DNA from: a virus
Reading direction: 5' to 3' (one strand)
Virus record (IMG/VR): IMGVR_UViG_3300022744_000001
Location: 2,022 to 66,021 of that record
Length of the DNA: 64,000 bases
Shown here: positions 1-64,000 of the stretch, one piece after another
How positions within the stretch are numbered: position 1 is the stretch's first letter
How the letters are laid out: each line of letters starts with the position of its first letter
Notes under the pieces: generated by a model
The model's database searches: none
What the model was told of the DNA's origin: nothing
What the model saw: the letters and a program-made list of their open reading frames with translations, nothing else
Translations under genes and position numbers: made by a program

Positions 1-198
1 GCTCTCCACCCAGACGTCTCCGTAGCCGCATTCGAAGAAATCGTAGCCGTGCTTGACAGGGTCAGTGAGCCCTGACGACCGAACGGCCGCTTGGAAGCGC
101 CCGCCGTCCGGACTGCACCCGCCCGACTTCGCGATTATGAAATGCATTACCAGGGCAATGCACCAGCCCCAGAACGTAGCGGATGATTCGCTTGACAT
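1..198 (-). CDS. hypothetical protein, N-terminal part only (ORF runs off window start)
   Basis: ATG at 196-198 on the reverse strand, then 66 sense codons to position 1 without a stop. Hydrophobic stretch ATFWGWCIALVMHFIIA. Absent from the ORF track because the window edge truncates it. Confidence 0.3.
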   Translation of the reverse strand, partial: MSSESSATFWGWCIALVMHFIIAKSGGCSPDGGRFQAAVRSSGLTDPVKHGYDFFECGYGDVWVES

Positions 199-258
199 AG
201 GCCAGGTGGTACACCGGATCTGCTTGATTCCTTCACTAGCTCAGGCTCTAATCGAGCT

Positions 259-504
259 ATGGCTAGGCTGAAATTCTACTACTGTGAATGTGGGTGCAAG
301 GGCGCCCAGGCTTCCGCGGGCCCTCTGCACTACTGGATCTACAACGACCTTCGCGGGACGTTTACGCTCCGCCAGGGGCATGGGCACTTGGGCACCAAGC
401 TCGGGGAGTTCAAATCCCACGAGAGCGCTACATGGGCGGCCAACGACCACGCCAAGGTCGAAGCCGAGAAGATCGTGGAGCAGCTCCAACCCCTCCTCAG
501 CTGA
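259..504 (+). CDS. hypothetical small protein (81 aa)
   Basis: ATG ORF ending in TGA with G/C-rich third positions. Cys cluster YYCECGCKG. No family recognised. Confidence 0.45.
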   Translation: MARLKFYYCECGCKGAQASAGPLHYWIYNDLRGTFTLRQGHGHLGTKLGEFKSHESATWAANDHAKVEAEKIVEQLQPLLS

Positions 505-506
505 AA

Positions 507-583
507 TGGCACCCGCGTAGGGATTCGAACCCCAAACCTCATGGTCCGTAGCCATGTGCTCTATCCAGTTGAGCTACGCGGGC
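507..583 (-). tRNA. tRNA-Arg (anticodon ACG)
   Basis: Reverse complement folds as a 77-nt cloverleaf. Acceptor GCCCGCG/CGCGGGU, D-arm GCUC-AACUGGAUA-GAGC, anticodon arm CAUGG-CUACGGA-CCAUG, T-arm UGGGG-UUCGAAU-CCCUA, encoded GCCA end. Confidence 0.85.
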
Positions 584-589
584 AGAAAA

Positions 590-666
590 TGGCGTCCGCA
601 GGAAGATTCGAACTTCCAACCTTTGGCTTCGTAGGCCACTGCGCTATCCGATTGCGCCATGCGGAC
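590..666 (-). tRNA. tRNA-Arg (anticodon ACG), second copy
   Basis: 77-nt cloverleaf. Acceptor GUCCGCA/UGCGGAC, D-arm GCGC-AAUCGGAUA-GCGC, anticodon loop CUACGAA, T-arm GGAAG-UUCGAAU-CUUCC, GCCA end. Lies 6 nt from the first Arg gene. Confidence 0.8.
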
Positions 667-668
667 AT

Positions 669-744
669 TGGTGGAGAAGAAGGGACTCGAACCCTCAGCC
701 TGTCGCGTGCAAGGCGACTGCTCTTCCAATTGAGCTACTTCCCC
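669..744 (-). tRNA. tRNA-Ala (anticodon UGC)
   Basis: 76 nt. Acceptor GGGGAAG/CUUCUCC includes the G3:U70 alanine identity pair. Anticodon loop CUUGCAC, T-arm GAGGG-UUCGAGU-CCCUU, ACCA end. Confidence 0.9.
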
Positions 745-749
745 AAACT

Positions 750-824
750 TGGCACCCCAGACGGGTTTCGATCCCGCTTGTCCTGCATGAAAGGCAGGCA
801 TCCTAGCCACTAGATGACTGGGGC
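750..824 (-). tRNA. tRNA-Glu (anticodon UUC)
   Basis: 75 nt. The 5' part GCCCCAG-UC-AUC-UAGUGGCUAG-GAU has the bacterial tRNA-Glu architecture. Anticodon arm CCUGC-CUUUCAU-GCAGG, T-loop AUCGAAA, GCCA end. Confidence 0.8.
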
Positions 825-830
825 ATAAAT

Positions 831-907
831 TGGCGTCCCTCCGGGGATTTGAACCCGCGATTTGCAACTTGAGAGGCTGCTGTCCTTGCCAACTAGACGA
901 GAGGGAC
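831..907 (-). tRNA. tRNA-Glu (anticodon CUC), T-stem imperfect
   Basis: 77 nt. Acceptor GUCCCUC/GAGGGAC is perfect, with a Glu-type D region UC-GUC-UAGUUGGCAAGGAC and anticodon arm GCAGC-CUCUCAA-GUUGC. The T-stem gives only 3-4 bp in any register. Confidence 0.6.
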
Positions 908-931
908 AAAATCTGGTGTAACTTCCGGGGC

Positions 932-1261
932 ATGCCTCGCAAGACGCAACCCCCGACCGACCTTGAACGAGCGTTCAAAGCCCAGGTGAAAAACACGCTG
1001 AACGCCCTCATTTTGGGGCGAAACATCAGCCGAAATCAACTCGCCAAACGCATGGGAATCTCGATGTCCCGTCTCACCGAGATGCTGGACATACCCTCGC
1101 TGGGCAACATCTCCCGCATCTGCGAAACTCTGAACGTCGAGCCCCAGATCCGACTCAAGGCCGCGAGCCGCAATCGCCCCCCGCCGAAGCTCGAGGAGGG
1201 GGCCCTCAAAGGACGACCCAAGAATGCGCCACCAGAGGCTGAGGATGAATGTCTCGATTGA
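932..1261 (+). CDS. XRE/Cro-type helix-turn-helix protein
   Basis: 109-aa ORF from ATG 932, just past the tRNA at 831-907. HTH-like segment RNQLAKRMGISMSRLTEMLDIPSLGNISRICETLNV. The track start at 830 would overlap the tRNA. Confidence 0.55.
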   Translation: MPRKTQPPTDLERAFKAQVKNTLNALILGRNISRNQLAKRMGISMSRLTEMLDIPSLGNISRICETLNVEPQIRLKAASRNRPPPKLEEGALKGRPKNAPPEAEDECLD

Positions 1262-1619
1262 GAGGTACCTAGCCGGGTTCGAGCAAACCATCGAACGGCT
1301 CCCCGGCATCCTCGACCGCTGGGAGAGCATCGAAGACATGCTCTGCGGCGAGTACATCGACCAGCTCGAATGGATGCTCGACGTCCGGGAAGACGTCCTC
1401 AACCTCGCCGTGGAGCAAGGCCAGGGCACCCCGGTTCGTGCCCGCATGGACCGAATCAACGCCGGTCTAGGGCGCCTCAGCATCCGGATCAAAGAGGTCA
1501 TGGGCGTCGATGTTCTCGAGACCCTGACTCCAGAGTTGGAGCCCGCAGTGGGAATCGAACCCACAGCCTCCTGTTTACGAAACAGGTGCTCAACCGTTGA
1601 GCTATACGGGCGAAAGTAA
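1245..1619 (+). CDS. hypothetical acidic protein
   Basis: ATG 1245 lies 17 nt upstream of the upstream gene's stop codon, so the two ORFs overlap (...GGATGAATGTCTCGATTGA). 124 aa. The 3' ~80 nt overlap tRNA-Thr on the opposite strand, so the true C-terminus is uncertain. Confidence 0.45.
   Translation: MNVSIERYLAGFEQTIERLPGILDRWESIEDMLCGEYIDQLEWMLDVREDVLNLAVEQGQGTPVRARMDRINAGLGRLSIRIKEVMGVDVLETLTPELEPAVGIEPTASCLRNRCSTVELYGRK
1537..1611 (-). tRNA. tRNA-Thr (anticodon CGU)
   Basis: 75 nt. Acceptor GCCCGUA/UGCGGGC, D-arm GCUC-AACGGUU-GAGC, anticodon arm CCUGU-UUCGUAA-ACAGG, T-arm GUGGG-UUCGAUU-CCCAC, UCCA end. Confidence 0.85.
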
Positions 1620-1641
1620 CAGGGGCACTCGTACCCCTGTT
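1618..1641. terminator. hairpin between convergent genes
   Basis: AACAGGGG-cactcgta-CCCCTGTT, an 8-bp perfect stem between the + ORF ending at 1619 and the - ORF ending at 1646. Confidence 0.4.
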
Positions 1642-1645
1642 GAAA

Positions 1646-2623
1646 TCAGAAGTTGTCCGAAACGACAACCCAGAAGTCGCTGGCCAACTGGGTGTTCTTC
1701 GCGTAGGCGTAGCTCATCCAGAAGTACCCAGCGAGGCCCCAGTTGACGCCCCACGAGTTGCGAACGAGGAATGCACCCGTGGTGCCGTCGGGCATCTTCT
1801 TGGCGTCGTCGTAACCGACGAGCGCGACAGCATGACCGCCCTGCAAGTGTTCCGTGGGACCCGGCAAGCCAAGAAGCGCTTTCTTGGCCATGTCTGCGGT
1901 CATGAAATAATCGTAAACTTGGAACCCAAATCCAACGAGATACCCCATCGCCAACGTGGACTTCATCGTGGCGATGTCCCCGTCCGCGATCGAGTGGTAG
2001 CTCGTGATCAGCTTCGTAGCTGCCTTGGCCCAGAGGTCCGGGGTTGGGTTGACCGTGAACTTCTGGATGTTGTAAGGCCAGCTGGCCTCGTCCAAAATCC
2101 CGTACTTGACTCCGGTCTTGATGGCATCACGAATCGTGGCGCCCGAGTCTTCGTTGACGGTACCTTCGATCTTACGGGTCGCGTAATACTCAAAGAGCCG
2201 CGACACCTGGGTGAACTTCGGGGCGGGAGTCGGGGCCGGGGTCGGCGTGGGAGCCGGAGCCGGGTTGGACACCGCCACGTTGGTCGTGAACGTGACCGAA
2301 CCGTCCGCATTGACCACGACGTTCGAGGTGGTCACCTTGGCGGTAGCCGCGGTAGCTGCCAGCTTCTTCGAAGTCGCCCCGCGGAGGTCGCTGCTCTCGA
2401 TGAGGGCCGCGAACATATTCGCAGTGCAGCTCCCGAGTTCACCTTGGTCCTCGATAGGGCTGCAAATGGGTCGATTGTCGTAAGAGGGTGGGGTAGCAAA
2501 GAAGTTGCCGGACTTGAGACGGTATCCCTCGTCTCGAGCGTCAACAAGCTGCTTCTTCCAACCACCAACATGAACCCTACGAGGGGTCCCGTCCGCATGA
2601 TGTGCAGTCTTGATCATGCACAT
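1646..2623 (-). CDS. papain-family (C1) cysteine peptidase with internal insert
   Basis: 325 aa. Motifs QGELGSCTAN (catalytic Cys), GGHAVALVGYD (His) and VRNSWGVNWGLAGYFW (Asn/Trp block). A ~70-aa insert after the Cys helix ends in PAPAPTPTPAPTPAP. Confidence 0.8.
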   Translation of the reverse strand: MCMIKTAHHADGTPRRVHVGGWKKQLVDARDEGYRLKSGNFFATPPSYDNRPICSPIEDQGELGSCTANMFAALIESSDLRGATSKKLAATAATAKVTTSNVVVNADGSVTFTTNVAVSNPAPAPTPTPAPTPAPKFTQVSRLFEYYATRKIEGTVNEDSGATIRDAIKTGVKYGILDEASWPYNIQKFTVNPTPDLWAKAATKLITSYHSIADGDIATMKSTLAMGYLVGFGFQVYDYFMTADMAKKALLGLPGPTEHLQGGHAVALVGYDDAKKMPDGTTGAFLVRNSWGVNWGLAGYFWMSYAYAKNTQLASDFWVVVSDNF

Positions 2624-2679
2624 ACGCGTGAATAAGAGGGTTAGTTAGCCCGTAAAACTAGCACTTTTGCTAGTCAAAA

Positions 2680-2754
2680 TGGCTCCGAGGGTAGGGGTCG
2701 AACCTACGACCATCCGGTTAACAGCCGGACGCTCTGCCACTGAGCTACCTCGGA
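2680..2754 (-). tRNA. tRNA-Asn (anticodon GUU)
   Basis: 75 nt. Acceptor UCCGAGG/CCUCGGA, D-arm GCUC-AGUGGCA-GAGC, anticodon arm UCCGG-CUGUUAA-CCGGA, T-arm GUAGG-UUCGACC-CCUAC, GCCA end. Confidence 0.9.
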
Positions 2755-2787
2755 ATAGACTCTGTCCCGCAGGACAGGCCGTAAAAA

Positions 2788-3429
2788 CTACCGTGGTTTT
2801 GCAGTGTCACCTTGGATGTAACCCTGCCGGTCAAGCTCTTCCACGGCGAAGTGGTTCTTCCACTTGATGACCAGGTGCTTCTGCCGGAACTCGTCAACGA
2901 CGATCCGATCCGAGAAAATCGTGACGACCGAGTCGTGGTAGCCGGTTCGGTCGAGAACCTCAACTTCCTGACCCTTGCGGTAGACACGAGAGGTCTGGTT
3001 TGACCACTCATACCCAGCAAGCTCGACTTCCTCTGGGCCGAGAAGCTCTTCCAGAGGCGGTTCGGAAGCCGTGACCGAGCTGGCGAACTTGTCGCTCTCT
3101 TTGGCGGAGTCCTCGACCTTCTTTTCGAAGTCGTGAGGGTCCATGGTCCGAATGTCGAACCACAACGACCGTGCGTGATTCAAGTTGTGGCCACCGGCTC
3201 GGCCGGAGCTGTACGAGACGTACACGGCCTGGGCCTTGAACCAAACCCGAATCGTCCCATCCGGAGACGTCGCGTGCGGCACCTTGAGCCCGTCAACCAC
3301 CTTCCAACGCTCCTTCTTCAAGTGCTCGAGGATTTCAGCTCGAGCTTCAAGGAAGGTCTTGCGCTTGGCGGTCTTGTCAGAGAAGGCCGCGGCGACGCGG
3401 AGGGCGATGTCGATGGGGTGGTTGGCCAT
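2788..3429 (-). CDS. hypothetical protein (213 aa)
   Basis: ATG ORF with TAG stop and coding-like composition. No family recognised. Confidence 0.55.
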   Translation of the reverse strand: MANHPIDIALRVAAAFSDKTAKRKTFLEARAEILEHLKKERWKVVDGLKVPHATSPDGTIRVWFKAQAVYVSYSSGRAGGHNLNHARSLWFDIRTMDPHDFEKKVEDSAKESDKFASSVTASEPPLEELLGPEEVELAGYEWSNQTSRVYRKGQEVEVLDRTGYHDSVVTIFSDRIVVDEFRQKHLVIKWKNHFAVEELDRQGYIQGDTAKPR

Positions 3430-3488
3430 GTGTTCCTCTCTCTACGGGCCGCACGAAAAGAGTAGCGCACCGAAGTGCACCCTCGAAA

Positions 3489-3573
3489 TGGCTCCAGGAG
3501 CAGGATTCGAACCTGCGATTGGGTTTCCCCGCGCGGTTAACAGCCGCGTGCACTACCACTATGCGACCCTGGA
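3489..3573 (-). tRNA. tRNA with anticodon GUU (Asn) and a long variable arm
   Basis: 85 nt. Acceptor UCCAGGG/UCCUGGA, D-arm GCAU-AGUGGUA-GUGC, anticodon arm CGCGG-CUGUUAA-CCGCG. The 15-nt variable region CGGGGAAACCCAAUC contains a GGG-AAA-CCC hairpin. T-arm GCAGG-UUCGAAU-CCUGC, GCCA end. Confidence 0.7.
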
Positions 3574-3576
3574 ATA

Positions 3577-3738
3577 GGTGCGCGCGAAGCGCACCGAAAT
3601 AAAATGGGTGGAGGATCCGAGGCCGGGCATCAAAGCACCACGACCGAAGGTTCGAAGCTCTGGCCGCAACACGACGCCAACAGACCTCGGACCCTCCACC
3701 AAGGAAGGCCCCATAAGAGCCTTCCCTCGTTTCTCTTG
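3577..3738 (+). other. structured non-coding segment inside the tRNA cluster
   Basis: Three elements: hairpin GGTGCGC-gcgaa-GCGCACC (3577-3595); a long-range inverted repeat pairing 3607-3622 with 3685-3700 (15 of 16 bp); then GGAAGGC-N9-GCCTTCC followed by CTCGTTTCTCTTG (3703-3738). ORFs in the track here look non-coding. Confidence 0.3.
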
Positions 3739-3951
3739 CCTCAAGCTAGAGTCGTATCGCCCGTCATGTCCCAGCCGCTGGAGCCCCTCAGTATAGTCGA
3801 GGGTCGATCACGCTCTGGCGCTACACGCATGGAGGTACCATGCGCGACGATTCACGCTCTAACCTGTCAGATTTTCAAAGACTTACCCGATGATTTCCAG
3901 CAAGAAGCCCGGAGGCTCGTACCCGAGGGTACCTGTGCACATCGTGTAACT

Positions 3952-4028
3952 TGGTGGGCCTGCGGGGACTCGAACCCCGAACCGTTCGCTTAAGAGGCGA
4001 CTGCACTGACCAGTTGTGCTACAGACCC
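3952..4028 (-). tRNA. tRNA-Lys (anticodon CUU)
   Basis: 77 nt. Acceptor GGGUCUG/CAGGCCC, D-arm GCAC-AACUGGUCA-GUGC, anticodon loop CUCUUAA, T-arm CGGGG-UUCGAGU-CCCCG, ACCA end. Confidence 0.85.
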
Positions 4029-4077
4029 GAAATTCGCTAATCTACGTCTTGGTACCTGTCCGGAGACAAGTGAAACT

Positions 4078-4152
4078 TGGTGAGGCCAGAGAGACTTGAA
4101 CTCTCAACCGTCGGGTTAAAAGCCCGCTGCACTACCATTGTGCTATGACCTC
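4078..4152 (-). tRNA. tRNA-Lys (anticodon UUU)
   Basis: 75 nt. Acceptor GAGGUCA/UGGCCUC, D-arm GCAC-AAUGGUA-GUGC, anticodon arm GCGGG-CUUUUAA-CCCGA, T-arm GAGAG-UUCAAGU-CUCUC, ACCA end. Confidence 0.85.
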
Positions 4153-4154
4153 AT

Positions 4155-4242
4155 TGGTGGAGGATGATGGAGTCGAACCACTCAGCCTTAATGACGCCTC
4201 GTTTACAGCGAGACCTGCCTCCCGGGGCACACGTCACCCTCC
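4155..4242 (-). tRNA. tRNA-Tyr (anticodon GUA), class II
   Basis: 88 nt. Acceptor GGAGGGU/AUCCUCC, anticodon arm UCUCG-CUGUAAA-CGAGG, long variable arm as in bacterial tRNA-Tyr, T-loop UUCGACU, ACCA end. Confidence 0.75.
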
Positions 4243-4438
4243 TCAGATTTGAGAAGAGCTGAGCTTCGATAGCGATCCAACACTCCGTTTTGTGGCTTGC
4301 TCAGCATGGTTGACCCCAGGAAACGTTGAAAAAGATGCAGAAATCCACTCACCCGGAGACACTCCGGGCGTACGAGCCCCAACCCCAAACCGTGGGTTAC
4401 GGTGCAGCTGGAACTAGATTTTTGAGCCTGAAACGACT

Positions 4439-4469
4439 GAAGCCGCCCGAGGTTTCCCAGGGCGGCTTC
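4439..4469 (-). terminator. 10-bp hairpin downstream of small minus-strand ORF
   Basis: GAAGCCGCCC-N11-GGGCGGCTTC, a perfect stem 30 nt past the stop of the ORF at 4499-4696. It lacks a strong U-tract. Confidence 0.35.
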
Positions 4470-4498
4470 GAAGGTACACGGGTTTGTCCCGGTGCTTC

Positions 4499-4696
4499 TT
4501 ATCCGCCCCTTGTTCCCTCCTCCGGCTTGGCATGGCGATACGAGGAGGGTTGCCAGGGATTAAGGGTGCTCAGATCCGTGGCAATGGATGCGACGGCGCT
4601 TTCAAAGCGCTTCGCGGTCACAAACTGACCCTGACCCTGGCCGCCAACGACGACCATCGCCAAACACAAACCAGCGGCCGACGCCATTCTTGGCAT
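4499..4696 (-). CDS. small protein with signal-peptide-like N-terminus
   Basis: 65 aa from ATG 4696, preceded by GAAAGGAACG (SD-like). N-terminus MPRMASAAGLCLAMVVVGG is hydrophobic. A hairpin lies just downstream. Confidence 0.4.
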   Translation of the reverse strand: MPRMASAAGLCLAMVVVGGQGQGQFVTAKRFESAVASIATDLSTLNPWQPSSYRHAKPEEGTRGG

Positions 4697-4949
4697 CGTT
4701 CCTTTCTGGGCTGTGGTGGTGAGTATCGTTGACATGACCGTCTCTCGGTTATCGCCCCGGCGGGGCGTCTTGACACTACAGACCCCTCATAAAAGGGGTA
4801 TTGGGCTAGTCGAGGGCCTTCAAAGCCAATCGGCTAGACACCCTCAAGCTACACCGGCCGTTCCGGGGGCCGCAACCACTTTTTTCGTCACCCCTGTCGA
4901 ATTTTCTCCCAGCCCCCTCTAGTGGAAGTTCTTGTGAACTCGCCCTAGT

Positions 4950-5558
4950 GTGCTGCCCAAGACCGCCCAAGCATTCCTCGATGACGTCTCCAAGTCCGTG
5001 AAAGCATCACGGAAATTCGAGTGCGCCGCCTTCGGCTCCGAGTGGGATCGATTCGTCGAAACTTGGATGCCCACCCTTTACGATTTCGTGGCTCAAGCTC
5101 TCGGGCCCTACGGTCGGGAGCCCCTGCCGACCATCCTTCGCATGGAGGACGGGATGCACATGAGCGGGGCGACCGCGAGCTTTCACATGGGCACGGGGCA
5201 GATCCACATTTGCCAGTCGGTCGAGGGAAACCCCGGGCAAACGCTCGAGAAACTCACCCATGAACTCGTGCATGGGGCCCTGGCCCAGTTCCCGAGCGTG
5301 GACCCGTTTTACGACGAAGGGGCAGTCGATTATTCAACTTGGGTTCTCGCACACGCCCCCATCTACGGCAACCTGCGGGAGAGGGTCATCGCCTCAGCGA
5401 GTTTCAACATCAAGATGCGTCGTGAACGGGCAATGAGGGACTTGTCCGACTATGACCGCAAACGTTGGGCCGGAGGATTGTTCTACAACCTCTCTCACGG
5501 TCCAATGCTCCTAGCCAAACTCAGGATGAAGAAAGAGGCGGGCGACTTCACCTGGTAG
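4950..5558 (+). CDS. putative zincin-type metallopeptidase (HExxH)
   Basis: 202-aa GTG-start ORF with motif LTHELVHGAL and a TAG stop. No further family assignment. Confidence 0.5.
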   Translation: MLPKTAQAFLDDVSKSVKASRKFECAAFGSEWDRFVETWMPTLYDFVAQALGPYGREPLPTILRMEDGMHMSGATASFHMGTGQIHICQSVEGNPGQTLEKLTHELVHGALAQFPSVDPFYDEGAVDYSTWVLAHAPIYGNLRERVIASASFNIKMRRERAMRDLSDYDRKRWAGGLFYNLSHGPMLLAKLRMKKEAGDFTW

Positions 5559-5574
5559 TGGTGTCACCCACGGC

Positions 5575-5979
5575 ATGGAAACCCCATACGCCGTGATCGC
5601 CATCGTGCAAAAGGGCCCACTGCTCCTCGCTGTCTCCCGGAAAAACAACCCGGAAGACTTGGGCTTCCCAGGGGGCAAAGTCGAGCCCGGAGAAGACCCC
5701 GAAGCTGCTATCCGCCGCGAGCTGCTGGAAGAGACGGGGCTCTCCTCAAACCTCGTGCACAAGGTCTACGAGGCCCTCTCCGTGCACAGCAAGCTCCCAA
5801 CCTGGGCGTACCTCATCGTCCCCGGCCCGCCGTACAAACCTCGAGCCTTAGAGGCCGGTACCTGGGTGGGTTGGGTCAACGCCACCAGGATGCTCGACCC
5901 TCGGAACTCATTCGCACCGTACTATGAGGGCTTGTTCAAAGCCTTGGGCATCAAGTACACTGCGAGGCCCTCGAGATGA
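5575..5979 (+). CDS. Nudix hydrolase
   Basis: Nudix box GGKVEPGEDPEAAIRRELLEETGL fits GX5EX7REUXEEXGU. 134 aa. Confidence 0.85.
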   Translation: METPYAVIAIVQKGPLLLAVSRKNNPEDLGFPGGKVEPGEDPEAAIRRELLEETGLSSNLVHKVYEALSVHSKLPTWAYLIVPGPPYKPRALEAGTWVGWVNATRMLDPRNSFAPYYEGLFKALGIKYTARPSR

Positions 5980-5983
5980 AACC

Positions 5984-6124
5984 ATGGAAAAGATTCGAAA
6001 CCCCTACGCGAGCGCAATGGCCCGCCGCTATGGGAAAACCACCAAGGTCATGAAAGACCGCCGCAAAGGACGCGGAGGTTCACGGAACAAGAAGCGGGAG
6101 ATCCTCCACGAGGCAGATCAGTAA
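5984..6124 (+). CDS. small basic protein (46 aa)
   Basis: ATG 5984 lies 5 nt after the upstream stop. Lys/Arg-rich: KDRRKGRGGSRNKKRE. Confidence 0.35.
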   Translation: MEKIRNPYASAMARRYGKTTKVMKDRRKGRGGSRNKKREILHEADQ

Positions 6125-6161
6125 TCCTGTTGTCCCCTATCTTGAACGGGAAGGTTTCACC

Positions 6162-6491
6162 ATGAACTTGATTCTACGCGTAGCCGCCGCCGAGGCCAAA
6201 GCCGCCGCCGAGGATGAGGCCACCTGGGAGGATGCCCAAGCTGTCCTCCGTGACGCGGCCAAGGACATGGGCGTGACCTACGCTGAGAAGGGTGGCAAGG
6301 TCATCTTGACGAACAAGAAGACCAAAGACTATGGCGAGGTCACCTACTCCGGCGGGAAGGTCCACTTCGAACTGTTCGAGGAGGATGAGGACAAGCCCTA
6401 CTCAAAGGGCACCGTCACCCTCCGGTCCTTCAAAGACAGGGACGACTGGAAAGAAAAGCTCGTGATGACCGTCGAAGGTATCGCGATCTGA
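6162..6491 (+). CDS. hypothetical acidic protein (109 aa)
   Basis: ATG preceded by GGGAAGG. Coding-like composition. No family recognised. Confidence 0.55.
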   Translation: MNLILRVAAAEAKAAAEDEATWEDAQAVLRDAAKDMGVTYAEKGGKVILTNKKTKDYGEVTYSGGKVHFELFEEDEDKPYSKGTVTLRSFKDRDDWKEKLVMTVEGIAI

Positions 6492-6510
6492 CCCCGGTGT
6501 AGCCGTACTC

Positions 6511-6903
6511 ATGTGGTACGGAAGATACGACGACAGCGACCTGGCCCCGGCTCTCCCCAAACCGTGCGCCTGCGACAACGGGCCACCTTCCATCCCGCCC
6601 GACGTCGCCATGGCTCTCTGGGCCGGAAACGACGAACCCTCCATGACCATCTGGGCGCAACCCGATCCCTACGAAGGGCAGTGGCACACGGGACACCCAC
6701 GCGCGGAGTACCTATTCCTTCCCACGGCCTCCAAGGAGGAAAAGGAACTCGAGCAAGCCATCTTCAATGCCTTAGACGCGGGGCTCGATGCCATGTTCCT
6801 ACTGAAAGCGACCCAGGACGTCGTCCAGAAGTGGGCAAGGGCTCACGTCATAAAGGGCGAGCGCCTTGCCGACTGGGAACGTCACGTCAGCTCGGATCAG
6901 TAG
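6511..6903 (+). CDS. hypothetical protein (130 aa)
   Basis: ATG ORF with TAG stop. No family recognised. Preferred over the overlapping 389-aa frame at 6513..7682. Confidence 0.5.
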   Translation: MWYGRYDDSDLAPALPKPCACDNGPPSIPPDVAMALWAGNDEPSMTIWAQPDPYEGQWHTGHPRAEYLFLPTASKEEKELEQAIFNALDAGLDAMFLLKATQDVVQKWARAHVIKGERLADWERHVSSDQ

Positions 6904-7241
6904 GGGTCTCGAGGGCAGGGGATTCCGCGCTCCACCCGATCCTTGAGGAACTCTTCGTGGGCCGCGTCCATCTCCTCTGGGGCAAGCGGAGCGCCGAACT
7001 CCCCGCCGTCCATGAGGTCGCGGATCGACATCTTTTCGATCATCATGTCCTCGACGCAGAACATGCCGTAGACCTTTTCCCCGTTCTCGACCATGTAGAC
7101 CTGAACGTAGAGATGCGGGTAGCCGTCCTTGTCGATGACAAGCTGCCAACGCCCGTCCGCAGGTCGAATGACCCCTTGAGCCTGGGGGTCTTCTTCGAAA
7201 CGACTGATCTTGATATCTTGCAGCATGGGGGACTCCTTCAC
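6897..7241 (-). CDS. hypothetical protein (114 aa)
   Basis: ATG ORF convergent with 6511..6903. Coding-like composition. The start could instead be the internal MLQDIK. Confidence 0.5.
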   Translation of the reverse strand: MKESPMLQDIKISRFEEDPQAQGVIRPADGRWQLVIDKDGYPHLYVQVYMVENGEKVYGMFCVEDMMIEKMSIRDLMDGGEFGAPLAPEEMDAAHEEFLKDRVERGIPCPRDPY

Positions 7242-7349
7242 GACCCAACACCGGGTCCGTTAGGGCCGGAGGTCATCCCCCTCACGGCTGTTCATCTACA
7301 AAGTACACCACCTGAACCGGTACCTCAACCCATTTGGTGTCAGAAAAGC

Positions 7350-7682
7350 ATGGCGTGGCTCGGCCCCCGATCGGGCATCCAGTGGTATGTGTACCTTCTC
7401 CGCTCCGAGAAGATCCCCCACCTCTACACGGGCATCACCACCGACCCTGAACGACGCCTGGCCCGCCACAACAACGGCACAGGGGCGAAGTTCACTCGCG
7501 GCCGAGGCCCGTGGTCCATCGCCTACCTCGAGCCCACCATGGACCACCGGGACGCCCTCCGCCGCGAGCGCGAAATCAAAGGCTGGAGCCGAGCCGAGAA
7601 GCTCGAGCTGATCAAGCGACCTTCCGCCGACCCTGTTTCGGCCTCTGCGCCACCGGTGCGACAACGTTCTCGAACTCGGTAA
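7350..7682 (+). CDS. GIY-YIG nuclease superfamily protein (UPF0213/URI-like)
   Basis: WYVYLLRSEKIPHLYTGITTDPERRLARHNNGTGAKFTRGRGPW...ALRREREIKGWSRAEK. The last ~70 nt overlap the convergent helicase ORF. Confidence 0.75.
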   Translation: MAWLGPRSGIQWYVYLLRSEKIPHLYTGITTDPERRLARHNNGTGAKFTRGRGPWSIAYLEPTMDHRDALRREREIKGWSRAEKLELIKRPSADPVSASAPPVRQRSRTR

Positions 7683-10600
7683 GCATGCTGTACAGCTGCT
7701 TCCCGATGCTGAGCCCCACAAGGTAGTTGTCCTCCCCAACGCCCGCCGCTTGAAGAGCCGACTCAGGATCAAGGCCATCCGTGGACACGGACACCGCGAC
7801 CTTTTGCATGAGCAGGTCGTACAGCTGCTCTTGCAGGGTTCCCGCATAGACGGGGAACAAGAGGCGCGTTTCCTTGTCCTGCCCGATGCGGTCAATACGC
7901 CCGCCCGCCTGGCGGAAAATCACCGGGTTGCAAGCAGGGTTCTCCATCCAAATTTCCGTGGAAAAATGGACAAGATTGTTGAGGCCCGTTTGAATGGCCA
8001 CCGGGTTCACGACCAGGATGCGGCGCTTTTTCTTGACGATCTCCCTCGTGATCCAGTCCTGGCGCTTGGCCGTGGGAACCTTGTCCGCGTGCAGGATCGG
8101 GGCCTTTTCCTCCGTGTACTTCTCGAGGAGGGCCGACAGGCGCGGCAACAGGTTCGTGTGCCACGAAAAGACCATCACGTTCCGACCCTCGGCCAGCTCA
8201 TCCAGCACGCGGTCAACGAGCCACTGTTCCTTCGCAAGAAGGGTGTCCCTCGAGAACGGGGCTTGCGACGTGACCAGGTCGCCGCCGACCGACTCCGGAT
8301 AGCGGATCTCGAAATCGCCGCTCTCCACGTTGCCCGTGTCACTGGTCGCCCGGTCCAAGTAGCTCGGAAGCTCGGCAAGCTGCCCAAAGAGCTTGCCCGA
8401 CAGGTCTTCCTTGAAGCGGTCCCGCTTGATACGGTTGACAAGGGCCGTCTGCAACGCCGTGTAGCGCTTGGCCAGCTCTTCACCCGGAGCGACCAGATGC
8501 TTTTCCAGGGTGCACTTGGGCAGATCGATCGCTAGGTCGCTCTTGTGCAACGTGACCGAGATGGGCAAAAGGTGCCGGAGCAGGAAGAGCGGAAGGATGC
8601 CCGGAGCGTCCCCAATCATGCGCTCCGAGCGCTGGACACGATCCGAGTTCGAGCCAAATTCAATGACTTCCCCCTTCTCATCCTTGTCCTGCAAAAGGCG
8701 CTTGCGGTAGCCGTACCGGTCCACGAAGACCGAGCTATCGTCACGGCTGAACTCTTCACGGAATGCGGGCGAAAGAGCCCACATATTCATGAACAGGGAC
8801 TTGGCGTAGCCGTTCATGATCGAGCCGGTTTGAAGGATCGTGGGGATGCCGAGAGACGTCAACCGGTGAGCGGAGATCTCCTGTGCCGAGCCCTCCGTGG
8901 CGTACTCGTGCCCTTCATCGAGCACCAAGAAGTCGAACAGGTCTGGGTAGCGTTCCTTGATGTGTTGAGCCAACGCAACACGGCGAGGCTCCGGAACCGC
9001 CTGATAGAGGTGCTCCCCGCACTCTTCCGACGTCTCGAACCGCGCCACCAAGGCGGCCGAGCGGAGCGCGTTGATCCCCGTGGTCAACCCGTTGCCACGG
9101 CTCCCGTGAACACGAAGCTCCCCGCCGAACCACGAGACCACGACCGAGCCCACCAAGACTTGCTCGTTCTCTTTGGTCACCCGTTCCGCGTTGTTCTTGA
9201 GCACCTGGACCGGAGACCACGACGAGTGCGCGTGCGGGTAAGCCTTAGCCACCTCCGCAAAAGCCGCCGCCTGAACCGGACCCCCCGGAGGCAGGAGCAA
9301 GAGAAGGTCCCGAGCGAAGCTCGAGTACGCCCCGTGACTATCCACCGGGCCCAGCTCCCGCCAAACGCTCACGATCTGCTCAGGAGTCCCGGCCGCGGCG
9401 AGCGCATGGGCCAAAGCCGACTTGACCGCGTCCCCCTGGTGTTCCTTGTACGCCTCGACCAGGAGGCCGATCATATCGTCCAGCTCCCCCGCCTTGAAGC
9501 CAGAGAACACGGGAGGCTTGACCCCATCCTTGAGCTTGGATTCGTAGTGGGTGAGAAACTTCTGGCTCATCCGCTCAGACAAGATCGAGGTCAGGGTGCC
9601 GCTAGTAGGCTTGTGCTTAGCCAGCCGAATCGCCCACTTCTGAACGAGCCGAGCAAGCTCGTTTGCGGAGGTCACCGCCCCGTGCTTGCACCGGGCCCGC
9701 TTTTTGGCCAGGTCCACGACGGGCGTCGTGTGGCCGCACTTGGGGCAACGACCGTTACCCACACCTTCCCAGCCGTGCGAGAGCTTGGCTGTCTCACGCG
9801 AAAGGATGGCGATCACCATCCGGTCACTCGTGTTGGTCGCGACCGCTTCGATGTCCGAAACCGAGGACAGAACCCGAACCTCAGCCTCGGGCACCACCAC
9901 CGCGATCTCGTCCGCCCACGACTTGAGCAAGTGCGGAGGACACATCACAAGGAGCCGACGAACGCCAACCGTCTTGGCTGTCATCAGGGCGACCGTGGTC
10001 TTGCCCGAGCCGATCTCGCCGAGCAGGATTGCACCCTTGCCCTTGCGCTGGGCTCGAGTCGCATTGAGGCCGCCCAGGAGCTTGACCAAAGCGCGCGAGG
10101 CATGGGCCTGGGCCGTGAACAGCTTGCGGGGCGACGAAGCGAGCGGGATGGAGGCCGCATCCCGACGAGGGTCGTACAGGATCGGGCACTGCCGTTCCAT
10201 GACGCCCATGAGAGACTTGCCGTAGTGCTTGAGCAGGTCTGCCACAGTCATGGTTTCGACTGCGACTTTCCCCTTGGTCTCCGACCCCGAACCCAACACG
10301 TGGTACTTGTGGGTTTCCATGTCGAGCACGGTCACAACCAGCTTGGGCTGTTGAACCTGCACAACGCCGACCACATCGCCATCCTTGTTGGTCTTTTCCT
10401 CGACCGTACGGTACTCACGATCAAAGACGCCCTTGACGAGCAGAGGCGGGAGGACCCCGGGCACGTCCGGATCGATACGCGACCCGTTGAAGAGCCCCGA
10501 CGCGATACCAGCCGCGATGTGGGCCGGGCGCGGGGGCGTCGCCACTGGGTAGCGGCGCAAAAGCAGGTCCTGGACAGGTAGAGCCGGAAGGACACCCGAC

Positions 10601-11412
10601 ACCGGGATCTTCTGGCCGCCACGGCTCGTCTGAGTCCAAGGGCGAGCCTTGCTCAGGAGCGTGGTCAGGTCCACGGGCCGGATCTGCCAGCTACCAAGCC
10701 CCGTCTCGTAGTATTCGCCCGTCGGCAGGGTGTACAAGGGCGCGGAGCCCTCTTCTGGCAGCTCCGGAATGCTCGAGGCATCCGCCGCCCAGCCTTGAAC
10801 CTGGGTCACGATGGCCGCGTCAGGCGTAGCAATTGGGTCGCACTTGCGGGCAACCAACACGACTTGCTTGAACCCCTCGAAATCAGCCCCGGGGAACCGG
10901 AAACACTGGACGTTGACGAACTCCCGCCCCAGAAGCTCCACCGAGGCGGCAAGGGCGTAGAAGGGTACAACGAACATGAGCACGCCGCCCGTGGCCAGGA
11001 CGGCCGCAAAGCGGGCCAGGAAACGATGCTCGAGGCGACCATGCACCCGGTCAGTGTCATAGGGCGGGTTCAGGTAGAGAAGCCCGATTCCCTTGCGGCG
11101 GTCGAAATCCCACACAACGCGGAAAGCATCGCCATGGAGGGCGTTTTGACCCGATGTGTAGCTGAACCGAGACAGGTTGGCTTTGGCCGCCGCCGCTCGG
11201 ATCGCTTCCATCTCGCAGACGTACACTTCACTGCTTGCAGCCTGGAGGTGCTCTTTGATGGCCAGGATCGCCGCCGCGTCGCCCGCACAAGGGTCAGCGA
11301 ACGATGTCCGCGCCTCTTTCCCCACCGGCGAGAGAAGGCCCGCGATACGCGGAAGAAGATGGGTCGGGGTTGGGTAATACCCCGCGACTGCTATGGATTC
11401 AGGGCGTGCCAT
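7612..11412 (-). CDS. N6-adenine DNA methyltransferase fused to SNF2-family helicase
   Basis: 1266 aa. The N-terminus has AdoMet motif FADPCAGDAAAIL followed by catalytic LNPPYD. The C-terminal part has GEIGSGKTTVAL (Walker A), LVLDEGHEY (motif II) and QAGGRIDRIGQ (motif VI). A CPKCGH...C zinc ribbon lies between. Confidence 0.85.
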   Translation of the reverse strand: MARPESIAVAGYYPTPTHLLPRIAGLLSPVGKEARTSFADPCAGDAAAILAIKEHLQAASSEVYVCEMEAIRAAAAKANLSRFSYTSGQNALHGDAFRVVWDFDRRKGIGLLYLNPPYDTDRVHGRLEHRFLARFAAVLATGGVLMFVVPFYALAASVELLGREFVNVQCFRFPGADFEGFKQVVLVARKCDPIATPDAAIVTQVQGWAADASSIPELPEEGSAPLYTLPTGEYYETGLGSWQIRPVDLTTLLSKARPWTQTSRGGQKIPVSGVLPALPVQDLLLRRYPVATPPRPAHIAAGIASGLFNGSRIDPDVPGVLPPLLVKGVFDREYRTVEEKTNKDGDVVGVVQVQQPKLVVTVLDMETHKYHVLGSGSETKGKVAVETMTVADLLKHYGKSLMGVMERQCPILYDPRRDAASIPLASSPRKLFTAQAHASRALVKLLGGLNATRAQRKGKGAILLGEIGSGKTTVALMTAKTVGVRRLLVMCPPHLLKSWADEIAVVVPEAEVRVLSSVSDIEAVATNTSDRMVIAILSRETAKLSHGWEGVGNGRCPKCGHTTPVVDLAKKRARCKHGAVTSANELARLVQKWAIRLAKHKPTSGTLTSILSERMSQKFLTHYESKLKDGVKPPVFSGFKAGELDDMIGLLVEAYKEHQGDAVKSALAHALAAAGTPEQIVSVWRELGPVDSHGAYSSFARDLLLLLPPGGPVQAAAFAEVAKAYPHAHSSWSPVQVLKNNAERVTKENEQVLVGSVVVSWFGGELRVHGSRGNGLTTGINALRSAALVARFETSEECGEHLYQAVPEPRRVALAQHIKERYPDLFDFLVLDEGHEYATEGSAQEISAHRLTSLGIPTILQTGSIMNGYAKSLFMNMWALSPAFREEFSRDDSSVFVDRYGYRKRLLQDKDEKGEVIEFGSNSDRVQRSERMIGDAPGILPLFLLRHLLPISVTLHKSDLAIDLPKCTLEKHLVAPGEELAKRYTALQTALVNRIKRDRFKEDLSGKLFGQLAELPSYLDRATSDTGNVESGDFEIRYPESVGGDLVTSQAPFSRDTLLAKEQWLVDRVLDELAEGRNVMVFSWHTNLLPRLSALLEKYTEEKAPILHADKVPTAKRQDWITREIVKKKRRILVVNPVAIQTGLNNLVHFSTEIWMENPACNPVIFRQAGGRIDRIGQDKETRLLFPVYAGTLQEQLYDLLMQKVAVSVSTDGLDPESALQAAGVGEDNYLVGLSIGKQLYSMLTEFENVVAPVAQRPKQGRRKVA

Positions 11413-11656
11413 TGGCCTTCACCTTATCGCGGTAGATTTCAGCACAACTGACACAGGTGTGGTCGAGGTGTTTCTCCGTGATCGGAACCTCAAGATCCCA
11501 ACCCTGCCCCGCCTTCGGGTGACCACAAAGAGCCGCGGTCTGGATGCCGCCCCCGAACTTGAGGGGCATGCCTTCCGAAACCGGTCGGATGTGCCAACGA
11601 GCCAACGGCCCCGCATGGATACTCTCACAGAAGGAGTAGGTAACCTTGTTCGACAC
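11399..11656 (-). CDS. hypothetical small Cys-containing protein (85 aa)
   Basis: Its stop overlaps the start of the helicase gene by 14 nt, consistent with an operon. Contains HTCVSCAEIY. No family recognised. Confidence 0.5.
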   Translation of the reverse strand: MSNKVTYSFCESIHAGPLARWHIRPVSEGMPLKFGGGIQTAALCGHPKAGQGWDLEVPITEKHLDHTCVSCAEIYRDKVKANGTP

Positions 11657-11701
11657 TTGAACCTCTACCCCTAGAACGTGCGAGCCCCAGAGAATCTATA
11701 C

Positions 11702-12523
11702 TCAGACGTGCTCGAAAAACAACGACACCTGCTCAGCCAGGACTTGCTCGATCTGGGCATGGTTCGCACTGAAGGCTACACCTCGGCTGTAGCCCAAGGT
11801 CTCGGCGCGCTCGACACGGAACCCGAGCCGGGATGCCTCCCCGAAAGGAGGCGAGCCGTAGTGATGGCCCGAATTTGGGTAGGAAGCGAGCCCCTGCCCC
11901 AGGCAGGCGATGAGAAGCTGTAGGTAAAACCGCCCGTCCTGCAAGATGGGGCACCGAGTCCGCCGATCCAGGTAGGCCACGAACAGGAAAGCCGTGGGCA
12001 CGAGCTTGGCCAACGCCTCTTCGGACAGGGCCTCAGCCTCCCGCGCCTTCTCAGGCAGCATGGCCCGAACGTGCTGAACGATGGGACCCACCTCCACCCG
12101 CTGCTGAGCAGCCCACGTATCGGTAGGCAGCACGATGAATTTCGCCCCGGCCGGATCCACCATGCCAGGCTCCAGCTCGAACAGCTCAGGCAGGAAAAGG
12201 GTCGCAATTGTGCCCTCCGCCTCTTTCTGCCAAGTCACCTTGAACCCGCTCGACTTCAAGACCTCGAGCCGGTCTTCCTTCTTGCGGTACGAGTGGTCTT
12301 TCTGGGTGAAAGCCGCCTTGCGCCCCGACAGCAGGTTCATGACGAAGGGGCGTAGCTCAGCTTCCGACCCCGCAAAGGACACGTGCACCGGCCGAACGTT
12401 GTCCGTGTCGGTCGCGCCACCCTCCCACAAGGCATCCGCCTCGACCAAGGTCAGGCACGAAGCCGAGAAGGATCTGGACTTCCCCTCTTGTTGCGGCGCG
12501 ATGACGATTTCACGGTGGTTCAT
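11702..12523 (-). CDS. hypothetical protein (273 aa) between the two methyltransferase genes
   Basis: ATG ORF on the same strand as its neighbours with tight spacing. No motif recognised. Confidence 0.6.
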   Translation of the reverse strand: MNHREIVIAPQQEGKSRSFSASCLTLVEADALWEGGATDTDNVRPVHVSFAGSEAELRPFVMNLLSGRKAAFTQKDHSYRKKEDRLEVLKSSGFKVTWQKEAEGTIATLFLPELFELEPGMVDPAGAKFIVLPTDTWAAQQRVEVGPIVQHVRAMLPEKAREAEALSEEALAKLVPTAFLFVAYLDRRTRCPILQDGRFYLQLLIACLGQGLASYPNSGHHYGSPPFGEASRLGFRVERAETLGYSRGVAFSANHAQIEQVLAEQVSLFFEHV

Positions 12524-12578
12524 TTCCCAGACAAACTACTAGGTATTTGACTACCTGGCAATAGGGTAGACCGTAAAT

Positions 12579-14231
12579 TCAATCGTCGGATAGCGCGAGG
12601 TCGAGGATGGAGGTCTCGTTTTGGTCGATGGGTTTGGGTACCTCTACCGGGGCGGGTGGAGGTGCTGACTCCGCTCTCTTTTCGGGGCTTGAGGCTTCGA
12701 TGATGCGGTATTGTGCTCGAGCGATGTACCCCTCGTGCTTCTCGATGGCCACGAAGTTCACCCCCTCGAGAATGGCTGCCACGGCCGTTGTGCCCGAACC
12801 CACGTAGGGGTCGAGGACCACGCCGCCCGGGGGCGTCACGAGGCGCACTAGGTACCTCATCAGCTTGAGAGGCTTCACCGTCGGGTGCTGCTCCGCTCCC
12901 TCGACATCGACCTTCTCCGACGAGGGTGCTTTCGCGCAATAGGTGAACGGGGCATCGGGCTCGAATTGGGCGAAAAAGCGGGAGGCCCCGCCGGAGTCTC
13001 CGCGAGCAATAAAATAAACAGCCCCCTCAAAGGATCGACTTGACCCTCCGCCATGCGAGGTAAGAAGTCCGCTTTGATCATCCAGCTCTTTGCTCGGGCA
13101 CCCAGGGGCGCACTCGTAGACCGGGACTTGCTCTTCCCCGTTCTCATCTCCCGTCTGGGTGCTTGTGTACTCGTGCCCAGCCCCCTCACCAAAGGGTTTC
13201 ATGCCGTCGTCGAACCGGTTGATCACCGGGGCCTTGACCCTCTTGGTACCTACGACTTTGCACCCGTCGCTGTGCACGAGGATGAAGTTCGCAGGCCAAC
13301 GACCCAAAGCCTCAGCCTTGGCAACTTTGGCCGCCATGTCCTGCTTGTAGTCGTCTTTGCGGCCCTCATCGTGCATCCAAGGGCGGTCCCACTCGGGACC
13401 ACCGCACGTGTTGGTCATGTCCGTAGGGCCGCCGAGCCGACCGCCACCCAGAGCGTCGTTTGTCCTGACCCGACACCCGTCGATGTTGATCGCCCCCGTG
13501 CCCGTCGCGAGCACCTGGGCCACCACGGACTTCTCCGCAATGGGCTTGCGGAACACGAGGATGGGCTCCCAGCTCGGCTTCAACGCCGTGCCCCAGCCCT
13601 CCCACTTTTTCGCTTCCTCAGTCGCGGGCTCCGTAACCGGAATGTCGATGCCCACCTGCTTGGCCCCGACCCCATAGGCCCCCACGCCTTTACCGCCCTC
13701 ATCGGTCGTCTGCCGGACCTCTTTACCGTTCACGATGTCATTGAGGTTCTCGCCCCCAACGCCACGCTTGGTACCCACGACCTTGCGCTTGGCCCCCTTC
13801 TTCTTGTCGATGGCCTTGTCGATGCTGTGGGACTTCGGGAAGCCCTGCGACTGCACCCACTGCATGACGCTTTGAGGTCCAAACTGGGTTGCAATCGTGT
13901 CGCGGTTCTCGAACCCCGCCATGCGAATGCCCATCGACATGAGGTCGAAGGTTCGAGTGCCCGCGAACGCGAGAAGATGGCCCCCGGGCTTGAGCACGCG
14001 GAAGCACTCCTTCCAAACCGAGACGGGCGGGATGTCCCACGGCTTGTTCATGAAGTCGCCCGTTTTCAGCTCCGCGCCTTGAAGGTAGGCGATGAGTTCT
14101 TCGGGCGTCGGGTGCTCGTTTCCAAGCCCGTACGGCGGGTCGGTACAGATGGAATCAACCGACTCGTCTGGTAGGGTTTTGAGTATGGCTAAGCAGTCGC
14201 CATGATGCAGGGTGTTCAGCTCGAGGGACAT
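12579..14231 (-). CDS. DNA methyltransferase (beta-order N6A/N4C type) with large insert
   Basis: 550 aa. N-terminal catalytic motif CTDPPYG and C-terminal AdoMet motif VLDPYVGSGTTAVAA. GRWPAN and HPTVKPLKLMRYL blocks are present. A ~250-aa insert lies between the motifs. Confidence 0.85.
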   Translation of the reverse strand: MSLELNTLHHGDCLAILKTLPDESVDSICTDPPYGLGNEHPTPEELIAYLQGAELKTGDFMNKPWDIPPVSVWKECFRVLKPGGHLLAFAGTRTFDLMSMGIRMAGFENRDTIATQFGPQSVMQWVQSQGFPKSHSIDKAIDKKKGAKRKVVGTKRGVGGENLNDIVNGKEVRQTTDEGGKGVGAYGVGAKQVGIDIPVTEPATEEAKKWEGWGTALKPSWEPILVFRKPIAEKSVVAQVLATGTGAINIDGCRVRTNDALGGGRLGGPTDMTNTCGGPEWDRPWMHDEGRKDDYKQDMAAKVAKAEALGRWPANFILVHSDGCKVVGTKRVKAPVINRFDDGMKPFGEGAGHEYTSTQTGDENGEEQVPVYECAPGCPSKELDDQSGLLTSHGGGSSRSFEGAVYFIARGDSGGASRFFAQFEPDAPFTYCAKAPSSEKVDVEGAEQHPTVKPLKLMRYLVRLVTPPGGVVLDPYVGSGTTAVAAILEGVNFVAIEKHEGYIARAQYRIIEASSPEKRAESAPPPAPVEVPKPIDQNETSILDLALSDD

Positions 14232-14255
14232 GCGCGCCCGGAGGTTTACACCGGG

Positions 14256-15548
14256 TCAGTGCCCGCGAAGTTTCGCTTCCCAAGCCTCACGGCAATAGAG
14301 GGCGATGACACTGGGGGAAGCCTGCACAGCGGACATGCTCTTCTTGAGAATGGGGGTCCGGTTGCCCATCACCAGCTCGATGTCCACCTTGTCCCCGAAC
14401 TTGATCTGGACATTGAGGTTCGCATCAAGGTCCTGGTCGGGCAGGATCGGGCTGCTCTTCAACCACACGCGGATCGACCACGTGTCACTTTGCTGGCGAG
14501 GCGACCCGTAATCCCAGTTGAGGAAGCCCGAGACGTTCTCGTACTTCTCGACCCGGCTGAGTTCCTCGTGCAGGGAACGAAGCTGGTTGTTGAGGTACTC
14601 CCCCAGAACGCTCATGAACGTGGACTGGAGCGTAATGAGCTGCGCTTCGTAGTTGAGGCGAAGGACGCTCGAGGGCTCGAGCGCGGTCTTGACCACCAGG
14701 CTGGCAGCAATGTCCTGAGTCGTCTCCGACGCAGTCAACGTGTCCGCCTCATCCAGATCACGCACGTGAAGCGAGGCGGTCTTGAGTTCACGCTTGACCG
14801 TCTCGATGATCTCTTTCTTGTACTTCGTCCAAGCGCCCGGGGTGAACGACGACCGGTCATGCAGGAACGGAAGCATCTTCTGGGAGATGATTTGGCTGTC
14901 CGAGTAGTCCTCGCTGATCAGGTGCAGGTACGTACGAACGTCCTCTTCCGTGATCCCCGCATCCGGCCACTGCCGCTGAATCGCCTTGGCCGCCTCAATC
15001 GCCGCGTGGTCAATCTCCGACTCCGACGCTTCCCCAGGGCCGGAGATGAGGTCCCCCATGTCCGAGAGGTCGTTCTTCACCACGCCACGCTGGCGAACTT
15101 CCTGCCTGCGGTAGGAGTCGCGAAGGTGGTTGATCAGAGTCGTTCGAAGAAGCCTTTGGGCCTCGTCGTAGGTCTTGCCTTCCCAGTGCAGCATGCCTCG
15201 CTTGGCTTTGTCGATGAGCATGCCCATGGCTTCAACCAAGAAGTCCTGGGCCGCTTCTTTGCCCCCCACGTTCTTGATTGCCCACTTGAGCGCCGAGATG
15301 CCGACTTCCCGCCCGTACGTCGGAGGCACGTGGCGGTTGTCGATCTGGCGGATGTTCTGCGGGGGCGTTGCAAGCGGAGGCAGCTCCGTAACGCCCAGGA
15401 GATGGAAGAGCCCCATCGCCACCTGGCCAAAACCATCCGCAACCGACGTGACCGCGATGCGAAGGTGGAAGTACATATTGGCAGTACGTACGCTCCACGG
15501 AGAAGTAGAGGCAGTCCTGCGGAGGAGGTCGGTGGTGAGGTCGAGCAT
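14256..15548 (-). CDS. hypothetical protein, weakly sigma-70 region-2-like
   Basis: 431 aa from ATG 15548, 24 nt downstream of the upstream stop. Segments AAQDFLVEAMGML and TLINHLRDSYRRQEVRQR resemble sigma regions 2.1-2.4. Otherwise unrecognised. Confidence 0.5.
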   Translation of the reverse strand: MLDLTTDLLRRTASTSPWSVRTANMYFHLRIAVTSVADGFGQVAMGLFHLLGVTELPPLATPPQNIRQIDNRHVPPTYGREVGISALKWAIKNVGGKEAAQDFLVEAMGMLIDKAKRGMLHWEGKTYDEAQRLLRTTLINHLRDSYRRQEVRQRGVVKNDLSDMGDLISGPGEASESEIDHAAIEAAKAIQRQWPDAGITEEDVRTYLHLISEDYSDSQIISQKMLPFLHDRSSFTPGAWTKYKKEIIETVKRELKTASLHVRDLDEADTLTASETTQDIAASLVVKTALEPSSVLRLNYEAQLITLQSTFMSVLGEYLNNQLRSLHEELSRVEKYENVSGFLNWDYGSPRQQSDTWSIRVWLKSSPILPDQDLDANLNVQIKFGDKVDIELVMGNRTPILKKSMSAVQASPSVIALYCREAWEAKLRGH

Positions 15549-15571
15549 CACTTCGGCGATGAATAAGAAGA

Positions 15572-15817
15572 TCAGTCGGGGTCTGACTGCCCCGTCGTCT
15601 GTTGCCAGAGCTGGTCTCGAGCCCGGAGCTTCTTGATCTCCGCCACGCACCAGGCCAGGTGGTTGTCGTGTGCCTCGTCCTCGATGCGACCCGTGCCGCT
15701 ACAAGTCGGGCAGGTCCCTTCCGGCTGCCCATACGGACCCAGATAGCCCTCCCCGCCGCAACGGGGGCAGTCAACGGCGAGGAGGGCTTGGATAGCGGGG
15801 AGCCGGTCGTCACTCAT
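15572..15817 (-). CDS. small DnaJ-type CxxCxGxG zinc-finger protein
   Basis: CPRCGGEG and CPTCSGTG repeats. 81 aa. The start overlaps the upstream stop by 4 nt. Confidence 0.6.
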   Translation of the reverse strand: MSDDRLPAIQALLAVDCPRCGGEGYLGPYGQPEGTCPTCSGTGRIEDEAHDNHLAWCVAEIKKLRARDQLWQQTTGQSDPD

Positions 15818-16881
15818 CCGGTGTGGGCCTGGAGCACCTTGGGTCGAATGTTCATCTTGCGAGCCACATCCTGGATGGACTTGCCCGCATCGAACATCTC
15901 GATGACGTCGTTCTCGTTCTCAGGGGTGGACTCGTCGGGGTCGCCGCTACCGGCGAGGTACTCGACCGTCATCTTCAACTCGACGATAGACTCCTGACGT
16001 GCACCGAAGGGGTCACCCAAGGTGTCCTCCCACGCGCGACCCGTCGCCTCGTCGTTGCCCTTGTACTGCTCCTGGTAACGACGCGAACGGGTCCGGCACC
16101 AGTTGGCGTAGATGTTGTGCACGCTGCGCGCGAGATACTGCTTGAACAAGGACTTGGAGAGTACCGAGGCCGGGTCCGCGTTCGGATCCACCGCGTTGTC
16201 CTTCTCGTACTCGAGCACGAGTTTGAGGCGCTCGACGTCCTCGCGATCGTACATGGCAGTTCGGCTCGCCCAGCTGCCCTTGGCAGGCACGGGATACCAG
16301 CGGAACAGGGCCGCCTTGAGGCCGCGGCGTTTTGCACAGAAAACACAAAGGGTCTTCGCCCCCGTGTTGCCCTCGTCCGCGACCCAATAACGCTGAGGAA
16401 GCGAGTCGAGGTCGAGACTTTTCCTCAGCCTGTCCACAACCACCGGGAACACGTCCGGGTTGTTCTGGCGGAGGTGCTCGAGGGAGGCCGCGAACTTGAC
16501 CGTGTCGCACCCGCAGGAGCCGCACACGCCCTTCTCACGACGGTAGATGTCTACTCCGAGCTTCTCCTTCATGGCGCCCCTGTGCACGCGCTGGAGGAAC
16601 GTGAACCACGAGATACGAAGGTAGCTCGCAGCCTGAGCGCCGGTGAGCTGCTTGGGCAGGTGCCCCAGCGAAGCCCGGTGCTTCTCGATGACCCTGTTCT
16701 CGAAGAGCTTCATCCACACGTGTTGGAGAAGATCGTCGAAGTTCGAGTTGACCCGGTTGTGCCTCGTGACGAGACGAGCAACGTAGGTGCCGTAAACACG
16801 AACGAGGTCTTTGTTGTCAACAGGAATGTAGTCGTCCTGGTCAACCAAACCCGTGTCGTTCGCCACTGCCGATGCAAGCAT
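15814..16881 (-). CDS. sigma-70/ECF-like factor with ~200-aa Cys-rich insertion
   Basis: Region-2-like YVARLVTRHNRVNSNFDDLLQHVWMKLFE. Region-2.4-like LFKQYLARSVHNIYANWCRTRSRR. Region-4 HTH-like DVIEMFDAGKSIQDVARKMNIRPKVL. The insert carries CGSCGC and CVFC. Confidence 0.5.
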   Translation of the reverse strand: MLASAVANDTGLVDQDDYIPVDNKDLVRVYGTYVARLVTRHNRVNSNFDDLLQHVWMKLFENRVIEKHRASLGHLPKQLTGAQAASYLRISWFTFLQRVHRGAMKEKLGVDIYRREKGVCGSCGCDTVKFAASLEHLRQNNPDVFPVVVDRLRKSLDLDSLPQRYWVADEGNTGAKTLCVFCAKRRGLKAALFRWYPVPAKGSWASRTAMYDREDVERLKLVLEYEKDNAVDPNADPASVLSKSLFKQYLARSVHNIYANWCRTRSRRYQEQYKGNDEATGRAWEDTLGDPFGARQESIVELKMTVEYLAGSGDPDESTPENENDVIEMFDAGKSIQDVARKMNIRPKVLQAHTG

Positions 16882-16989
16882 GCAGTCCCCCTATGACCAG
16901 CCTCAGCTCCCCTATTTACCCCGCGGGAGCGCCCCAGAGGGGACACCTTTAGCTGATCTGGCGAACACCCGTCAAGGTGTATTTGAGGG

Positions 16990-17601
16990 TTGGACTACAT
17001 GCGTAGGAGAGTATCGGTGGAATGCCCAAACCTCATATCCCATGAGGACCTCCCTGATATCCACGGAGATGTGGAAAGTGTGCTTGCGGAGATGGAAGCC
17101 CAGCGGGTTTTTTTCGACGCGAGCCTTGGTCTAGTTTCAAGCGAAACCGTAAGCGAAACAGCCATTTACGCCCTACGTGTCCGAAGCCAGGACGAGTCCC
17201 TTATCGACCGCCTCACCACCTTTTGTCTATGGCATAGTGTGGGGAGGGTAAAGTTCGACCTTATCCCACATAGGTGGTCACGTTCCACACGGTGGGCGAA
17301 ACGTACAACGGAAGACCTCATTACCTCTTGGATGAGGTGGGTTGCACACGAGGACACGGAGGCCGTTACCCACGCCCTTCATCGGATGGAGCGCGATCGC
17401 GAAGATGCCTCCATTGAGGCACTGCCCCTTCAATATTGGGCAACCGCGATTCAAGCGCTGACTCAATCGGACCAGTTGACCTCGAAACGCTTTTTTGAGC
17501 GTGCCATGGAGGTCTCCTCACAATTCGGTTTCCCGTCCAACCCGCCTATCTGCTGGACGTACGCGCTCAGTTTTCTCCCTCGAGAGCCTCTTTGCGTTTA
17601 G
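16990..17601 (+). CDS. hypothetical protein (203 aa) in lower-GC island
   Basis: ORF with visibly lower GC than the flanks. No family recognised. Confidence 0.4.
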   Translation: MDYMRRRVSVECPNLISHEDLPDIHGDVESVLAEMEAQRVFFDASLGLVSSETVSETAIYALRVRSQDESLIDRLTTFCLWHSVGRVKFDLIPHRWSRSTRWAKRTTEDLITSWMRWVAHEDTEAVTHALHRMERDREDASIEALPLQYWATAIQALTQSDQLTSKRFFERAMEVSSQFGFPSNPPICWTYALSFLPREPLCV

Positions 17602-17935
17602 ACCCTCGGCGATAGCCCGCCAAAAACAACCGGTTTCTCCACGCATGGCCAGGAGGATAGGGGCGAAGGATTTCCTCCAACTCCCTCTCCGCTTGCCCCT
17701 TTGGCCATCCCGCTTGGATGTACGGCCGCCCCGTTTGGCGATCGTAGATAGCCCAAAGCGGAACGCTTTCAACCTTTTGCGTCCGATTTACGCCTCCGCC
17801 CGGAGGGCGTCGGCCAAAATGACTTGGTTTCGGGAGCCATGGCTTCTCAAGAGGCTCTTCTGAGCCTTCACCCTCATTGAGGCTTGACAAGTCCTCGGGA
17901 TCTCCAAGAAAGCCCTCTTCGTCTTCTGGCTTCAT
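17567..17935 (-). CDS. hypothetical protein (122 aa)
   Basis: ATG ORF with an acidic N-terminus and basic C-terminus. Convergent overlap with 16990..17601. Confidence 0.4.
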   Translation of the reverse strand: MKPEDEEGFLGDPEDLSSLNEGEGSEEPLEKPWLPKPSHFGRRPPGGGVNRTQKVESVPLWAIYDRQTGRPYIQAGWPKGQAERELEEILRPYPPGHAWRNRLFLAGYRRGSKRKEALEGEN

Positions 17936-18162
17936 GAACGCTAGTACACCTCGGTTGGTACCCTTTTGGATGTAACCAACCCTCCATCAGGCGCTCCCTC
18001 GCAAGGAACCCTTCCAGATCTCAACCTCCCCTATGGAGGCCCTTTACCAATGAACCCTATGGTTCTCGCTCCATCCCCTGGAGCCCGTTACCGTTTACCG
18101 TACCTGTTGCTTCTACTGTACCTGCATCGTCATCTACTAGGGGTGCATCTTCTGTATCTGCT

Positions 18163-18216
18163 ACGGTTACTGAATCATCTACGGTTACTGAATCATCTAC
18201 GGTTACTGAATCGGTT
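18163..18216. repeat. 18-bp tandem repeat, 3 copies
   Basis: ACGGTTACTGAATCATCT at 18163-18180 and 18181-18198, and ACGGTTACTGAATCGGTT at 18199-18216. Further ACTGA(A/G)TC boxes extend to about 18260. Confidence 0.9.
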
Positions 18217-18295
18217 ACTTCTGAATCTACTGAGTCTGGATCTACTGAATCATCATCTGAGTCTGTTTCGGTTTTTTGTTCCTTAGCTTCACTAC

Positions 18296-18390
18296 TGATC
18301 CCCTAACGGGGATCATATGGATCAAATTAAGATCCTTAAGGATCTAGATCTAGTAGGGATCCATATTGAGCTACTTCGTATCCGGGGATC
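18296..18390. promoter_or_regulatory. GATC-dense palindromic AT-rich segment
   Basis: 8 GATC sites, starting at 18297, 18311, 18320, 18331, 18341, 18347, 18358 and 18387. Hairpin TGATCCCC-taac-GGGGATCA (18296-18315). Palindromes GATCCTTAAGGATC (18331-18344) and GATCTAGATC (18341-18350). Confidence 0.6.
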
Positions 18391-18470
18391 AGAGGGGCTA
18401 CTACCTTCTGTCGCCCGTTACCCAAGGGGTGGTTCCTAAGATCCGATTGCTTCTCTTAGGAGCAGAGCCT

Positions 18471-19028
18471 ATGGGACGGTTCTCGAGAGATACAAACGTG
18501 TCCTTCTCGAGCCAAGGTAACCGGGTCTTTTCTGCTCGCTATGGTTCCAGGGAAGCTCCTGGTAGCGGGATCGATCCGGAGACCGATCGAGGGACCCTAT
18601 ACCCTCACCCCCTTGGACACTTTGGGGGCTGTGACGGACTAGAACACCGAGGGGGACAGGTCAATGGGAAAATTCTCCTATGCCGCCTCTGGGGTAAGAG
18701 GAGCATGGTACCAAGCATCGTTACCTTCTCAGACGTAAAGGACGCTCCTTCTATCCGCATGGAGCTTCCAGCTCTCTTGCCTCTTGGGGAACGAATCAAG
18801 CTCCGGGTGACCCTCCGAAGGAAAAACGGGCACCGTACCGAAGAGCTTCGGGTGGATGGCGAGTACAGGGTCGCAGAGACCTCTGTGGACGCCACGTACG
18901 CCCCTCCCAAGCAGATCGTGAAGGTAGAGGCCACCAAGGTCGCGCCCGCCTGGAAGGCGGTGCGTAACCCCTCCCCGCTTCGTCGGCTCCTCCCTCCCAC
19001 TCACTCGAAAGCGGTCCTAGACGAATGA
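18471..19028 (+). CDS. hypothetical protein (start ambiguous)
   Basis: ATG 18471 lies 8 nt after AGGAG. An in-frame ATG at 18705 follows AAGAGGAG and would give a 107-aa product. The C-terminal half looks more protein-like. Confidence 0.45.
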   Translation: MGRFSRDTNVSFSSQGNRVFSARYGSREAPGSGIDPETDRGTLYPHPLGHFGGCDGLEHRGGQVNGKILLCRLWGKRSMVPSIVTFSDVKDAPSIRMELPALLPLGERIKLRVTLRRKNGHRTEELRVDGEYRVAETSVDATYAPPKQIVKVEATKVAPAWKAVRNPSPLRRLLPPTHSKAVLDE

Positions 19029-19324
19029 TGAACCCGTTCCTCCCGAAAGAGTTCCTGTCCCTCCCAGAAGCCATCTGGGTGCCAAGGCTAGGGCCGAGGG
19101 TCTTCCGGGGGGCCGCAGCCGAGATCGTCCTCCAAATGGCTTCTATGAAGGGCCCACGACCCTCCACGGTGAAGCTGGCGCTCCGGCACCTGGTCGAGGA
19201 TATGTCCTCGACCAATCGCATCCGCGTGAAGATCCCCTGGGAGCAACCCGAAGCCGCCCTCGCTCGAGCATTTCTCCGAGCACTCCTTCAAGCGGGTCTC
19301 TGTTTGCCAGTTCCTTCTGCGTAG
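19025..19324 (+). CDS. hypothetical protein (99 aa)
   Basis: ATGA start-stop overlap with the upstream gene. TAG stop. Confidence 0.5.
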   Translation: MMNPFLPKEFLSLPEAIWVPRLGPRVFRGAAAEIVLQMASMKGPRPSTVKLALRHLVEDMSSTNRIRVKIPWEQPEAALARAFLRALLQAGLCLPVPSA

Positions 19325-19381
19325 GTTGTGCACGGTGTGCGGTTGTACTGAGTGTGCAAGCGGCCCGGTGTAGAGGGCTCC

Positions 19382-20095
19382 ATGCACCAACATGGCGTCC
19401 TCTCCGGCTACGAGATCGAGAAACAGCTCAAGGAGGGGCGAATCCAAATCGACCCCTTCAACCCTGACCACGTGAACCCCGCCTCCGTGGACCTCACTCT
19501 GGGGGATCAGGTTCTGGTCTACCGAGACGCGATCGACTACGAGGAGTACGACGTTACGGACGGGAGCGAGATCATCCCCTCCTTGGACAAGAACGTTCTC
19601 GACAGTCGGCAACCCAATCGCACGGTCAGCTACAAGATCGGGCCTCGCGGCTGGGTCCTCAAGCCGGGCGTCGGGTACCTCATGCACACGGCTGAGCGCG
19701 TCTTCACAGAGAGCTTTGTCCCCGTCCTCGATGGCAAGTCCTCGGTAGGGCGGCTCTTCATCAAGGTGCACGAGACGGCCGGGTATGGCGACCCAGGCTT
19801 CAACGGCCAGTACACACTCGAGGTGACCTCCGTTTACCCGGTCCGGGTCTACACGGGCATGCGCATCTGCCAGGTTCGCTTCCACTCGATTGCAGGCCAG
19901 CCGAAGCTCTACCAAGGGCACTACCGGAACGATACGGCCAAGGGTGCCGTGGCCTCCAGGTCCTGGCAGCAGTTCGAGGAGATGGACGAGGCAGCAGTGG
20001 AGCGGCGAATGCTCGAGTGCAAAGAGGACCATGAGGCCGTCCGCCGCTCCGGCTCCGATGACGGCTGCCTCAAGTGCGGCTACTACGCGAAGTAA
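19382..20095 (+). CDS. dcd: dCTP deaminase family protein with C-terminal extension
   Basis: NPASVDLTLG and GKSSVGRLFIKVHETAGYGDPGFNGQYTLEV are Dcd/dUTPase-fold signatures. About 60 extra C-terminal residues end in CLKCGYY. Confidence 0.85.
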   Translation: MHQHGVLSGYEIEKQLKEGRIQIDPFNPDHVNPASVDLTLGDQVLVYRDAIDYEEYDVTDGSEIIPSLDKNVLDSRQPNRTVSYKIGPRGWVLKPGVGYLMHTAERVFTESFVPVLDGKSSVGRLFIKVHETAGYGDPGFNGQYTLEVTSVYPVRVYTGMRICQVRFHSIAGQPKLYQGHYRNDTAKGAVASRSWQQFEEMDEAAVERRMLECKEDHEAVRRSGSDDGCLKCGYYAK

Positions 20096-20116
20096 TCTTT
20101 CGTTGCCCCGCCTCGA

Positions 20117-20593
20117 GTGATGATCCTTCGTGTCGCCCAAGCCTACCGAGCGGAGTTCGAACAGATGCTCGCCGAGGGGCGAAAGCTCCGCCGGGACTAC
20201 TACGTCCCGGAACGCTACCGGGCTGAGCCTCAGCCCCCGGGGCTCTACGAAGGCCAGCTCCTCGGCCGCAAGATCAAGCGCATGGACGGCGAATGGGTGC
20301 GCGACAACATCGACGTTGACTTCGTCGAAGGTGGGAACCCCTCCCGCTACTCCTATGTGCCCCTCGACGAGCTTTGGGTCGAGATGTCCCTCTCCCCCGT
20401 GGGTCAGACTGCAACCCTTCTCCATGAGGCAGTTGAATGCCACCTCATGGAGAACTACCAGCTGTCCTACAGCAATGCCCATGACATTGCAGCGTTTTTC
20501 GAGTCTCGCTACCGGCAAGACCCCAACACGCCCCTCGATGTTGCGACGGCCGCCGCTGTAACAGAGGCTTTAGAAACGTTAGGTTTGGTGTAA
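20117..20593 (+). CDS. hypothetical protein (158 aa)
   Basis: GTG/ATG start at 20117/20120. Contains LLHEAVECH. No family recognised. Confidence 0.5.
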   Translation: MMILRVAQAYRAEFEQMLAEGRKLRRDYYVPERYRAEPQPPGLYEGQLLGRKIKRMDGEWVRDNIDVDFVEGGNPSRYSYVPLDELWVEMSLSPVGQTATLLHEAVECHLMENYQLSYSNAHDIAAFFESRYRQDPNTPLDVATAAAVTEALETLGLV

Positions 20594-20602
20594 CCTAGCG
20601 CC

Positions 20603-21220
20603 ATGGATCTCTCTGAAACGATTTCTGCCCTTCAACCCGGCGAGATGAAAACCATCATTTCTGCGACGGTTGAGAAACCCAAGCGTGACCTGCAACTTCT
20701 CCCGCTGGTCTACCATCCGAGCCCAATCCTCAACGAGGAGTGCTTTGAGATCCCTGCGGTGACCGAGGACATCGTTTGGTTGGCCAAGGACATGCTCTTC
20801 ACGATGATGAAGCGGCATGGGGTGGGGCTCGCGGCGCCCCAGGTGGGCCACAGCCTTCGACTGTTCGTGGTGGACGTCGGCTGGGTTCGGGGAATCGAGC
20901 ACTCGGACCCCAAGGTGTTCATCAACCCCAGGGTAACTCCCGCGAGCCCGAGCCAGGACAGGGCTCCGGCCGAAATCTCCTCTACCGAGGGCTGCCTCTC
21001 CTTCCCTGGCACGAAGGCTACTTTGCCGCGCTACGAGGTCGTCCACGTTCATGCCCTGGGCATCGACGGCAGGCCATTTGAGCTGTACGCGGACGAGCTT
21101 CTAGGACGCGTGGTGCAGCACGAGAACGACCACTTGAACGGGGTTACCATCCACCCGCACCTCGGTCGCATGCAGCGCCAAGAACTCCGGAAGGGGCTCG
21201 AGAAGGCCCGCCGCGGCTAA
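20603..21220 (+). CDS. def: peptide deformylase
   Basis: All three PDF motifs are present: GVGLAAPQVG, EGCLSFPG and QHENDHLNG. Confidence 0.9.
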   Translation: MDLSETISALQPGEMKTIISATVEKPKRDLQLLPLVYHPSPILNEECFEIPAVTEDIVWLAKDMLFTMMKRHGVGLAAPQVGHSLRLFVVDVGWVRGIEHSDPKVFINPRVTPASPSQDRAPAEISSTEGCLSFPGTKATLPRYEVVHVHALGIDGRPFELYADELLGRVVQHENDHLNGVTIHPHLGRMQRQELRKGLEKARRG

Positions 21221-21241
21221 ACTACCTGTCGCCCGCCCTGG

Positions 21242-22999
21242 GTGATGGACCTCGTACTCCGCGTCGCCTCTCACTTCCTTGTCGGCGGTTTCATCCCCGA
21301 CAAGTTCTTCAAGGCCAAGACGGCCGAGCTGAAGAAGCTCATGCTCACCCCGGCCGGGATGCCCGACGTGACCTCGTTCGAGATTCACGACCGGGTCATC
21401 CCCTTCTACAAGAAGTTCGAGCAGGAGTTGCTCGAGTTCGGGGTGCACCGCTTCGCGGAGGAGTCCATCCGCAGTCGGTTCGAAACCATGCGAGGCATGG
21501 CGGAGAAGATCGCCGAGGGGGCAGCCGGGTTCCACAAGGCCACGAACCAGTTCCCTCCTCGCGGCCCCAAGACCGAAGTCCTGACATCCCTCGAGATGGC
21601 GGTACGAGGCGCCTACGGGGAGAAGGTCAAATATCTCGGGCACGCCTTCAAAACCCAGTGGTTCATCGACGGTGGCCAGCTCGAGGCTTTGGCTGACCGC
21701 CTTTTGAAGAAGGCCACGCCCGCAGAGCTTGGCGCCTTGGAGAGCGCTTCGAACGACGACTTCCGCTCCTCTGTTCTTGACCTCAAGTACGGGTTCTTGA
21801 AGCGAGTGAACGCGGAAGCCGCGGCGCTCAAGCTGGTCAAGAAGACCAAGATCACCTGGGACCCCTTCCAGCGCATCGAGATACTTCGTGCTGCGCTCGA
21901 GGCCAACTACTCGGACAAAGCGGACATGGCGCCTACCGAGTTCGACCTGTTCGGAATGAAGATCGTGGTCAACGACCAATCCGTGGACCAGGACCAGGTC
22001 AATAAGTACGTCGGCTACCTCAAGGAAGCCTACGCTCGCCTCAAGGCCAAGGGGTTTGCCAAGGTCTGGTATGGCACCGTTCTCATCGACTGCCAGCAGT
22101 GCGGGGGCGTCAACTACAACGACGGGGGCGAGGTCGGGGGCCACTACAACATCGGGAAAGACTGGGTGAAGATCTTCGAACGCCCCGGTCCTTTCATCGT
22201 GAAGTTGATGGCTCACGAGCTGGGGCACCGGCACTGGTTCAAGGGCATGTCCTCGGAGCAGCGAGCCCGGTTCAACTCCCTGGTCCGCACGCACGAGGGT
22301 CGAAACCCAAAGAAGGCTGAGGCCAAACTCATCCCTCTCTCCACCGTGGTGAAGCGTCGAAGCACCCTGGACGAAGTTCTCAACCCGCTTGCCAAGGCTC
22401 TCGACCAAGCACTCAAAGACGCTGAAGCACAACGGTTCGACAAGGAGAAGGCCAGGGAGCTTCGGTCTTTCGTCCGCGGGGACGCCCAAGCCCTTTCGAG
22501 GCTGTACCAGTTGGGCTCGAACATGGTCGAGCGGAACGGGGACCTCTACCAAAGCCGTGAGTCACTCCAGCTCGGAACCGAGTTCAGCAAGCTGCTCATG
22601 GATGTGGATGCCGAGTTGGTAGACAAGCTCAACGAGATCCTCAACACGAGCTTGGACTTCAATGAGTCAATCGAGTTCTGGGCGGGCCACTTCCTGACCC
22701 AAACAAAGAAGCTGCACGAGCTGGGCGAGCAGTACCTCATGGCCACGATGAAGGGGCACAACGAGACTGCCAAAATCGAGGCAGAGAAAGCCAAAACCGA
22801 GATCGACACGGCTTGGGGTGCCGACCCCCGCCAAGTCATGCCTGTCTCGGACTACGGCTCATCCAACATCGATGAGGCATTCGCCGAGGTGTTCATGAAG
22901 TACGTCATGGGCGACGACATGAATCGAGACCAGCTCGAGTCGTTCAAGTCTGTGTTCGCCTCGACTGAGGAGTACGACGACCACGACTTCGACGACTAG
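21242..22999 (+). CDS. large hypothetical protein with HExxH motif
   Basis: 585 aa. Contains VKLMAHELGHRHWF. TAG stop. No other family features recognised. Confidence 0.6.
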   Translation: MMDLVLRVASHFLVGGFIPDKFFKAKTAELKKLMLTPAGMPDVTSFEIHDRVIPFYKKFEQELLEFGVHRFAEESIRSRFETMRGMAEKIAEGAAGFHKATNQFPPRGPKTEVLTSLEMAVRGAYGEKVKYLGHAFKTQWFIDGGQLEALADRLLKKATPAELGALESASNDDFRSSVLDLKYGFLKRVNAEAAALKLVKKTKITWDPFQRIEILRAALEANYSDKADMAPTEFDLFGMKIVVNDQSVDQDQVNKYVGYLKEAYARLKAKGFAKVWYGTVLIDCQQCGGVNYNDGGEVGGHYNIGKDWVKIFERPGPFIVKLMAHELGHRHWFKGMSSEQRARFNSLVRTHEGRNPKKAEAKLIPLSTVVKRRSTLDEVLNPLAKALDQALKDAEAQRFDKEKARELRSFVRGDAQALSRLYQLGSNMVERNGDLYQSRESLQLGTEFSKLLMDVDAELVDKLNEILNTSLDFNESIEFWAGHFLTQTKKLHELGEQYLMATMKGHNETAKIEAEKAKTEIDTAWGADPRQVMPVSDYGSSNIDEAFAEVFMKYVMGDDMNRDQLESFKSVFASTEEYDDHDFDD

Positions 23000-23661
23000 C
23001 CCGCTGTGAGCGTGTCGCGGAGCTTCTCAAGCCCCTTCTTCAAGCGGGTCAGTTTGTCGAAGATGTTGACGTTCTTCTCTCGCTTGTCAATGTGCTCGAC
23101 GTCCTCGATGAGGGTCTTCCACTTGGACTTTTCCACGCTGTGGATCATCACTTGAGCCATGTCACTCGTGATGGATTGAACCTTCTCGTAGAAGCGATCC
23201 ATGAACTTCCGGGCCGTGTTGCCCGCGACCAGCTGCGCATCCGCGAACGCCCGAAGGATGGGCCTAGACCGCTCCGGGCGGGGATGGCCGGGACCTTCCC
23301 AGGCTTCTTCCTCCGCTAGGTCAGCTTCCGGGTCGAACACGTCGCCGTGGAAGTCTCCCCCGATGTGGTAAATCTCCCAGGCCGTGTCATCACAGGGCTT
23401 CTTTTTGAAGTCGTCGAAAGCTTTCGCCATCTTTTTGGAGGACTTTTCGGCGTACTTCACCTCGCCCTCAGAGAGCTTGGCTTGCCTCATCTTGGCGATA
23501 GCAGCCTCGAGCGAGTGCTCGGAGTTGGAGGCGTACTTCGCAAGCCACACCTTGGCGGCTTGGGTGTCTTTGTCCACCGTGGAGATCAGGCCGAGCACCG
23601 TGCGAAGGGCTTGGTCTTTGGAGGCGGTTTTGGCCACATGGAGGATCATGGACATGGTCAA
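22996..23661 (-). CDS. hypothetical protein (221 aa)
   Basis: ATG ORF with helical, charged composition. 4-nt overlap with the upstream gene. Confidence 0.55.
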   Translation of the reverse strand: MTMSMILHVAKTASKDQALRTVLGLISTVDKDTQAAKVWLAKYASNSEHSLEAAIAKMRQAKLSEGEVKYAEKSSKKMAKAFDDFKKKPCDDTAWEIYHIGGDFHGDVFDPEADLAEEEAWEGPGHPRPERSRPILRAFADAQLVAGNTARKFMDRFYEKVQSITSDMAQVMIHSVEKSKWKTLIEDVEHIDKREKNVNIFDKLTRLKKGLEKLRDTLTAG

Positions 23662-23918
23662 ACTCCGAACGACTTTCGCTTCTCTGGGTCAGCGTGCCAG
23701 ATGTTGAAGAGGCCCAACGTCTTGTCCTGTTTGCGGCCTTTGGGGACAGGCTCGAGCACAACAATGGGGACCCCACGGTCGTCCACGGAGATGGACTTGA
23801 TGATGGCCTTCTTGTTCTTGTACTTGCCGAACACGACAAGGTCGCCCGGGTTGAAGTAACCCGCAGTTTTCAGGAAGTTCGCCGCAACCCTGAGCGGGGT
23901 GGTTTTCGACGTGGTCAC
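23658..23918 (-). CDS. hypothetical protein (86 aa)
   Basis: ATG ORF. Contains GDLVVFGKYKNKKAIIKSISVDDRGVPIVVLEP. No family recognised. Confidence 0.5.
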   Translation of the reverse strand: MTTSKTTPLRVAANFLKTAGYFNPGDLVVFGKYKNKKAIIKSISVDDRGVPIVVLEPVPKGRKQDKTLGLFNIWHADPEKRKSFGV

Positions 23919-23940
23919 ATCAGGGGCAGCCTAAAAGTAG

Positions 23941-23968
23941 AAAGGGCGGAACTCTCGTCCCGCCCTTT
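23941..23968. terminator. 9-bp hairpin downstream of fibre gene
   Basis: AAAGGGCGG-N10-CCGCCCTTT, flanked by A/T runs on both sides, so a candidate bidirectional terminator. Confidence 0.45.
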
Positions 23969-24066
23969 CACTCACCACTCGTCGGTTCCTACCTGTTGCT
24001 TCCACCTCCGCAATGGGTCACTCACCGTTGTGTAAAACGCGAGTCTCTTCATGCGTCACTACCTCC

Positions 24067-24089
24067 CTGCGGGGAACGAAGCCCCGCAG
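24067..24089. terminator. 8-bp hairpin
   Basis: CTGCGGGG-aacgaag-CCCCGCAG, about 100 nt downstream of the stop of 24190..27192. Confidence 0.3.
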
Positions 24090-24189
24090 ACCCTGCGATG
24101 GGCTTTCTAATGGTGGTTACAGGTGTGAAGGGGACCGACTGAAAATCGCGATGCTCTGTGCACCTTACCTAAGAAGGGGCATAAGAAGA

Positions 24190-27100
24190 TCAGGCCGGTA
24201 CATGGGGCATGATCCACCAGTTGGTCCCGTCGCAAGCTGCATGGAATCCTTGGCGCCCAGATGCCCCGAATGCAACACCGGTAGTGGCCAAAGTTCCGTT
24301 GATGTTTCCGGAGCTGGATTTCAATGTGAAAGTGTTGCTATCCGTGGTGGTCTTCATGAGTGTAAGAGAGTGTCCACCGCTACTAGCAGGTGCAGGCAGC
24401 TGAATGTTTGCGATAGCTCCGCCTGATGTGTCGATCATAGTAAACGCGCCAGAAGACAGAGTTCCGCTGCCTCCGAGTGAGTCTACCTTTGAAAGAATGA
24501 TGGCTCCATACCCAACGCCGAACCCGGACCCGGGCCGACGCCCCACATAGAGGTCTACTGAGTTTGTGGTTAGAACTGCGGTGCCTGCTGCTGGGGCGAT
24601 AACCACTGCGCCGTGGTCGCCAGAGCCAGCAGGGGCGCCCGTGGTCAGCGTGATGTCTCCGCCGTTCTGGTTGCCGCCGACAGCCGAAGTTGCTGTGATG
24701 TTGACCGCGCCGCCGACCCCAGAAGTGGCTGTGGTGCCCGCAGAGATATTTACGGTGCCACCAACACCATTGGCGTTGTTGGCGCCTCGGACCGTGACCG
24801 AGCCAGCGGTTCCAGACCCGGTTGAGACACCGCCTGCGATAGTGATGCTTCCACCATTTTGGTTGCTTCCAGCAGCTGCACCCGCGGTAACGACGATGGC
24901 GCCACCTGTGCCTGAACCGCTAGCAGCACCAGCAGTGATAGTGACTTGGCCGCCAGCCCCCGAGGTTGAACCGCCAGCCCCCGCAAGGAGCAGAGCAGTA
25001 CCTCCGCTACCTGTAGCGCCTCCAGCTCCCGCACGAAGGGACGCGCCACCTCCCCCAGAAGAGCCTCGGCTGCTGCCTGCGGTGAAACTGATATCTCCAC
25101 CGGCGCCGGACGTAGCAGAAGCATTCGCGCTGCCTCCTGTAGCGGTGAAGCTACCGCCGTTGCCGCTACCAGTGCCGCCGGTACCTCCAGTGAAGGTAAA
25201 GGAACCGCCGACACCAGTTTGACCAGCTCCACTCGAGGCCGCTCCCGCGTTGAATGTGAAGCTTCCGCCGTTGTTGGCGCTCAAGCTTCCACCGCTGCCG
25301 CCAGTGAAAGTGATCGAACCGCCAGAGCCGCTCGATGTGCTGCCACAAGTGAGGGCGATGGAGCCACCAGCACCCGATGTTGAAGCGCCCGCAGTGATTT
25401 GAAGGGCTCCGCCAGCACCAGAGGTAGAACCGCCCACGCCTGAGAACAGCTGGAGAACAGCACCTGCTCCCGTTGCGCCCGAGGTACCGGGTTGAACCAG
25501 AAGGGCGCCCGCCGCCGAAGCACCGAAACCATCACCGGTTCGAATCGTGGTGGTTCCGCCAACCGCCGACGAACCGCCAGAGACGGCATCCGCCCCCTTG
25601 ATGGTTACAGAGCCTGCTGTGCCGCCGTTAGTCGGGGAGCCACCCGTGATGGTGATTGCACCACCAGCTTGAGTGGTACCTACGCCCGCTCCGCCCGTGA
25701 TGGAGAGGGCTCCGCCAGCACCAGACGTCGTAGCTGCACCACCCTGGAGAGAAAGGGTGCCTCCAGCTCCAGAAGTGGCACCACCAGGACCGCCTTTGAC
25801 GACTACCGAGCCGCCCGTGTTGGTACCTCCAGGAGTGCCGCCTTGGATGGTGACTGTGCCACCGTTACCCGCGGCAAGAGAGGTGCCTCCGTTGATGTTG
25901 AGGGCACCACCAGCACCGGTCAGGCCCCCGGTACCTCCCTGTGCTGTCAGGGAGTACCCAGTTCCAGCTCCGACAAGATCGGCAGGTTTGATAGTCGGGG
26001 AGGTGCCAGTGGTAACAACCACCCCGCTATCAATCAATGCTGTAGCCGCCGAGCTACTCCAGACGGGGACCCCGTTGGTGTTCCCAGAACCTGGGCCTGT
26101 GACCCCGCCCCCACCTCCGGTTCCTCCAAGAGGGAGCACTCGCCACGCGTTGCTGGTGTAGTCCCGCACTAGCAACGCCGCAGAACCACCAGTCAGGGAG
26201 TAATCGGTTGCCGAAGGGCAAATAAGCCGATTGAATGCAGACGATCCAGCATCTTGGTGTTTGAGGGTCAGTGTCGTACTGGAGCGGTTTACAAGGAAAC
26301 GCTGTGAGTAGGACAGGTCGAGGTCAGTGTCGCGGAAGAAGCCCGTAACGGTTGCACCCGAAGTGACCGCATCAAAAAAGATCGTCCGCGCAAAACGCCA
26401 CTTGTAGATGTCTCCAAGCTTGTAGTCGTTGTTGGTGCCGCTGACCGAGACCGACGCGGTCTGCTCGATGGAGGGGTAAGTGAAAAGGTTGTCACTCGTC
26501 CCGCCAAAGTTGTTGTTCGCGAACTTCGAAGCGTTGTTGTTCGTTGCGTCGGTAGTGACAGGATTGTTGAACAACACGATTGAGGCCGGGGCACCGTCGT
26601 CAACCAAGTACCCAGAGGTTCCGACGTTCGCGTTGAAGATCTGAAGGTACCCTCCGTTGGTAATGAATGGGTACCCTGTGATACCTGCCAACCAAGTGCT
26701 TGCTGGGAATTCACAATAGACGTCGAGCGATCCGCCATTGCCTGCATTAATCCACGAAGACGTTGCGGCCCCATCGGTGTAGAGCTGGGAAAATCTCCCC
26801 AAGGTAATCGAGGGGTAATCGCTGGGGCTCATCGTATAGAGGGCCCCAGACGTCTTGTGGTTGACCATCACTACGTTTTCGATTCGACGAGGCAGCTTAA
26901 CGATGACCGCGGGGTCATAGAAGTTCATGACCGCTGTGCCGAGAGGATCTGTTGACGAGCGGCCAACGATCTCACAGTCCGTGAAGTCAAAGGAGTTGCT
27001 ACCGCTAAGGGGTACATTCGTAAGCAGCGTGATTCGACACGGGCCAGGGTGCCTTGCTGCAAGAAGCAGAGCCATGTCGTTATACGTGTTGCCCGAAGGT

Positions 27101-27192
27101 GAGGCTCCCGAGTCAAACACGAAGTCAGCCACCACGATTTCCTCGAAGGTGTGCCCAGCGGCGCTCGACAAAACTGGATAGCGATTCGACAT
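24190..27192 (-). CDS. glycine-rich repeat fibre/tailspike-like protein (1000 aa)
   Basis: A ~370-aa non-repetitive N-terminal region is followed by ~500 aa of degenerate GGxG/GAGG repeats (for example GGTGGLTGAGGALNINGGTSLAAGNGGTVTIQGG). The C-terminal domain is distinct. Confidence 0.65.
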   Translation of the reverse strand: MSNRYPVLSSAAGHTFEEIVVADFVFDSGASPSGNTYNDMALLLAARHPGPCRITLLTNVPLSGSNSFDFTDCEIVGRSSTDPLGTAVMNFYDPAVIVKLPRRIENVVMVNHKTSGALYTMSPSDYPSITLGRFSQLYTDGAATSSWINAGNGGSLDVYCEFPASTWLAGITGYPFITNGGYLQIFNANVGTSGYLVDDGAPASIVLFNNPVTTDATNNNASKFANNNFGGTSDNLFTYPSIEQTASVSVSGTNNDYKLGDIYKWRFARTIFFDAVTSGATVTGFFRDTDLDLSYSQRFLVNRSSTTLTLKHQDAGSSAFNRLICPSATDYSLTGGSAALLVRDYTSNAWRVLPLGGTGGGGGVTGPGSGNTNGVPVWSSSAATALIDSGVVVTTGTSPTIKPADLVGAGTGYSLTAQGGTGGLTGAGGALNINGGTSLAAGNGGTVTIQGGTPGGTNTGGSVVVKGGPGGATSGAGGTLSLQGGAATTSGAGGALSITGGAGVGTTQAGGAITITGGSPTNGGTAGSVTIKGADAVSGGSSAVGGTTTIRTGDGFGASAAGALLVQPGTSGATGAGAVLQLFSGVGGSTSGAGGALQITAGASTSGAGGSIALTCGSTSSGSGGSITFTGGSGGSLSANNGGSFTFNAGAASSGAGQTGVGGSFTFTGGTGGTGSGNGGSFTATGGSANASATSGAGGDISFTAGSSRGSSGGGGASLRAGAGGATGSGGTALLLAGAGGSTSGAGGQVTITAGAASGSGTGGAIVVTAGAAAGSNQNGGSITIAGGVSTGSGTAGSVTVRGANNANGVGGTVNISAGTTATSGVGGAVNITATSAVGGNQNGGDITLTTGAPAGSGDHGAVVIAPAAGTAVLTTNSVDLYVGRRPGSGFGVGYGAIILSKVDSLGGSGTLSSGAFTMIDTSGGAIANIQLPAPASSGGHSLTLMKTTTDSNTFTLKSSSGNINGTLATTGVAFGASGRQGFHAACDGTNWWIMPHVPA

Positions 27193-27320
27193 GGTCCCTC
27201 AACTGGAAAACAGCTGCTACCCAAGGCTGGTTTGACAGTAGTTTATTGGGGGCTTTCGCTAACCCTTCAAGCTTCGATAAGCCTCTCATGTAGAGCGCTA
27301 GGCATGAAGGTGCGGTACCC

Positions 27321-28517
27321 ATGACTGCCTCAGCTATCTGCCAGGTCCAAGACGGCGCTGGGCCGTTCCTGACCCCTACCAACGGCCTCGACGTCACTCA
27401 AGGCAATACAGTCTCGATCACGCTCGCTTCAACGACTGACGTGTCTGTTTGGACGCTTCAGATCTTTGGCGTGGATGAAGTCACAGCGACGGCTCCAACG
27501 CTTTCAGGGGTAGACCCGGACACGCACCAAGTCACGACCCCAGGGACAACCGTCACGTTCACGGTTCCGGCTGGGGCGGGCATCGGTCGAGCGTTCCTCA
27601 TTCGCTCTTCCGTGAATGGTGGTGGGTCGAGCCTCACCACGACTTTCGGGCTGTACACGCTGACGTCTTCTGGGCGACGGGTTGGCGCAGTCGGAGAGCG
27701 CTTTGAAGGCAACAACCTTTTCGGGTGGGCCTCGACGGTCAACTCCATCATCCGTGCCGGTGGCGGGGGTGGCGGACTCCCTCCGTTGGCGGGGGTGCAG
27801 TACGCAGTTTTGATGGAAGACCCAGTCGGGGTCCTCACCTTCCAGCAACTGACTCAGAACATGATTGCCCCGGCTTTCGCGATTGCGTCTTTCGCGAAAA
27901 CCGCCCCCAGCGGTTCCGCAACCTTGGTTCGCCGCGGGCAGCTGCTCTCAGGTCTCACAGCAGCCGCGACCTACACTTCCGGGCCCCCAACCTCGGCGAG
28001 CATCGCCAACACGTTAGGGGGCAGCTCAGACGTCGGGGACAACCCCCCGGGGCCTTGGACGATCAACGCCCCTTACGCCACGGCTTCCATGTCTGGGGCG
28101 ATCAGGCGGATCGGTTCTGACCTTGGGTTGAACCCAACCTGGACCTTCACTCTGACCGCCACGAAAAACGCACTCTCGGTTCAGAGCGGCGTGACCGTCA
28201 CATGGACCCGAGACGTGTACTGGGGCGTCGGCCCGGCTGGCTTTTCCACAGAAGCGGACATCGTGGGGTTGGCGGGTAGCACGCTTCAAGTCGGGCGAAA
28301 CCGCATCATCACGGTGAGCCCCTCGAACGAGAAAGTCTACTACGCCTACCCCAAGGCAGATGGCCTCGCCACATTCACTTTGAACAACTTCCCAGCCTCG
28401 TTCCTGGCTCCGGTCGAGGTGCAAGTCACCAACGTCAACAGCGTGACGAGCACCTACTACCTCTACGAGTCAACGAACCTCCTCACCGGTTCCAACCTCA
28501 ACTTCGTGGTGACGTGA
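27321..28517 (+). CDS. structural-like hypothetical protein (398 aa)
   Basis: Divergent from the fibre gene. Thr/Ser/Gly-rich, beta-like composition. Translationally coupled (TGACATG) to the next fibre-like gene. Confidence 0.55.
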   Translation: MTASAICQVQDGAGPFLTPTNGLDVTQGNTVSITLASTTDVSVWTLQIFGVDEVTATAPTLSGVDPDTHQVTTPGTTVTFTVPAGAGIGRAFLIRSSVNGGGSSLTTTFGLYTLTSSGRRVGAVGERFEGNNLFGWASTVNSIIRAGGGGGGLPPLAGVQYAVLMEDPVGVLTFQQLTQNMIAPAFAIASFAKTAPSGSATLVRRGQLLSGLTAAATYTSGPPTSASIANTLGGSSDVGDNPPGPWTINAPYATASMSGAIRRIGSDLGLNPTWTFTLTATKNALSVQSGVTVTWTRDVYWGVGPAGFSTEADIVGLAGSTLQVGRNRIITVSPSNEKVYYAYPKADGLATFTLNNFPASFLAPVEVQVTNVNSVTSTYYLYESTNLLTGSNLNFVVT

Positions 28518-28518
28518 C

Positions 28519-29820
28519 ATGGCCATCGGGTTAACTGACATTCTCGTTGCGCTTGGCAACTTCCCGCTGCTCGAGGACATCTTCTTGAAGGGGGGTTTTC
28601 GGGCGGTAGATAACCCCGAAGCGAGAGACGACATTGACCCCAGCATGCAGAAAAGCGGGATGCTCGTTTGGGTGGAGTCCGAAGGGAAGCTCTACCAAAT
28701 GGCAGAAGGGTGGGTTGAGGTCTCTCTTGGGCCAGGCAACGGCTCTACTAACACAGTCCCCGTTTGGTCAAACCCCTCGAACACTCTGGCAAACAGCACA
28801 GATTCGATCGGGGCGGTTAGGTTAGGCTCAAGTGCCGGACAAAACATCATCGTACAACCCACAGCATCCCTTGATGCTGGAGGTGCGAACGTAGAGGTCA
28901 ACGGAGGGGCGGGCGGGCCGACTTCCAATGGAGGTTATGCCTTACTTTACGGCGGTGCTGGTGGGGAGACATCTGGAGATGGCGGCAACGCCTATGTGGC
29001 AGCAGGCGATGCGACCACCGAGGGTCACGGCGGGTACGTTACAATCAATGGTGGTTATGCCGAAGGCACTGACAAAAACGGCGGAAGTGTTCATCTTGAA
29101 GGCGGGCTCCCAACTGGACTCGGGTCACCTGGGAGTATATCGCTCCAAGCGGCGGGCAACACTTCAACAGTTGGCGGCAACGTTGTCCTTAGTGTTGGAG
29201 AGGGCTCGTCCGCCGCTAATGATGGTACCGTACTAATTGCTACCGTAGGAAACTCCAGTCGCGCAGCCCGTCTTCAGTTCCTTGGGAGTAACACTAACCC
29301 CATCAGCATCAAAGCCCCGGCAACGGTCACCACCTACGAGATGACGCTTCCTAGCTCCCAAGGCGGAGCAGGTACCGTTCTGACCAACGATGGTAGCGGC
29401 GGTTTGACTTGGTCCGCTGGTGGCGGAGGCATGGGGGACTATCAGATTAACGCTTCTGTAACGTCCCCTGACGCCACTCCCTTGACGGTTCACACTTACA
29501 CGGACCCAGTGAACACTGATCGTGCCATTATTTGCTATGACATTTTAGCGACGGCGATTGGGCCTTTCGGGAACCGCTACGCGTCGTTCAAAATCAATGC
29601 AGTGTTCGAAATGGACGCCATTTCCGAAGTGATCCACCCTCGAGAAGTCACATACCTAAACGGCCCTGTTCGGACAAACCCCGCTTGGAATGTGCAGTTT
29701 GACATCGTGGGGGCTGACATCAATCTTCAAGTGGTTGGCGAGTCCAATGGTACCGAAGGAACACGATGGCGGATCGTCGGGTTCATTACTCGCAGCGGCT
29801 TCACGTTCTCCGAGGCGTGA
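28519..29820 (+). CDS. glycine-rich tail-fibre-like protein (433 aa)
   Basis: GGAGGPTSNGGYALLYGGAGGETSGDGGNAYVAAGD repeats resemble those in 24190..27192. Also contains ISIKAPATVTTYEMTLPSSQGGAGTVLTNDGSGGLTWS. Confidence 0.6.
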   Translation: MAIGLTDILVALGNFPLLEDIFLKGGFRAVDNPEARDDIDPSMQKSGMLVWVESEGKLYQMAEGWVEVSLGPGNGSTNTVPVWSNPSNTLANSTDSIGAVRLGSSAGQNIIVQPTASLDAGGANVEVNGGAGGPTSNGGYALLYGGAGGETSGDGGNAYVAAGDATTEGHGGYVTINGGYAEGTDKNGGSVHLEGGLPTGLGSPGSISLQAAGNTSTVGGNVVLSVGEGSSAANDGTVLIATVGNSSRAARLQFLGSNTNPISIKAPATVTTYEMTLPSSQGGAGTVLTNDGSGGLTWSAGGGGMGDYQINASVTSPDATPLTVHTYTDPVNTDRAIICYDILATAIGPFGNRYASFKINAVFEMDAISEVIHPREVTYLNGPVRTNPAWNVQFDIVGADINLQVVGESNGTEGTRWRIVGFITRSGFTFSEA

Positions 29821-30262
29821 TGAGCTTCGATAGCACGTCGAGGAATCCGACGTTGTAGAGCGCGTTGGGTCGTCGCTCCTGGACGACCCGAATGCACTCC
29901 TCCCCGGTCATGCCCGTGAGCATGTGCAAGGCCAGGGCACTCACGAGCCCACTACGGTTCCACCCCATCTGGCAGGTGACCAGCACCGGTCTCTTGGCTT
30001 GGAGGGCCAGGGTGACGCCCCGAGCCCCCTTTACAGCGATGTGCAGCTCCCGCTCCGTGATGGGGCGCTCTTGGTCCTCGTTTGGGGCGTAGATGACCTC
30101 GAGCCCAGGGAACCGCTTCTCCGGGGGCTGGTTCTCTTTGGCGCAGAGAACGAGCACCTTGAACCCCACGGAAGCCAAGTAGCTCCCCTCGGGGGGCTTG
30201 GAGCCTTGCCAGAGGCCAGGGTGGATTTCGTTGACATCGAGCCCTGCGGGGTAAACCTTCAT
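29801..30262 (-). CDS. dual-specificity/tyrosine-type protein phosphatase (CX5R)
   Basis: Active-site loop VLVTCQMGWNRSGLVSA fits C-X5-R-S. 153 aa. Confidence 0.7.
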   Translation of the reverse strand: MKVYPAGLDVNEIHPGLWQGSKPPEGSYLASVGFKVLVLCAKENQPPEKRFPGLEVIYAPNEDQERPITERELHIAVKGARGVTLALQAKRPVLVTCQMGWNRSGLVSALALHMLTGMTGEECIRVVQERRPNALYNVGFLDVLSKLITPRRT

Positions 30263-30290
30263 GCCTCAGTGACACCGGTATAGAAACTCC

Positions 30291-30319
30291 AGGGCTCCTG
30301 CGTTACCAGGGCAAGGAGA
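30291..30319 (+). promoter_or_regulatory. conserved upstream motif, copy 1
   Basis: AGGGCTCCTGCGTTACCAGGGCAAGGAGA sits immediately 5' of ATG 30327. It shares GGGCTC..GCGTTACCAGGGCAAGGA with 35163-35193. Confidence 0.5.
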
Positions 30320-30326
30320 ACGAGCC

Positions 30327-30584
30327 ATGTCGAAGTGTCAAGCCGGAACCCACATCACCATCGAACGCGACGGTCGCGAAATCGACGTCCTGGTCAACGG
30401 GTTCGTCATCCTGGAAGAGGGTCAGGTTGTTGATGCGGAGTTCACCGACGCCCACGACGACAACGGCGAGATCAAGCTCACCGAGAGCGAAATCGATACC
30501 GCTACCGACGAACTGATGGGCTCCTATGACAACCATCTCGAGGACGGGGAGGAGTTCCCGGAGCATGGCTACGACCACGACTGA
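30327..30584 (+). CDS. small acidic protein (85 aa)
   Basis: ATG lies 8 nt after AAGGAG. Highly acidic. Confidence 0.55.
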   Translation: MSKCQAGTHITIERDGREIDVLVNGFVILEEGQVVDAEFTDAHDDNGEIKLTESEIDTATDELMGSYDNHLEDGEEFPEHGYDHD

Positions 30585-30695
30585 GGGTTTGTTTTAGGTA
30601 GACGATCGCAGGCATTCTGGAGTACAACATCCAGACTGATCTTTTGTGACATCCCTGTGTCAGACCATGCGCAACATATAGCGCCGCTGACCATG

Positions 30696-30721
30696 AGGCT
30701 CTACTACTCCTAGTAGAGCCT
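30696..30721 (+). terminator. 11-bp hairpin
   Basis: AGGCTCTACTA-ctcc-TAGTAGAGCCT, about 110 nt downstream of 30327..30584. Confidence 0.35.
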
Positions 30722-30742
30722 GTAAATTCGTTACGTCAAGGG

Positions 30743-30771
30743 TTGACGCGTTACAAAATGCGGGATACGTT
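30743..30771 (+). promoter_or_regulatory. sigma-70-like promoter
   Basis: TTGACG, a 17-nt spacer, then TACGTT. The -35 context TTGACGCGT recurs at 63150. Confidence 0.4.
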
Positions 30772-30777
30772 GCGGGT

Positions 30778-30874
30778 ACTTTCCAAGGTTCATTGCCACC
30801 TTGAAGCGCAAGCCCCCAACTCCAAAACCCCCGGAAAGTGAAAGCGGCTGACCCCCTCAGCCGCTTTCGTCTTT
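30778..30874 (+). ncRNA. candidate small RNA (promoter to terminator, ~95 nt)
   Basis: Downstream of the promoter: hairpin CAAGGT-N8-ACCTTG (30784-30803), the C-rich stretch CCCCCAACTCCAAAACCCCC, then AAAGCGGCTGA-ccccc-TCAGCCGCTTT followed by CGTCTTT (30841-30874). No ORF. Confidence 0.3.
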
Positions 30875-31156
30875 ATGCATGCAGGGGAAGCAAATCCGGT
30901 AGGTCGTGAACCGGCCATTGAGCGGGCGATACGCTTCTCCTTTGGCAGGGATGGCTCTCGCGCACAAGCAGCACTCCCAAGGCTTTTTGGTGATGGTCCG
31001 GGCCCAGAGGACTCGGACAGTGCAGCCCTCGACGGTCAGGTTGGAGAGGTAGGAGGTCCCGGGGAGGAACTCCTTCTTGTTCGTGATTGAGACCACAGAG
31101 TAGGTTTGGCACAGAACCGGTGTCAGTGTCACCGATGCGTGATGCCCCCGCCCCAC
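30857..31156 (-). CDS. hypothetical Cys-rich protein (start uncertain)
   Basis: 99-aa ORF containing CCLCARAIP...CFPCMH. Its N-terminal ~20 nt overlap the divergent ARH gene, so an internal start is possible. Confidence 0.35.
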   Translation of the reverse strand: MGRGHHASVTLTPVLCQTYSVVSITNKKEFLPGTSYLSNLTVEGCTVRVLWARTITKKPWECCLCARAIPAKGEAYRPLNGRFTTYRICFPCMHKDESG

Positions 31157-32049
31157 TTCTTGGTCAAGCCATCGCTGATGCCCTGGGTATGCCGTTCGAG
31201 TTGTGTGGTCCCGAAGATCCCAAGTTGAAGGACTGGGATGGGCAGACCTACCACTCGAGCGAGTACCACAAGCTCATGCCAGGGCAGTGGTCCGACGACA
31301 CGATGATGGCCAAGCTCCTGGCCGAAAGCCTTCTCCAGGTGGGCGGGTATGACCCGGAGAACGCAGCCAAACGCTACCTGGGTTGGTACAAGAGCGGGGA
31401 CCACCGGGGGATGGGGACGGCGACCAGGACCGCCCTCGGTCGCCTGGACGAGGGCAAGGATTGGTCGGAGTCCGGAGTCGAGAACGCCCAGGGGAACGGG
31501 ACCGCCATGAGGGCGATCCCTCTCGGGGTTTTCTTCCGGAACCGTCTCGACCTCCTCGTCGAGGCTGCAAGCTTGGACTCTCACATCACCCATCGGTCGG
31601 ACGAGGCTGAGGAGGGGGCGATCGCAATCGCCCTGGCTGCCGCATACCTCTACCGTGGCCTCCCGAAGGATGAGCTTCCAGAGGCTATCTCGAGGCGGCT
31701 CAAAGACGGCCCCATCAAGACCGGAGTCATGAAGTGCGAGTTCTACCTTCGCACCGGCGGAGTCTCGGTTGGGGAAGCACTCCGAGTCATTGGCACGAAA
31801 CCCCACGTGGTCCAGACCGTGCCCGCTGCCCTGGCCGCGTTCCTTTTGTCCAAGACCTACCTGGAGGCTGTCCAAGCTGCGATTCGGGCCGGGGGCGATA
31901 CGGACACCACAGCCGCCATCGCCGGTGGCCTGGCGGGCATCTACTACGGTCGCCAAGCCATCCCCGCGGACCTCATCCCTCCGCTCGAGGCCGCAGACGC
32001 CCTCAGTGGGCTCGACTTCCAACTCAACACCCCTGCCCGTGAACTCTGA
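31135..32049 (+). CDS. ADP-ribosylglycohydrolase (DraG/ARH family)
   Basis: GQAIADALGMPFE, QWSDDTMM, GNGTAMRAIPLG and GGDTDTTAAIAGGLAG blocks. ATG 31135 chosen within the track ORF that starts at 31087. Confidence 0.85.
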   Translation: MRDAPAPLLGQAIADALGMPFELCGPEDPKLKDWDGQTYHSSEYHKLMPGQWSDDTMMAKLLAESLLQVGGYDPENAAKRYLGWYKSGDHRGMGTATRTALGRLDEGKDWSESGVENAQGNGTAMRAIPLGVFFRNRLDLLVEAASLDSHITHRSDEAEEGAIAIALAAAYLYRGLPKDELPEAISRRLKDGPIKTGVMKCEFYLRTGGVSVGEALRVIGTKPHVVQTVPAALAAFLLSKTYLEAVQAAIRAGGDTDTTAAIAGGLAGIYYGRQAIPADLIPPLEAADALSGLDFQLNTPAREL

Positions 32050-32062
32050 GACCCTCCGCTGC

Positions 32063-32290
32063 ATGGGGCTGGGGATTTGCCCCCAGTGCAAAGGGCCAGC
32101 TCGGAATGAGCCACCCTCGGGCTACTTCTGGTGTCCAAAGTGCAAGCGAATTCTTTGGCATTTGCGCCGGATAGCGGCTACCACTGCCAAATCGGAGGGT
32201 TCGGGGGATGCTGGAAGACAACAAGCTGAGGATTTTCGAGAGGTTCTCGGTAGACAAGGAGCTTCCGAAGTTCCAAAAGCCGAAGGGTGA
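32063..32290 (+). CDS. possible small zinc-ribbon protein
   Basis: ATG 32063. CPQCKG...CPKCKR. The 3' third overlaps the next gene, so its extent is uncertain. Confidence 0.3.
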   Translation: MGLGICPQCKGPARNEPPSGYFWCPKCKRILWHLRRIAATTAKSEGSGDAGRQQAEDFREVLGRQGASEVPKAEG

Positions 32291-33047
32291 GAACGTAGAA
32301 CTCGTTCGAGCGGACGGGTCCACGGACCACGCCGTGATTTACGAGTTTGCGATCGACCTGGTCAATAGAGGCTGGACAGAGGGCATCGAAATCACGGAAG
32401 CCGTCGCGGACCGGATTACGTTGCGGGGCCGAGTCAAAGGGTTTCGTGGCTGGCTCCGGAAGCTGCTCCATTGGGTCACCCAGAGGCCGAGCATCACCAT
32501 CCCTCAGTTCTTCACCCTCGTGAAGGGTTCCGTGAAGGACCTCGAGATCGTGGAGGCGCGTGCCAAGGGGTACGAGGAGGCCATCTCCAACGCCCGCAAG
32601 TTCGGCCAGAAAGCCCTCGTTGAGGAGCTGACACAGAACCTGGTTGCGGTCCGGCTCGAGGCGCACTTGGTCACGATGGGGCTGACCAAGTACCTGACCG
32701 AGGACAAGCTCGTCGAATTCGTGAAGCTGTGCCCGAAGGGGCTCCGGCTCGACTGGATCGCGAACTTTGGGCGTCGCATCCCCACAGAGCTGCTCGAGCG
32801 CAAGCTCGCCTGCGACGAACGGTTCCTCTTCGACAACTACGTCATCCTCCACTACGACCCCAAAGGCAAGAGCTGGAAGGAAACGGAAGCCGAGAAGGCC
32901 GCCCGCAAAGACCCGATCCTCTTCGGGGTCATGAAGGGGCGCCGCCAGCTCTACTACCTCGGGGACTGGGTCGATGAGCTTTGCGACCTCACGCTCGACC
33001 AGATTGCAGATACGATTGGGAAGAGTGCGATCGGGGAGCTGAAATAA
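32208..33047 (+). CDS. hypothetical protein (279 aa)
   Basis: ATG ORF with TAA stop and good coding-like composition. No family recognised. Confidence 0.6.
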   Translation: MLEDNKLRIFERFSVDKELPKFQKPKGENVELVRADGSTDHAVIYEFAIDLVNRGWTEGIEITEAVADRITLRGRVKGFRGWLRKLLHWVTQRPSITIPQFFTLVKGSVKDLEIVEARAKGYEEAISNARKFGQKALVEELTQNLVAVRLEAHLVTMGLTKYLTEDKLVEFVKLCPKGLRLDWIANFGRRIPTELLERKLACDERFLFDNYVILHYDPKGKSWKETEAEKAARKDPILFGVMKGRRQLYYLGDWVDELCDLTLDQIADTIGKSAIGELK

Positions 33048-33051
33048 CCCA

Positions 33052-33729
33052 GTGGACAGTAGCGCAGAAGAGTTTGAGCAGATAGTGCGCGAGAGTTTAT
33101 CCGCTGCACAAGCCCTACGAAAACTGGACCGGGCTACCGTGGGGTCCAACTACGACTGGGTGCGTCGGGAGGTTCAACGGTTTGGGCTCGACACATCTCA
33201 CTGGGGAAGAGCTGGTGCTCGCAATACAACCCCGAACCTCGATGAGGTTTTCATTGAGAATGGTGCCTACTCAACAGGTCTTGTTAAGACGATCATTCTT
33301 CGTGAACGTTTACTCCCGGAGCTGTGTGCTGAGTGTGGATTAGGACCCTCCTGGAGGGGTAAGAAATTAGTCCTCCGCCTTGACCACAAAAACGGGAAAC
33401 GAAGTGATCACCGGCTCGGAAACTTGCGTTTTCTGTGTCCGAACTGCGACTCTCAAACAGAGACATTTTGCGGTCGCAACAAACGTCTCCCAGCCAAGCT
33501 GTGTAAATGCGGGGTGGCAATAGGGCAGCAGTCCGCAGCTTGCAGGTCGTGCACGGCAAAAAGCAGAAAACCAACAACGAAAATCGTTTGGCCTCCATTC
33601 GAGGAAGTGCAGGAAAGGGTCAAAAACACCTCCTTCCTTGCCACAGCCAAACATCTTGGTGTATCAGATAATGCAGTTCGGAAGTTTTTACGCTCCCGTG
33701 CCCGAGTGGTTGAAGGGGCAGGATTCTAA
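33052..33729 (+). CDS. HNH homing-endonuclease-like protein
   Basis: LRLDHKNGKRSDHRLGNLRFLCPNCDSQ is an HNH core. N-terminal ...GLDTSHWGR and C-terminal LGVSDNAVRKFL are HTH-like. Visibly lower GC than the flanks. The last 38 nt overlap the tRNA. Confidence 0.75.
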   Translation: MDSSAEEFEQIVRESLSAAQALRKLDRATVGSNYDWVRREVQRFGLDTSHWGRAGARNTTPNLDEVFIENGAYSTGLVKTIILRERLLPELCAECGLGPSWRGKKLVLRLDHKNGKRSDHRLGNLRFLCPNCDSQTETFCGRNKRLPAKLCKCGVAIGQQSAACRSCTAKSRKPTTKIVWPPFEEVQERVKNTSFLATAKHLGVSDNAVRKFLRSRARVVEGAGF

Positions 33730-33783
33730 ATCCTTGGGGCCGCAAGGCCCACGCCGCAGGTTCGAACCCTGCCGGGAGCGCCA
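33692..33783 (+). tRNA. suppressor tRNA, anticodon CUA (reads UAG), serine-type architecture
   Basis: 92 nt: GCUCCCG-UG-CCC-GAGUGGUUGAA-GGG-G-CAGGA-UUCUAAA-UCCUU-[20-nt variable arm G-GGGCC-GCAA-GGCCC-ACGCC]-GCAGG-UUCGAAC-CCUGC-CGGGAGC-G-CCA. The acceptor and T stems pair perfectly. Confidence 0.8.
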
Positions 33784-33784
33784 G

Positions 33785-34111
33785 TCAAGAGCGTAAAGCG
33801 AGAGGAAGCCGCTGAACAAGTCGTTTTGCGGCGGGCTCGAGCGCGATGGCGGTCACCTCGTTGTCTCGGTCCGGCTCCCGAAACAAGCTGACCCTGAACC
33901 CTCGACGGGTCGCATCCTCCGCGAGACGAGTCAGGGAAGGCTCATCAGGGCTCTCGAGGAGAGCGAGGTAGTTCGACTGCTCGAACCACTCCCGCTCGAC
34001 CTCCGGGTGCTCCGCGACGAACCCTCGCATGGCGTGAGCTGCTTGGACAGCTTGCGCGCCAAGAGGGAGGTCGCTTCGGACAATGAGGTAGAGTTTGTCA
34101 CCCATCCTCAT
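33785..34111 (-). CDS. Pth2-like peptidyl-tRNA hydrolase family protein
   Basis: 108 aa. KLYLIVRSDLPLGAQAVQAAHA... and ...NEVTAIALEP follow the PTH2 pattern (vvR.DL...aQ..HA ... T.lai.P). Confidence 0.6.
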   Translation of the reverse strand: MRMGDKLYLIVRSDLPLGAQAVQAAHAMRGFVAEHPEVEREWFEQSNYLALLESPDEPSLTRLAEDATRRGFRVSLFREPDRDNEVTAIALEPAAKRLVQRLPLALRS

Positions 34112-34535
34112 CGTCGGTACCTTCCTCGTCTTCGTCGTCGCTCAGGTGCAACCCAACCCTGTGAATGACCTCCTCTGGAATCCCGGCCGCCCGGAGCTTC
34201 CCGTCCCAGTCAGCGTAGGGGCGGTCCCCGCCACCCCACTTGCGCTCGCCCACGAAGAACATGGGAGGGTCACTGTGGATTTTCCCGTGAGGGGTCTCAA
34301 CGTAGGGCCAGATCTCCAAGGGCGAGTCGTTGCAGCACCCGCAGTTGTGCCGCATGTCGAACTTGGTCACCTGGCTGTTCACTGAGGCTGAGCAGTAGGC
34401 GACCTTGTTCCAGCGGCCGACATGCTTGCGCAGATCAGGGTAGAGTTCGGCCAGTTTGGCCAACCTCTCCGCTTCCTGGTCCTTTGCCCGGGCTTCCCCC
34501 CGGGCTTGTTGGATCTCTTCAGCGATGGTACCCAT
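34098..34535 (-). CDS. hypothetical protein (145 aa)
   Basis: ATG ORF with a coiled-coil-like N-terminus, a CGCC motif and an acidic tail. Overlaps the next gene by 14 nt. Confidence 0.55.
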   Translation of the reverse strand: MGTIAEEIQQARGEARAKDQEAERLAKLAELYPDLRKHVGRWNKVAYCSASVNSQVTKFDMRHNCGCCNDSPLEIWPYVETPHGKIHSDPPMFFVGERKWGGGDRPYADWDGKLRAAGIPEEVIHRVGLHLSDDEDEEGTDDEDG

Positions 34536-34538
34536 GGC

Positions 34539-34991
34539 TCAGGCCGCCTTCCGCTCAAACTTCGGGCGGAGACCCGCAAGCCACATACCGATGTCGTCCT
34601 CGGAGATAGCGGCTCCGCCCCCGAAGCTCTGGAGAAGGCTGTGGAGCGCTCGAGGGCTCAAGACCTCCGCGGTCGTTCGCTCGATTTGGACATACTCGAG
34701 GCCCCGGAGCATTCCGAGCAGCACCAGGTGCAGTCGGATCCAGTACCGGCCATCCCGCTTCTGGTCCCACAGGCGAGACCGGTCGTAACCGGTCTCGGGG
34801 CGGCGGTAGGGTTTGAGGGCTCGTTTGCCGTTGACCCTCCTACCATCCTCACCCCGCTGGGAGCGGAGGGTGGCGATGGCGTCGGCCGACCCGGGCGTCC
34901 AAGCCAGCTCTTGGAGCTGGCGGCGGATCCCCATCTGGGCGTCGGTCAGGGTCTTGAGTTCAGTGCGCAGCTTCTTGATAGTTTCCTTCAT
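34539..34991 (-). CDS. hypothetical protein (150 aa)
   Basis: ATG preceded by GGAGGAAATC on the reverse strand. No family recognised. Confidence 0.55.
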   Translation of the reverse strand: MKETIKKLRTELKTLTDAQMGIRRQLQELAWTPGSADAIATLRSQRGEDGRRVNGKRALKPYRRPETGYDRSRLWDQKRDGRYWIRLHLVLLGMLRGLEYVQIERTTAEVLSPRALHSLLQSFGGGAAISEDDIGMWLAGLRPKFERKAA

Positions 34992-35162
34992 GATTTCCTC
35001 CAGTTCGCGTTGTGTTCAGGTCGATGACGAGACTGAACGGCGCGTGGAGGACCACGAGGAGCGTGCGCTAAAGGATGTAGCTAGTGACCCATGACTTCCA
35101 TCCTAAACACCGGACCGCGGGGGTCAAGAGGGGAAATTCGATCTGGTCGGTTTAGGCTCGAG

Positions 35163-35193
35163 GGGGCTCGCGCGTTACCAGGGCAAGGAAGGC
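35163..35193 (+). promoter_or_regulatory. conserved upstream motif, copy 2
   Basis: GGGGCTCGCGCGTTACCAGGGCAAGGAAGG sits immediately 5' of ATG 35203. Confidence 0.5.
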
Positions 35194-35202
35194 TGGTGTC
35201 AG

Positions 35203-35415
35203 ATGGCAACGAAGAGCGGATTCGTGTTCAAGAAGGAAGGGTTCGTGATCGAGTTCAAGCAGGACGACGGTCGTTGGACCGACGACTTGGGAGGCGTGAC
35301 CCTCAACGAGTTCAGCGCCGAATCGGACGCGCAGGTTGTCCTGGACTCTCTTCGCACCCTGGAAGGGGTTTGGGCGAGCCGGGAGTACCGCATCAGCCCG
35401 GTGTGGTTCGAGTGA
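35203..35415 (+). CDS. small hypothetical protein (70 aa)
   Basis: ATG lies 10 nt after AAGGAAGG. Acidic. Confidence 0.5.
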   Translation: MATKSGFVFKKEGFVIEFKQDDGRWTDDLGGVTLNEFSAESDAQVVLDSLRTLEGVWASREYRISPVWFE

Positions 35416-35653
35416 GCTTGTAGAGGGGGTTCCGTTCCCTCTCGCGCTCGACAAGGTCACGACAGAACTCGCACTCGGCTGCATGGCCGGACAGGGGCTC
35501 GTGGCTAAAAACCACCCGCTCCAAGTTGGCGGCGGACAAATGAGAGGAGGCGTCCTGCTCGAGAGCTGAGGCCACCTTCAATAGGGCTTGGCGGAGTTCT
35601 TCGTCCATGCTCCTTAAGACGCTCGAGCCCGCCTGAAACTGAGCAGTGGTCAT
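35393..35653 (-). CDS. hypothetical protein (86 aa)
   Basis: Internal ATG 35653 chosen (MTTAQFQAG...). Contains CEFC. The N-terminal region overlaps the 3' end of 35505..36146. Confidence 0.4.
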   Translation of the reverse strand: MTTAQFQAGSSVLRSMDEELRQALLKVASALEQDASSHLSAANLERVVFSHEPLSGHAAECEFCRDLVERERERNPLYKLTRTTPG

Positions 35654-36146
35654 ACTCTTTTCTGGCCCATCGCCCCCGCTCCTCGGCCCGGTAGGCCACC
35701 AGCTCGGGGTCGCTCCCGTGCACAACGGCCCGGGTGTCGAAGTCGATGAGGTAGTCCTCCTCGTTGAAGGGGAGGGGCCATTTGATAAGGGTCTCGCAGA
35801 CCACCGGGTGGTCGTTCGCGCTCATGTTTTGGCGCAGGACCCGGTTTCGCCCCGCAAGAGCGTTAGGCACCTCCTCGTAACGCCGAACCCGTCCGCCCAC
35901 GAACACGACGCCCGATTCGTCCACACGCGACCCCTGGACTCGAGTCGAGAACCGGAAGCCATAAGGCCGCGCGCCAACCCGGGCCTCGGCTTCTTGGGTC
36001 AAATCCAAAGCCAGGCGAAGGTCCCAAACCGGAACGGGGATCGCCCGCTCCTCGATGTACATGGAGCCTTGGAAGAGAAACAGGACGTGGTGGGTCTCTC
36101 CGTACCCCACGACTCTTCCGCTATCGGGATGCAGTAGCTCGGACAA
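35505..36146 (-). CDS. hypothetical protein (213 aa)
   Basis: ATG ORF. No family recognised. The last ~150 nt overlap the next ORF in a different frame. Confidence 0.5.
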   Translation of the reverse strand: MSELLHPDSGRVVGYGETHHVLFLFQGSMYIEERAIPVPVWDLRLALDLTQEAEARVGARPYGFRFSTRVQGSRVDESGVVFVGGRVRRYEEVPNALAGRNRVLRQNMSANDHPVVCETLIKWPLPFNEEDYLIDFDTRAVVHGSDPELVAYRAEERGRWARKEYDHCSVSGGLERLKEHGRRTPPSPIEGGLSSRAGRLLSFVRRQLGAGGF

Positions 36147-36408
36147 GAGGAATCTCCTTCGGCAAAGTGTTCACGTACGCCTCGAGCTTGGAGCGCTCGG
36201 CGGCGGTGAGTTGTAAAAAGGTAGACACCTGGCGAAGGTCGGCGGCAAGGCGGTCTTTGCTGCTGAACGGAAACATTCCGCTCTCAATCATGATGGCTTT
36301 CGCCATCATCGAAACAAATCCGCCGTTGTTGTACGAGTTTGTAAGCGCGCTCCGGACACACAGCATAGGGGCCTCCGGGGGTAGGCAACCGATGACGTGC
36401 AGTAACAT
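36121..36408 (-). CDS. hypothetical small protein (start uncertain)
   Basis: 95-aa ORF. The internal start MMAKAIMIESG is equally plausible. Confidence 0.35.
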   Translation of the reverse strand: MLLHVIGCLPPEAPMLCVRSALTNSYNNGGFVSMMAKAIMIESGMFPFSSKDRLAADLRQVSTFLQLTAAERSKLEAYVNTLPKEIPLVRATASR

Positions 36409-36461
36409 GCCACAATAGCCGGAACTTCCCGAGCGCGCCAGGGCCCGGTGTCCAAGAGGGC

Positions 36462-36956
36462 ATGATCAAGTACCTCAAGGGCGACGCTACCGAACCCCAG
36501 GGCGCCGGAACCAAGTTCATCATCCACGTGGTCAACGACCGAGGCGGTTGGGGCGCAGGTTTCGTTTTGGCCCTCTCCCGCAAGTGGAAGGGGCCCGAGC
36601 AGTCGTATCGGAAGTACAGCCCACTCACTCTCGGCCAGATTCAGGTGGTGCCCGTCGAGCGACATCCGGGAGGCGTCCCGTACCTCTACGTCGTGAATAT
36701 GTGTGCCCAAACGGGGTACGGCCGCGGCAACCGGAACCTCCACCGTACCAACGAACCCGACGACCAGATCCCGTTGCGGTACGACGCCCTCCAGACGTGT
36801 CTTGAGCAAGTTGCAGAAGAGGCCACTGTCCTCGGCGCTGCAATCCACGCTCCTCGGTTCGGGTGCGGGCTCGCCGGGGGAAAGTGGGAGCTTGTCGAGC
36901 CCATCATTCAAAGTGCCCTTGAAGACCTTCCCGTTTTCATCTACGACCTGCCGTGA
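36462..36956 (+). CDS. macro-domain protein (ADP-ribose binding/hydrolase type)
   Basis: FIIHVVNDRGGWGAGFVLALSRKW... and ...APRFGCGLAGGKWELVEPII fit the viral/phage macro-like pattern. Confidence 0.7.
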   Translation: MIKYLKGDATEPQGAGTKFIIHVVNDRGGWGAGFVLALSRKWKGPEQSYRKYSPLTLGQIQVVPVERHPGGVPYLYVVNMCAQTGYGRGNRNLHRTNEPDDQIPLRYDALQTCLEQVAEEATVLGAAIHAPRFGCGLAGGKWELVEPIIQSALEDLPVFIYDLP

Positions 36957-37339
36957 TGGACACGAAAAAGCTCATGAAGCAGCTCATGGAGATGACCGAA
37001 GACTACATGCAAAAGCTGCTCTTCAAGTCGTGGTGCCTTCAGCAACGCGACGAACGGAAAGCACGCTTGGCTGCTGTTATGGAGCTTTCCGTGGAACTCG
37101 ACAAAATCCGACGGGTCAACCAGTTCGGCACAGGGTTGGCGGAGACGGTGCTCGAGAACATCATCCAAGGCGAATGGGAGCGAGCGCATGAAGGGGCTCA
37201 ACTCTTTCGCTTCAACGAAGAGAACCAAGAGTTGCGAAACCAGTTCGCGCCCCTTTGGAACAAGTTCGTTGTCTTGACCGAGGCAGCCTGCGTCTTGACT
37301 CGAGTACGGGAGCAAGTAGGGAGTGTGAAGCCGAGCTGA
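36953..37339 (+). CDS. hypothetical helical protein (128 aa)
   Basis: ATGA overlap with the macro gene. No family recognised. Confidence 0.55.
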   Translation: MMDTKKLMKQLMEMTEDYMQKLLFKSWCLQQRDERKARLAAVMELSVELDKIRRVNQFGTGLAETVLENIIQGEWERAHEGAQLFRFNEENQELRNQFAPLWNKFVVLTEAACVLTRVREQVGSVKPS

Positions 37340-37355
37340 TGGTGTACCCGCCCTC

Positions 37356-37838
37356 ATGCGACCTGCTACGCGAGAGGGTTGGAAGATCATCTCTATCACG
37401 GCTCACCGAACGTTGACCGGGCAAGACCGAACGTTCATCCGAGCTGGGATGAAGCTGCTGGTACAAAACCCCACCGTCGATGCGATCTACGTCGGGGGCG
37501 CTCGAGGGGGAGATACGATCGCGCTCCAAGCCGCCGCAGAGTTCCGAAAGGGCTCGAGGCCGCAGTTGGTTGTCGTCTGTCCCGACACAGAGGCGGCCCA
37601 ACCTTTTCAGGCCCGCCAATGGTTTCACTTGGCTGACGAGGTCATCGAGCTTGGAAACCCCATCACTCGAGAGGACGGCTTTGAGTCCTACCGCATCCGC
37701 AACAAGTACCTTGTTGATCACTGCACCACTCTCGTCGCCTTCTACAACGGAGACAAAGACACGGGCACCGGGCATGCCGTCCAGTATGCCGAGTCTCTCG
37801 GTGTTGTTGTCCGTACAGTCCCGATTGTCGGAAGGTAA
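37356..37838 (+). CDS. SLOG-fold protein (DUF2493/YpsA-like)
   Basis: IYVGGARGGDTIALQAAAE, YRIRNKYLV and LVAFYNGDKDTGTGHAVQYAESLGVVV follow the GGA.GaD ... RN ... GT pattern of DUF2493. Confidence 0.6.
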   Translation: MRPATREGWKIISITAHRTLTGQDRTFIRAGMKLLVQNPTVDAIYVGGARGGDTIALQAAAEFRKGSRPQLVVVCPDTEAAQPFQARQWFHLADEVIELGNPITREDGFESYRIRNKYLVDHCTTLVAFYNGDKDTGTGHAVQYAESLGVVVRTVPIVGR

Positions 37839-37841
37839 AAC

Positions 37842-38243
37842 ATGCTCACAGCTATCCTGCTCCTCTGCATCGCCATCGTTGCCATGGTGGGCGTTCTGAT
37901 CTTCGAAACGGCCAACCTCCGAGGGGCGTTCCACGAGATGCAGAAAGCTCTCCAAGACGCCGTTCGAACGAGTGAAGAACTCGACGCGAAGGAGGACGAA
38001 GAGGGGGATCAGCTCGAGATTGAATGGCGAGACAGGTTCAACGAGATGCAAGACACGCTGAACCGCCTCGAGTTGAACCTGGGGCGGGTCAATCAGCGTG
38101 TGGCCCGGCTACAAGCCAAGTCAAAGGCGGGCAGCACGAAGAAGAAGGCCAAGTTCGACCTCATCCAAGGGGGCCAGAAGAACCCCCAAGAGGAGCGTCC
38201 GCAGGTGATTCAGCTTCACCCTGAGCCTCGAGACCCAAGCTGA
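37842..38243 (+). CDS. membrane-anchored coiled-coil protein
   Basis: N-terminal TM segment MLTAILLLCIAIVAMVGVLIF followed by a charged helical region. Confidence 0.55.
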   Translation: MLTAILLLCIAIVAMVGVLIFETANLRGAFHEMQKALQDAVRTSEELDAKEDEEGDQLEIEWRDRFNEMQDTLNRLELNLGRVNQRVARLQAKSKAGSTKKKAKFDLIQGGQKNPQEERPQVIQLHPEPRDPS

Positions 38244-39036
38244 AAATCTTGCTCACTTGGGGGTTGCCGTAATCAGAATGCCCCGTGTAGACGGTGAGGT
38301 TTTCAAAATGCTTGTACTCCCCCGGTGAGTGCGTGTGCCCGCAGAGCACGGTGAACTTGACCTCGGGGAACAGGGACGCGACGTCCGCCAACATGGCGCC
38401 GAACGTGAGGTTCGTGAACCACGGGAGCCAGTTCTTGTCGGAGATGCGGTCCCGGTAAAAGCAGGACTCCCGAAAGGGCGGGATGTGCGTTGCAAAGAAA
38501 ACCTGCTTGTACTTCCGAGCCGCGGCGACGAGGTTCGGCCGAGCTTCCTCAGCCATTTGCTTGGCCACCTCCCTGCACTTTTCGATGTGCCCGTATCGCT
38601 CCTTGTCTCGAAACTCCTCGATGACCTTGAAGTCGTTCATGATGACGTTCGACCCTTCGGGGTCCCCCGAACGAGCGTCGTACCAACCCCCGTGGCCAAC
38701 GAGCGCGATTTCCGGAGTCAGCTCCACGACGCCCGCGGCGTTCAGCCAGGAGAGGTTCTTCACGGCTTGGCTGTCATGGAGAACCTGTGCGATCAGGCGA
38801 CCCTTCTCGAGAGAGCCGTTATAGAAGTCGTGGTTTCCGAGCACGAAATAAACGGGGATCTCAACCTTCGATGCGAACAAGACCAGGTTGAAGGCGAGTG
38901 AGGGGCACTCCGCGATATCCCCGGTCATCACGATGGCGTCCGCTTGGGTCAGTCTGCGAACGTACTTCGCGAACTTCGCGGTACCCGCGGGAGGTAGGAA
39001 ATTGAAATGGGGGTCCGTGATCCAGGCGAGGCGCAT
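38161..39036 (-). CDS. calcineurin-like metallophosphoesterase
   Basis: WITDPHFN, VMTGDIAE, VLGNHDF, GHGGW and LCGHTHSPG motifs. The 3' ~80 nt overlap the convergent gene. Confidence 0.8.
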   Translation of the reverse strand: MRLAWITDPHFNFLPPAGTAKFAKYVRRLTQADAIVMTGDIAECPSLAFNLVLFASKVEIPVYFVLGNHDFYNGSLEKGRLIAQVLHDSQAVKNLSWLNAAGVVELTPEIALVGHGGWYDARSGDPEGSNVIMNDFKVIEEFRDKERYGHIEKCREVAKQMAEEARPNLVAAARKYKQVFFATHIPPFRESCFYRDRISDKNWLPWFTNLTFGAMLADVASLFPEVKFTVLCGHTHSPGEYKHFENLTVYTGHSDYGNPQVSKIFSLGLEAQGEAESPADAPLGGSSGPLG

Positions 39037-39055
39037 GGAAGCGGGTACACCGAGG

Positions 39056-39493
39056 TCAACGAACTCGAACCCACTTCACCGAAGGCCGCAGAGTGGAAAT
39101 CCTCATCGCTCGGTCTACGGGGTCCACCGCGGTGTGAACTCGAGCGTCCCCGTTCGAGCCCGGGTAGTAGTGGATCGTGACTGCCTTCTTTGGCTCGTGA
39201 GCCGGGAGTGCGGGAGGCGGTGTCCACTGGGGCTCGAGGGATTCGATGTGTTTCTGCACCAGGACCGCAACCCGCAAAAGCTCTTGCTTCGCTTGGTCCC
39301 CTCTGGTCGCGTCTGCGTACAGGGTTTTCAGGAGTTGACGAAAGCCAACCTTGAATTTAGCTTTGAGCCCGCCAAGCAGCTTTTCTGCTTGGGCTTTCGA
39401 CTCAGCCAAACGAACCATCTCAAAGTCCCGGGGGGACAGCCCAGAGGCACGCAAAAGCCCGATCACGACTTGAGGGTTTTCGCGCTCCAACAC
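39056..39493 (-). CDS. hypothetical protein (145 aa)
   Basis: ATG ORF. No family recognised. Confidence 0.5.
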   Translation of the reverse strand: MLERENPQVVIGLLRASGLSPRDFEMVRLAESKAQAEKLLGGLKAKFKVGFRQLLKTLYADATRGDQAKQELLRVAVLVQKHIESLEPQWTPPPALPAHEPKKAVTIHYYPGSNGDARVHTAVDPVDRAMRISTLRPSVKWVRVR

Positions 39494-39543
39494 AGGGCCT
39501 CCTAGTACGCCGGTGTATCAAGAGAAACCGCAGGACAAAGGAA

Positions 39544-40431
39544 ATGTTGCGCTACACCGACCAGACCCTGAACTGTCGTGATTGCCCCTCCACGTTCGTC
39601 TTCACCGCTGCTGAGCAAGAGCGGTTCGCCAAGACGACCACTGAAGATGGCTCTCCGCTCTCCCCTCCCAAACGCTGTGCCGAGTGTCGGCAGAAGAAGC
39701 GCGAGAGAAACAACCAGCAAGGGGCGGGGTCGGCGGATACCGGAACCCAGCCGGGGCAGGTGGGCAGCACTCGGCTTCGCGTCACCCGTCCAACGGCAAT
39801 GCCCGGACACAGGCTCCTGTCATCCAGTATCGCCGTGGGGTTGGGGACAGCGCTCCGCCCCGCCAACAAGGAATGTCCGAGAGTTTTTCGCAGGGCTACG
39901 GGCGCCAAGCAGCTCCTGACCGGGGTAAGAAGGTCCAAGGAGAGCGAAGAACTGATGCCTACTCGGAAAGGCGTTCGCGCAAGCGCAACGACTGGCAAGA
40001 TCAGGACCAAGACGGCTGACAAGATCGACACGTCAGAACACGACCTGGTCATCACCTTCCGCGGCGTTCGAGTCGTCGAAAGCGGCCCTTACAAAGGAAC
40101 CAAGTCCGTAGACCGGACCGAGGTCTACGTGAAGGGCAAGAAACTCGCTATGGTGTCGCGAATCGAGTTCGTGCACGGCGCCGGGGAGCCGCTACCTCAC
40201 GTGCAGTTCACGTTCAGCACCCTCGACCCACAACTCGTGAAGGCCAACCCAGCTATCAAAGAGCTGTACGAGCGGAACGTGGAGCCCGTTAAAAGCGTGC
40301 TGCCCTGGGCCTTCTACACGAGCCCAGTGGGCAACCGTGAGCCTGGCCAGGCATTGAACGTGCTCGACTTGGGGATGGTCAAACCTGCCGCCCCCGAGCC
40401 AACCAAGGAAAAGAAACGGCGCAAGAGATGA
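39544..40431 (+). CDS. protein with N-terminal CxxC...CxxC zinc ribbon; possibly composite
   Basis: The N-terminus LNCRDCPSTFVFTAAEQERFAK...PKRCAECRQKKRE resembles small zinc-ribbon proteins. The middle ~90 aa are low-complexity. The C-terminal 160 aa, from MPTRKG at about 39955, look like an independent domain. Confidence 0.45.
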   Translation: MLRYTDQTLNCRDCPSTFVFTAAEQERFAKTTTEDGSPLSPPKRCAECRQKKRERNNQQGAGSADTGTQPGQVGSTRLRVTRPTAMPGHRLLSSSIAVGLGTALRPANKECPRVFRRATGAKQLLTGVRRSKESEELMPTRKGVRASATTGKIRTKTADKIDTSEHDLVITFRGVRVVESGPYKGTKSVDRTEVYVKGKKLAMVSRIEFVHGAGEPLPHVQFTFSTLDPQLVKANPAIKELYERNVEPVKSVLPWAFYTSPVGNREPGQALNVLDLGMVKPAAPEPTKEKKRRKR

Positions 40432-40434
40432 GGG

Positions 40435-40638
40435 TCAGTCCACGTCGTCAACCGGGCGCGGCCACACCAGGCGACCCATTTCCGAGCCGCAGGAGCTGCA
40501 CGCCCGAACCTCGTGCACAGCCCCGTCCACCGTCACCGGACGATGAGGTAGGGCGTTGAACTCGGTGCGAGAATACGGGAAACCACACTGACACAGCCGG
40601 TGGGCGATCGAGCGAAGACGTAGCGTTGCAGTACCCAT
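40435..40638 (-). CDS. small Cys-containing protein (67 aa)
   Basis: CQCG...CSSCG pairs. Convergent with 39544..40431. Confidence 0.45.
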   Translation of the reverse strand: MGTATLRLRSIAHRLCQCGFPYSRTEFNALPHRPVTVDGAVHEVRACSSCGSEMGRLVWPRPVDDVD

Positions 40639-40830
40639 ATGGACCCTCCCTTCGATGAGTCCGTTCCATCTACTGGCAAATATAAGCCATGTTCCAAAAA
40701 ATGTGAAGTGGAAAATGTCGATTTCGCTTGACTAGCTTTTTCCGCTACGTCCTGCACACGCAGGGGAGGGGTTTTCTTCCAACTGGGTTGAGATTCGGAC
40801 CCTCTCGCGCGTTCTAGGGGTGAGGAGATT

Positions 40831-41199
40831 TTGATGTCACAGGAAACAGCAATCGAGACCCGCCCTTGTGAACTGTGCAAGGGGAGCGGAAGAAGGACCG
40901 GAACCAACCACCCGTGCTTGGTTTGCGATGGGATCGCCAGATTCCCGTCTTTCGATTCGGAGCGCATCCTGGGGCTCATCTTGACCCAAGGCCGCCTTAC
41001 GTCCGAGATTCATGCGATGACCGAGGACGAGACCTTGAACAGTCGGGCCTTTTTCGTCTGGGCGACCATCAGGAAACTCAAAGGGGTGTCCGACCCCATG
41101 GAACAAGTCCACGCCGGGCTCGCCATTACAGGGGACCCCTTCCGTACGGAGCTGGAAACTTTGGCTGGAGAGCTTTACACGAAAGAGGTTGCGGCGTGA
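40831..41199 (+). CDS. hypothetical protein with CxxCxGxG-type zinc finger
   Basis: GAGGAG lies 8 nt upstream of the ATG. CELCKGSG...CLVCDG. Confidence 0.55.
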   Translation: MMSQETAIETRPCELCKGSGRRTGTNHPCLVCDGIARFPSFDSERILGLILTQGRLTSEIHAMTEDETLNSRAFFVWATIRKLKGVSDPMEQVHAGLAITGDPFRTELETLAGELYTKEVAA

Positions 41200-41840
41200 A
41201 CGCAGCACAGTACCTGGGCAAGCGGTGGGAGAAAACGTTGCAGGTGCTTCGGGTGCCTTCAGCCCCCGCCACCACGGCAATGATCTCAGAGATCCTTCAC
41301 CAGTACGCTGAGCCCGGCCGGGCCTACCACAACCTCGAGCACCTTCGCTTTTGCTTCACCGTGATAGACGACGTCATGGCGAAGCTCCCCGGCATCGGCG
41401 CCGTAGAACTCGCGCTCTGGTACCACGATTTCTTCTACGACACGCACGCTCAAGACAACGAGGAGCGAAGTGCTGCTCACGCTCGAGACCAACTCATTGG
41501 TTCTGGGTTCGGCCGCGGCTTCGCCAACCAAGTCGAAAACCTGATCCTCGCCACGAAGCACTCGAACGAGCCGAAGACACGGGAAGCCAAAGTCCTGCTC
41601 GACGTGGACATCTCCATTTTCAGCGCGACCACAGAAGAGTACGACGCCTACGAGACCGGGATTCGTCGCGAATACCACTGGGTCCCTGAAGAACAGTTCC
41701 GGGCCCGCCGTGTTGAAGTGCTCGAGCGCTTCCTGTCTCGGCAGTGGATTTATGCTACGCCCGAGTTCAGAAGCGGGCCGTACGAGACGCTCGCTCGAGC
41801 CAACCTCACGCGCGCCATTGCGGCACTGAAGGCCCCATGA
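41196..41840 (+). CDS. HD-domain-like metal-dependent phosphohydrolase (COG4339-like)
   Basis: GTG start overlaps the upstream stop (GTGA). AYHNLEHL...LALWYHDFFYD pattern. Confidence 0.55.
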   Translation: MNAAQYLGKRWEKTLQVLRVPSAPATTAMISEILHQYAEPGRAYHNLEHLRFCFTVIDDVMAKLPGIGAVELALWYHDFFYDTHAQDNEERSAAHARDQLIGSGFGRGFANQVENLILATKHSNEPKTREAKVLLDVDISIFSATTEEYDAYETGIRREYHWVPEEQFRARRVEVLERFLSRQWIYATPEFRSGPYETLARANLTRAIAALKAP

Positions 41841-41989
41841 ACAGCCCTTTGTTCAAGCACTCCGCGAAATACTGCACTCACTGCCAGAAAAACTCGAGGG
41901 AGCAGGTTCACTACCAGCGAGGCTTCAACAAGGGTGTGCACTGGCAATGCAAGATCTGTGGGAGAAAGTCCGTGCGTTGCTCTAAGTGA
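41837..41989 (+). CDS. small zinc-ribbon protein (50 aa)
   Basis: ATGA overlap with the upstream gene. CTHCQ...CKICG. Confidence 0.45.
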   Translation: MNSPLFKHSAKYCTHCQKNSREQVHYQRGFNKGVHWQCKICGRKSVRCSK

Positions 41990-43628
41990 ATCGGTGCCCG
42001 CCGGACTCCTTGGAGTCGTACATGGCGGCATCCGCGATCCGTACAAGGCTCTCAGGCTCACGCCCGTGCGTTGGGAACAAGGCCAGACCGATGCTGGCGC
42101 GAACCCCAACCTCTTCTCCGGAGGGCAGCTCGATAGGCTCCCCTACCAAGTTGAGGATCTTCGTCGCCACTGGGCCTGCATCGCCTTCTTGCGCAAGGTC
42201 GTCCAGCACAACGACGTACTCGTCGCCCCCTAGTCTGGCCACGACGTCGGTTCTTCGCACGCAAGCTCGGAGCCGGGCCGCGACCTCCTTGAGCACGATG
42301 TCTCCAGCGTCATGGCCGTGAGTGTCATTGACCTCTTTGAAGCCGTCGAGGTCGATGAACAGGACTGCGAGCTTGCTGTCGTACTGCTCTGCTCGAGCGA
42401 GCTTCGAAGCCAACGTGTTCATCAGCGTCGCCCGGTTCTGGAGCCCCGTGAGCGGGTCAGTATGGGCTGCTTTGATGAGGGCTGCCTCGGTCCTCTTTCG
42501 CTCAGTTACGTCACGGGCCACAACATAGAGCTTCCCCTCCACGTGAGCAGGGAAGTGCCAGGAGAGCCATCGCCACGTCCCATCTTTGCACCGGGCCCTG
42601 CACTCGAACTTCACCCCGTCGTAACCGCTGGCGAGCTTTGAGAGCTGCTCCTGCATGTCCATCCGGTCATCCGGGTGGAGCAGGTCGAAGATGGGGCGGC
42701 AAAGCAGCTCGTCCTCGGAGAAGCCCAGGACGCGAGTGAACGAGGGGTTCACTCGGATGAAGTAGCCGTCAAGCCGTGCGACACAGATGAGGTCAAGGCT
42801 CACGGTGAAGAGTCGATCGCGCTCTTCCTCGGCTCGTTTGCGGTCCGTGACGTCGGTGGCGGCCCAAAGGTAGCCAACGAGGTCTCCGGTGTCTTCTCGC
42901 ATGACCACCGTCTTCGCGCTGACCCAGAGAATGGATCCGTCGGGCCGAAGAAATCGGAACTCATGCTCGAACGAGAGGCCGAGGTCTGTGAGCCGCCGCC
43001 ACGCCATCATGACCGCTCGTCGGTCGTCTGGGTGCACAGCTCGAGTCCAGCCTTGCCCGTAGCACTCCTCGAGAGACAGGCCGCACATCTCCGACCAGGT
43101 TCGGTTCACAAACCCGCACCGGCCATGCTCGTTGGTCATGAGGGTGCCCGCGGGGGTCTCGTGGATGAACGCTCGGAGCTTGCTCTCGCTCTCGCGAAGG
43201 GCCCGCTCCATGTTCTTGGTGGCAGAGATGTCCCGGAAGGTGAGTAGAGCCCCGTGCGGTTTCTGCCCAGGCTTCTGAAGCGGGCGCGTGTTCGTGCTGA
43301 CCCAAACGGCAGTCCCATTCGGGCGAGCAACCTCCAGCACAACACTCGAGAGGGCGATGCCCGTGCGCAGGGACACTACGGCCGGGTGGTCATCCTTCGA
43401 AAGGAGAGACCCGTCCTCGCATGAAATACGAGGCGCATCGGACATATACTTTCCGATCAGGTCCTTCTCTGTAACCCCGAGGATCCGGGCCGCACAAGGG
43501 TTCGCCTCAACGATCTGTTCGGTTGCATCGATGACGAAGACCCCCTCCTCCATTGATTCGATCAAGGAGCGGTAGAATGCCTCATCTAACTGCAATCCCG
43601 CACTTTTGGTTACGTCTGAGTTCGGCAT
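41982..43628 (-). CDS. PAS-PAS-PAS-GGDEF diguanylate cyclase
   Basis: 548 aa. Three PAS-like repeats, each ending in a ...DVT(D/E)RK-type linker. The GGDEF domain has LFIDLDGFKEVNDTHGH, the active site RLGGDEYVV, and an RxxD (RRTD) 5 residues upstream. Confidence 0.85.
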   Translation of the reverse strand: MPNSDVTKSAGLQLDEAFYRSLIESMEEGVFVIDATEQIVEANPCAARILGVTEKDLIGKYMSDAPRISCEDGSLLSKDDHPAVVSLRTGIALSSVVLEVARPNGTAVWVSTNTRPLQKPGQKPHGALLTFRDISATKNMERALRESESKLRAFIHETPAGTLMTNEHGRCGFVNRTWSEMCGLSLEECYGQGWTRAVHPDDRRAVMMAWRRLTDLGLSFEHEFRFLRPDGSILWVSAKTVVMREDTGDLVGYLWAATDVTDRKRAEEERDRLFTVSLDLICVARLDGYFIRVNPSFTRVLGFSEDELLCRPIFDLLHPDDRMDMQEQLSKLASGYDGVKFECRARCKDGTWRWLSWHFPAHVEGKLYVVARDVTERKRTEAALIKAAHTDPLTGLQNRATLMNTLASKLARAEQYDSKLAVLFIDLDGFKEVNDTHGHDAGDIVLKEVAARLRACVRRTDVVARLGGDEYVVVLDDLAQEGDAGPVATKILNLVGEPIELPSGEEVGVRASIGLALFPTHGREPESLVRIADAAMYDSKESGGHRFT

Positions 43629-43679
43629 GCACCTACTGTCCCCACGGATGGAGCCATTTTAGCGGTGCAAAAGAAGGTT

Positions 43680-44135
43680 CTAGGCGGCGGTTTCCCACAT
43701 TAGAGTGTAGCGGAGCCGATAGCCTTTTCCGCGGACGTATTCGATCTGCCCTTCCTGAACTTGCGCTCGTAGCGCTTGCCGGAGGTAGTGCAGGAAGACT
43801 TCCCGATGTTCTACAGCTAACGTCCCGTCTTGAACGGCCCGATCAACCAAGGTTTTGGCCTCGTACGAGGGGTACGTGCCATCCGTTGCCTTGCGCCGCA
43901 GGAAAGCGATGAAACGCCACGCTTTTTGGTACGCTTGCGTCTTGATTTTTTCGCGGGACTGTCGAGGAGAAGGGCGGGGAGCGCGAGATTCCGCGTAGGA
44001 GGCGAACATAAGCGACTCGAGCACCTTATGTTCCTTGATAAGTTTCACAGCTGCTACCGCTGCGTTACGCCCCTCTTCCCCGCTGGTGGATTCGGTCAGG
44101 TCGATAAGCTTCTGGATCTTTTCCAGGATGTTCAC
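43680..44135 (-). CDS. hypothetical protein, DUF2786-like N-terminus
   Basis: ILEKIQKLIDLTESTSGEEGRNAAVAAVKLIKEH resembles the DUF2786 helix pair. Assigned from recall only. Confidence 0.45.
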   Translation of the reverse strand: MNILEKIQKLIDLTESTSGEEGRNAAVAAVKLIKEHKVLESLMFASYAESRAPRPSPRQSREKIKTQAYQKAWRFIAFLRRKATDGTYPSYEAKTLVDRAVQDGTLAVEHREVFLHYLRQALRAQVQEGQIEYVRGKGYRLRYTLMWETAA

Positions 44136-44475
44136 GTCTGTCCCCCAATTTTCGCAACGATCCCCTTACAGCCGCTGCGAGGCCATACGCAATACACCAT
44201 GTTGGCCAGCCGTCACCATTTTTCCGCGGCCTTTGTTGCGCTTTTGTTCTAAACCGTTGAAACCAAACGGTTTTGAACGAGTCACAACACGATTGAACAG
44301 GGCGGCCAGGCGTTTTTGGTGTTTTCCCTTTCGTTGCTGCTACTTACAGTGGTTTTCCACAGCTTATCGTACCATGTGGGATTATACCGATACGCGAAAA
44401 AGGGCCTGTGTCAGGATCATTTCGAGTGTGTCCCTTTGGACACACCCGTTTCAACAATTCCCTAATCATTCCAAT

Positions 44476-45090
44476 ATGGAGGCTATGCCGCAGAGCCTCG
44501 ATTGGACGCCCGTTTTTTCCCCGCCGCCCGAGCCCATTTCGGTTCGGTTGAAGGTGCCGTGGCTGGTTCAGCTCGGTGCGAAGTGTCCTGGTTGTGGGGT
44601 GCCCGTTTCCAATTTGGGCTCGATCACGCACGAGTGCGGCGAGGTTCTGGAGGTCGTCGATTCCGCTCCGGCCCTGGTGCTGTTGGTCAGGTATCCCGCG
44701 GGGTATCTCGTGGTGAGATCCGACCGTTGGGACAGGTATCTCATCAAAGTGCCATGCACGAGCCCTATCGAAGGTGACTCGCGGGTGCCGCTCAGCACTT
44801 TGCATGGCGAGCCTTGGGTTATTTGGGATCGCACTGGAACGAAAGAACCGCACTGGGAGCGAGCACACCACTGCCCTGAATGCGGAAAAGCCCACGACCA
44901 CCCGATCTCGGACACCGTGTTCAGGTGTGAATGTCGTACGAGGTTACTCCCCTTGCCCGCGGAAATCATTGTTGGATTTACCCCCGCAGACGTTGTGGGA
45001 AAACTGTGGGATGAACGCGCCCTCGTGGTCAAACATCGAGGGCGACACCTTTTGTGGTCCATGTTGAACTTCCCCCGTCCAGAGGTGTAG
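44476..45090 (+). CDS. hypothetical Cys-rich protein (204 aa)
   Basis: Internal ATG 44476 chosen after a 340-nt lower-GC intergenic region. CPGCG...HECG and CPECG...CEC pairs. Confidence 0.5.
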   Translation: MEAMPQSLDWTPVFSPPPEPISVRLKVPWLVQLGAKCPGCGVPVSNLGSITHECGEVLEVVDSAPALVLLVRYPAGYLVVRSDRWDRYLIKVPCTSPIEGDSRVPLSTLHGEPWVIWDRTGTKEPHWERAHHCPECGKAHDHPISDTVFRCECRTRLLPLPAEIIVGFTPADVVGKLWDERALVVKHRGRHLLWSMLNFPRPEV

Positions 45091-45097
45091 TCCAGTT

Positions 45098-45340
45098 GTG
45101 ACCTGTCAGCGGTGCAGCTCAGCTCGAGTAGCGTTCATGGTTGCCACCACGACGGGGGTCCGGTTCACCCAAGTAGGCGAATCCTTCGCTGAGGTCGTTC
45201 CTCACGGCATGGGCATCACGGATATGGGGGACTCGCTCCGGATGCGCTGGTGCCTTGACTGCGGTCAAATTCAAGGGCAGTGGCCGGTCAAACGAACGCC
45301 GCTCGAGCCGCCGCCCTTGAAACGCCCTCACTCGAAATAG
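45098..45340 (+). CDS. small zinc-ribbon protein (80 aa)
   Basis: CQRC...CLDCG. Confidence 0.45.
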   Translation: MTCQRCSSARVAFMVATTTGVRFTQVGESFAEVVPHGMGITDMGDSLRMRWCLDCGQIQGQWPVKRTPLEPPPLKRPHSK

Positions 45341-45561
45341 GCGACAATCTTCGACATATGGATGGGCCCTGGGAGGCCCTCCCCGTTTACTCGAACCACC
45401 CTCCAAGCCTTGATCCCAGAGGCGGTCGCTTTCTCACTGAAAGACTGAGCGGCGGCTCGAGCGGTGTTGGCCCCAACAGCGAGGGCAACTGCGCCGAGGG
45501 TAAGGGCTCCGAGAAATCCCCTTCGTGTAAGGGCTGTGGTTTGACGAGCTTGGATTTTCAT
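45328..45561 (-). CDS. small exported protein with twin-arginine-like signal
   Basis: From ATG 45561: MKIQARQTTALTRRGFLGALTLGAVALAVGANTARAAAQ (RRxFL followed by a hydrophobic core and AxA). Confidence 0.5.
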   Translation of the reverse strand: MKIQARQTTALTRRGFLGALTLGAVALAVGANTARAAAQSFSEKATASGIKAWRVVRVNGEGLPGPIHMSKIVAYFE

Positions 45562-45584
45562 ACCGCCTCTTTCGCAGCAAAGGA

Positions 45585-45776
45585 CTATAGCCGGAGAAAC
45601 TTGCGCCGCTCTTTGAGTCTCGACCTCCACAGGTCGAACTTCAACTTGCCATCGTCCCTCTTTTGCACAAGAAGGCGCTCAACGCCAGCGCCGACGAGAA
45701 GACTCGCAAACATCCAAGCCACGAGATCCATGGTTTCCCATACACCGCAGTTCCTTTGCTGGAACTGCTTAGGCAT
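45585..45776 (-). CDS. small membrane protein (start uncertain)
   Basis: Hydrophobic segment MDLVAWMFASLLVGAGV followed by a basic tail. Confidence 0.35.
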   Translation of the reverse strand: MPKQFQQRNCGVWETMDLVAWMFASLLVGAGVERLLVQKRDDGKLKFDLWRSRLKERRKFLRL

Positions 45777-46239
45777 GCAGATCTGGTTTGGTATCGGTGA
45801 CCACGAGGTTCAAATTAGCCTGCACGGCCCCGGGCTCAGGCTGTCCTTGGCCAAACCCGGACTCCTCGAGCAGGACGGGTGCTCCATTCTCCCCGATGCT
45901 GAAATTGAAGAGGGGTGGGAGTATGAGATTCGACCCATTGATCGGGGCTACCTCACTGAGGTGAACTCGCGAGGCTGGGCGTACGAGGCAAGCTATCTCT
46001 GGGTCAACCCCAACACGCAAGTCCCGGAGTTGGCTGAGACTCGGCTGGTCCTCTGCCGAGAAGAGGATGCTAGCTGGGGCCTCTACATCTACCCGGAAGG
46101 CGGCACAGACCTGGTGCTTGCGCTTCCCCTCGCAGTGGCTGAGACATTGGAAGCAGTGTTCCGGTCTTACCCCGCACCTCATGGCTTCGTTCCTGTGCTC
46201 ATTCCAGGGGGCGCATCGGAAGATGGGGCGGCCCCATAA
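45775..46239 (+). CDS. hypothetical protein (154 aa)
   Basis: Internal ATG 45775 of the track ORF 45280..46239. The upstream part of that ORF overlaps minus-strand genes. Confidence 0.5.
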   Translation: MQIWFGIGDHEVQISLHGPGLRLSLAKPGLLEQDGCSILPDAEIEEGWEYEIRPIDRGYLTEVNSRGWAYEASYLWVNPNTQVPELAETRLVLCREEDASWGLYIYPEGGTDLVLALPLAVAETLEAVFRSYPAPHGFVPVLIPGGASEDGAAP

Positions 46240-46279
46240 TTCGACCTGGCCTCGGTCGAAGTTTGGGGTAGGTAGCGGC

Positions 46280-46744
46280 ATGCCCCTGATCGCGTTGGAT
46301 GACGTTGGTCGTTTACTCCACCAGCACCCCAAACACGCATTTCTCTCGGGGGACCCGAAGGAAACGCTACCCAAAGCCGCACACTCGCTCGTTCAATCCC
46401 TGGGCCTCAAGCAGCTGTGGCAGGTGCTGACTTTCTCTCCGCGAGAGTTGCTCGCGCACGACCCCTCGAGTCAAACCCTTCTCGAGCCCATCGCAAACGC
46501 CTTGGCTCCCTACAGCTTGGCGTTGCGGGAGAACGCCCCGTTCGCGCTCCGGACGGGCAATCGTTACGTCAAATCCATCTCAGAGGGCACCAACATTTTG
46601 ATGCCCTTCTACGAGGACACGACGTTCTACTGGACACGGTGGACGGCCATGACCGCCGCTACGAAGCTGGCGATAGCCTTCCCCGGGATTACTCCCGTCT
46701 TCCGCTCAGAGACGTTGCGGCTTGGTTATGTGCTTCGCCCCTAG
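46280..46744 (+). CDS. hypothetical protein (154 aa)
   Basis: Internal ATG 46280 of the track ORF 46067..46744. Confidence 0.5.
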   Translation: MPLIALDDVGRLLHQHPKHAFLSGDPKETLPKAAHSLVQSLGLKQLWQVLTFSPRELLAHDPSSQTLLEPIANALAPYSLALRENAPFALRTGNRYVKSISEGTNILMPFYEDTTFYWTRWTAMTAATKLAIAFPGITPVFRSETLRLGYVLRP

Positions 46745-47739
46745 ACGTTCGCGACCGCGGGCCTCACGGGCATGATGGCGTTGGGCCCGTCGAACAAAGC
46801 CCAAGGCCAGAGACCGGAACGAATCGCGGCGTCTCGAGTACGCTGCCAACGACCTCCGGGGATGTTGGCGTTCCATCGTCCGAAGTTCGAGGTTCCGAGC
46901 ATCTGGAGCAGGACTCGCGGGAGCAGCTCGCGGCTACCGCTTGCCACCTTCCAGGCGTTTTGAAGGCACGTGACCGCAATGGCCGGGGCGTTCACGGAGT
47001 TCGAGTACCACACCGCGAAGGCAAGCTCGAGAGCTGGTGTTAGGGTTGCAGTGGTGACGTCCGCCCCAATCACCTGCTCGACGGTCGAGATGCCGTTGAG
47101 GTTGAGTCGGCGACTCTGGAATGCCTTCTCCATGTGCTCGAGCCCGTAGAGCCGCTGTGTGGTGAACGTAGCAGGGTCCGAGAAGAGCTGAGAGAACAGG
47201 GTCGCCCATCGAGCGGCTTGGTCCCACTGGGGTCCGTTCGGAGGAACCCGACCTCCCGCGGGCGTCAACTCGTTCCGGATCAATGCCCCATGAACCGTTG
47301 CCCCAGCTTTCACTTGAAGCTGCTTGCCTGCAACCGTCACCGTCTGGTCGGCGGCGTAGCGAAGCACTCCGGACGGGGAAAGGACCCACCCCCGGGCCCT
47401 GAAGCCCGCCTGGATGGCCGCCGCCGCAGGTGTGGTGGCCACGGCAAGGACTCGAGCGAGCAGGGCGCCTAGCGGTCCCTGGTCGTCCTCTGCGTTGAAG
47501 TCCTCATTCGCGAGTTCCTTCGGGTAGACGATGATGAACTGGTCCGGCCCAGCCGTGAGCCCCGTCCCATCGAACATCACCACGGTGCCAAAAGTCCCGT
47601 TGGTCTCTACCTTGGTAGTGAGCCAGTAGAACCGCTCCGCGGACAACTTGCTCGTTGGAACCGGGATAGCTGTAGCCCCGACAACCATCGGTCCCGAGTA
47701 ATCCCCAAACTGCCTCCATTGAACGTTCGGCATGGCCAC
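46741..47739 (-). CDS. hypothetical protein (332 aa)
   Basis: ATG ORF with good coding-like composition. No family recognised. Confidence 0.6.
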   Translation of the reverse strand: MAMPNVQWRQFGDYSGPMVVGATAIPVPTSKLSAERFYWLTTKVETNGTFGTVVMFDGTGLTAGPDQFIIVYPKELANEDFNAEDDQGPLGALLARVLAVATTPAAAAIQAGFRARGWVLSPSGVLRYAADQTVTVAGKQLQVKAGATVHGALIRNELTPAGGRVPPNGPQWDQAARWATLFSQLFSDPATFTTQRLYGLEHMEKAFQSRRLNLNGISTVEQVIGADVTTATLTPALELAFAVWYSNSVNAPAIAVTCLQNAWKVASGSRELLPRVLLQMLGTSNFGRWNANIPGGRWQRTRDAAIRSGLWPWALFDGPNAIMPVRPAVANV

Positions 47740-47768
47740 CTCACGGTGTAGGGGCCATAAGAAAGCTG

Positions 47769-47796
47769 TTGACTACGATGTAGTGGCAGCTATGCT
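47769..47796 (+). promoter_or_regulatory. sigma-70-like promoter
   Basis: TTGACT, a 16-nt spacer, then TATGCT, about 40 nt upstream of ATG 47836. Confidence 0.4.
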
Positions 47797-47835
47797 TCTA
47801 GGCTCGCCTTAAGGGCAGAAAGCGTTTCCCTAGTC

Positions 47836-48612
47836 ATGCGCCAGGACATGCCCAAAGTCGTTGTTGAACGTGGGCGCACCAACGCCACGTACAGCTACCG
47901 CGACCACCGCTCCTCTCGGAAAAAGGCAGAGGATGACCTCCCTCGCAACGAGGGGATGCGTCGTCCTTATGGCTGGGAGAAGAAGCAGCTGAACGAGACG
48001 CTCGCACCATTGCGTCGGTTCCTGCGTAGCCGAGTCGGGCAGCCGTGGGACAAGGTCTACTCCGAAATCAGCGAGAACCTGAAAGCCTCGAATCCGGTTC
48101 AGCAGCACGTCCGCGACCACCTGAAGGACTACGTGTTCTTCACCGTCGTTGTGAAGAACGGGCGTTACGAGGGACCTCGTCGTGGTGACCTCGGCTGGAC
48201 CGTTCGCCTGCGCAAGGGTGACCTTTACGTGAACGAGGCTGGCATCCTCTGCCAGCTCCGCCATGACGGGCCTAAGAAGGGCGACTCCCGGTACAAGTCG
48301 TACGTGGTCTCGGCCATCACTGAGAAGGCGGGCGGGAGCCGCCACCTTCACCGGACGAAGACGACCTACTTCCTGGCCCGGAAGAAGGACTATGCACCCG
48401 CGAGCGGTGAGGTCGTTGTCGAAACCATCGAAGCTGTGTCCTTCGAATCGGCCCGGGACCTCTTCAACGAGCGCTACCGCAAAAACCCCGTGGTGGCGGA
48501 GAGCTGGGTGTCCTCGGTCAACTGTCGCTGCACGAAGTGCATCCAATACCAGTCCGAGAGCCACCAGATGAGGCAAGCTCGCGAGCGAGAGAAGCTCAGC
48601 GCAGCTGGATAG
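47836..48612 (+). CDS. hypothetical basic protein (258 aa)
   Basis: ATG ORF. No family recognised. Confidence 0.6.
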   Translation: MRQDMPKVVVERGRTNATYSYRDHRSSRKKAEDDLPRNEGMRRPYGWEKKQLNETLAPLRRFLRSRVGQPWDKVYSEISENLKASNPVQQHVRDHLKDYVFFTVVVKNGRYEGPRRGDLGWTVRLRKGDLYVNEAGILCQLRHDGPKKGDSRYKSYVVSAITEKAGGSRHLHRTKTTYFLARKKDYAPASGEVVVETIEAVSFESARDLFNERYRKNPVVAESWVSSVNCRCTKCIQYQSESHQMRQAREREKLSAAG

Positions 48613-49153
48613 GGGCAGCCTTCTTTGTCGTGAACGCCTGCTCGGTTTCCTCGTTCGTCACGATGCCGATGTTCTTGATCTTGTCCGTGGGGAAGCCGAA
48701 GAAGCCCGAGAACATGGCGCCCATGCCTGTCTCGTATTGGTCTCGGTAGGCTTGCTGGCGCGCGATCAAGGACTTCTGGTCAGCTTCGAAGCTCTGGCGG
48801 CCCGACTGGATTTGCAGCTGGATTCGCTCATACATCTTCGAATCGAAGTTCGGGTTGTGCTCCTTGATGAACTGCACCAGGGCCTTTGACCCATCCGCCC
48901 CGTAGCGGCTTTGGATGGCCCCGTCGTAGACCTTCTTGAGGTCGTCCGTGTACATGGACGGGACCTGAGCCATCTCTTTGAGGGTGGAGAAGTAGTTCGA
49001 GTAGTTGTTCTTGTCTTGGTCGTACTGGGCAACGAGCCCGTTCTCCATGCGCACGCACGTGTTGTAGAAGCCGAACAGAACGAACGCGAAAATGATCACC
49101 ACCAGGAAAAGCCCAGCGATGCCTGCCAACAGAAACTTCATAGCCGTAGACAT
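48596..49153 (-). CDS. LemA-like membrane protein
   Basis: N-terminal TM LLAGIAGLFLVVIIFAFVLFGF followed by YNTCVRMENGLVAQ, and a C-terminal ...QQAYRDQYETGMGAMFSGFFGFP, parallel to the LemA layout. Confidence 0.5.
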   Translation of the reverse strand: MSTAMKFLLAGIAGLFLVVIIFAFVLFGFYNTCVRMENGLVAQYDQDKNNYSNYFSTLKEMAQVPSMYTDDLKKVYDGAIQSRYGADGSKALVQFIKEHNPNFDSKMYERIQLQIQSGRQSFEADQKSLIARQQAYRDQYETGMGAMFSGFFGFPTDKIKNIGIVTNEETEQAFTTKKAAPIQLR

Positions 49154-49165
49154 TGTCTCTCCTCT

Positions 49166-50056
49166 TCAACCCTCAAGGGTTTGGTAGAACTTTTCGACGT
49201 CGAGTGCGATGGTGACCGGGTAGGGCCCTGGCTCGCCCACGAACGTGAAGTCCGTATCGGGGCGGGTCCCCCACTCACCCTTTTCTCGGTAGGGGAAGCC
49301 TCGGACCCAAGTAGCGGCCGACGGGTTGATAGCCAGCGCAACTGCGATGACGTCATGCAGGGCTTTGCCGTTCGGGTGCTTCTGAAAGTAGGTGAGCATC
49401 CCAAGCTTCAAGAGGTCGAGTCCTGGGTGAGCCCCGTCCGGAAGCTGAACGCTCTGGTCGTAGATGATCCCGTGGCACACGTTCTTGGTGACAAATCGCT
49501 TGGTAGGGATGGCTTCAGTTGAGATCAGGGCTTTGGCCGCGGGAACGTCCCCGTTGAGGTTGAACGTCGGGCAGGTGATGCGGCCTTCGAATTTGGGAAG
49601 GCGGAATTCCGGCGGCACCACGTTGTCGCCTGCAAACCCGCCCTGGCAGGTCCAATTCTGGAAGAACGGTTTGGCTCCTCGAGCTTGGAGGGCCTCGTGG
49701 ACATTGGTCAGGGCGGCCCCCGTGACAAGGTGGGTTGCGCCCCCATCGAGAGCCCCGTGGATGACCTCGACCGCGGTCCCGTCTGGGATGCAAGGACCAA
49801 AGCCCCCCAACCAGTCACGGTAGAACCCAGCCACTCGAGGCGCTTCCTTCTTGGGTGTCCCAGCCCCTACAAGCACGTCTGGGCGGCCCAGAAGCGCCAG
49901 GACGTGCTTGGCCAACCCGACCTGGTCGTGACCTCCAGGGAAGACTGTGATGGCCCGCAAATCCACTCGAGGGTGGGTTGCGAGGATGCAGAGGGCCATG
50001 GCGTCATCGGGGTCGCCGGTCTCCATGTCGAAGACCATCTTGATTCGTTTGGCCAT
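49166..50056 (-). CDS. inosine/uridine-preferring nucleoside hydrolase family protein
   Basis: The N-terminal metal-binding motif FDMETGDPDDAMAL fits DxDxxxDD. ATG 50056 overlaps the upstream stop (ATGA). Confidence 0.7.
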   Translation of the reverse strand: MAKRIKMVFDMETGDPDDAMALCILATHPRVDLRAITVFPGGHDQVGLAKHVLALLGRPDVLVGAGTPKKEAPRVAGFYRDWLGGFGPCIPDGTAVEVIHGALDGGATHLVTGAALTNVHEALQARGAKPFFQNWTCQGGFAGDNVVPPEFRLPKFEGRITCPTFNLNGDVPAAKALISTEAIPTKRFVTKNVCHGIIYDQSVQLPDGAHPGLDLLKLGMLTYFQKHPNGKALHDVIAVALAINPSAATWVRGFPYREKGEWGTRPDTDFTFVGEPGPYPVTIALDVEKFYQTLEG

Positions 50057-51189
50057 CACCGGTGCCTCTTGTGTGTGGGCTTCTCGTCCCCGAACACGTC
50101 GTGGTAGTGGAACACGAACATCAGCCCAATCGAGATCGCTAACCCGATGATCACGGACACGACCCACTGGGTTGTTGTGGGTACAACGCTCGCGGCGAGG
50201 TACTCGAAGTCCTTCATGGGCTTGCGTTGGTAGTTCTGAATCACATGAGAACGAAAGAGCCCGAGGATGGGTTCGCGCTCGAGAGGGAGCCCTTGAACCG
50301 CGGCCTCCAGCTCGACTTCGAAGTTCTTCCTCACGGTCCAAGCCATGACCTCGGCCCACACGATCTGGTTCGTTTGGTCGAGACCTAGAACCAGCACCGC
50401 GTCATTTTTCTTCGCTCCAACCCAGAACTCTTCCAGGGCGTAGAAGAAGTCACGCGGCTTGTGGGACACGACCACGATGAGGTTGACCTGTTTTTTCGGC
50501 CCCACCTCGCCGTTGATTTTCTCGAGCTGCCGGTTCCACTCGTCCGCATCAGGCAAGGCCACCCCCACCTGCACGAGCCTCTTCAAGTGCCAGTAGTCGT
50601 AGACCTGGTCCGGGTAAGCAGGCAGGACATCCTGATACTTCTCCGTGAGCCCTTGGTGGCGGAATACGGAGTCGGGAGAGGCTTTGACGTAGTTCTCGTA
50701 CGAGTGGGTCCGAGCTACCGGCTCGCCCACCTTCGTGGCACCCCAACGGGGAGGCGTGATCGTGCCTTGCCGGTCGATACGGGAGATCTCGAATTGGCCG
50801 AGTGACGTGTAGACATCCCAGTCGAAATCATACGGGTGGTCGTAACACGTCTCGTAGCAGGTGTCATAGCAACGGTCGTAGCAGTAGCTGGGGTTCTTGG
50901 CCGTGCCTCCGCACTTGCGTCGGTTGCAGTTGTGCGGGTTGCATTTGTACGGGTGGCATCGGTAGCTGTGTTCGCAGCTCACCCGCTCTTGCTTTTTGCC
51001 GGTCACTGTACCGTTGAGGACTTCAACGTCGCCGGTGTCCTGGTAGTAAACGATCGCGGCCGAGCCGCCCGCTACCATGGCTTGAGCGGCCAAGTGGAGC
51101 GCGAATTCCTTCCACGTGATGCCGTGGAAGAAAGCGCGGCCAACGATAGCCGGGAGAATGGCGACTGCGAATAGAAGTAGGAAGACCAT
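50056..51189 (-). CDS. membrane protein with Cys/Tyr-rich ectodomain
   Basis: TM segments at both ends. Cluster CEHSYRCHPYKCNPHNCNRRKCGG...YCYDRCYDTCYETCYDHPYD. No family recognised. Confidence 0.6.
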   Translation of the reverse strand: MVFLLLFAVAILPAIVGRAFFHGITWKEFALHLAAQAMVAGGSAAIVYYQDTGDVEVLNGTVTGKKQERVSCEHSYRCHPYKCNPHNCNRRKCGGTAKNPSYCYDRCYDTCYETCYDHPYDFDWDVYTSLGQFEISRIDRQGTITPPRWGATKVGEPVARTHSYENYVKASPDSVFRHQGLTEKYQDVLPAYPDQVYDYWHLKRLVQVGVALPDADEWNRQLEKINGEVGPKKQVNLIVVVSHKPRDFFYALEEFWVGAKKNDAVLVLGLDQTNQIVWAEVMAWTVRKNFEVELEAAVQGLPLEREPILGLFRSHVIQNYQRKPMKDFEYLAASVVPTTTQWVVSVIIGLAISIGLMFVFHYHDVFGDEKPTHKRHR

Positions 51190-51236
51190 CGGTGCCCACT
51201 AAAGACACCGATGGTTTGACAATTTGCTGGTTTTTC

Positions 51237-51461
51237 TCACCAGTAGTCCCACCGGATGTGGCGGGGGTAGCGGTCGGGGATACGCTCGAACTGGCGGGTT
51301 CGGAGGGCGTCGTGGACGAGACGCCGAGCGCTTTTCCAGTTCATCCGTTGTGCCCACCGGCAGTAACCGATGGTCATAACGCTGTAGCCTCGCAGCTTCT
51401 TATGCCTTGAACGCTTCTTTCGACGGTAGTTCGTGTGCACTCGTCCCTCGTAGGGCGCCAA
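51237..51461 (-). CDS. small basic protein (74 aa)
   Basis: ATG ORF, Arg/Lys-rich. No family recognised. Confidence 0.4.
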   Translation of the reverse strand: MAPYEGRVHTNYRRKKRSRHKKLRGYSVMTIGYCRWAQRMNWKSARRLVHDALRTRQFERIPDRYPRHIRWDYW

Positions 51462-51470
51462 AGGGGCGTC

Positions 51471-51737
51471 CTAACGGGGCTTCGTGTCGGTCGTAGATGG
51501 TCGGCATGGGTCGTCTACACCATAGATGGTTTCGCCGCTGGCGACAAACTCTTCCGCCCACCGCACGAGAACCTGGTCCTCAACGTAGTAAAGGGCGGTC
51601 CCGTCGTTGCCCTTCTGCTGGTTGATGCTGTTCGAGATGAGCTGACCCAGGCGTAAATGAGGGCTGCTCACCCAGGCCGCGTAGAGGCGGTTGATGACTT
51701 CCTTCTTCTGTTCTGGTGTAAAGGCTCTATCTTGCAT
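51471..51737 (-). CDS. hypothetical protein (88 aa)
   Basis: Internal ATG 51737 chosen (MQDRAFTPEQKKEV...). Confidence 0.45.
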   Translation of the reverse strand: MQDRAFTPEQKKEVINRLYAAWVSSPHLRLGQLISNSINQQKGNDGTALYYVEDQVLVRWAEEFVASGETIYGVDDPCRPSTTDTKPR

Positions 51738-51758
51738 GACTACTTCCTGGAGGGTCGC

Positions 51759-52106
51759 ATGGCATTTCCGAAAAGCAAACGCAGAAAAATCACAGTGGAT
51801 GGGGTCACCTATCACTACGTGATCGTTCCCGCCGCCGCGGGCCTCACGCGCACCATGACCTTAAGAGTGCAACGGGTCGCCGACGGGGAGCACTTCGTGT
51901 TCAGGGCGATCGACACAACTTACGACCCGGGAAAAGCGGTACGCGAGTTCGTGAGCCCCATCTCGGGGGAAGTGTCGAACGACTCCAATGGGGTCACTCC
52001 GAAGGATGTGGCCGCGGCGATTCGTGGCGAACGCATCTCCGGTGTGTGGCAGCTCAGCCCGGTCACCGGTCAAAAGCAGCCTGCATCAATGGGCGGAGTT
52101 TGTTGA
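51759..52106 (+). CDS. hypothetical protein (115 aa)
   Basis: Internal ATG 51759 (MAFPKSKRRKITVDGVTYHY...). Divergent from 51471..51737. Confidence 0.45.
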   Translation: MAFPKSKRRKITVDGVTYHYVIVPAAAGLTRTMTLRVQRVADGEHFVFRAIDTTYDPGKAVREFVSPISGEVSNDSNGVTPKDVAAAIRGERISGVWQLSPVTGQKQPASMGGVC

Positions 52107-52638
52107 GGTCCTCCTCGAAACCCTCGCCCACTCGAATCTTGAATACGTTCGGGTGGGCGAAGTCCAGGTTCCAAGGAGACTCCAACATCACGCCGAGACC
52201 ACGAGGGCGCCACTGCAACCAACGCAGCATGTACGCAGGCCAGTCGTCGAACAAGACACGCCCGTAGACGAGCCCTTTGTCCTCCGTGATGGTCACAGGA
52301 ACGTTGGGTAGGTATTTGCGGCACCACTCGACCTTTTCAGTCCAAGCACTCGCTGTACGAAAAGGCCCCTTCGTCAGTACCGTGGTTTGAAACCCCATCT
52401 GCTGCATCGTGAGGACAACCCGAAAACCCTCTCGGATTGGAGGCAACCTCCGCCAGAACCCTGGTTGTGACTTGATGAGAGTTTTGCGGGCATCGAGCCA
52501 CGCTGGTATATCCTCCCCCTCGAACTTTGGCTCGCCAGGGTAAGCGATCTTCTCGAGAGCTGCTTTCATCCCGCCGTAGTAGTCGGCGATGGTGCCGTCC
52601 ATGTCTATAAGGGCGATTTTCTCAGGTGCTTGTTCCAT
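52063..52638 (-). CDS. HAD-family 5'(3')-deoxyribonucleotidase-like protein
   Basis: N-terminal motif IALIDMDGTIADY (DxDGT) and a later VLFDDW motif. 191 aa. Confidence 0.6.
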   Translation of the reverse strand: MEQAPEKIALIDMDGTIADYYGGMKAALEKIAYPGEPKFEGEDIPAWLDARKTLIKSQPGFWRRLPPIREGFRVVLTMQQMGFQTTVLTKGPFRTASAWTEKVEWCRKYLPNVPVTITEDKGLVYGRVLFDDWPAYMLRWLQWRPRGLGVMLESPWNLDFAHPNVFKIRVGEGFEEDLNKLRPLMQAAFDR

Positions 52639-52656
52639 TGGTGTAGAGGTACACCG

Positions 52657-52935
52657 ATGGAACCCACAACAAAGATGTTGCAGCTTCTACCCGCCACTCC
52701 TGAGTGGAGCGCAGCCTTCCTTGAACCCTCCAGCAAAGACGTCACCTTTCGCCCTGTACTCATGTGGGCGCTTTGCGCGGACGGCGAACGAACCAAGGTT
52801 CACGGGGTTGTTTGCATCGAGGGGCAAATCCTTCCCGTTTCAGATTGCCCAGCATTTGTCGGGTACCTTGATCCGACCCTTACCGTGACCGAACGGAAAA
52901 AACGCATCAGCATGTTTCGTGGGGTCACGGTGTAG
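52657..52935 (+). CDS. hypothetical protein (92 aa)
   Basis: Internal ATG 52657. Divergent from the nucleotidase gene. Confidence 0.4.
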   Translation: MEPTTKMLQLLPATPEWSAAFLEPSSKDVTFRPVLMWALCADGERTKVHGVVCIEGQILPVSDCPAFVGYLDPTLTVTERKKRISMFRGVTV

Positions 52936-52946
52936 AGGGGCCTATC

Positions 52947-53504
52947 ATGCCTGACCTGGACCTGACCGAGGAGGAATGGGCTGCTTTGCTTCGGGCCTCG
53001 GATGAAACCTCCCCCAAGAAACAAGAGCCAAAACCGTCCACTGGGGTTCCAACTCAACCCTTACGAACCCGGTACGAGTTGGACGAGCAGTTCCCGAACC
53101 AACGACGGGACCTCGTTTGCCCTGAGTGCGGTAGCCAAATGACGCTCAAAGACAGCCGGAATGGCGTCTTCTATGGGTGCGTGCGTTGGCATGAGACCCG
53201 GTGCAAAGGCTCGCACTCAGCTCACCGAAGCACGGGGCTGCCTATGGGCATTCCCGCGACCGCGAACACGAAGAAACTCCGGATGGATGCCCACGCCTCA
53301 TTCGACCAGCTGTGGAAGACCGGTCGAATGAAGAGACCCGAAGCATACGCCTGGTTGTCCAAACAACTCGAGCTACCCCCGGCGCAAACCCACATCTCCA
53401 TGTTCGACGATGAGATGTGTCGAAAAGTTATACGGGTAGTTGAACGTGAGTTCACACCTCAGAGTCGATTCGACTTGATGGATGAGTGGGACGGTACCCT
53501 ATGA
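52947..53504 (+). CDS. zinc-ribbon protein, DUF3268-like
   Basis: CPECGSQMTLKDSRNGVFYGCVRWHETRCKGSHSAH followed by ...RMDAHASFDQLW...AYAWLSKQL...HISMFDDEMC. Family assigned from recall only. Confidence 0.45.
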   Translation: MPDLDLTEEEWAALLRASDETSPKKQEPKPSTGVPTQPLRTRYELDEQFPNQRRDLVCPECGSQMTLKDSRNGVFYGCVRWHETRCKGSHSAHRSTGLPMGIPATANTKKLRMDAHASFDQLWKTGRMKRPEAYAWLSKQLELPPAQTHISMFDDEMCRKVIRVVEREFTPQSRFDLMDEWDGTL

Positions 53505-53701
53505 CCATTGATGAGTCAGCCAAACTGAGTAAACTACGCGCCACAGAGAACCAACGTTGGGCAGAAATGGAGAGGGCCCTAGACCGATTCAATCAATCCC
53601 TAGCTCGGTTTGAGGGTTGGGTTACCTGCGAAGCGATTCGAGTAAGGAAGTTAGCGTTAGCAACCCCGGTGGCCGAGGATAGCCCCCGCAAGAAAACTTG
53701 A
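53486..53701 (+). CDS. small coiled-coil protein (71 aa)
   Basis: ATG ORF overlapping the upstream stop region. Confidence 0.4.
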   Translation: MGRYPMTIDESAKLSKLRATENQRWAEMERALDRFNQSLARFEGWVTCEAIRVRKLALATPVAEDSPRKKT

Positions 53702-53780
53702 CGCCCTCGAGAGGGTGACTAATCAAGGTTGCCTGCGCCCCGCAAATTCCGTGTAAATTCGGCGTGTCACGTCTTTTCAG

Positions 53781-54137
53781 TTGGCGAGTTTGTGCCACAC
53801 TCGCAGGATGCTTAGGCAGCTCTTCTCCCCCCGAACCAAACTCGACAAGCCCGCTCTGGACCGCCAAACCCAAGAGGCCCTTCGCTGGGAGCGAATGGGG
53901 GAACTCTGGGCAGAGGACCAGTTCGGGAGCGTCTATGGCAGAGAGGCATCGCTGAGGCTTCTGGCTGAGCGCCTTTCGACCTCTCGAACCGCACCCAATC
54001 AACACCAGTGGTCCCGGCTCATCCTCGCCTATGAGCGGCGCTGGGACGCTTTGCGTCGAGACTGGGCTCTGCGGCGAAGCTACGAGCCCAAACCCTACCT
54101 CTACCGAGCGCTAGGGTTTCTCCGCAATCACAGTTGA
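53781..54137 (+). CDS. hypothetical protein (118 aa; start uncertain)
   Basis: Arg/Trp-rich. MLRQLF at 53808 is an alternative start. Confidence 0.4.
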   Translation: MASLCHTRRMLRQLFSPRTKLDKPALDRQTQEALRWERMGELWAEDQFGSVYGREASLRLLAERLSTSRTAPNQHQWSRLILAYERRWDALRRDWALRRSYEPKPYLYRALGFLRNHS

Positions 54138-54153
54138 AAACGAGCACGTTTGC

Positions 54154-54729
54154 GTGCATAACTCCGCCTTGATGCACGCAAATCCTACGAAATCCTCCAT
54201 CGGCTTCCTCGCAGCCCCAAGTGACGCGACCCTGACCGCGCTCTGCGCCAAGCACACCTCACTCACTCGTGTGCAATGGAATCTGCGACCTTTCGGCCCG
54301 GAGTTCATGGGACGGGTCTGGGTGGATGAGATGGAGCACCTCCAGTTCAGGAGAACTCACCACTACTTCCACACGTACTTCCGGTCTCCCAGCGAGGTCG
54401 CTGTACGTGTAGCCCTCGCCCTCGCCCTCGAAGCCACGGAACCAGCACTATCTCCCGCTCGGGCCGCCGCGCTTCTCTCCAAATCCGAGACCGTGGTCAT
54501 CCGGAAGATCGACCGAGAACTCAAGGTCAAGATCAACCGAAGTAGCCCGCTCGAGCACTTCAGCGTCTGGGTGCACCCTAAGAGCAGAGAGCAAGTGCGC
54601 GTCTCCAGTGTCAACTTCGGTGAAGTCCGCGTCATGTATGTGGGCAGAACGCTTGAAACCGACACTCAGCGTGAACCTAGCTTTGTATCCAACTTCCGCC
54701 TCCTTGGGGTTGAGCAGTTAGCGGTGTAG
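54154..54729 (+). CDS. hypothetical protein (191 aa)
   Basis: ATG ORF with TAG stop. Confidence 0.5.
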   Translation: MHNSALMHANPTKSSIGFLAAPSDATLTALCAKHTSLTRVQWNLRPFGPEFMGRVWVDEMEHLQFRRTHHYFHTYFRSPSEVAVRVALALALEATEPALSPARAAALLSKSETVVIRKIDRELKVKINRSSPLEHFSVWVHPKSREQVRVSSVNFGEVRVMYVGRTLETDTQREPSFVSNFRLLGVEQLAV

Positions 54730-54737
54730 CGTGGTGA

Positions 54738-54956
54738 GTGACTCTCGAGGAAGATGAGGATACCGGGGTTCTTGTGCAGATTGGGGCGGAAGAGGTCGGG
54801 TATTATCCTGACGGGACGCCCATGATCATGTACTTCCCTCTGGATTTTGATTACCCGCCCAAGCCCGGCACTCTGGAACACCAGGAGGCCATCGCCCCCT
54901 ACGTCCACGCTCTCATTTTCGCGTTCGCCCCAGGCCCCCAGGACATCGACTTCTGA
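54738..54956 (+). CDS. small acidic protein (72 aa)
   Basis: GTG start. Confidence 0.4.
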   Translation: MTLEEDEDTGVLVQIGAEEVGYYPDGTPMIMYFPLDFDYPPKPGTLEHQEAIAPYVHALIFAFAPGPQDIDF

Positions 54957-54958
54957 CT

Positions 54959-55621
54959 ATGAACACCCGCACGCTCTACAAGCGGCTCCGCCGCGCCAGC
55001 AAGAACCCGTTCGAGACTGCGTTTGGCAGCCGCTTCGGCATCGACATTCTTCTCCCCACCTCTCTGCTCGCAGAGCAACAACCGCCCAAGCCCGAGCTGC
55101 CTCCCGACCTCATGCAAGGGGTGTTCATCGGGGACTTTGTCCCTGCCAAGGAGGAGGAAGAGGAAAAGCCCCATACCCGAATCGTAAGCGTTTACGCGGC
55201 GGATGGCGACGGCCCGGAAAAACGAGAAGCGCTCGTCCCGGGGAGCGTGCGCGAGATTGAGCCCATCGAGGGGCGACGTCGATTCACTTGGTACGAGGCC
55301 ACTGATTGGAGAGACGATGGTTCGAAGCTTGGAACGCACACGCCCTATTTTGAACCTTGGGTTCTACAGGAGATCGCGTACCAGGAGTGGCAGCAAAAAG
55401 CACAGGATGATGTTGCGCACCCCGTGCTGGCGAGACTCAAAGAGATTCACCGGCACGCATCGAAACGAACCGTGTACGTGCTCAACGACGGGCTTCATGT
55501 GACCTACCTGTTCAAGACGTATGACAGGGACCGCGAGCACCTCATGGACATTGCTCGCACGGCGAGCCGGGCCATCCGCTTCGCAGAGCGGCAAGGGGTT
55601 CCGATTCGAGTCCGGGTCTAG
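54959..55621 (+). CDS. hypothetical protein (220 aa)
   Basis: ATG lies 2 nt after the upstream stop. Confidence 0.55.
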   Translation: MNTRTLYKRLRRASKNPFETAFGSRFGIDILLPTSLLAEQQPPKPELPPDLMQGVFIGDFVPAKEEEEEKPHTRIVSVYAADGDGPEKREALVPGSVREIEPIEGRRRFTWYEATDWRDDGSKLGTHTPYFEPWVLQEIAYQEWQQKAQDDVAHPVLARLKEIHRHASKRTVYVLNDGLHVTYLFKTYDRDREHLMDIARTASRAIRFAERQGVPIRVRV

Positions 55622-55863
55622 TTCGGCAAGCTCTGAATCCGAAGGGTCGAACGCAGCTTGAGCAGCTCCTCGTAGGGCAGCTCGACCCGGTCCCCCTCAA
55701 CGTCCAAGGCCACCGGGTAGCCGTGCACCTCGGGCATCTGCTCGACGTCTTCGACTATGTCCATGAAGACCTGCTCCGGCATCTTCACCGACTGCTCGAA
55801 TCCGTTCTCCCACACAGAGAGGACTACGTCCTCGCCCACGCGCTTGATTCGGTAGCTGATCAT
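55618..55863 (-). CDS. hypothetical protein (81 aa)
   Basis: ATG ORF convergent with 54959..55621. Confidence 0.5.
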   Translation of the reverse strand: MISYRIKRVGEDVVLSVWENGFEQSVKMPEQVFMDIVEDVEQMPEVHGYPVALDVEGDRVELPYEELLKLRSTLRIQSLPN

Positions 55864-55949
55864 TCACCCAAGGTTTCCCACAAGTGAACTAACAGGGATT
55901 TACCAGCACTTCTCGTACGTTGTAGTGCATTATCCCCGTTTTCTCCACA

Positions 55950-56168
55950 TCACCCGTTCAGACGAGCCAAGACCTGGGTGTACAGCTCCTCCGGCACCTC
56001 AACCCAGTAGTCGCCCTTCTGAGGCGCTCGCAGCTGAAGGCGGTAGTTCTTCCCTGTCACCGACTGACCGACAACCTGGCCAGATTCCCCGTAGTGGAAC
56101 TTGAGCACGTCGCGTACCTCATGGCCGACGACCAGCACTCCAACCTCTCGCATCTTCTTCTCTGTCAT
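55950..56168 (-). CDS. hypothetical protein (72 aa)
   Basis: Internal ATG 56168 (MTEKKMREVGVLVVGHEV...). Confidence 0.45.
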   Translation of the reverse strand: MTEKKMREVGVLVVGHEVRDVLKFHYGESGQVVGQSVTGKNYRLQLRAPQKGDYWVEVPEELYTQVLARLNG

Positions 56169-56200
56169 GCTCCAGTTTACACCGCGGTGTACTAGGGCGC

Positions 56201-56407
56201 ATGGGCGACGATACCGTGAGCTTGGATGACGTGGAGTGCATCCGAGAGACCAACAGTGCAATCCTCTGCCGGATCGGGGACAAGAGGAAGCGGGAGGTTT
56301 GGATACCTCAGAGCCAAGTACATGACGACAGCGAAGTGTACGCCAAAGGCCACAAAGGCAAGCTTGTGGTCACCCAGTGGTTTGCAGAACAAGAGGGGCT
56401 CGAGTGA
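56201..56407 (+). CDS. small hypothetical protein (68 aa)
   Basis: ATG ORF containing SAILCRIGDKRKREVWIPQSQV. Confidence 0.5.
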   Translation: MGDDTVSLDDVECIRETNSAILCRIGDKRKREVWIPQSQVHDDSEVYAKGHKGKLVVTQWFAEQEGLE

Positions 56408-56835
56408 ACTTTCAGTTCGGGGTTTACGCAGAGATTGAACTACTCGTTGATTTGACCTACTCGGGCGTCACTGTGGCGCTCGCGGACGGCCATGACGCTG
56501 AGGCCCAGCTCTGGATGGGGGAAGGGAAGAAGCGGAGGGTCTACGAGCCTTTTCGAGTCGATGACCGTGTCCGCCAGTACAACATCGTCCCGCTCATCCC
56601 AGATGTGAAAGAGGGTGGCGTTTACCTATGGACCTGGATCGCTCACTACTACTGGACCCCGCCAAACTCGAACGTTACGATCCGCCGCTCCGATATCACG
56701 CTCGCCCGCACCGGGAGGATGCGCTATCGGCTCGAGGTCAAGACGTGGCAAAACGAAGCGATTCAGTATCTTCTTGACAAGTACACGTCACAAATTATGG
56801 AAGAGTCCTATCGAGCCACGAACGTGCGCGGCTAA
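56404..56835 (+). CDS. hypothetical protein (143 aa)
   Basis: GTG start overlaps the upstream stop (GTGA). Confidence 0.5.
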   Translation: MNFQFGVYAEIELLVDLTYSGVTVALADGHDAEAQLWMGEGKKRRVYEPFRVDDRVRQYNIVPLIPDVKEGGVYLWTWIAHYYWTPPNSNVTIRRSDITLARTGRMRYRLEVKTWQNEAIQYLLDKYTSQIMEESYRATNVRG

Positions 56836-56843
56836 GGACGGCC

Positions 56844-57260
56844 ATGGACCTGACCATTACAGCGGTATGCGTGCTTGTCATCAACCCCAAGGGCCAGGTG
56901 CTCCAGGTAGCTCGCCGGGGCACCACCGACCAGTGGGGCATCGTTGGCGGCAAGGTGGAGCCCCCGGACAAGTCCCCAGCTCACGCCGCAGCGCGCGAGG
57001 TCCGGGAGGAGTCAGGGGTCATCGTCAAGGTGCACCACCTCATCCCGCTTTTCACGAGCATGGCGGACGAGGAGTTCGTCTGCCAAACCTTCCTCGCGCT
57101 CGAGTACGACGACACGGACATGGTGACCGAGACCGAAGAGGGGCCTGTCCAGTGGGGCTCCTACAGCAACGTCATCGAAGGTCCGTTTGGAGAGTACAAC
57201 CGTCGGCTCCTCGAGAAGTTCTCCATGGTCAAGGCGGTCCTTGGGCGATTGGCCTACTGA
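56844..57260 (+). CDS. Nudix hydrolase (second copy)
   Basis: Nudix box GGKVEPPDKSPAHAAAREVREESGV. Confidence 0.85.
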   Translation: MDLTITAVCVLVINPKGQVLQVARRGTTDQWGIVGGKVEPPDKSPAHAAAREVREESGVIVKVHHLIPLFTSMADEEFVCQTFLALEYDDTDMVTETEEGPVQWGSYSNVIEGPFGEYNRRLLEKFSMVKAVLGRLAY

Positions 57261-57289
57261 CCTGGAGGGGTAGGGGGTACACTGCGGGT

Positions 57290-57649
57290 ATGACTCGCAG
57301 CATCAACTCCCTACGCGACCTCTTCTCGGGCACCCCTGTGGTCAACCCGACGCTCCAAGAGCTGGCGAACGAACGGCCGCCGCACACCATCTACGAGCAG
57401 TCAGGGAACGACATCACGGCGCGGATGCCCGGAGAGACCGCTGAGGACCACCCAGCCTACCCGCATGAATTGGTAGCCATGGCTCGAGCCCAGCGCTCCC
57501 AAGTTCGAGGCAGGCTCGAGGCGGAGGGGGCCGGGACCTATGTGGCGCCGCCGGTACCCGAGTTCAACGAGGAGGAGTTCCACCCGCCGGTAGACCCCAA
57601 CGCTTGTCCGTTGCGTCCCGGTGATGTATGGCCTTGGCCGAAGGAGTGA
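57290..57649 (+). CDS. hypothetical protein (119 aa)
   Basis: Internal ATG 57290 of the track ORF 56615..57649. Confidence 0.45.
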   Translation: MTRSINSLRDLFSGTPVVNPTLQELANERPPHTIYEQSGNDITARMPGETAEDHPAYPHELVAMARAQRSQVRGRLEAEGAGTYVAPPVPEFNEEEFHPPVDPNACPLRPGDVWPWPKE

Positions 57650-57652
57650 CCT

Positions 57653-57916
57653 TTGGCGACCCACAGCGACCTTACCCCCGAGATGATCGCGAACGCTGAA
57701 CAGAAGCTGGCTCGACGGATCGAGTTGCTCATGGGGTTCGAGGAGGGGCGGGTCACCGTCAAGCTCTTTGACCCCGCCATGCCCGGCAAAACCGGCATGG
57801 AGTTCAACGCCACCCCTCCCCTGACCCAACAAGAGGAGGCACAGATCTTGAGCTACATCAAGGCCATGAACGCAATGATGGGTGGGAGCCCCATCATTGA
57901 ACCCGGCAAAGCCTAG
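57653..57916 (+). CDS. hypothetical protein (87 aa)
   Basis: TTG start 6 nt after AAGGAG. Confidence 0.45.
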   Translation: MATHSDLTPEMIANAEQKLARRIELLMGFEEGRVTVKLFDPAMPGKTGMEFNATPPLTQQEEAQILSYIKAMNAMMGGSPIIEPGKA

Positions 57917-59031
57917 TAGCCTCGTTCCGGGGACGTCGCGCCCTTCTTGTCGTCGCCCACGAGCCAACCGATGGAGGGTCGGATCGCCCCAGACTCCATC
58001 TGGTGTGCGCCCACGAACCCACCAAGGAACTCCATCTCGAACTTCTGGTCGAAGTAGAACCAGGTGAACGGGGCGCGCGAGAGCCCAAGAGGGAGGTCGT
58101 CTGGGCTGGGGCCGTGCCATCCAGCTCCGCCCTTGAGGTGCTCCCCAAAGGCATAGGAGTTCCTCCTCGGACTGTCGTACCGAAGGTACGGGAAGAACTG
58201 GTTGATCCACCCCGTTACGAACGGGCCGCCCGACCCACCGCTCTCCTTGTAGAGGCTCTGCCAGAACTTCGCGTTGGCGCGGCCCTCGGCCGCCCGTACG
58301 AACTCGTCGAGGGTCGGCACAAGGTCGTTGACCCACCAGCTCAGGTCGAACTCGGCCAACGCCTGGGCACGCGCTACAACGTCCTTCCAGTCCTGCACCG
58401 TCCCGAGCAACGTGATCTCGGGGATGCCGCAGCAGGTGCGGACCGCGTAGGTGAAGTACGCACTCATCGACTCCATGAGCACCACTTCGGAGGCCGCCTT
58501 CTCGACACCGCCCGTGGTCGAGAAATTCGAGCGCACAAGCTTCACCTTCTCCTGTCCGATGTTCTCCCCGATCTTCGCGGAGAACTCGTCGAAGGCACCG
58601 GGCCAGTCGTTGTGCGGGCTGCCCTTCACGAAGCCGTCTCGGCGGATCTCGATGAGCTTCTTCTCGCCCTCCTTCGAGCCCAGAACAAACCGCTGGCGAA
58701 GCGCCTCAGCGTTCTTCAGGACGTGCTGGGAGAATCCCTGGGCGATGGCCAGCCAGATGTCGTCCGGGGACAGGACGAGCGGGTAGTGGTCGGCAAACGC
58801 TATGTGGACGGCCTGCAAAAAGCCGTTCTTGGGGGCGTACACCTTGATGACGTCGGGAGTGTTCGCGCCGAACGCTTCGGCCCCGGCTTCGTTGATGATG
58901 CTCTGACCTTTGACTGCGCTCTGTGTTCTGGGGTTCACCCAAGGGGGCATTGTGAGCCGCTCGAGCACCGTTGCCGCGGGAAGCCGCTCCGTGTTTTGCT
59001 TGACGTTCGTTACTTGGAATGTGGTGGGCAT
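57913..59031 (-). CDS. hypothetical protein, DUF4419-like
   Basis: 372 aa. FLQAVHIAFADHYPLVLSPDDIWLAIAQGFSQHVLKNAEALRQRFV resembles my recollection of DUF4419. Confidence 0.55.
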   Translation of the reverse strand: MPTTFQVTNVKQNTERLPAATVLERLTMPPWVNPRTQSAVKGQSIINEAGAEAFGANTPDVIKVYAPKNGFLQAVHIAFADHYPLVLSPDDIWLAIAQGFSQHVLKNAEALRQRFVLGSKEGEKKLIEIRRDGFVKGSPHNDWPGAFDEFSAKIGENIGQEKVKLVRSNFSTTGGVEKAASEVVLMESMSAYFTYAVRTCCGIPEITLLGTVQDWKDVVARAQALAEFDLSWWVNDLVPTLDEFVRAAEGRANAKFWQSLYKESGGSGGPFVTGWINQFFPYLRYDSPRRNSYAFGEHLKGGAGWHGPSPDDLPLGLSRAPFTWFYFDQKFEMEFLGGFVGAHQMESGAIRPSIGWLVGDDKKGATSPERGY

Positions 59032-59068
59032 TCCGCCTTATACACCGCGCCGCGGATTTTGCAGCGAA

Positions 59069-59551
59069 TCAGCGACCGAGGTCGCGTTCCTTGCGCTCCC
59101 ACATGGCTTCATGGGCCAGGTGCATCTCGAGGCCGCAGGAATAACCCTCCTCCACAGCGCGACGTTCGTTGTAGTCGTAGAGCTTGTCCTGAGCGATCAT
59201 TTCGGCTGTGTCCACCCAAAGCTCGGGGGTCACCTTCTTGCCCGCCAGAGCGCGAATCACGAGAGCCTTGAACTCTTCGGCCGTTCCACCCGCGGACACA
59301 AACATTCCGCGGAAGTGCATGGCGGCGTTGCGGTGAATCCGGAGGTGGTGAGCGCGAGCTTCCGCCTCGCTGAGCCGATCCCCGTCACGGTCGTATTCCG
59401 GATGAGGGACGTTCCCGCCGTGAAAGCGGCACTTGTGCCAGGTATCAAGGTCCGAGTTGAGCCAGCCACCGCCACGGCAAGGGCACTTGGAGGGGTTGAC
59501 TTCCGCCCACATCCCGCGCTCAAGCTCGTTGTATTCGTGCTGCATGCTCAT
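59069..59551 (-). CDS. hypothetical protein (160 aa)
   Basis: ATG ORF containing CPCRGGGW...HKCRFH. Confidence 0.55.
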   Translation of the reverse strand: MSMQHEYNELERGMWAEVNPSKCPCRGGGWLNSDLDTWHKCRFHGGNVPHPEYDRDGDRLSEAEARAHHLRIHRNAAMHFRGMFVSAGGTAEEFKALVIRALAGKKVTPELWVDTAEMIAQDKLYDYNERRAVEEGYSCGLEMHLAHEAMWERKERDLGR

Positions 59552-59659
59552 CTTCGTACCCGTCCTTCCTTGCCTAAAGAACGCGGAAGGCCCTCAGAAT
59601 CTATACTGGGAGCAGCGATTTTTCGAGAGCTGTGAGCAAGCCAGCGGAATCAAAAGCGT

Positions 59660-60292
59660 TTACCGTCCAGCCTCACGAGCTGCCCGGCGGCGGTTGTCGA
59701 TGGGGATGAGTCCGGACCAACCCGTTCCCAGGGCTTCGATGGCTTTATAGATGGCCGCGGCGTGGGGTTGCAGCACGTCGTACGGGGCGTTGGCGATCCA
59801 GAACATCTGGGACGCGCAGAAGGTCCCAGGCTCTTGCACGGAGTGGTCTACCCGGAGCAGGCCCTCCATGTGGTTGAACGCCGGACTGTCGAGCATGTCC
59901 TCGGTGATCTCGGCCATCTTCTCCCCGGGTTTGAACTGGGGTGGCGGGCGCAGCATTGCGTGGCGGAACCCATTCCCACCCTCGTCGTACTCTTTGGCCT
60001 CTCCCAGGTAAATGTAAGGCTGCACGTTCTCGAACGCCCAGCGGGTCGGGTCAAGGATGCTCTTGTCCTTGAGGACGACCCAGCCGTGGTGAACCCAACC
60101 CACGTGGGAGAGATGGCCGAACACCGGGGACTCGGGGCTGACCTTGCCACGGAAGTGCCCGTACACGGCCGTTGCCCCTTCCACGAGCTTGGCGGCTTCG
60201 GTCGCGAGCCAGAAGCACTGTCCTGCCCAATACGCAGCGGGTCGCTTCGTCACCTTCTCGAGCATTTCAAGGGTGAGTTGTTCAGGTCGCAT
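59660..60292 (-). CDS. hypothetical protein (210 aa)
   Basis: Internal ATG 60292 (MRPEQLTLEML...). Confidence 0.55.
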   Translation of the reverse strand: MRPEQLTLEMLEKVTKRPAAYWAGQCFWLATEAAKLVEGATAVYGHFRGKVSPESPVFGHLSHVGWVHHGWVVLKDKSILDPTRWAFENVQPYIYLGEAKEYDEGGNGFRHAMLRPPPQFKPGEKMAEITEDMLDSPAFNHMEGLLRVDHSVQEPGTFCASQMFWIANAPYDVLQPHAAAIYKAIEALGTGWSGLIPIDNRRRAAREAGR

Positions 60293-60521
60293 TGGGAGTC
60301 TCCTTGTGGTCCTCGTGCTCTGCCATGAACTTGAGTCGCCCCCTGACGCCATGGGACTCGACCCACACCTGGCAGTGCTCGCACCAGCGCTCGACCACGG
60401 TCATCGTGGTCATGGCCAACGGACCAAGGTCAATGACTCGCCCGTCAGCTGTTTGGCATTCGAAACTCTTCCCAGGGGAGGTCTCGAGTCGGCGGTTCCG
60501 CTCTTCTCCATGCTTCGGCAT
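60282..60521 (-). CDS. hypothetical protein (79 aa)
   Basis: ATG ORF containing CEHC. Its stop overlaps the next start by 11 nt. Confidence 0.45.
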   Translation of the reverse strand: MPKHGEERNRRLETSPGKSFECQTADGRVIDLGPLAMTTMTVVERWCEHCQVWVESHGVRGRLKFMAEHEDHKETPNAT

Positions 60522-60590
60522 TCGCTCCTACCAGCCGAGGCCAATATACCTCAGCATCTTGGTAACGCGCGAGCGAATCCGAACCTAAAC

Positions 60591-60887
60591 TCAGGCGGGA
60601 CGTTTTCCGAGGATATCGATGAGCTGCAATTCCTGTATGCTGGTCAACCCCATGCAGTAGAGGTAGCCTTGCACGAACCCTACCCATTGAAGGGCTCGCT
60701 CTGGTTTGCCTCGACCCACCATGTCCCGGGCCTCCCCGAGCATCCAACGGAGGTGAGCGTAGACGTCCCGTGGGTGGGTTGAGTGAGGGTTTCTGACCGG
60801 GGCCAAGCTGTCGCCAGCGGCTTCCAAGATGATCTGGTCCATGGCGTCAATCACGCCCTCGAGCCAGCCTTCTGGGCACTCTTCCAT
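60591..60887 (-). CDS. hypothetical protein (98 aa)
   Basis: ATG 60887 overlaps the upstream stop (ATGA). Confidence 0.5.
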   Translation of the reverse strand: MEECPEGWLEGVIDAMDQIILEAAGDSLAPVRNPHSTHPRDVYAHLRWMLGEARDMVGRGKPERALQWVGFVQGYLYCMGLTSIQELQLIDILGKRPA

Positions 60888-61198
60888 CACAACCCTCCCG
60901 CTGGGCCAAGGAACTTCTGCAAGCGACGCTGGAAGTCTCGCACGGCCACCTCGAGCTTGCCTGTGGTCGCGAGGGCAGTCAGCCCGAACACGGACACGGT
61001 CGGGCCGTCCCGGCCACTGTTGGGCCCCTCGTAGGTGAGGGTCCCGCGCCACTGCTTGTCATCATAGGGCCAGACCTCGACACATTGCCCGTGGGCGATG
61101 AGTTCGTACCCACCTCCCATCTCCGCTTTCTTCATCCTACGGCCCATGAAAACCGGCGGCTTTTCCGTGGGAACCACCCGTAATGGCGTTCGCATCAC
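60887..61198 (-). CDS. hypothetical protein (103 aa)
   Basis: ATGA overlap with the upstream gene at 61195-61198. Confidence 0.5.
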   Translation of the reverse strand: MMRTPLRVVPTEKPPVFMGRRMKKAEMGGGYELIAHGQCVEVWPYDDKQWRGTLTYEGPNSGRDGPTVSVFGLTALATTGKLEVAVRDFQRRLQKFLGPAGGL

Positions 61199-61458
61199 AC
61201 ACCCACCTCGCGGTTTTCAGCTACACCGGGTAGCGCCCACAGCGGCGGGTAGATCGACCTTTTGCCAGTGGGCTCGAACTGCTCGAGCACCTCAGCAAGG
61301 GAAAGCGTCAGCTTCGAATCACCTTCGATGAGAAGGTCCAGGGTTTCTAACCTCCCCTCGCCCCAGTGAGTGCACGAAACCCACCCAACTTTGGATGTGG
61401 TTTTGTGCTGAAGGTAAGCGCCTCGATACAACCAAATAGGCGGAAGCTCGACCTGCAT
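61195..61458 (-). CDS. hypothetical protein (87 aa)
   Basis: Internal ATG 61458 (MQVELPPIWLY...). The longer track ORF would cross the divergent intergenic hairpin. Confidence 0.45.
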   Translation of the reverse strand: MQVELPPIWLYRGAYLQHKTTSKVGWVSCTHWGEGRLETLDLLIEGDSKLTLSLAEVLEQFEPTGKRSIYPPLWALPGVAENREVGV

Positions 61459-61485
61459 ACAAACGTGACCCCCAGCAATAGAACA

Positions 61486-61525
61486 CCGGCCTCTGAGCTG
61501 ACTAGGGGGCAGTCTCAGAGGCCGG
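61486..61525. promoter_or_regulatory. perfect 12-bp inverted repeat in divergent intergenic region
   Basis: CCGGCCTCTGAG-N16-CTCAGAGGCCGG lies between the minus operon start (61458) and the plus operon start (61544). Confidence 0.5.
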
Positions 61526-61543
61526 TGGAGACCACGGAGGGGG

Positions 61544-61879
61544 ATGGGTCTCCGTTCTATTACACCGGTGTCAGGGTTTAAGTGCAAGGGGGTAGTTTTG
61601 ATCCTGTATTTGGGTAAGGGGCACGTTCGAGGTCTACAGTTTGAGCTTGAGTCGCAAGAGGCCGTGCTCTGGGTGCGTGAAGGGGACGACTTTCAGGCAA
61701 CTCTGGTCTCAGACAAAGGCCCTCTTCTGCACACAGCAGTGCAAGATGAATGGCGGATCTTCGTCCTTCCAGGGCCTGGGGAATGGCGGGCCACTTTCCT
61801 TGGCCCTAAAAAAGCCCCCGAGACCGTGTTCGTTGGCGTGCGGTGTACGGATCAAGGCAAGGTTCTCACAGTTTTCTGA
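61544..61879 (+). CDS. hypothetical protein (111 aa; start uncertain)
   Basis: ATG lies only 3 nt after GGAGG. No family recognised. Confidence 0.4.
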   Translation: MGLRSITPVSGFKCKGVVLILYLGKGHVRGLQFELESQEAVLWVREGDDFQATLVSDKGPLLHTAVQDEWRIFVLPGPGEWRATFLGPKKAPETVFVGVRCTDQGKVLTVF

Positions 61880-61884
61880 GGTGT

Positions 61885-62547
61885 ATGCCAGATTGGGTCT
61901 GCCGAACGTGCGGGGAATGGACGGGAGACGGTCGCGGGGGCGACGGCCCTCCTTCGTTTTGCCGGTGCGATCGAGAGCGAATCCGCTCGAGCGGGGAGCC
62001 CATCCCGCCCGAAACTCAACGGGCCATGACTAACTCCGAGCGTGCGGCACCGGAGCCTCGTCGCCCCATCCCGCCACCCCCGCCACCCCAGGTGACCAAA
62101 AAGTGCTACATTTGCGGCTCGGACGATGTCGCCACGGAGATTGCGGCTAGGTCGGGACAAGTCCCTCTGGGGCCCGAGATTTTCTACCGAGCGGTCGAAG
62201 ACACGTGCCGCAACTGCGGGGAGACCGGGGACTTCAACCGGGAGAACGACTTCCGAATTGAGGCCGCGTACCTCGAGTCAGGGGTTCGGTTTGTGCGCGA
62301 GACCCTGGCTTGGTTTGAGTCCGAGGGCACCTCGATGGTCGAAATCGACCGCTGCCTTCGCATGAAGATCGGCACCTGCGGGAAGTGGGCTCAGGGGAAG
62401 TCCATCACGGCCGAGGCCGTAGCGCTCATGCAGATCTTGAAGACCTTCCCATGGCTGCTCAACGTGGCAGACAACGACTTCTCCGATGCGGACGGGGAAA
62501 TTGCGAAGATGCTTCGGGAGCACCTGCTGATCGACGTCCCTCAGTAG
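61885..62547 (+). CDS. zinc-ribbon + HTH protein, MqsA-antitoxin-like C-terminus
   Basis: ATG 61885 lies after the upstream stop and GAGGTG. CRTCGEW...CRC and CYICG...CRNCG ribbons. C-terminal segment GKWAQGKSITAEAVALMQILKTFPWLL. Confidence 0.45.
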   Translation: MPDWVCRTCGEWTGDGRGGDGPPSFCRCDRERIRSSGEPIPPETQRAMTNSERAAPEPRRPIPPPPPPQVTKKCYICGSDDVATEIAARSGQVPLGPEIFYRAVEDTCRNCGETGDFNRENDFRIEAAYLESGVRFVRETLAWFESEGTSMVEIDRCLRMKIGTCGKWAQGKSITAEAVALMQILKTFPWLLNVADNDFSDADGEIAKMLREHLLIDVPQ

Positions 62548-62708
62548 GGCAGGTTGTCCTGGGGGTCGGTGGGCGGGAGCGTCGGAACGCTCTGGGCGTA
62601 GCGCACCCACGCCTCGAACGAGAGAGGGGTGGTGTGCTTTTCGGCGCAGGACGAGACGTAGTCGTCGTAGGCGGCTCGGGCTTCTTGTTCTTGGATCAGG
62701 CTGGTCAT
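62541..62708 (-). CDS. small hypothetical protein (55 aa)
   Basis: My own translation; below the track size cutoff. MTSLIQEQEARAAYDDYVSSCAEKHTTPLSFEAWVRYAQSVPTLPPTDPQDNLPY, with strongly G/C-biased third positions. Confidence 0.45.
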   Translation of the reverse strand: MTSLIQEQEARAAYDDYVSSCAEKHTTPLSFEAWVRYAQSVPTLPPTDPQDNLPY

Positions 62709-62763
62709 GTCCACCTAACGCATGGGGCTCGACGATTCTGAACCGGAATCGTAGGCTCCGCCC

Positions 62764-62982
62764 ATGGATTACGACCAGCAGCCCGACCGAGACACGGAAG
62801 CACTCAAAACCGCATGGGGTTCTGTCCGCGAGGCCGCTACCGCCGTGGAGGCCGCCCAATCCGCTATGCGGTCCGTAGGGGTGCGCCTCACAGTGAACGT
62901 GAGTTTGCCACCGGGCGTGCCCCTTTACACGGAAGTTCCGGCTCCTTCCGAGCGCCCCAAAAGAGTCGGCCGGAACGATTGA
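62764..62982 (+). CDS. hypothetical protein (72 aa)
   Basis: ATG ORF. Confidence 0.4.
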   Translation: MDYDQQPDRDTEALKTAWGSVREAATAVEAAQSAMRSVGVRLTVNVSLPPGVPLYTEVPAPSERPKRVGRND

Positions 62983-63007
62983 CTTCCTTTGTTTTTACGG
63001 ATAGTTT
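62979..63007 (+). promoter_or_regulatory. sigma-70-like promoter of tRNA-like element A
   Basis: TTGACT, a 17-nt spacer, then TAGTTT. The -10 ends 6 nt before GGAAGCG at 63014. Confidence 0.5.
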
Positions 63008-63013
63008 GCGATC

Positions 63014-63099
63014 GGAAGCGTCTTGGTAGTCCAGGCCCCCGTCTTCTTCTTCGCAGCCAGCGGGGGCCTGGGGTGCAGGTTCGATTCCTGCCGCTTCCT
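63014..63099 (+). ncRNA. tRNA-like RNA A (acceptor + T-arm intact, no normal anticodon arm)
   Basis: Acceptor GGAAGCG/CGCUUCC (7/7) and T-arm GCAGG-UUCGAUU-CCUGC. The centre is an 11-bp stem CCAGGCCCCCG/CGGGGGCCUGG around the 19-nt loop UCUUCUUCUUCGCAGCCAG. No CCA is encoded. Confidence 0.5.
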
Positions 63100-63149
63100 C
63101 TTTACCCCGGCGCGAGGGTTCAGCCGCCCATAAAAAAGGGCAAGCGGGC

Positions 63150-63178
63150 TTGACGCGTGTAGGATCAATTACTACTTT
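63150..63178 (+). promoter_or_regulatory. sigma-70-like promoter of tRNA-like element B
   Basis: TTGACG, a 17-nt spacer, then TACTTT. The -10 ends 5 nt before GGAAGCG at 63184. The -35 context TTGACGCGT is identical to 30743. Confidence 0.45.
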
Positions 63179-63183
63179 CTGAG

Positions 63184-63258
63184 GGAAGCGCTCGGTGGCC
63201 AGGCGTCCCCCATGTCCCCCATGTGGCGTCCGGTGAGGGTTCGAATCCCCCGCTTCAG
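63184..63258 (+). ncRNA. tRNA-like element B (degenerate copy of A)
   Basis: Same 5' GGAAGCG and 3' CGCTTC, with a T-loop-like GAGGG-TTCGAAT-CCCCC. The centre holds the tandem 9-mer GTCCCCCAT x2 and does not fold as an anticodon arm. Confidence 0.35.
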
Positions 63259-63263
63259 CTTTA

Positions 63264-63830
63264 TCAGCACTCCTCGAGCTGTCCGTCTCGCAACCACCCG
63301 TGATACGAACCGCAGATGATGCTGGGGGTCACGGTGATGTTGGGTGGGGTCCCGGTTCGGGTCCACCAGCCGCCCCCGCTGGCAGGGCCGTCCACGACCC
63401 AATCGCCCCCGGGCGTACGCACCACCAGGACGTCGCCGTCAGGGCTCTTCGCGAAGCTTGTGCCTTTGAGCCAGCTCGCAATCCACATCGAGCCCACTGG
63501 GGCTTGTCCGAGCACCGTGAGGTCGCCCGTCCCCGGGTGCCGGTACATCCGGGTCTTGCCCACCTGCCACTGGTCCGCGGGCATGAACTCGTACTGGCAC
63601 GCCACGCAATGAGTCGGCCACCGGGGGTCGGCCCGGTCCACGCCGTCCAAGGTGTGCTCCCCCTCGAGCTGATTTGCAAAGGGGTATGGCATCTGACCGA
63701 TGGTTGCTTTTGCGTCGTGCCCCCACTCGTGAACACACGGGGTGGCGCTCGAGGAGTAGGTGAAGCGCCGCAAGGACACCTCAGCTACTTCGGTAGGTTC
63801 AAGTAGGTAACAGGTAATCTTGCGGGTCAT
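63264..63830 (-). CDS. hypothetical protein, possibly DUF6527-like
   Basis: 188 aa. The C-terminal WWTRTGTPPNITVTPSIICGSYHGWLRDGQLEEC resembles my recollection of DUF6527. Confidence 0.55.
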   Translation of the reverse strand: MTRKITCYLLEPTEVAEVSLRRFTYSSSATPCVHEWGHDAKATIGQMPYPFANQLEGEHTLDGVDRADPRWPTHCVACQYEFMPADQWQVGKTRMYRHPGTGDLTVLGQAPVGSMWIASWLKGTSFAKSPDGDVLVVRTPGGDWVVDGPASGGGWWTRTGTPPNITVTPSIICGSYHGWLRDGQLEEC

Positions 63831-63853
63831 GCCTAAGACGGTGCATAAAAAGA

Positions 63854-63881
63854 AGGAGGGGAGGCTTTCACCTCCCCTCCT
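63854..63881 (-). terminator. intrinsic terminator
   Basis: AGGAGGGGAGG-ctttca-CCTCCCCTCCT is an 11-bp perfect stem. On the minus strand it is followed by TTCTTTTT. It lies 78 nt downstream of the stop at 63959-63961. Confidence 0.65.
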
Positions 63882-63958
63882 TTGGGCTTTGTTTCAAGAC
63901 GGGATGCCAGCAGCCGCTGTCCTGAGTTCTCCCCAGGCACCATACGCCCCGGATAGTC

Positions 63959-64000
63959 TTAGAGGGTGACCTCGTCGTTGATCCCACGGAAGCCGTGGAA
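63959..64000 (-). CDS. C-terminal end of an ORF entering from beyond the window
   Basis: The reverse strand reads ...FHGFRGINDEVTL-TAA, followed by the terminator hairpin. Too short to assess. Confidence 0.3.
   Translation of the reverse strand, partial: FHGFRGINDEVTL

Follow-up and report, generated by a model that had tools for sequence, protein, structure and literature searches.

Within the window, by which we mean the whole 64,000-nucleotide stretch of DNA analysed here (a section of a 448-kb phage-like contig), two short sequences in tandem carry the acceptor stem and T arm of a tRNA without a normal anticodon arm. The locus raises the question of whether these elements, designated A and B, are broken tRNA genes or small RNA genes in their own right and, if the latter, what their products might do. 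No gene was called across either element in the source assemblies, and blastn of positions 62700-63400 against known phage records returned no match. Upstream of element A, a 72-aa open reading frame (62764-62982) ends with its stop codon inside the -35-like hexamer of A; a small-ORF stop codon overlaps the same hexamer in two related lineages, L124 and L146. All coordinates given below for the elements and their promoter-like motifs refer to the plus strand.

Element A occupies 63014-63099, comprising 85 nt (63014-63098) and a discriminator U at 63099. The sequence-only reading had described a perfect 7-bp acceptor stem and a perfect T arm, and both are present: the acceptor stem pairs 63014-63020 with 63092-63098 (GGAAGCG/CGCTTCC) at 7/7 positions, and the T arm (63075-63091, GCAGG-TTCGATT-CCTGC) pairs at 5/5. 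A 5' linker or mini D hairpin, UCUUGGUAGU (63021-63030), leads into an 11-bp long helix in which CCAGGCCCCCG (63031-63041) pairs with CGGGGGCCTGG (63061-63071), and a variable-loop-like linker GGU (63072-63074) joins this helix to the T arm. The helix is capped by a 19-nt apical loop (63042-63060; TCTTCTTCTTCGCAGCCAG as DNA, UCUUCUUCUUCGCAGCCAG as RNA) that includes a GCCA motif and a pyrimidine run (UUCUUCU) conserved across the family described below. The minimum-energy fold is identical to this structure (-45.7 kcal/mol, z = -3.85, 0/200 shuffles as good), reproducing at 63031-63071 the 11-bp stem and 19-nt pyrimidine-rich loop reported earlier. In the place of a canonical 3-4-bp D stem, A offers a mini hairpin of 2 bp and 5 nt, CC-UUGGU-GG. 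The 3' end of A reads ...CGCUUCCU without an encoded CCA, the genome running on as TCTT with CUU in the place of CCA; an encoded 3' CCA is found in all 12 canonical tRNAs of the window and is absent from both A and B. A repeated or mobile hairpin was considered and rejected, as the 11-bp stem of A occurs only once in the window.

Each element is preceded by the promoter-like pattern that the sequence-only reading had pointed out, TTGAC(T/G)-N17-TA(G/C)TTT, located at 62979-63007 and 63150-63178. For A, the -35-like hexamer TTGACT (62979-62984) is followed after 17 nt by the -10-like hexamer TAGTTT (63002-63007), 6 nt before G1. For B, TTGACG (63150-63155), a 17-nt spacer and TACTTT (63173-63178) lie 5 nt before G1. 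These sites are the only matches in the 64 kb with 0.03 expected, for a strict pattern that was itself derived from the same two sites; a looser pattern, TTGACN-N17/18-TANNNT, gives 6 sites in the window versus 1.16 expected. A strict sigma-70 scan reported neither promoter because the -10 hexamer matches TATAAT at only 3/6 positions.

Inspection of element B (63184-63257, 74 nt) reveals the GGAAGCG, CGCTTC, T loop and doubled GTCCCCCAT that had been noted from the sequence, although the pairing between them is imperfect. The acceptor stem (63184-63190 with 63251-63257, GGAAGCG/CGCTTCA) consists of six pairs and one mismatch because G1 lies opposite A72, and the T arm (63235-63250) has four pairs and a bulged A around the T loop TTCGAAT (63240-63246). 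Relative to its orthologues, this copy is one base shorter both in the T-stem 3' strand and in the 5' linker, CUCGGUGG. The long helix (63199-63207 with 63225-63233) is likewise imperfect, and the apical hairpin CAUG-UCCCC-CAUG spans 63211-63223. The tandem 9-nt duplication GTCCCCCAT x2 (63204-63221) belongs to the window lineage only, the B orthologues having a single copy of UGUCCCCCA in its place. The fold of window B is no better than that of shuffled sequence (z = +0.32), and in L123, a near-identical population variant, the 2 SNPs both fall inside the 74 nt of B with none in the flanks. ARAGORN calls B only at relaxed settings or in variant L123; with relaxed thresholds it also models the element in another register, CTGAGGG/GCTTCAG, where it makes a poor tRNA-Gly(CCC). 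The window copy of B looks partly degraded.

Orthologues were located via the neighbouring gene, which encodes a 188-aa protein. The A type is present in six lineages (the window, L124, L125 with L142 and L143, L146, L148 and L234), and the B type is complete in three (the window, L146 and L234) and present as a 3' fragment only in L126. Each complete B copy follows an A copy, giving the tandem order A then B in three lineages, and RNA length in the family ranges from 74 to 169 nt. No family member was found in L127, L147, L149-L151, L235 or L236, so that the family is missing even where the neighbouring protein is 50-58% identical (L127, L149-L151, L236), nor at 80 IMG/VR loci with more distant relatives of the neighbour gene (31-56% identity). 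Scans of IMG/VR with the exact 5' part of A and with a loop-plus-T-loop pattern each retrieved unrelated tRNA or tmRNA pieces only. A JGI metagenome scan gave close relatives of L125 and two chance matches and nothing else, and the combination of 5' linker and T loop, sought in 185,579 species genomes, gave one chance match, inside a Nocardia coding region. Default ARAGORN called neither element a tRNA, a covariance search left both below the Rfam gathering thresholds with no tRNA called, and no description of such RNAs was found in the literature searched. The A- and B-type RNAs form a family that is absent from Rfam (Rfam 15) and invisible to tRNA finders.

Comparison of the orthologues reveals how the structure has been kept. 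Across the A-type acceptor and T stems, 60/60 cells are paired, compared with 50-72% in a control with partners slid by 1-3 columns. Within these stems, both partners have been substituted in four pairs and a single partner in none; with six A-type and three B-type lineages in so small a family, these statistics rest on few independent events. The sequence of the long helix is fully replaced between lineages with its pairing retained, as illustrated by its base in the six A-type RNAs: CCAGG/CCUGG, CCAUU/UGUGG, CCAUG/CGUGG, CGCAC/GUGCG, CCCAC/GUGGG and CCCAG/UUGGG. Because MAFFT could not put this variable helix in register, its covariation was read directly and from single-sequence folds, not with a pair-counting tool. 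The full architecture of acceptor stem, long helix and T arm is the minimum-energy fold for 5/6 A-type RNAs; in L234, folding recovers the acceptor stem and long helix without the standard T arm.

Other features of the core are also shared. The mini D hairpin across the family has 2 bp and 5 nt (YC-YYGGU-GG). At the anticodon position the helix runs for 9-13 bp or more and ends in an apical region that is either branched or 17-26 nt long, never in a 7-nt loop on a 5-bp stem. At the tip of the long helix sits a short GC-closed hairpin whose conserved loop consists of pyrimidines only (UUCUUCU-type in A, UCCCC in B). Within the A loop, the segment UUCUUCUUCGCAGCCA is identical in L125 and L148 and variant in L124, L146 and L234, whereas the B-type apical hairpins (CAUG/CAUG, CGUG/CACG and GAUG/CAUC, GAUC-type) change around an invariant UGUCCCCCA. 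Because a 7-nt anticodon loop is impossible and the arm varies in length from about 12 to >25 bp, we infer that the RNAs of A and B would be unable to decode. The best Rfam match of A is tRNA-Sec (RF01852) at 34.5 bits against a gathering score of 47, and a Sec-like cloverleaf was rejected: its D stem, CUUGG/CCAGG, competes with the covarying long helix and is impossible in the orthologues. The proposal that a long stem replaces the D and anticodon region accordingly holds for the family as well as for the window copy.

The upstream motifs have been preserved alongside the RNAs. Eight promoter sites across the lineages conform to TTGACK or TCGACA, N16-17 and TA(G/C)NYT, ending 5-8 nt before nucleotide 1. 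A-type orthologues carry TAGTTT or TACTTT 6-8 nt from nucleotide 1, and the B orthologues carry TTGACG-N17-TACGCT (L146) and TTGACG-N17-TAGTCT (L234). Hexamers and spacing are kept between lineages with unrelated spacer sequences, and every complete copy with a known upstream flank has its own -35/-10 pair at a fixed distance.

The acceptor end is of a recognizable type. Among 117 IMG/VR sequences that contain GGAAGCG...GGTTCGAWTCC...GCTTC and were called by ARAGORN, 106 are tRNA-Ser, and the commonest 3' end is U73-CCA (41 cases). A tRNA-Ser(UGA), L107, has 24 identical 3' bases in common with A, followed by TCCA. Within the family, U73-CCA is encoded in 5/6 A-type lineages. An intact tRNA 3' end is not strictly required, because window A has lost the CCA and no B-type copy encodes one. 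Taken together, the conserved promoter hexamers and spacing, the compensatory changes, the retained helix pairing, the loop motifs and U73-CCA argue that A and B are probably functional, non-decoding tRNA-like RNA genes rather than broken tRNA genes. The suggestion of independent small transcription units in place of decayed tRNAs is in this respect strengthened by the orthologues, their own promoters and the compensatory changes, with the partly degenerate window B as the part that fits it poorly.

As to function, the comparison of lineages narrows the two candidate roles named in the sequence-only reading, a decoy for tRNA enzymes and pairing through the UCUUC loop, and both are taken up below. 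We see an evenly balanced case for regarding A and B as paralogous, separately transcribed non-decoding genes, forming a tandem module in a small clade of very large phage-like genomes, whose RNAs act as protein-recognised tRNA mimics; this judgement covers the observed architecture and the general mimic reading, not any particular target. In the mechanism that we propose, host RNA polymerase, directed by the sigma-70-type -35/-10 elements, would begin each transcript on nucleotide 1 or a few bases from it. The resulting RNA would retain the acceptor/T-arm minihelix of a tRNA, with the D arm reduced and the anticodon arm swapped for the long helix. The minihelix is probably a ligand or substrate of tRNA-end machinery (3' trimming, CCA addition, perhaps seryl-tRNA synthetase), and the long arm could replace the long variable arm of tRNA-Ser. 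The likeliest role, which we put forward tentatively, is tRNA-Ser mimicry in which RNAs made early from host-type promoters would bind, titrate or distract a host protein. Such a protein would read tRNA shape together with the pyrimidine loop, and might be a nuclease or toxin of a tRNA-directed defence, or else an enzyme that processes or charges tRNAs.

A narrower version of this role is RNA counter-defence. Cleavage of the anticodon arms or 3' tails of tRNAs is a widespread mode of defence (PMC13056530, PMC12851939), and it is conceivable, if doubtful, that early non-decoding tRNA-Ser mimics absorb or misdirect a tRNA-attacking immune effector, or capture seryl-tRNA synthetase. The bait would combine a tRNA acceptor end with a pyrimidine-rich pseudo-anticodon loop, and candidate effectors would include anticodon-arm nucleases, 3'-tail-modifying enzymes and tRNA-Ser-specific toxins. 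Inspection of the neighbourhood did not reveal a candidate partner protein for the RNAs among the neighbours. Eight neighbouring proteins, both flanking ORFs included, matched no defence-system model, and neighbouring proteins matched no PHROG family of known function. The 188-aa neighbour has a confident predicted fold that matches no solved structure.

We regard a tRNA-Ser mimic or decoy as most likely, and its main rival is a loop-pairing regulator, a role that remains a minority possibility in our judgement. In such a riboregulator, the tRNA-like body would only provide ends and stability, and the apical pyrimidine loop (UUCUUCUU in A, UCCCC in B) would do the work by kissing or pairing with purine-rich AAGAAGAA or GGGGA-type RNA, for example ribosome-binding regions or purine-rich loops of host or phage. 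This would account for a loop kept at the nucleotide level on a supporting helix that has turned over completely, and for the pyrimidine-only loops of both paralogues. The distance between loop and body, about 12 to >25 bp and interrupted by additional hairpins in L124 and L146, likewise argues against rigid two-site readout by a protein and for an autonomous loop module. However, a search of the window for the complement of the A loop with <=3 mismatches gave a single match, within chance expectation, complementarity to 16S/23S rRNA is no better than in the sense-strand control, the 8-mer UUCUUCGC is lost in L234 and in the corresponding L146 loop, and the conserved Ser-type acceptor end with U73-CCA would be left unexplained. 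Conservation of the loop nucleotides fits base-pairing and protein recognition equally. As a specific target, rRNA was rejected. The 8-mer complements 16S positions 971-978, and over 12 nt L146 matches 16S 966-977, but unrelated and sense matches of 9-12 nt are equally common, the matching L146 segment is paired inside its own hairpin and L234 does not have the 8-mer. Less probable by far is a miniature tmRNA relative, a tRNA-like domain plus helix 2 without a message, which would bind SmpB or stalled ribosomes and either rescue ribosomes without tagging or block host trans-translation. The Rfam tmRNA model (RF00023) does align with L125 end to end with its 300-nt middle deleted (26.8 bits, E = 2.7e-07 in that search), matching the acceptor stem, stemless D loop, long helix, GGA-CG and T arm, an architecture equal to that of the tmRNA tRNA-like domain. 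Against this, the model scores of 26.8 and 18.8 bits are both under the gathering score of 47, the discriminator is U and not A, and position 3:70 is A-U in three and G-C in two of five A-type sequences counted together and A-U again in L234 (four and two over the six lineages), never the G3.U70 pair by which tmRNA becomes an alanine acceptor. The apical regions of the six A-type RNAs contain no frame with a conserved stop codon, and no pseudoknots were predicted in the single-sequence folds of the family RNAs. ARAGORN in tmRNA mode found nothing, a model appearing only at the 80% threshold by joining 5' A to 3' B, with an implausible tag; we rejected tmRNA identity on these grounds.

Two further explanations return to the starting question of broken genes. 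The first is that they are decaying pseudogenes, neutral remnants of a phage tRNA-Ser duplication. In its favour, tRNA finders call neither element, window A has lost the CCA that its orthologues keep, and the family is missing from relatives whose neighbouring protein is 50-58% identical. Window B agrees with this account in its 1:72 mismatch, shortened T stem, 9-nt duplication, non-significant fold and 2 SNPs. Neutral decay, however, would not hold 60/60 stem cells through four double substitutions, rebuild the long helix with new sequence in each lineage, or keep promoter hexamers and spacing amid drifting spacers together with the loop motifs. We consider this explanation about as improbable as a tmRNA relative, and it may apply in part to the window B copy only. 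The least probable account is that the elements are decoding tRNAs with a removable insertion or intron, or an attachment site derived from part of a tRNA gene. The acceptor stem and T arm are indeed equal in quality to those of real tRNAs, and the intron mode of ARAGORN can force models onto the region. Those models nevertheless link unrelated halves of A and B, no excision yields a 5-bp stem and 7-nt loop with U33 in any orthologue, and the D arm would be missing regardless. The sequence-only reading had allowed for an attachment site if the elements matched the 3' half of a host tRNA. An attachment site would be expected to consist of the 3' part of a tRNA beside an integrase. Against that option, each element has the two strands of the acceptor stem as well as a promoter, and the genes called in the surrounding 10 kb include no integrase.

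Few non-decoding tRNA mimics are known (tmRNA, Y RNAs, viral tRNA-like ends), and new biology has come from every one of them. The two paralogues with their own promoters in uncultivated giant phages offer a compact, comparatively supported family. Should the RNAs prove to be decoys or to capture a synthetase, phages would for the first time be seen to have an RNA family dedicated to acting as a tRNA decoy, and a role against tRNA-directed immunity would give this rapidly expanding field a counter-measure that works at the level of RNA. If they are not decoys, they would still be a clear example of the remodelling of a tRNA-Ser gene into a different product. The 5' ends are predicted to single-base precision, non-templated addition of CCA to the window A RNA is what the orthologues lead one to expect, and the serine-type acceptor points to particular assays of charging and binding.

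Among the closest relatives in form are phage and bacterial tRNA-Ser(UGA) of class II; many phage tRNA-Ser genes in IMG/VR share with the A type the acceptor GGAAGCG/CGCUUCC, T arm, U73 and CCA. Like tRNA-Ser, the family has one long extra helix that joins 2-5 nt before the T stem. Unlike tRNA-Ser, it has no D stem, anticodon stem-loop or UGA anticodon, and one arm stands where tRNA-Ser has two (anticodon and variable arm). The D-arm-less mitochondrial tRNA-Ser(AGY) resemble the family in having a short connector for the D arm, an extended anticodon-side helix and a serine-type acceptor end. Mitochondrial tRNA-Ser(AGY) keep a 7-nt anticodon loop and decode, in contrast to the apical regions of 17-26 nt or branched form seen here. 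The tRNA-Sec and allo-tRNAs (PMC5389517) are alike in their Ser-type acceptor end and unusual arm geometry, but the geometry of the family is 7/5, not 8/5, 9/4 or 8/4. It has no UCA or other anticodon in a 7-nt loop, and the 5-6-bp D stem of tRNA-Sec can form only in the window A copy.

Among non-decoding RNAs, the tRNA-like domain of tmRNA has the same 7-bp acceptor stem, T arm, GG-bearing D loop without a proper stem and long helix at the anticodon-stem position, and CCA is encoded in most A-type members. The family differs from tmRNA in having no message domain, tag frame or G3.U70, in its discriminator U, and in its length of 74-169 nt versus about 350 nt. The bacterial Y RNA YrlA (PMC4201824) is likewise non-decoding, imitates the elbow that the T and D loops of a tRNA form and has a long helix, and Y-RNA-type RNAs have been reported from some phages (PMC4201824). 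The family has no Y RNA match in Rfam, no TROVE or Ro60 gene is among the genes called within 10 kb of the elements, and YrlA is permuted with respect to it: YrlA ends in its long Ro-binding stem and closes the acceptor-like stem with a loop (PMC4201824), whereas the family RNAs end in the acceptor stem. Among phage RNAs, the tRNA cluster of T4 includes stable non-tRNA RNAs that are co-transcribed with and processed from the cluster. Phage tRNAs that evade tRNA-targeting defences (van den Berg et al. 2023, cited in PMC13056530) have altered loops but are complete and able to decode. Both groups are, like A and B, small tRNA-shaped phage RNAs, either with a proposed part in the contest for the host's tRNAs or without a known role. 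Unlike the T4 stable RNAs, A and B have their own promoters and lie 59 kb away from the tRNA array of the window.

Direct reading of 62979-63262 in the window places element A at 63014-63098 on the + strand. All 7 bp of its acceptor stem (GGAAGCG/CGCTTCC) are paired, its T arm (GCAGG-TTCGATT-CCTGC) is perfect, and a 10-nt linker, UCUUGGUAGU, lies between the two; the GC-rich helix comprises 11 bp (13 pairs if two G.U are added) and the loop 19 nt, UCUUCUUCUUCGCAGCCAG. These are the stems and loop that the sequence-only reading had described, and RNAfold recovers the same structure at -45.7 kcal/mol (z = -3.85), a value equalled by none of 200 shuffles. The element is followed by TCTT, versus TCCA in five orthologues, and is unlike the canonical tRNAs of the window, 12 of 12 of which encode CCA. 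ARAGORN reports 12 ordinary tRNAs in the window, with neither A nor B among them. In the covariance searches that the sequence-only reading had proposed, Rfam detects neither element at gathering thresholds; under permissive settings the best match of A is tRNA-Sec (34.5 bits versus a threshold of 47) and B matches nothing tRNA-like.

Element B (63184-63257, +) does share the 5' GGAAGCG and T loop of A and contains two copies of GTCCCCCAT in its core, as had been claimed. Its 3' end, however, is CGCTTCA, such that G1 stands opposite A72, and its fold is not above shuffled sequence (z = +0.32). Relative to its orthologues, the window copy has two 1-nt deletions, one of which leaves a T stem of 4 bp with a bulged A, and a private 9-nt duplication; it also differs by two substitutions from the near-identical haplotype L123, where ~140 flanking bases are identical. 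Given these deletions, the duplication and the substitutions, constraint on the window copy of B may be relaxed in this lineage. L123, a 917-bp contig (ERZ27251996), shares 217 bases with the window that are otherwise identical. The two substitutions, A18C and U46A by position in B, fall within the element and alter which helix it can form. For B carrying both changes, ARAGORN calls a poor tRNA-Gly(CCC) in a different register, a marginally scoring identity that we regard as an artefact.

To place both elements among relatives, homologues of the 188-aa protein encoded next to the elements (63264-63830, -) were located, and the contigs bearing them were fetched and scanned for the acceptor/T-arm architecture. 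A-type elements (85-169 nt) occur in the window and in contigs L124, L125, L146, L148 and L234, and a metagenome scan added L142 and L143, near-identical to the L125 copy. B-type elements (74-79 nt) occur in the window, L146 and L234, each time directly 3' of A on the same strand; L126 carries a 3' fragment at its end. Among element-carrying lineages the 188-aa neighbour is 57-63% identical. Neither element type was found in L127, L149-L151 and L236, which carry more distant 188-aa relatives, or at 80 IMG/VR loci with relatives at 31-56% identity, and among 185,579 species genomes scanned there was only a chance match inside a Nocardia coding region. The family is narrow and, so far, purely metagenomic. 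The longest A-type orthologue (L146 2172-2340, -; 169 nt) has two extra hairpins in its apical region; one L146 segment, UCUUCGCGUUGC, is complementary to 16S rRNA 966-977, which is put down to chance in view of a sense-strand control.

Inspection of upstream sequence confirms the promoter-like motif TTGAC(T/G)-N17-TA(G/C)TTT before both elements, ending 6 nt (A) and 5 nt (B) before the first G. These two sites, from which the pattern was drawn up, are its only occurrences in the 64 kb (0.03 expected), and the looser TTGACN-N17/18-TANNNT has 6 sites in the window versus 1.16 expected. A strict sigma-70 scan calls no promoter at either element because the -10 shares only T1, A2 and T6 with TATAAT. 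Across lineages, a common layout is present at all eight A/B-type sites having upstream flank: a -35 of TTGACT/G or TCGACA, a 17-nt spacer (16 at one site), a -10 of TAGTTT, TACTTT, TAGTCT or TACGCT, and nucleotide 1 after a further 5-8 nt. Between lineages the spacers themselves are unrelated, as in TCCTTTGTTTTTACGGA (window A) versus TCGCTAGACGTTTCCGC (L146). A small ORF of 65-79 aa, without a family match, precedes the A-type RNA in a conserved order (window 62764-62982, +; L124 6316-6513, -; L146 2372-2611, -), its TGA stop always inside the TTGACT -35 hexamer.

Pairing is maintained across the A-type RNAs. In the acceptor and T stems, 60 of 60 cells are paired, with double substitutions in four pairs (3:70 A-U to G-C, 6:67 C-G to U-A and two T-stem pairs) and no single-sided changes; sliding the partners by 1-3 columns as a control lowers pairing to 50-72%. 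The long helix starts at an invariant GG|CC junction. Its five basal pairs read CCAGG/CCUGG in the window, CCAUU/UGUGG in L125, CCAUG/CGUGG in L148, CCGCA/UGCGU in L124, CCCAC/GUGGG in L146 and CCCAG/UUGGG in L234, such that 28 of 30 cells are paired, positions 3-5 each using three or four kinds of pair, and on direct reading the covariation sought in this stem is borne out. Higher up, the window's CCCCCG/CGGGGG has GGGG/CCCC as its L125 counterpart. A GC-rich apical stem of 2-4 bp covaries (CG/CG, GCG/CGC, GAG/CUC, GGGG/CCCC, GCCA/UGGC), is flanked by UCCAA(A) and (A/G)GCCAU, and closes a pyrimidine loop, UUCUUCUU and variants. The 5' linker, YC-YYGGU-RG, could form a 2-bp mini hairpin presenting GG in a D-loop-like manner; a Sec-like D stem, considered for window A, is impossible in every orthologue. 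Predicted minimum-energy folds have the full architecture of acceptor stem, long helix and T arm in five of six A-type RNAs, that of L234 keeping the first two without a standard T arm, and z-scores computed for five RNAs range from -1.8 to -4.8. In the B type, UGUCCCCCA is invariant, the hairpin that contains it has covarying outer pairs (CAUG/CAUG, CGUG/CACG, GAUG/CAUC), and position 1:72 is G.A, G.A or A-U. No source assembly has a protein gene called across the elements. This absence, together with conservation of promoter, stems, helix and loops, rules out chance and simple decay, and the elements are indicated to be structured RNA genes.

Two contigs with identical A/B regions, a metagenomic one of 448,224 bp and one of 49.8 kb, encode the 188-aa protein. 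The window is ~60% G+C and contains a suppressor-type tRNA in addition to an 11-tRNA array, and genes for peptide deformylase, NUDIX, methyltransferases and ADP-ribosylglycohydrolase, most ORFs being orphans. Because relatives of the protein sit on 166 IMG/VR viral contigs, the largest of 463 kb, we take the source, with moderate confidence, to be a very large phage; the A/B region has no match among GenBank phage records. The protein family numbers at least 264 members with invariant C7, C32, H38, C75, C78 and H177, and its only match is a weak C-terminal one to DUF6527. Its AlphaFold model is confidently all-beta (pLDDT 93), without a Foldseek match in the PDB or a sequence match among solved structures. 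Between this gene and its upstream neighbour, a 13-bp GC-rich hairpin at 63852-63883 is bordered on both strands by runs of A and T and resembles a bidirectional terminator. In L125 (3530-3560 and 3880-3910), GAATCG..CCGAG(G/C)AGCGTTACCTAGAAC-ATG is repeated just 5' of start codons; with its window counterpart, GAATCGTCGAGCCCCATGCGTTAGGTGGAC-ATG (about 62714-62750), it may be a phage promoter for leaderless or short-leader mRNAs.

A 92-nt class II tRNA (33692-33783, +; anticodon CUA, G73-CCA), 'Pyl' in ARAGORN and 52 bits with Rfam tRNA, looks like a Ser-shaped amber suppressor; since 14 of the window's 31 high-GC3 ORFs stop at TAG, this implies either read-through or stage-specific recoding. 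In the array (507-4239, -), 11 of 11 tRNAs encode CCA, and the 85-nt tRNA-Asn (3489-3573) has an unusually long variable region for its type. Tracts on IMG/VR viral contigs (L104, L027, L026/L116, L157, L159, L185) are tRNA-shaped with good acceptor/T arms, some with CCA, yet receive no ARAGORN call; L104 is 81 nt, GC-rich and ends in ACCA, and L157 has, in addition, a dense array of tRNAs that are short or odd. Large phages may commonly carry unusual tRNA-like genes.

Taken together, sequence comparison shows structurally constrained RNAs, each with its own predicted promoter. Their acceptor/T minihelix resembles that of tRNA-Ser, and an arm that differs in length between them carries a conserved pyrimidine loop. 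With no anticodon loop and a varying arm, they presumably cannot decode. A host-type polymerase would initiate at the mature 5' end, leaving an RNase P step unneeded, and conservation of U73-CCA suggests that the 3' end is offered to tRNA-end machinery, possibly seryl-tRNA synthetase, an enzyme that recognises the acceptor stem and long extra arm and disregards the anticodon. We favour a tRNA-Ser mimic that would engage a protein of the host, be it a defence effector or an enzyme acting on tRNA; defences that cleave tRNAs at the anticodon arm or the 3' tail have turned out to be common (PMC13056530, PMC12851939). Its chief competitor is a regulator base-pairing through its loops, which the variable loop-to-body distance favours, but searches of the window and of 16S and 23S rRNA found no target. 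Neutral remnants are less likely, given stems that stay fully paired through four double changes, as is an attachment site or intron-containing tRNA. The comparison thus supports, from sequence, an interpretation as independent functional units over decayed tRNA fragments, in line with the separate small transcription units of the sequence-only reading.

Compared with known RNAs, the acceptor stem and T loop belong, by sequence, to the serine type. Of the IMG/VR sequences with GGAAGCG...GGTTCGAWTCC...GCTTC that ARAGORN recognises, 106 of 117 are tRNA-Ser, mostly with anticodon UGA, and U73-CCA, the 3' end of the A type, is the one that occurs most often among them; the last 24 bases of one phage tRNA-Ser (L107) are also those of element A. 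The stemless D loop and the long helix replacing the anticodon arm resemble the tRNA-like domain of tmRNA, and an alignment of the L125 orthologue spans the Rfam tmRNA model from end to end (26.8 bits, below threshold). A tmRNA-like RNA aimed at SmpB or the ribosome is nevertheless less likely, as the family lacks G3.U70, a tag reading frame with stop codon and a threshold score. Identities as tRNA, tRNA-Sec or YrlA were rejected, their defining features being absent. The family is absent from Rfam 15, and a literature search found no description of it.
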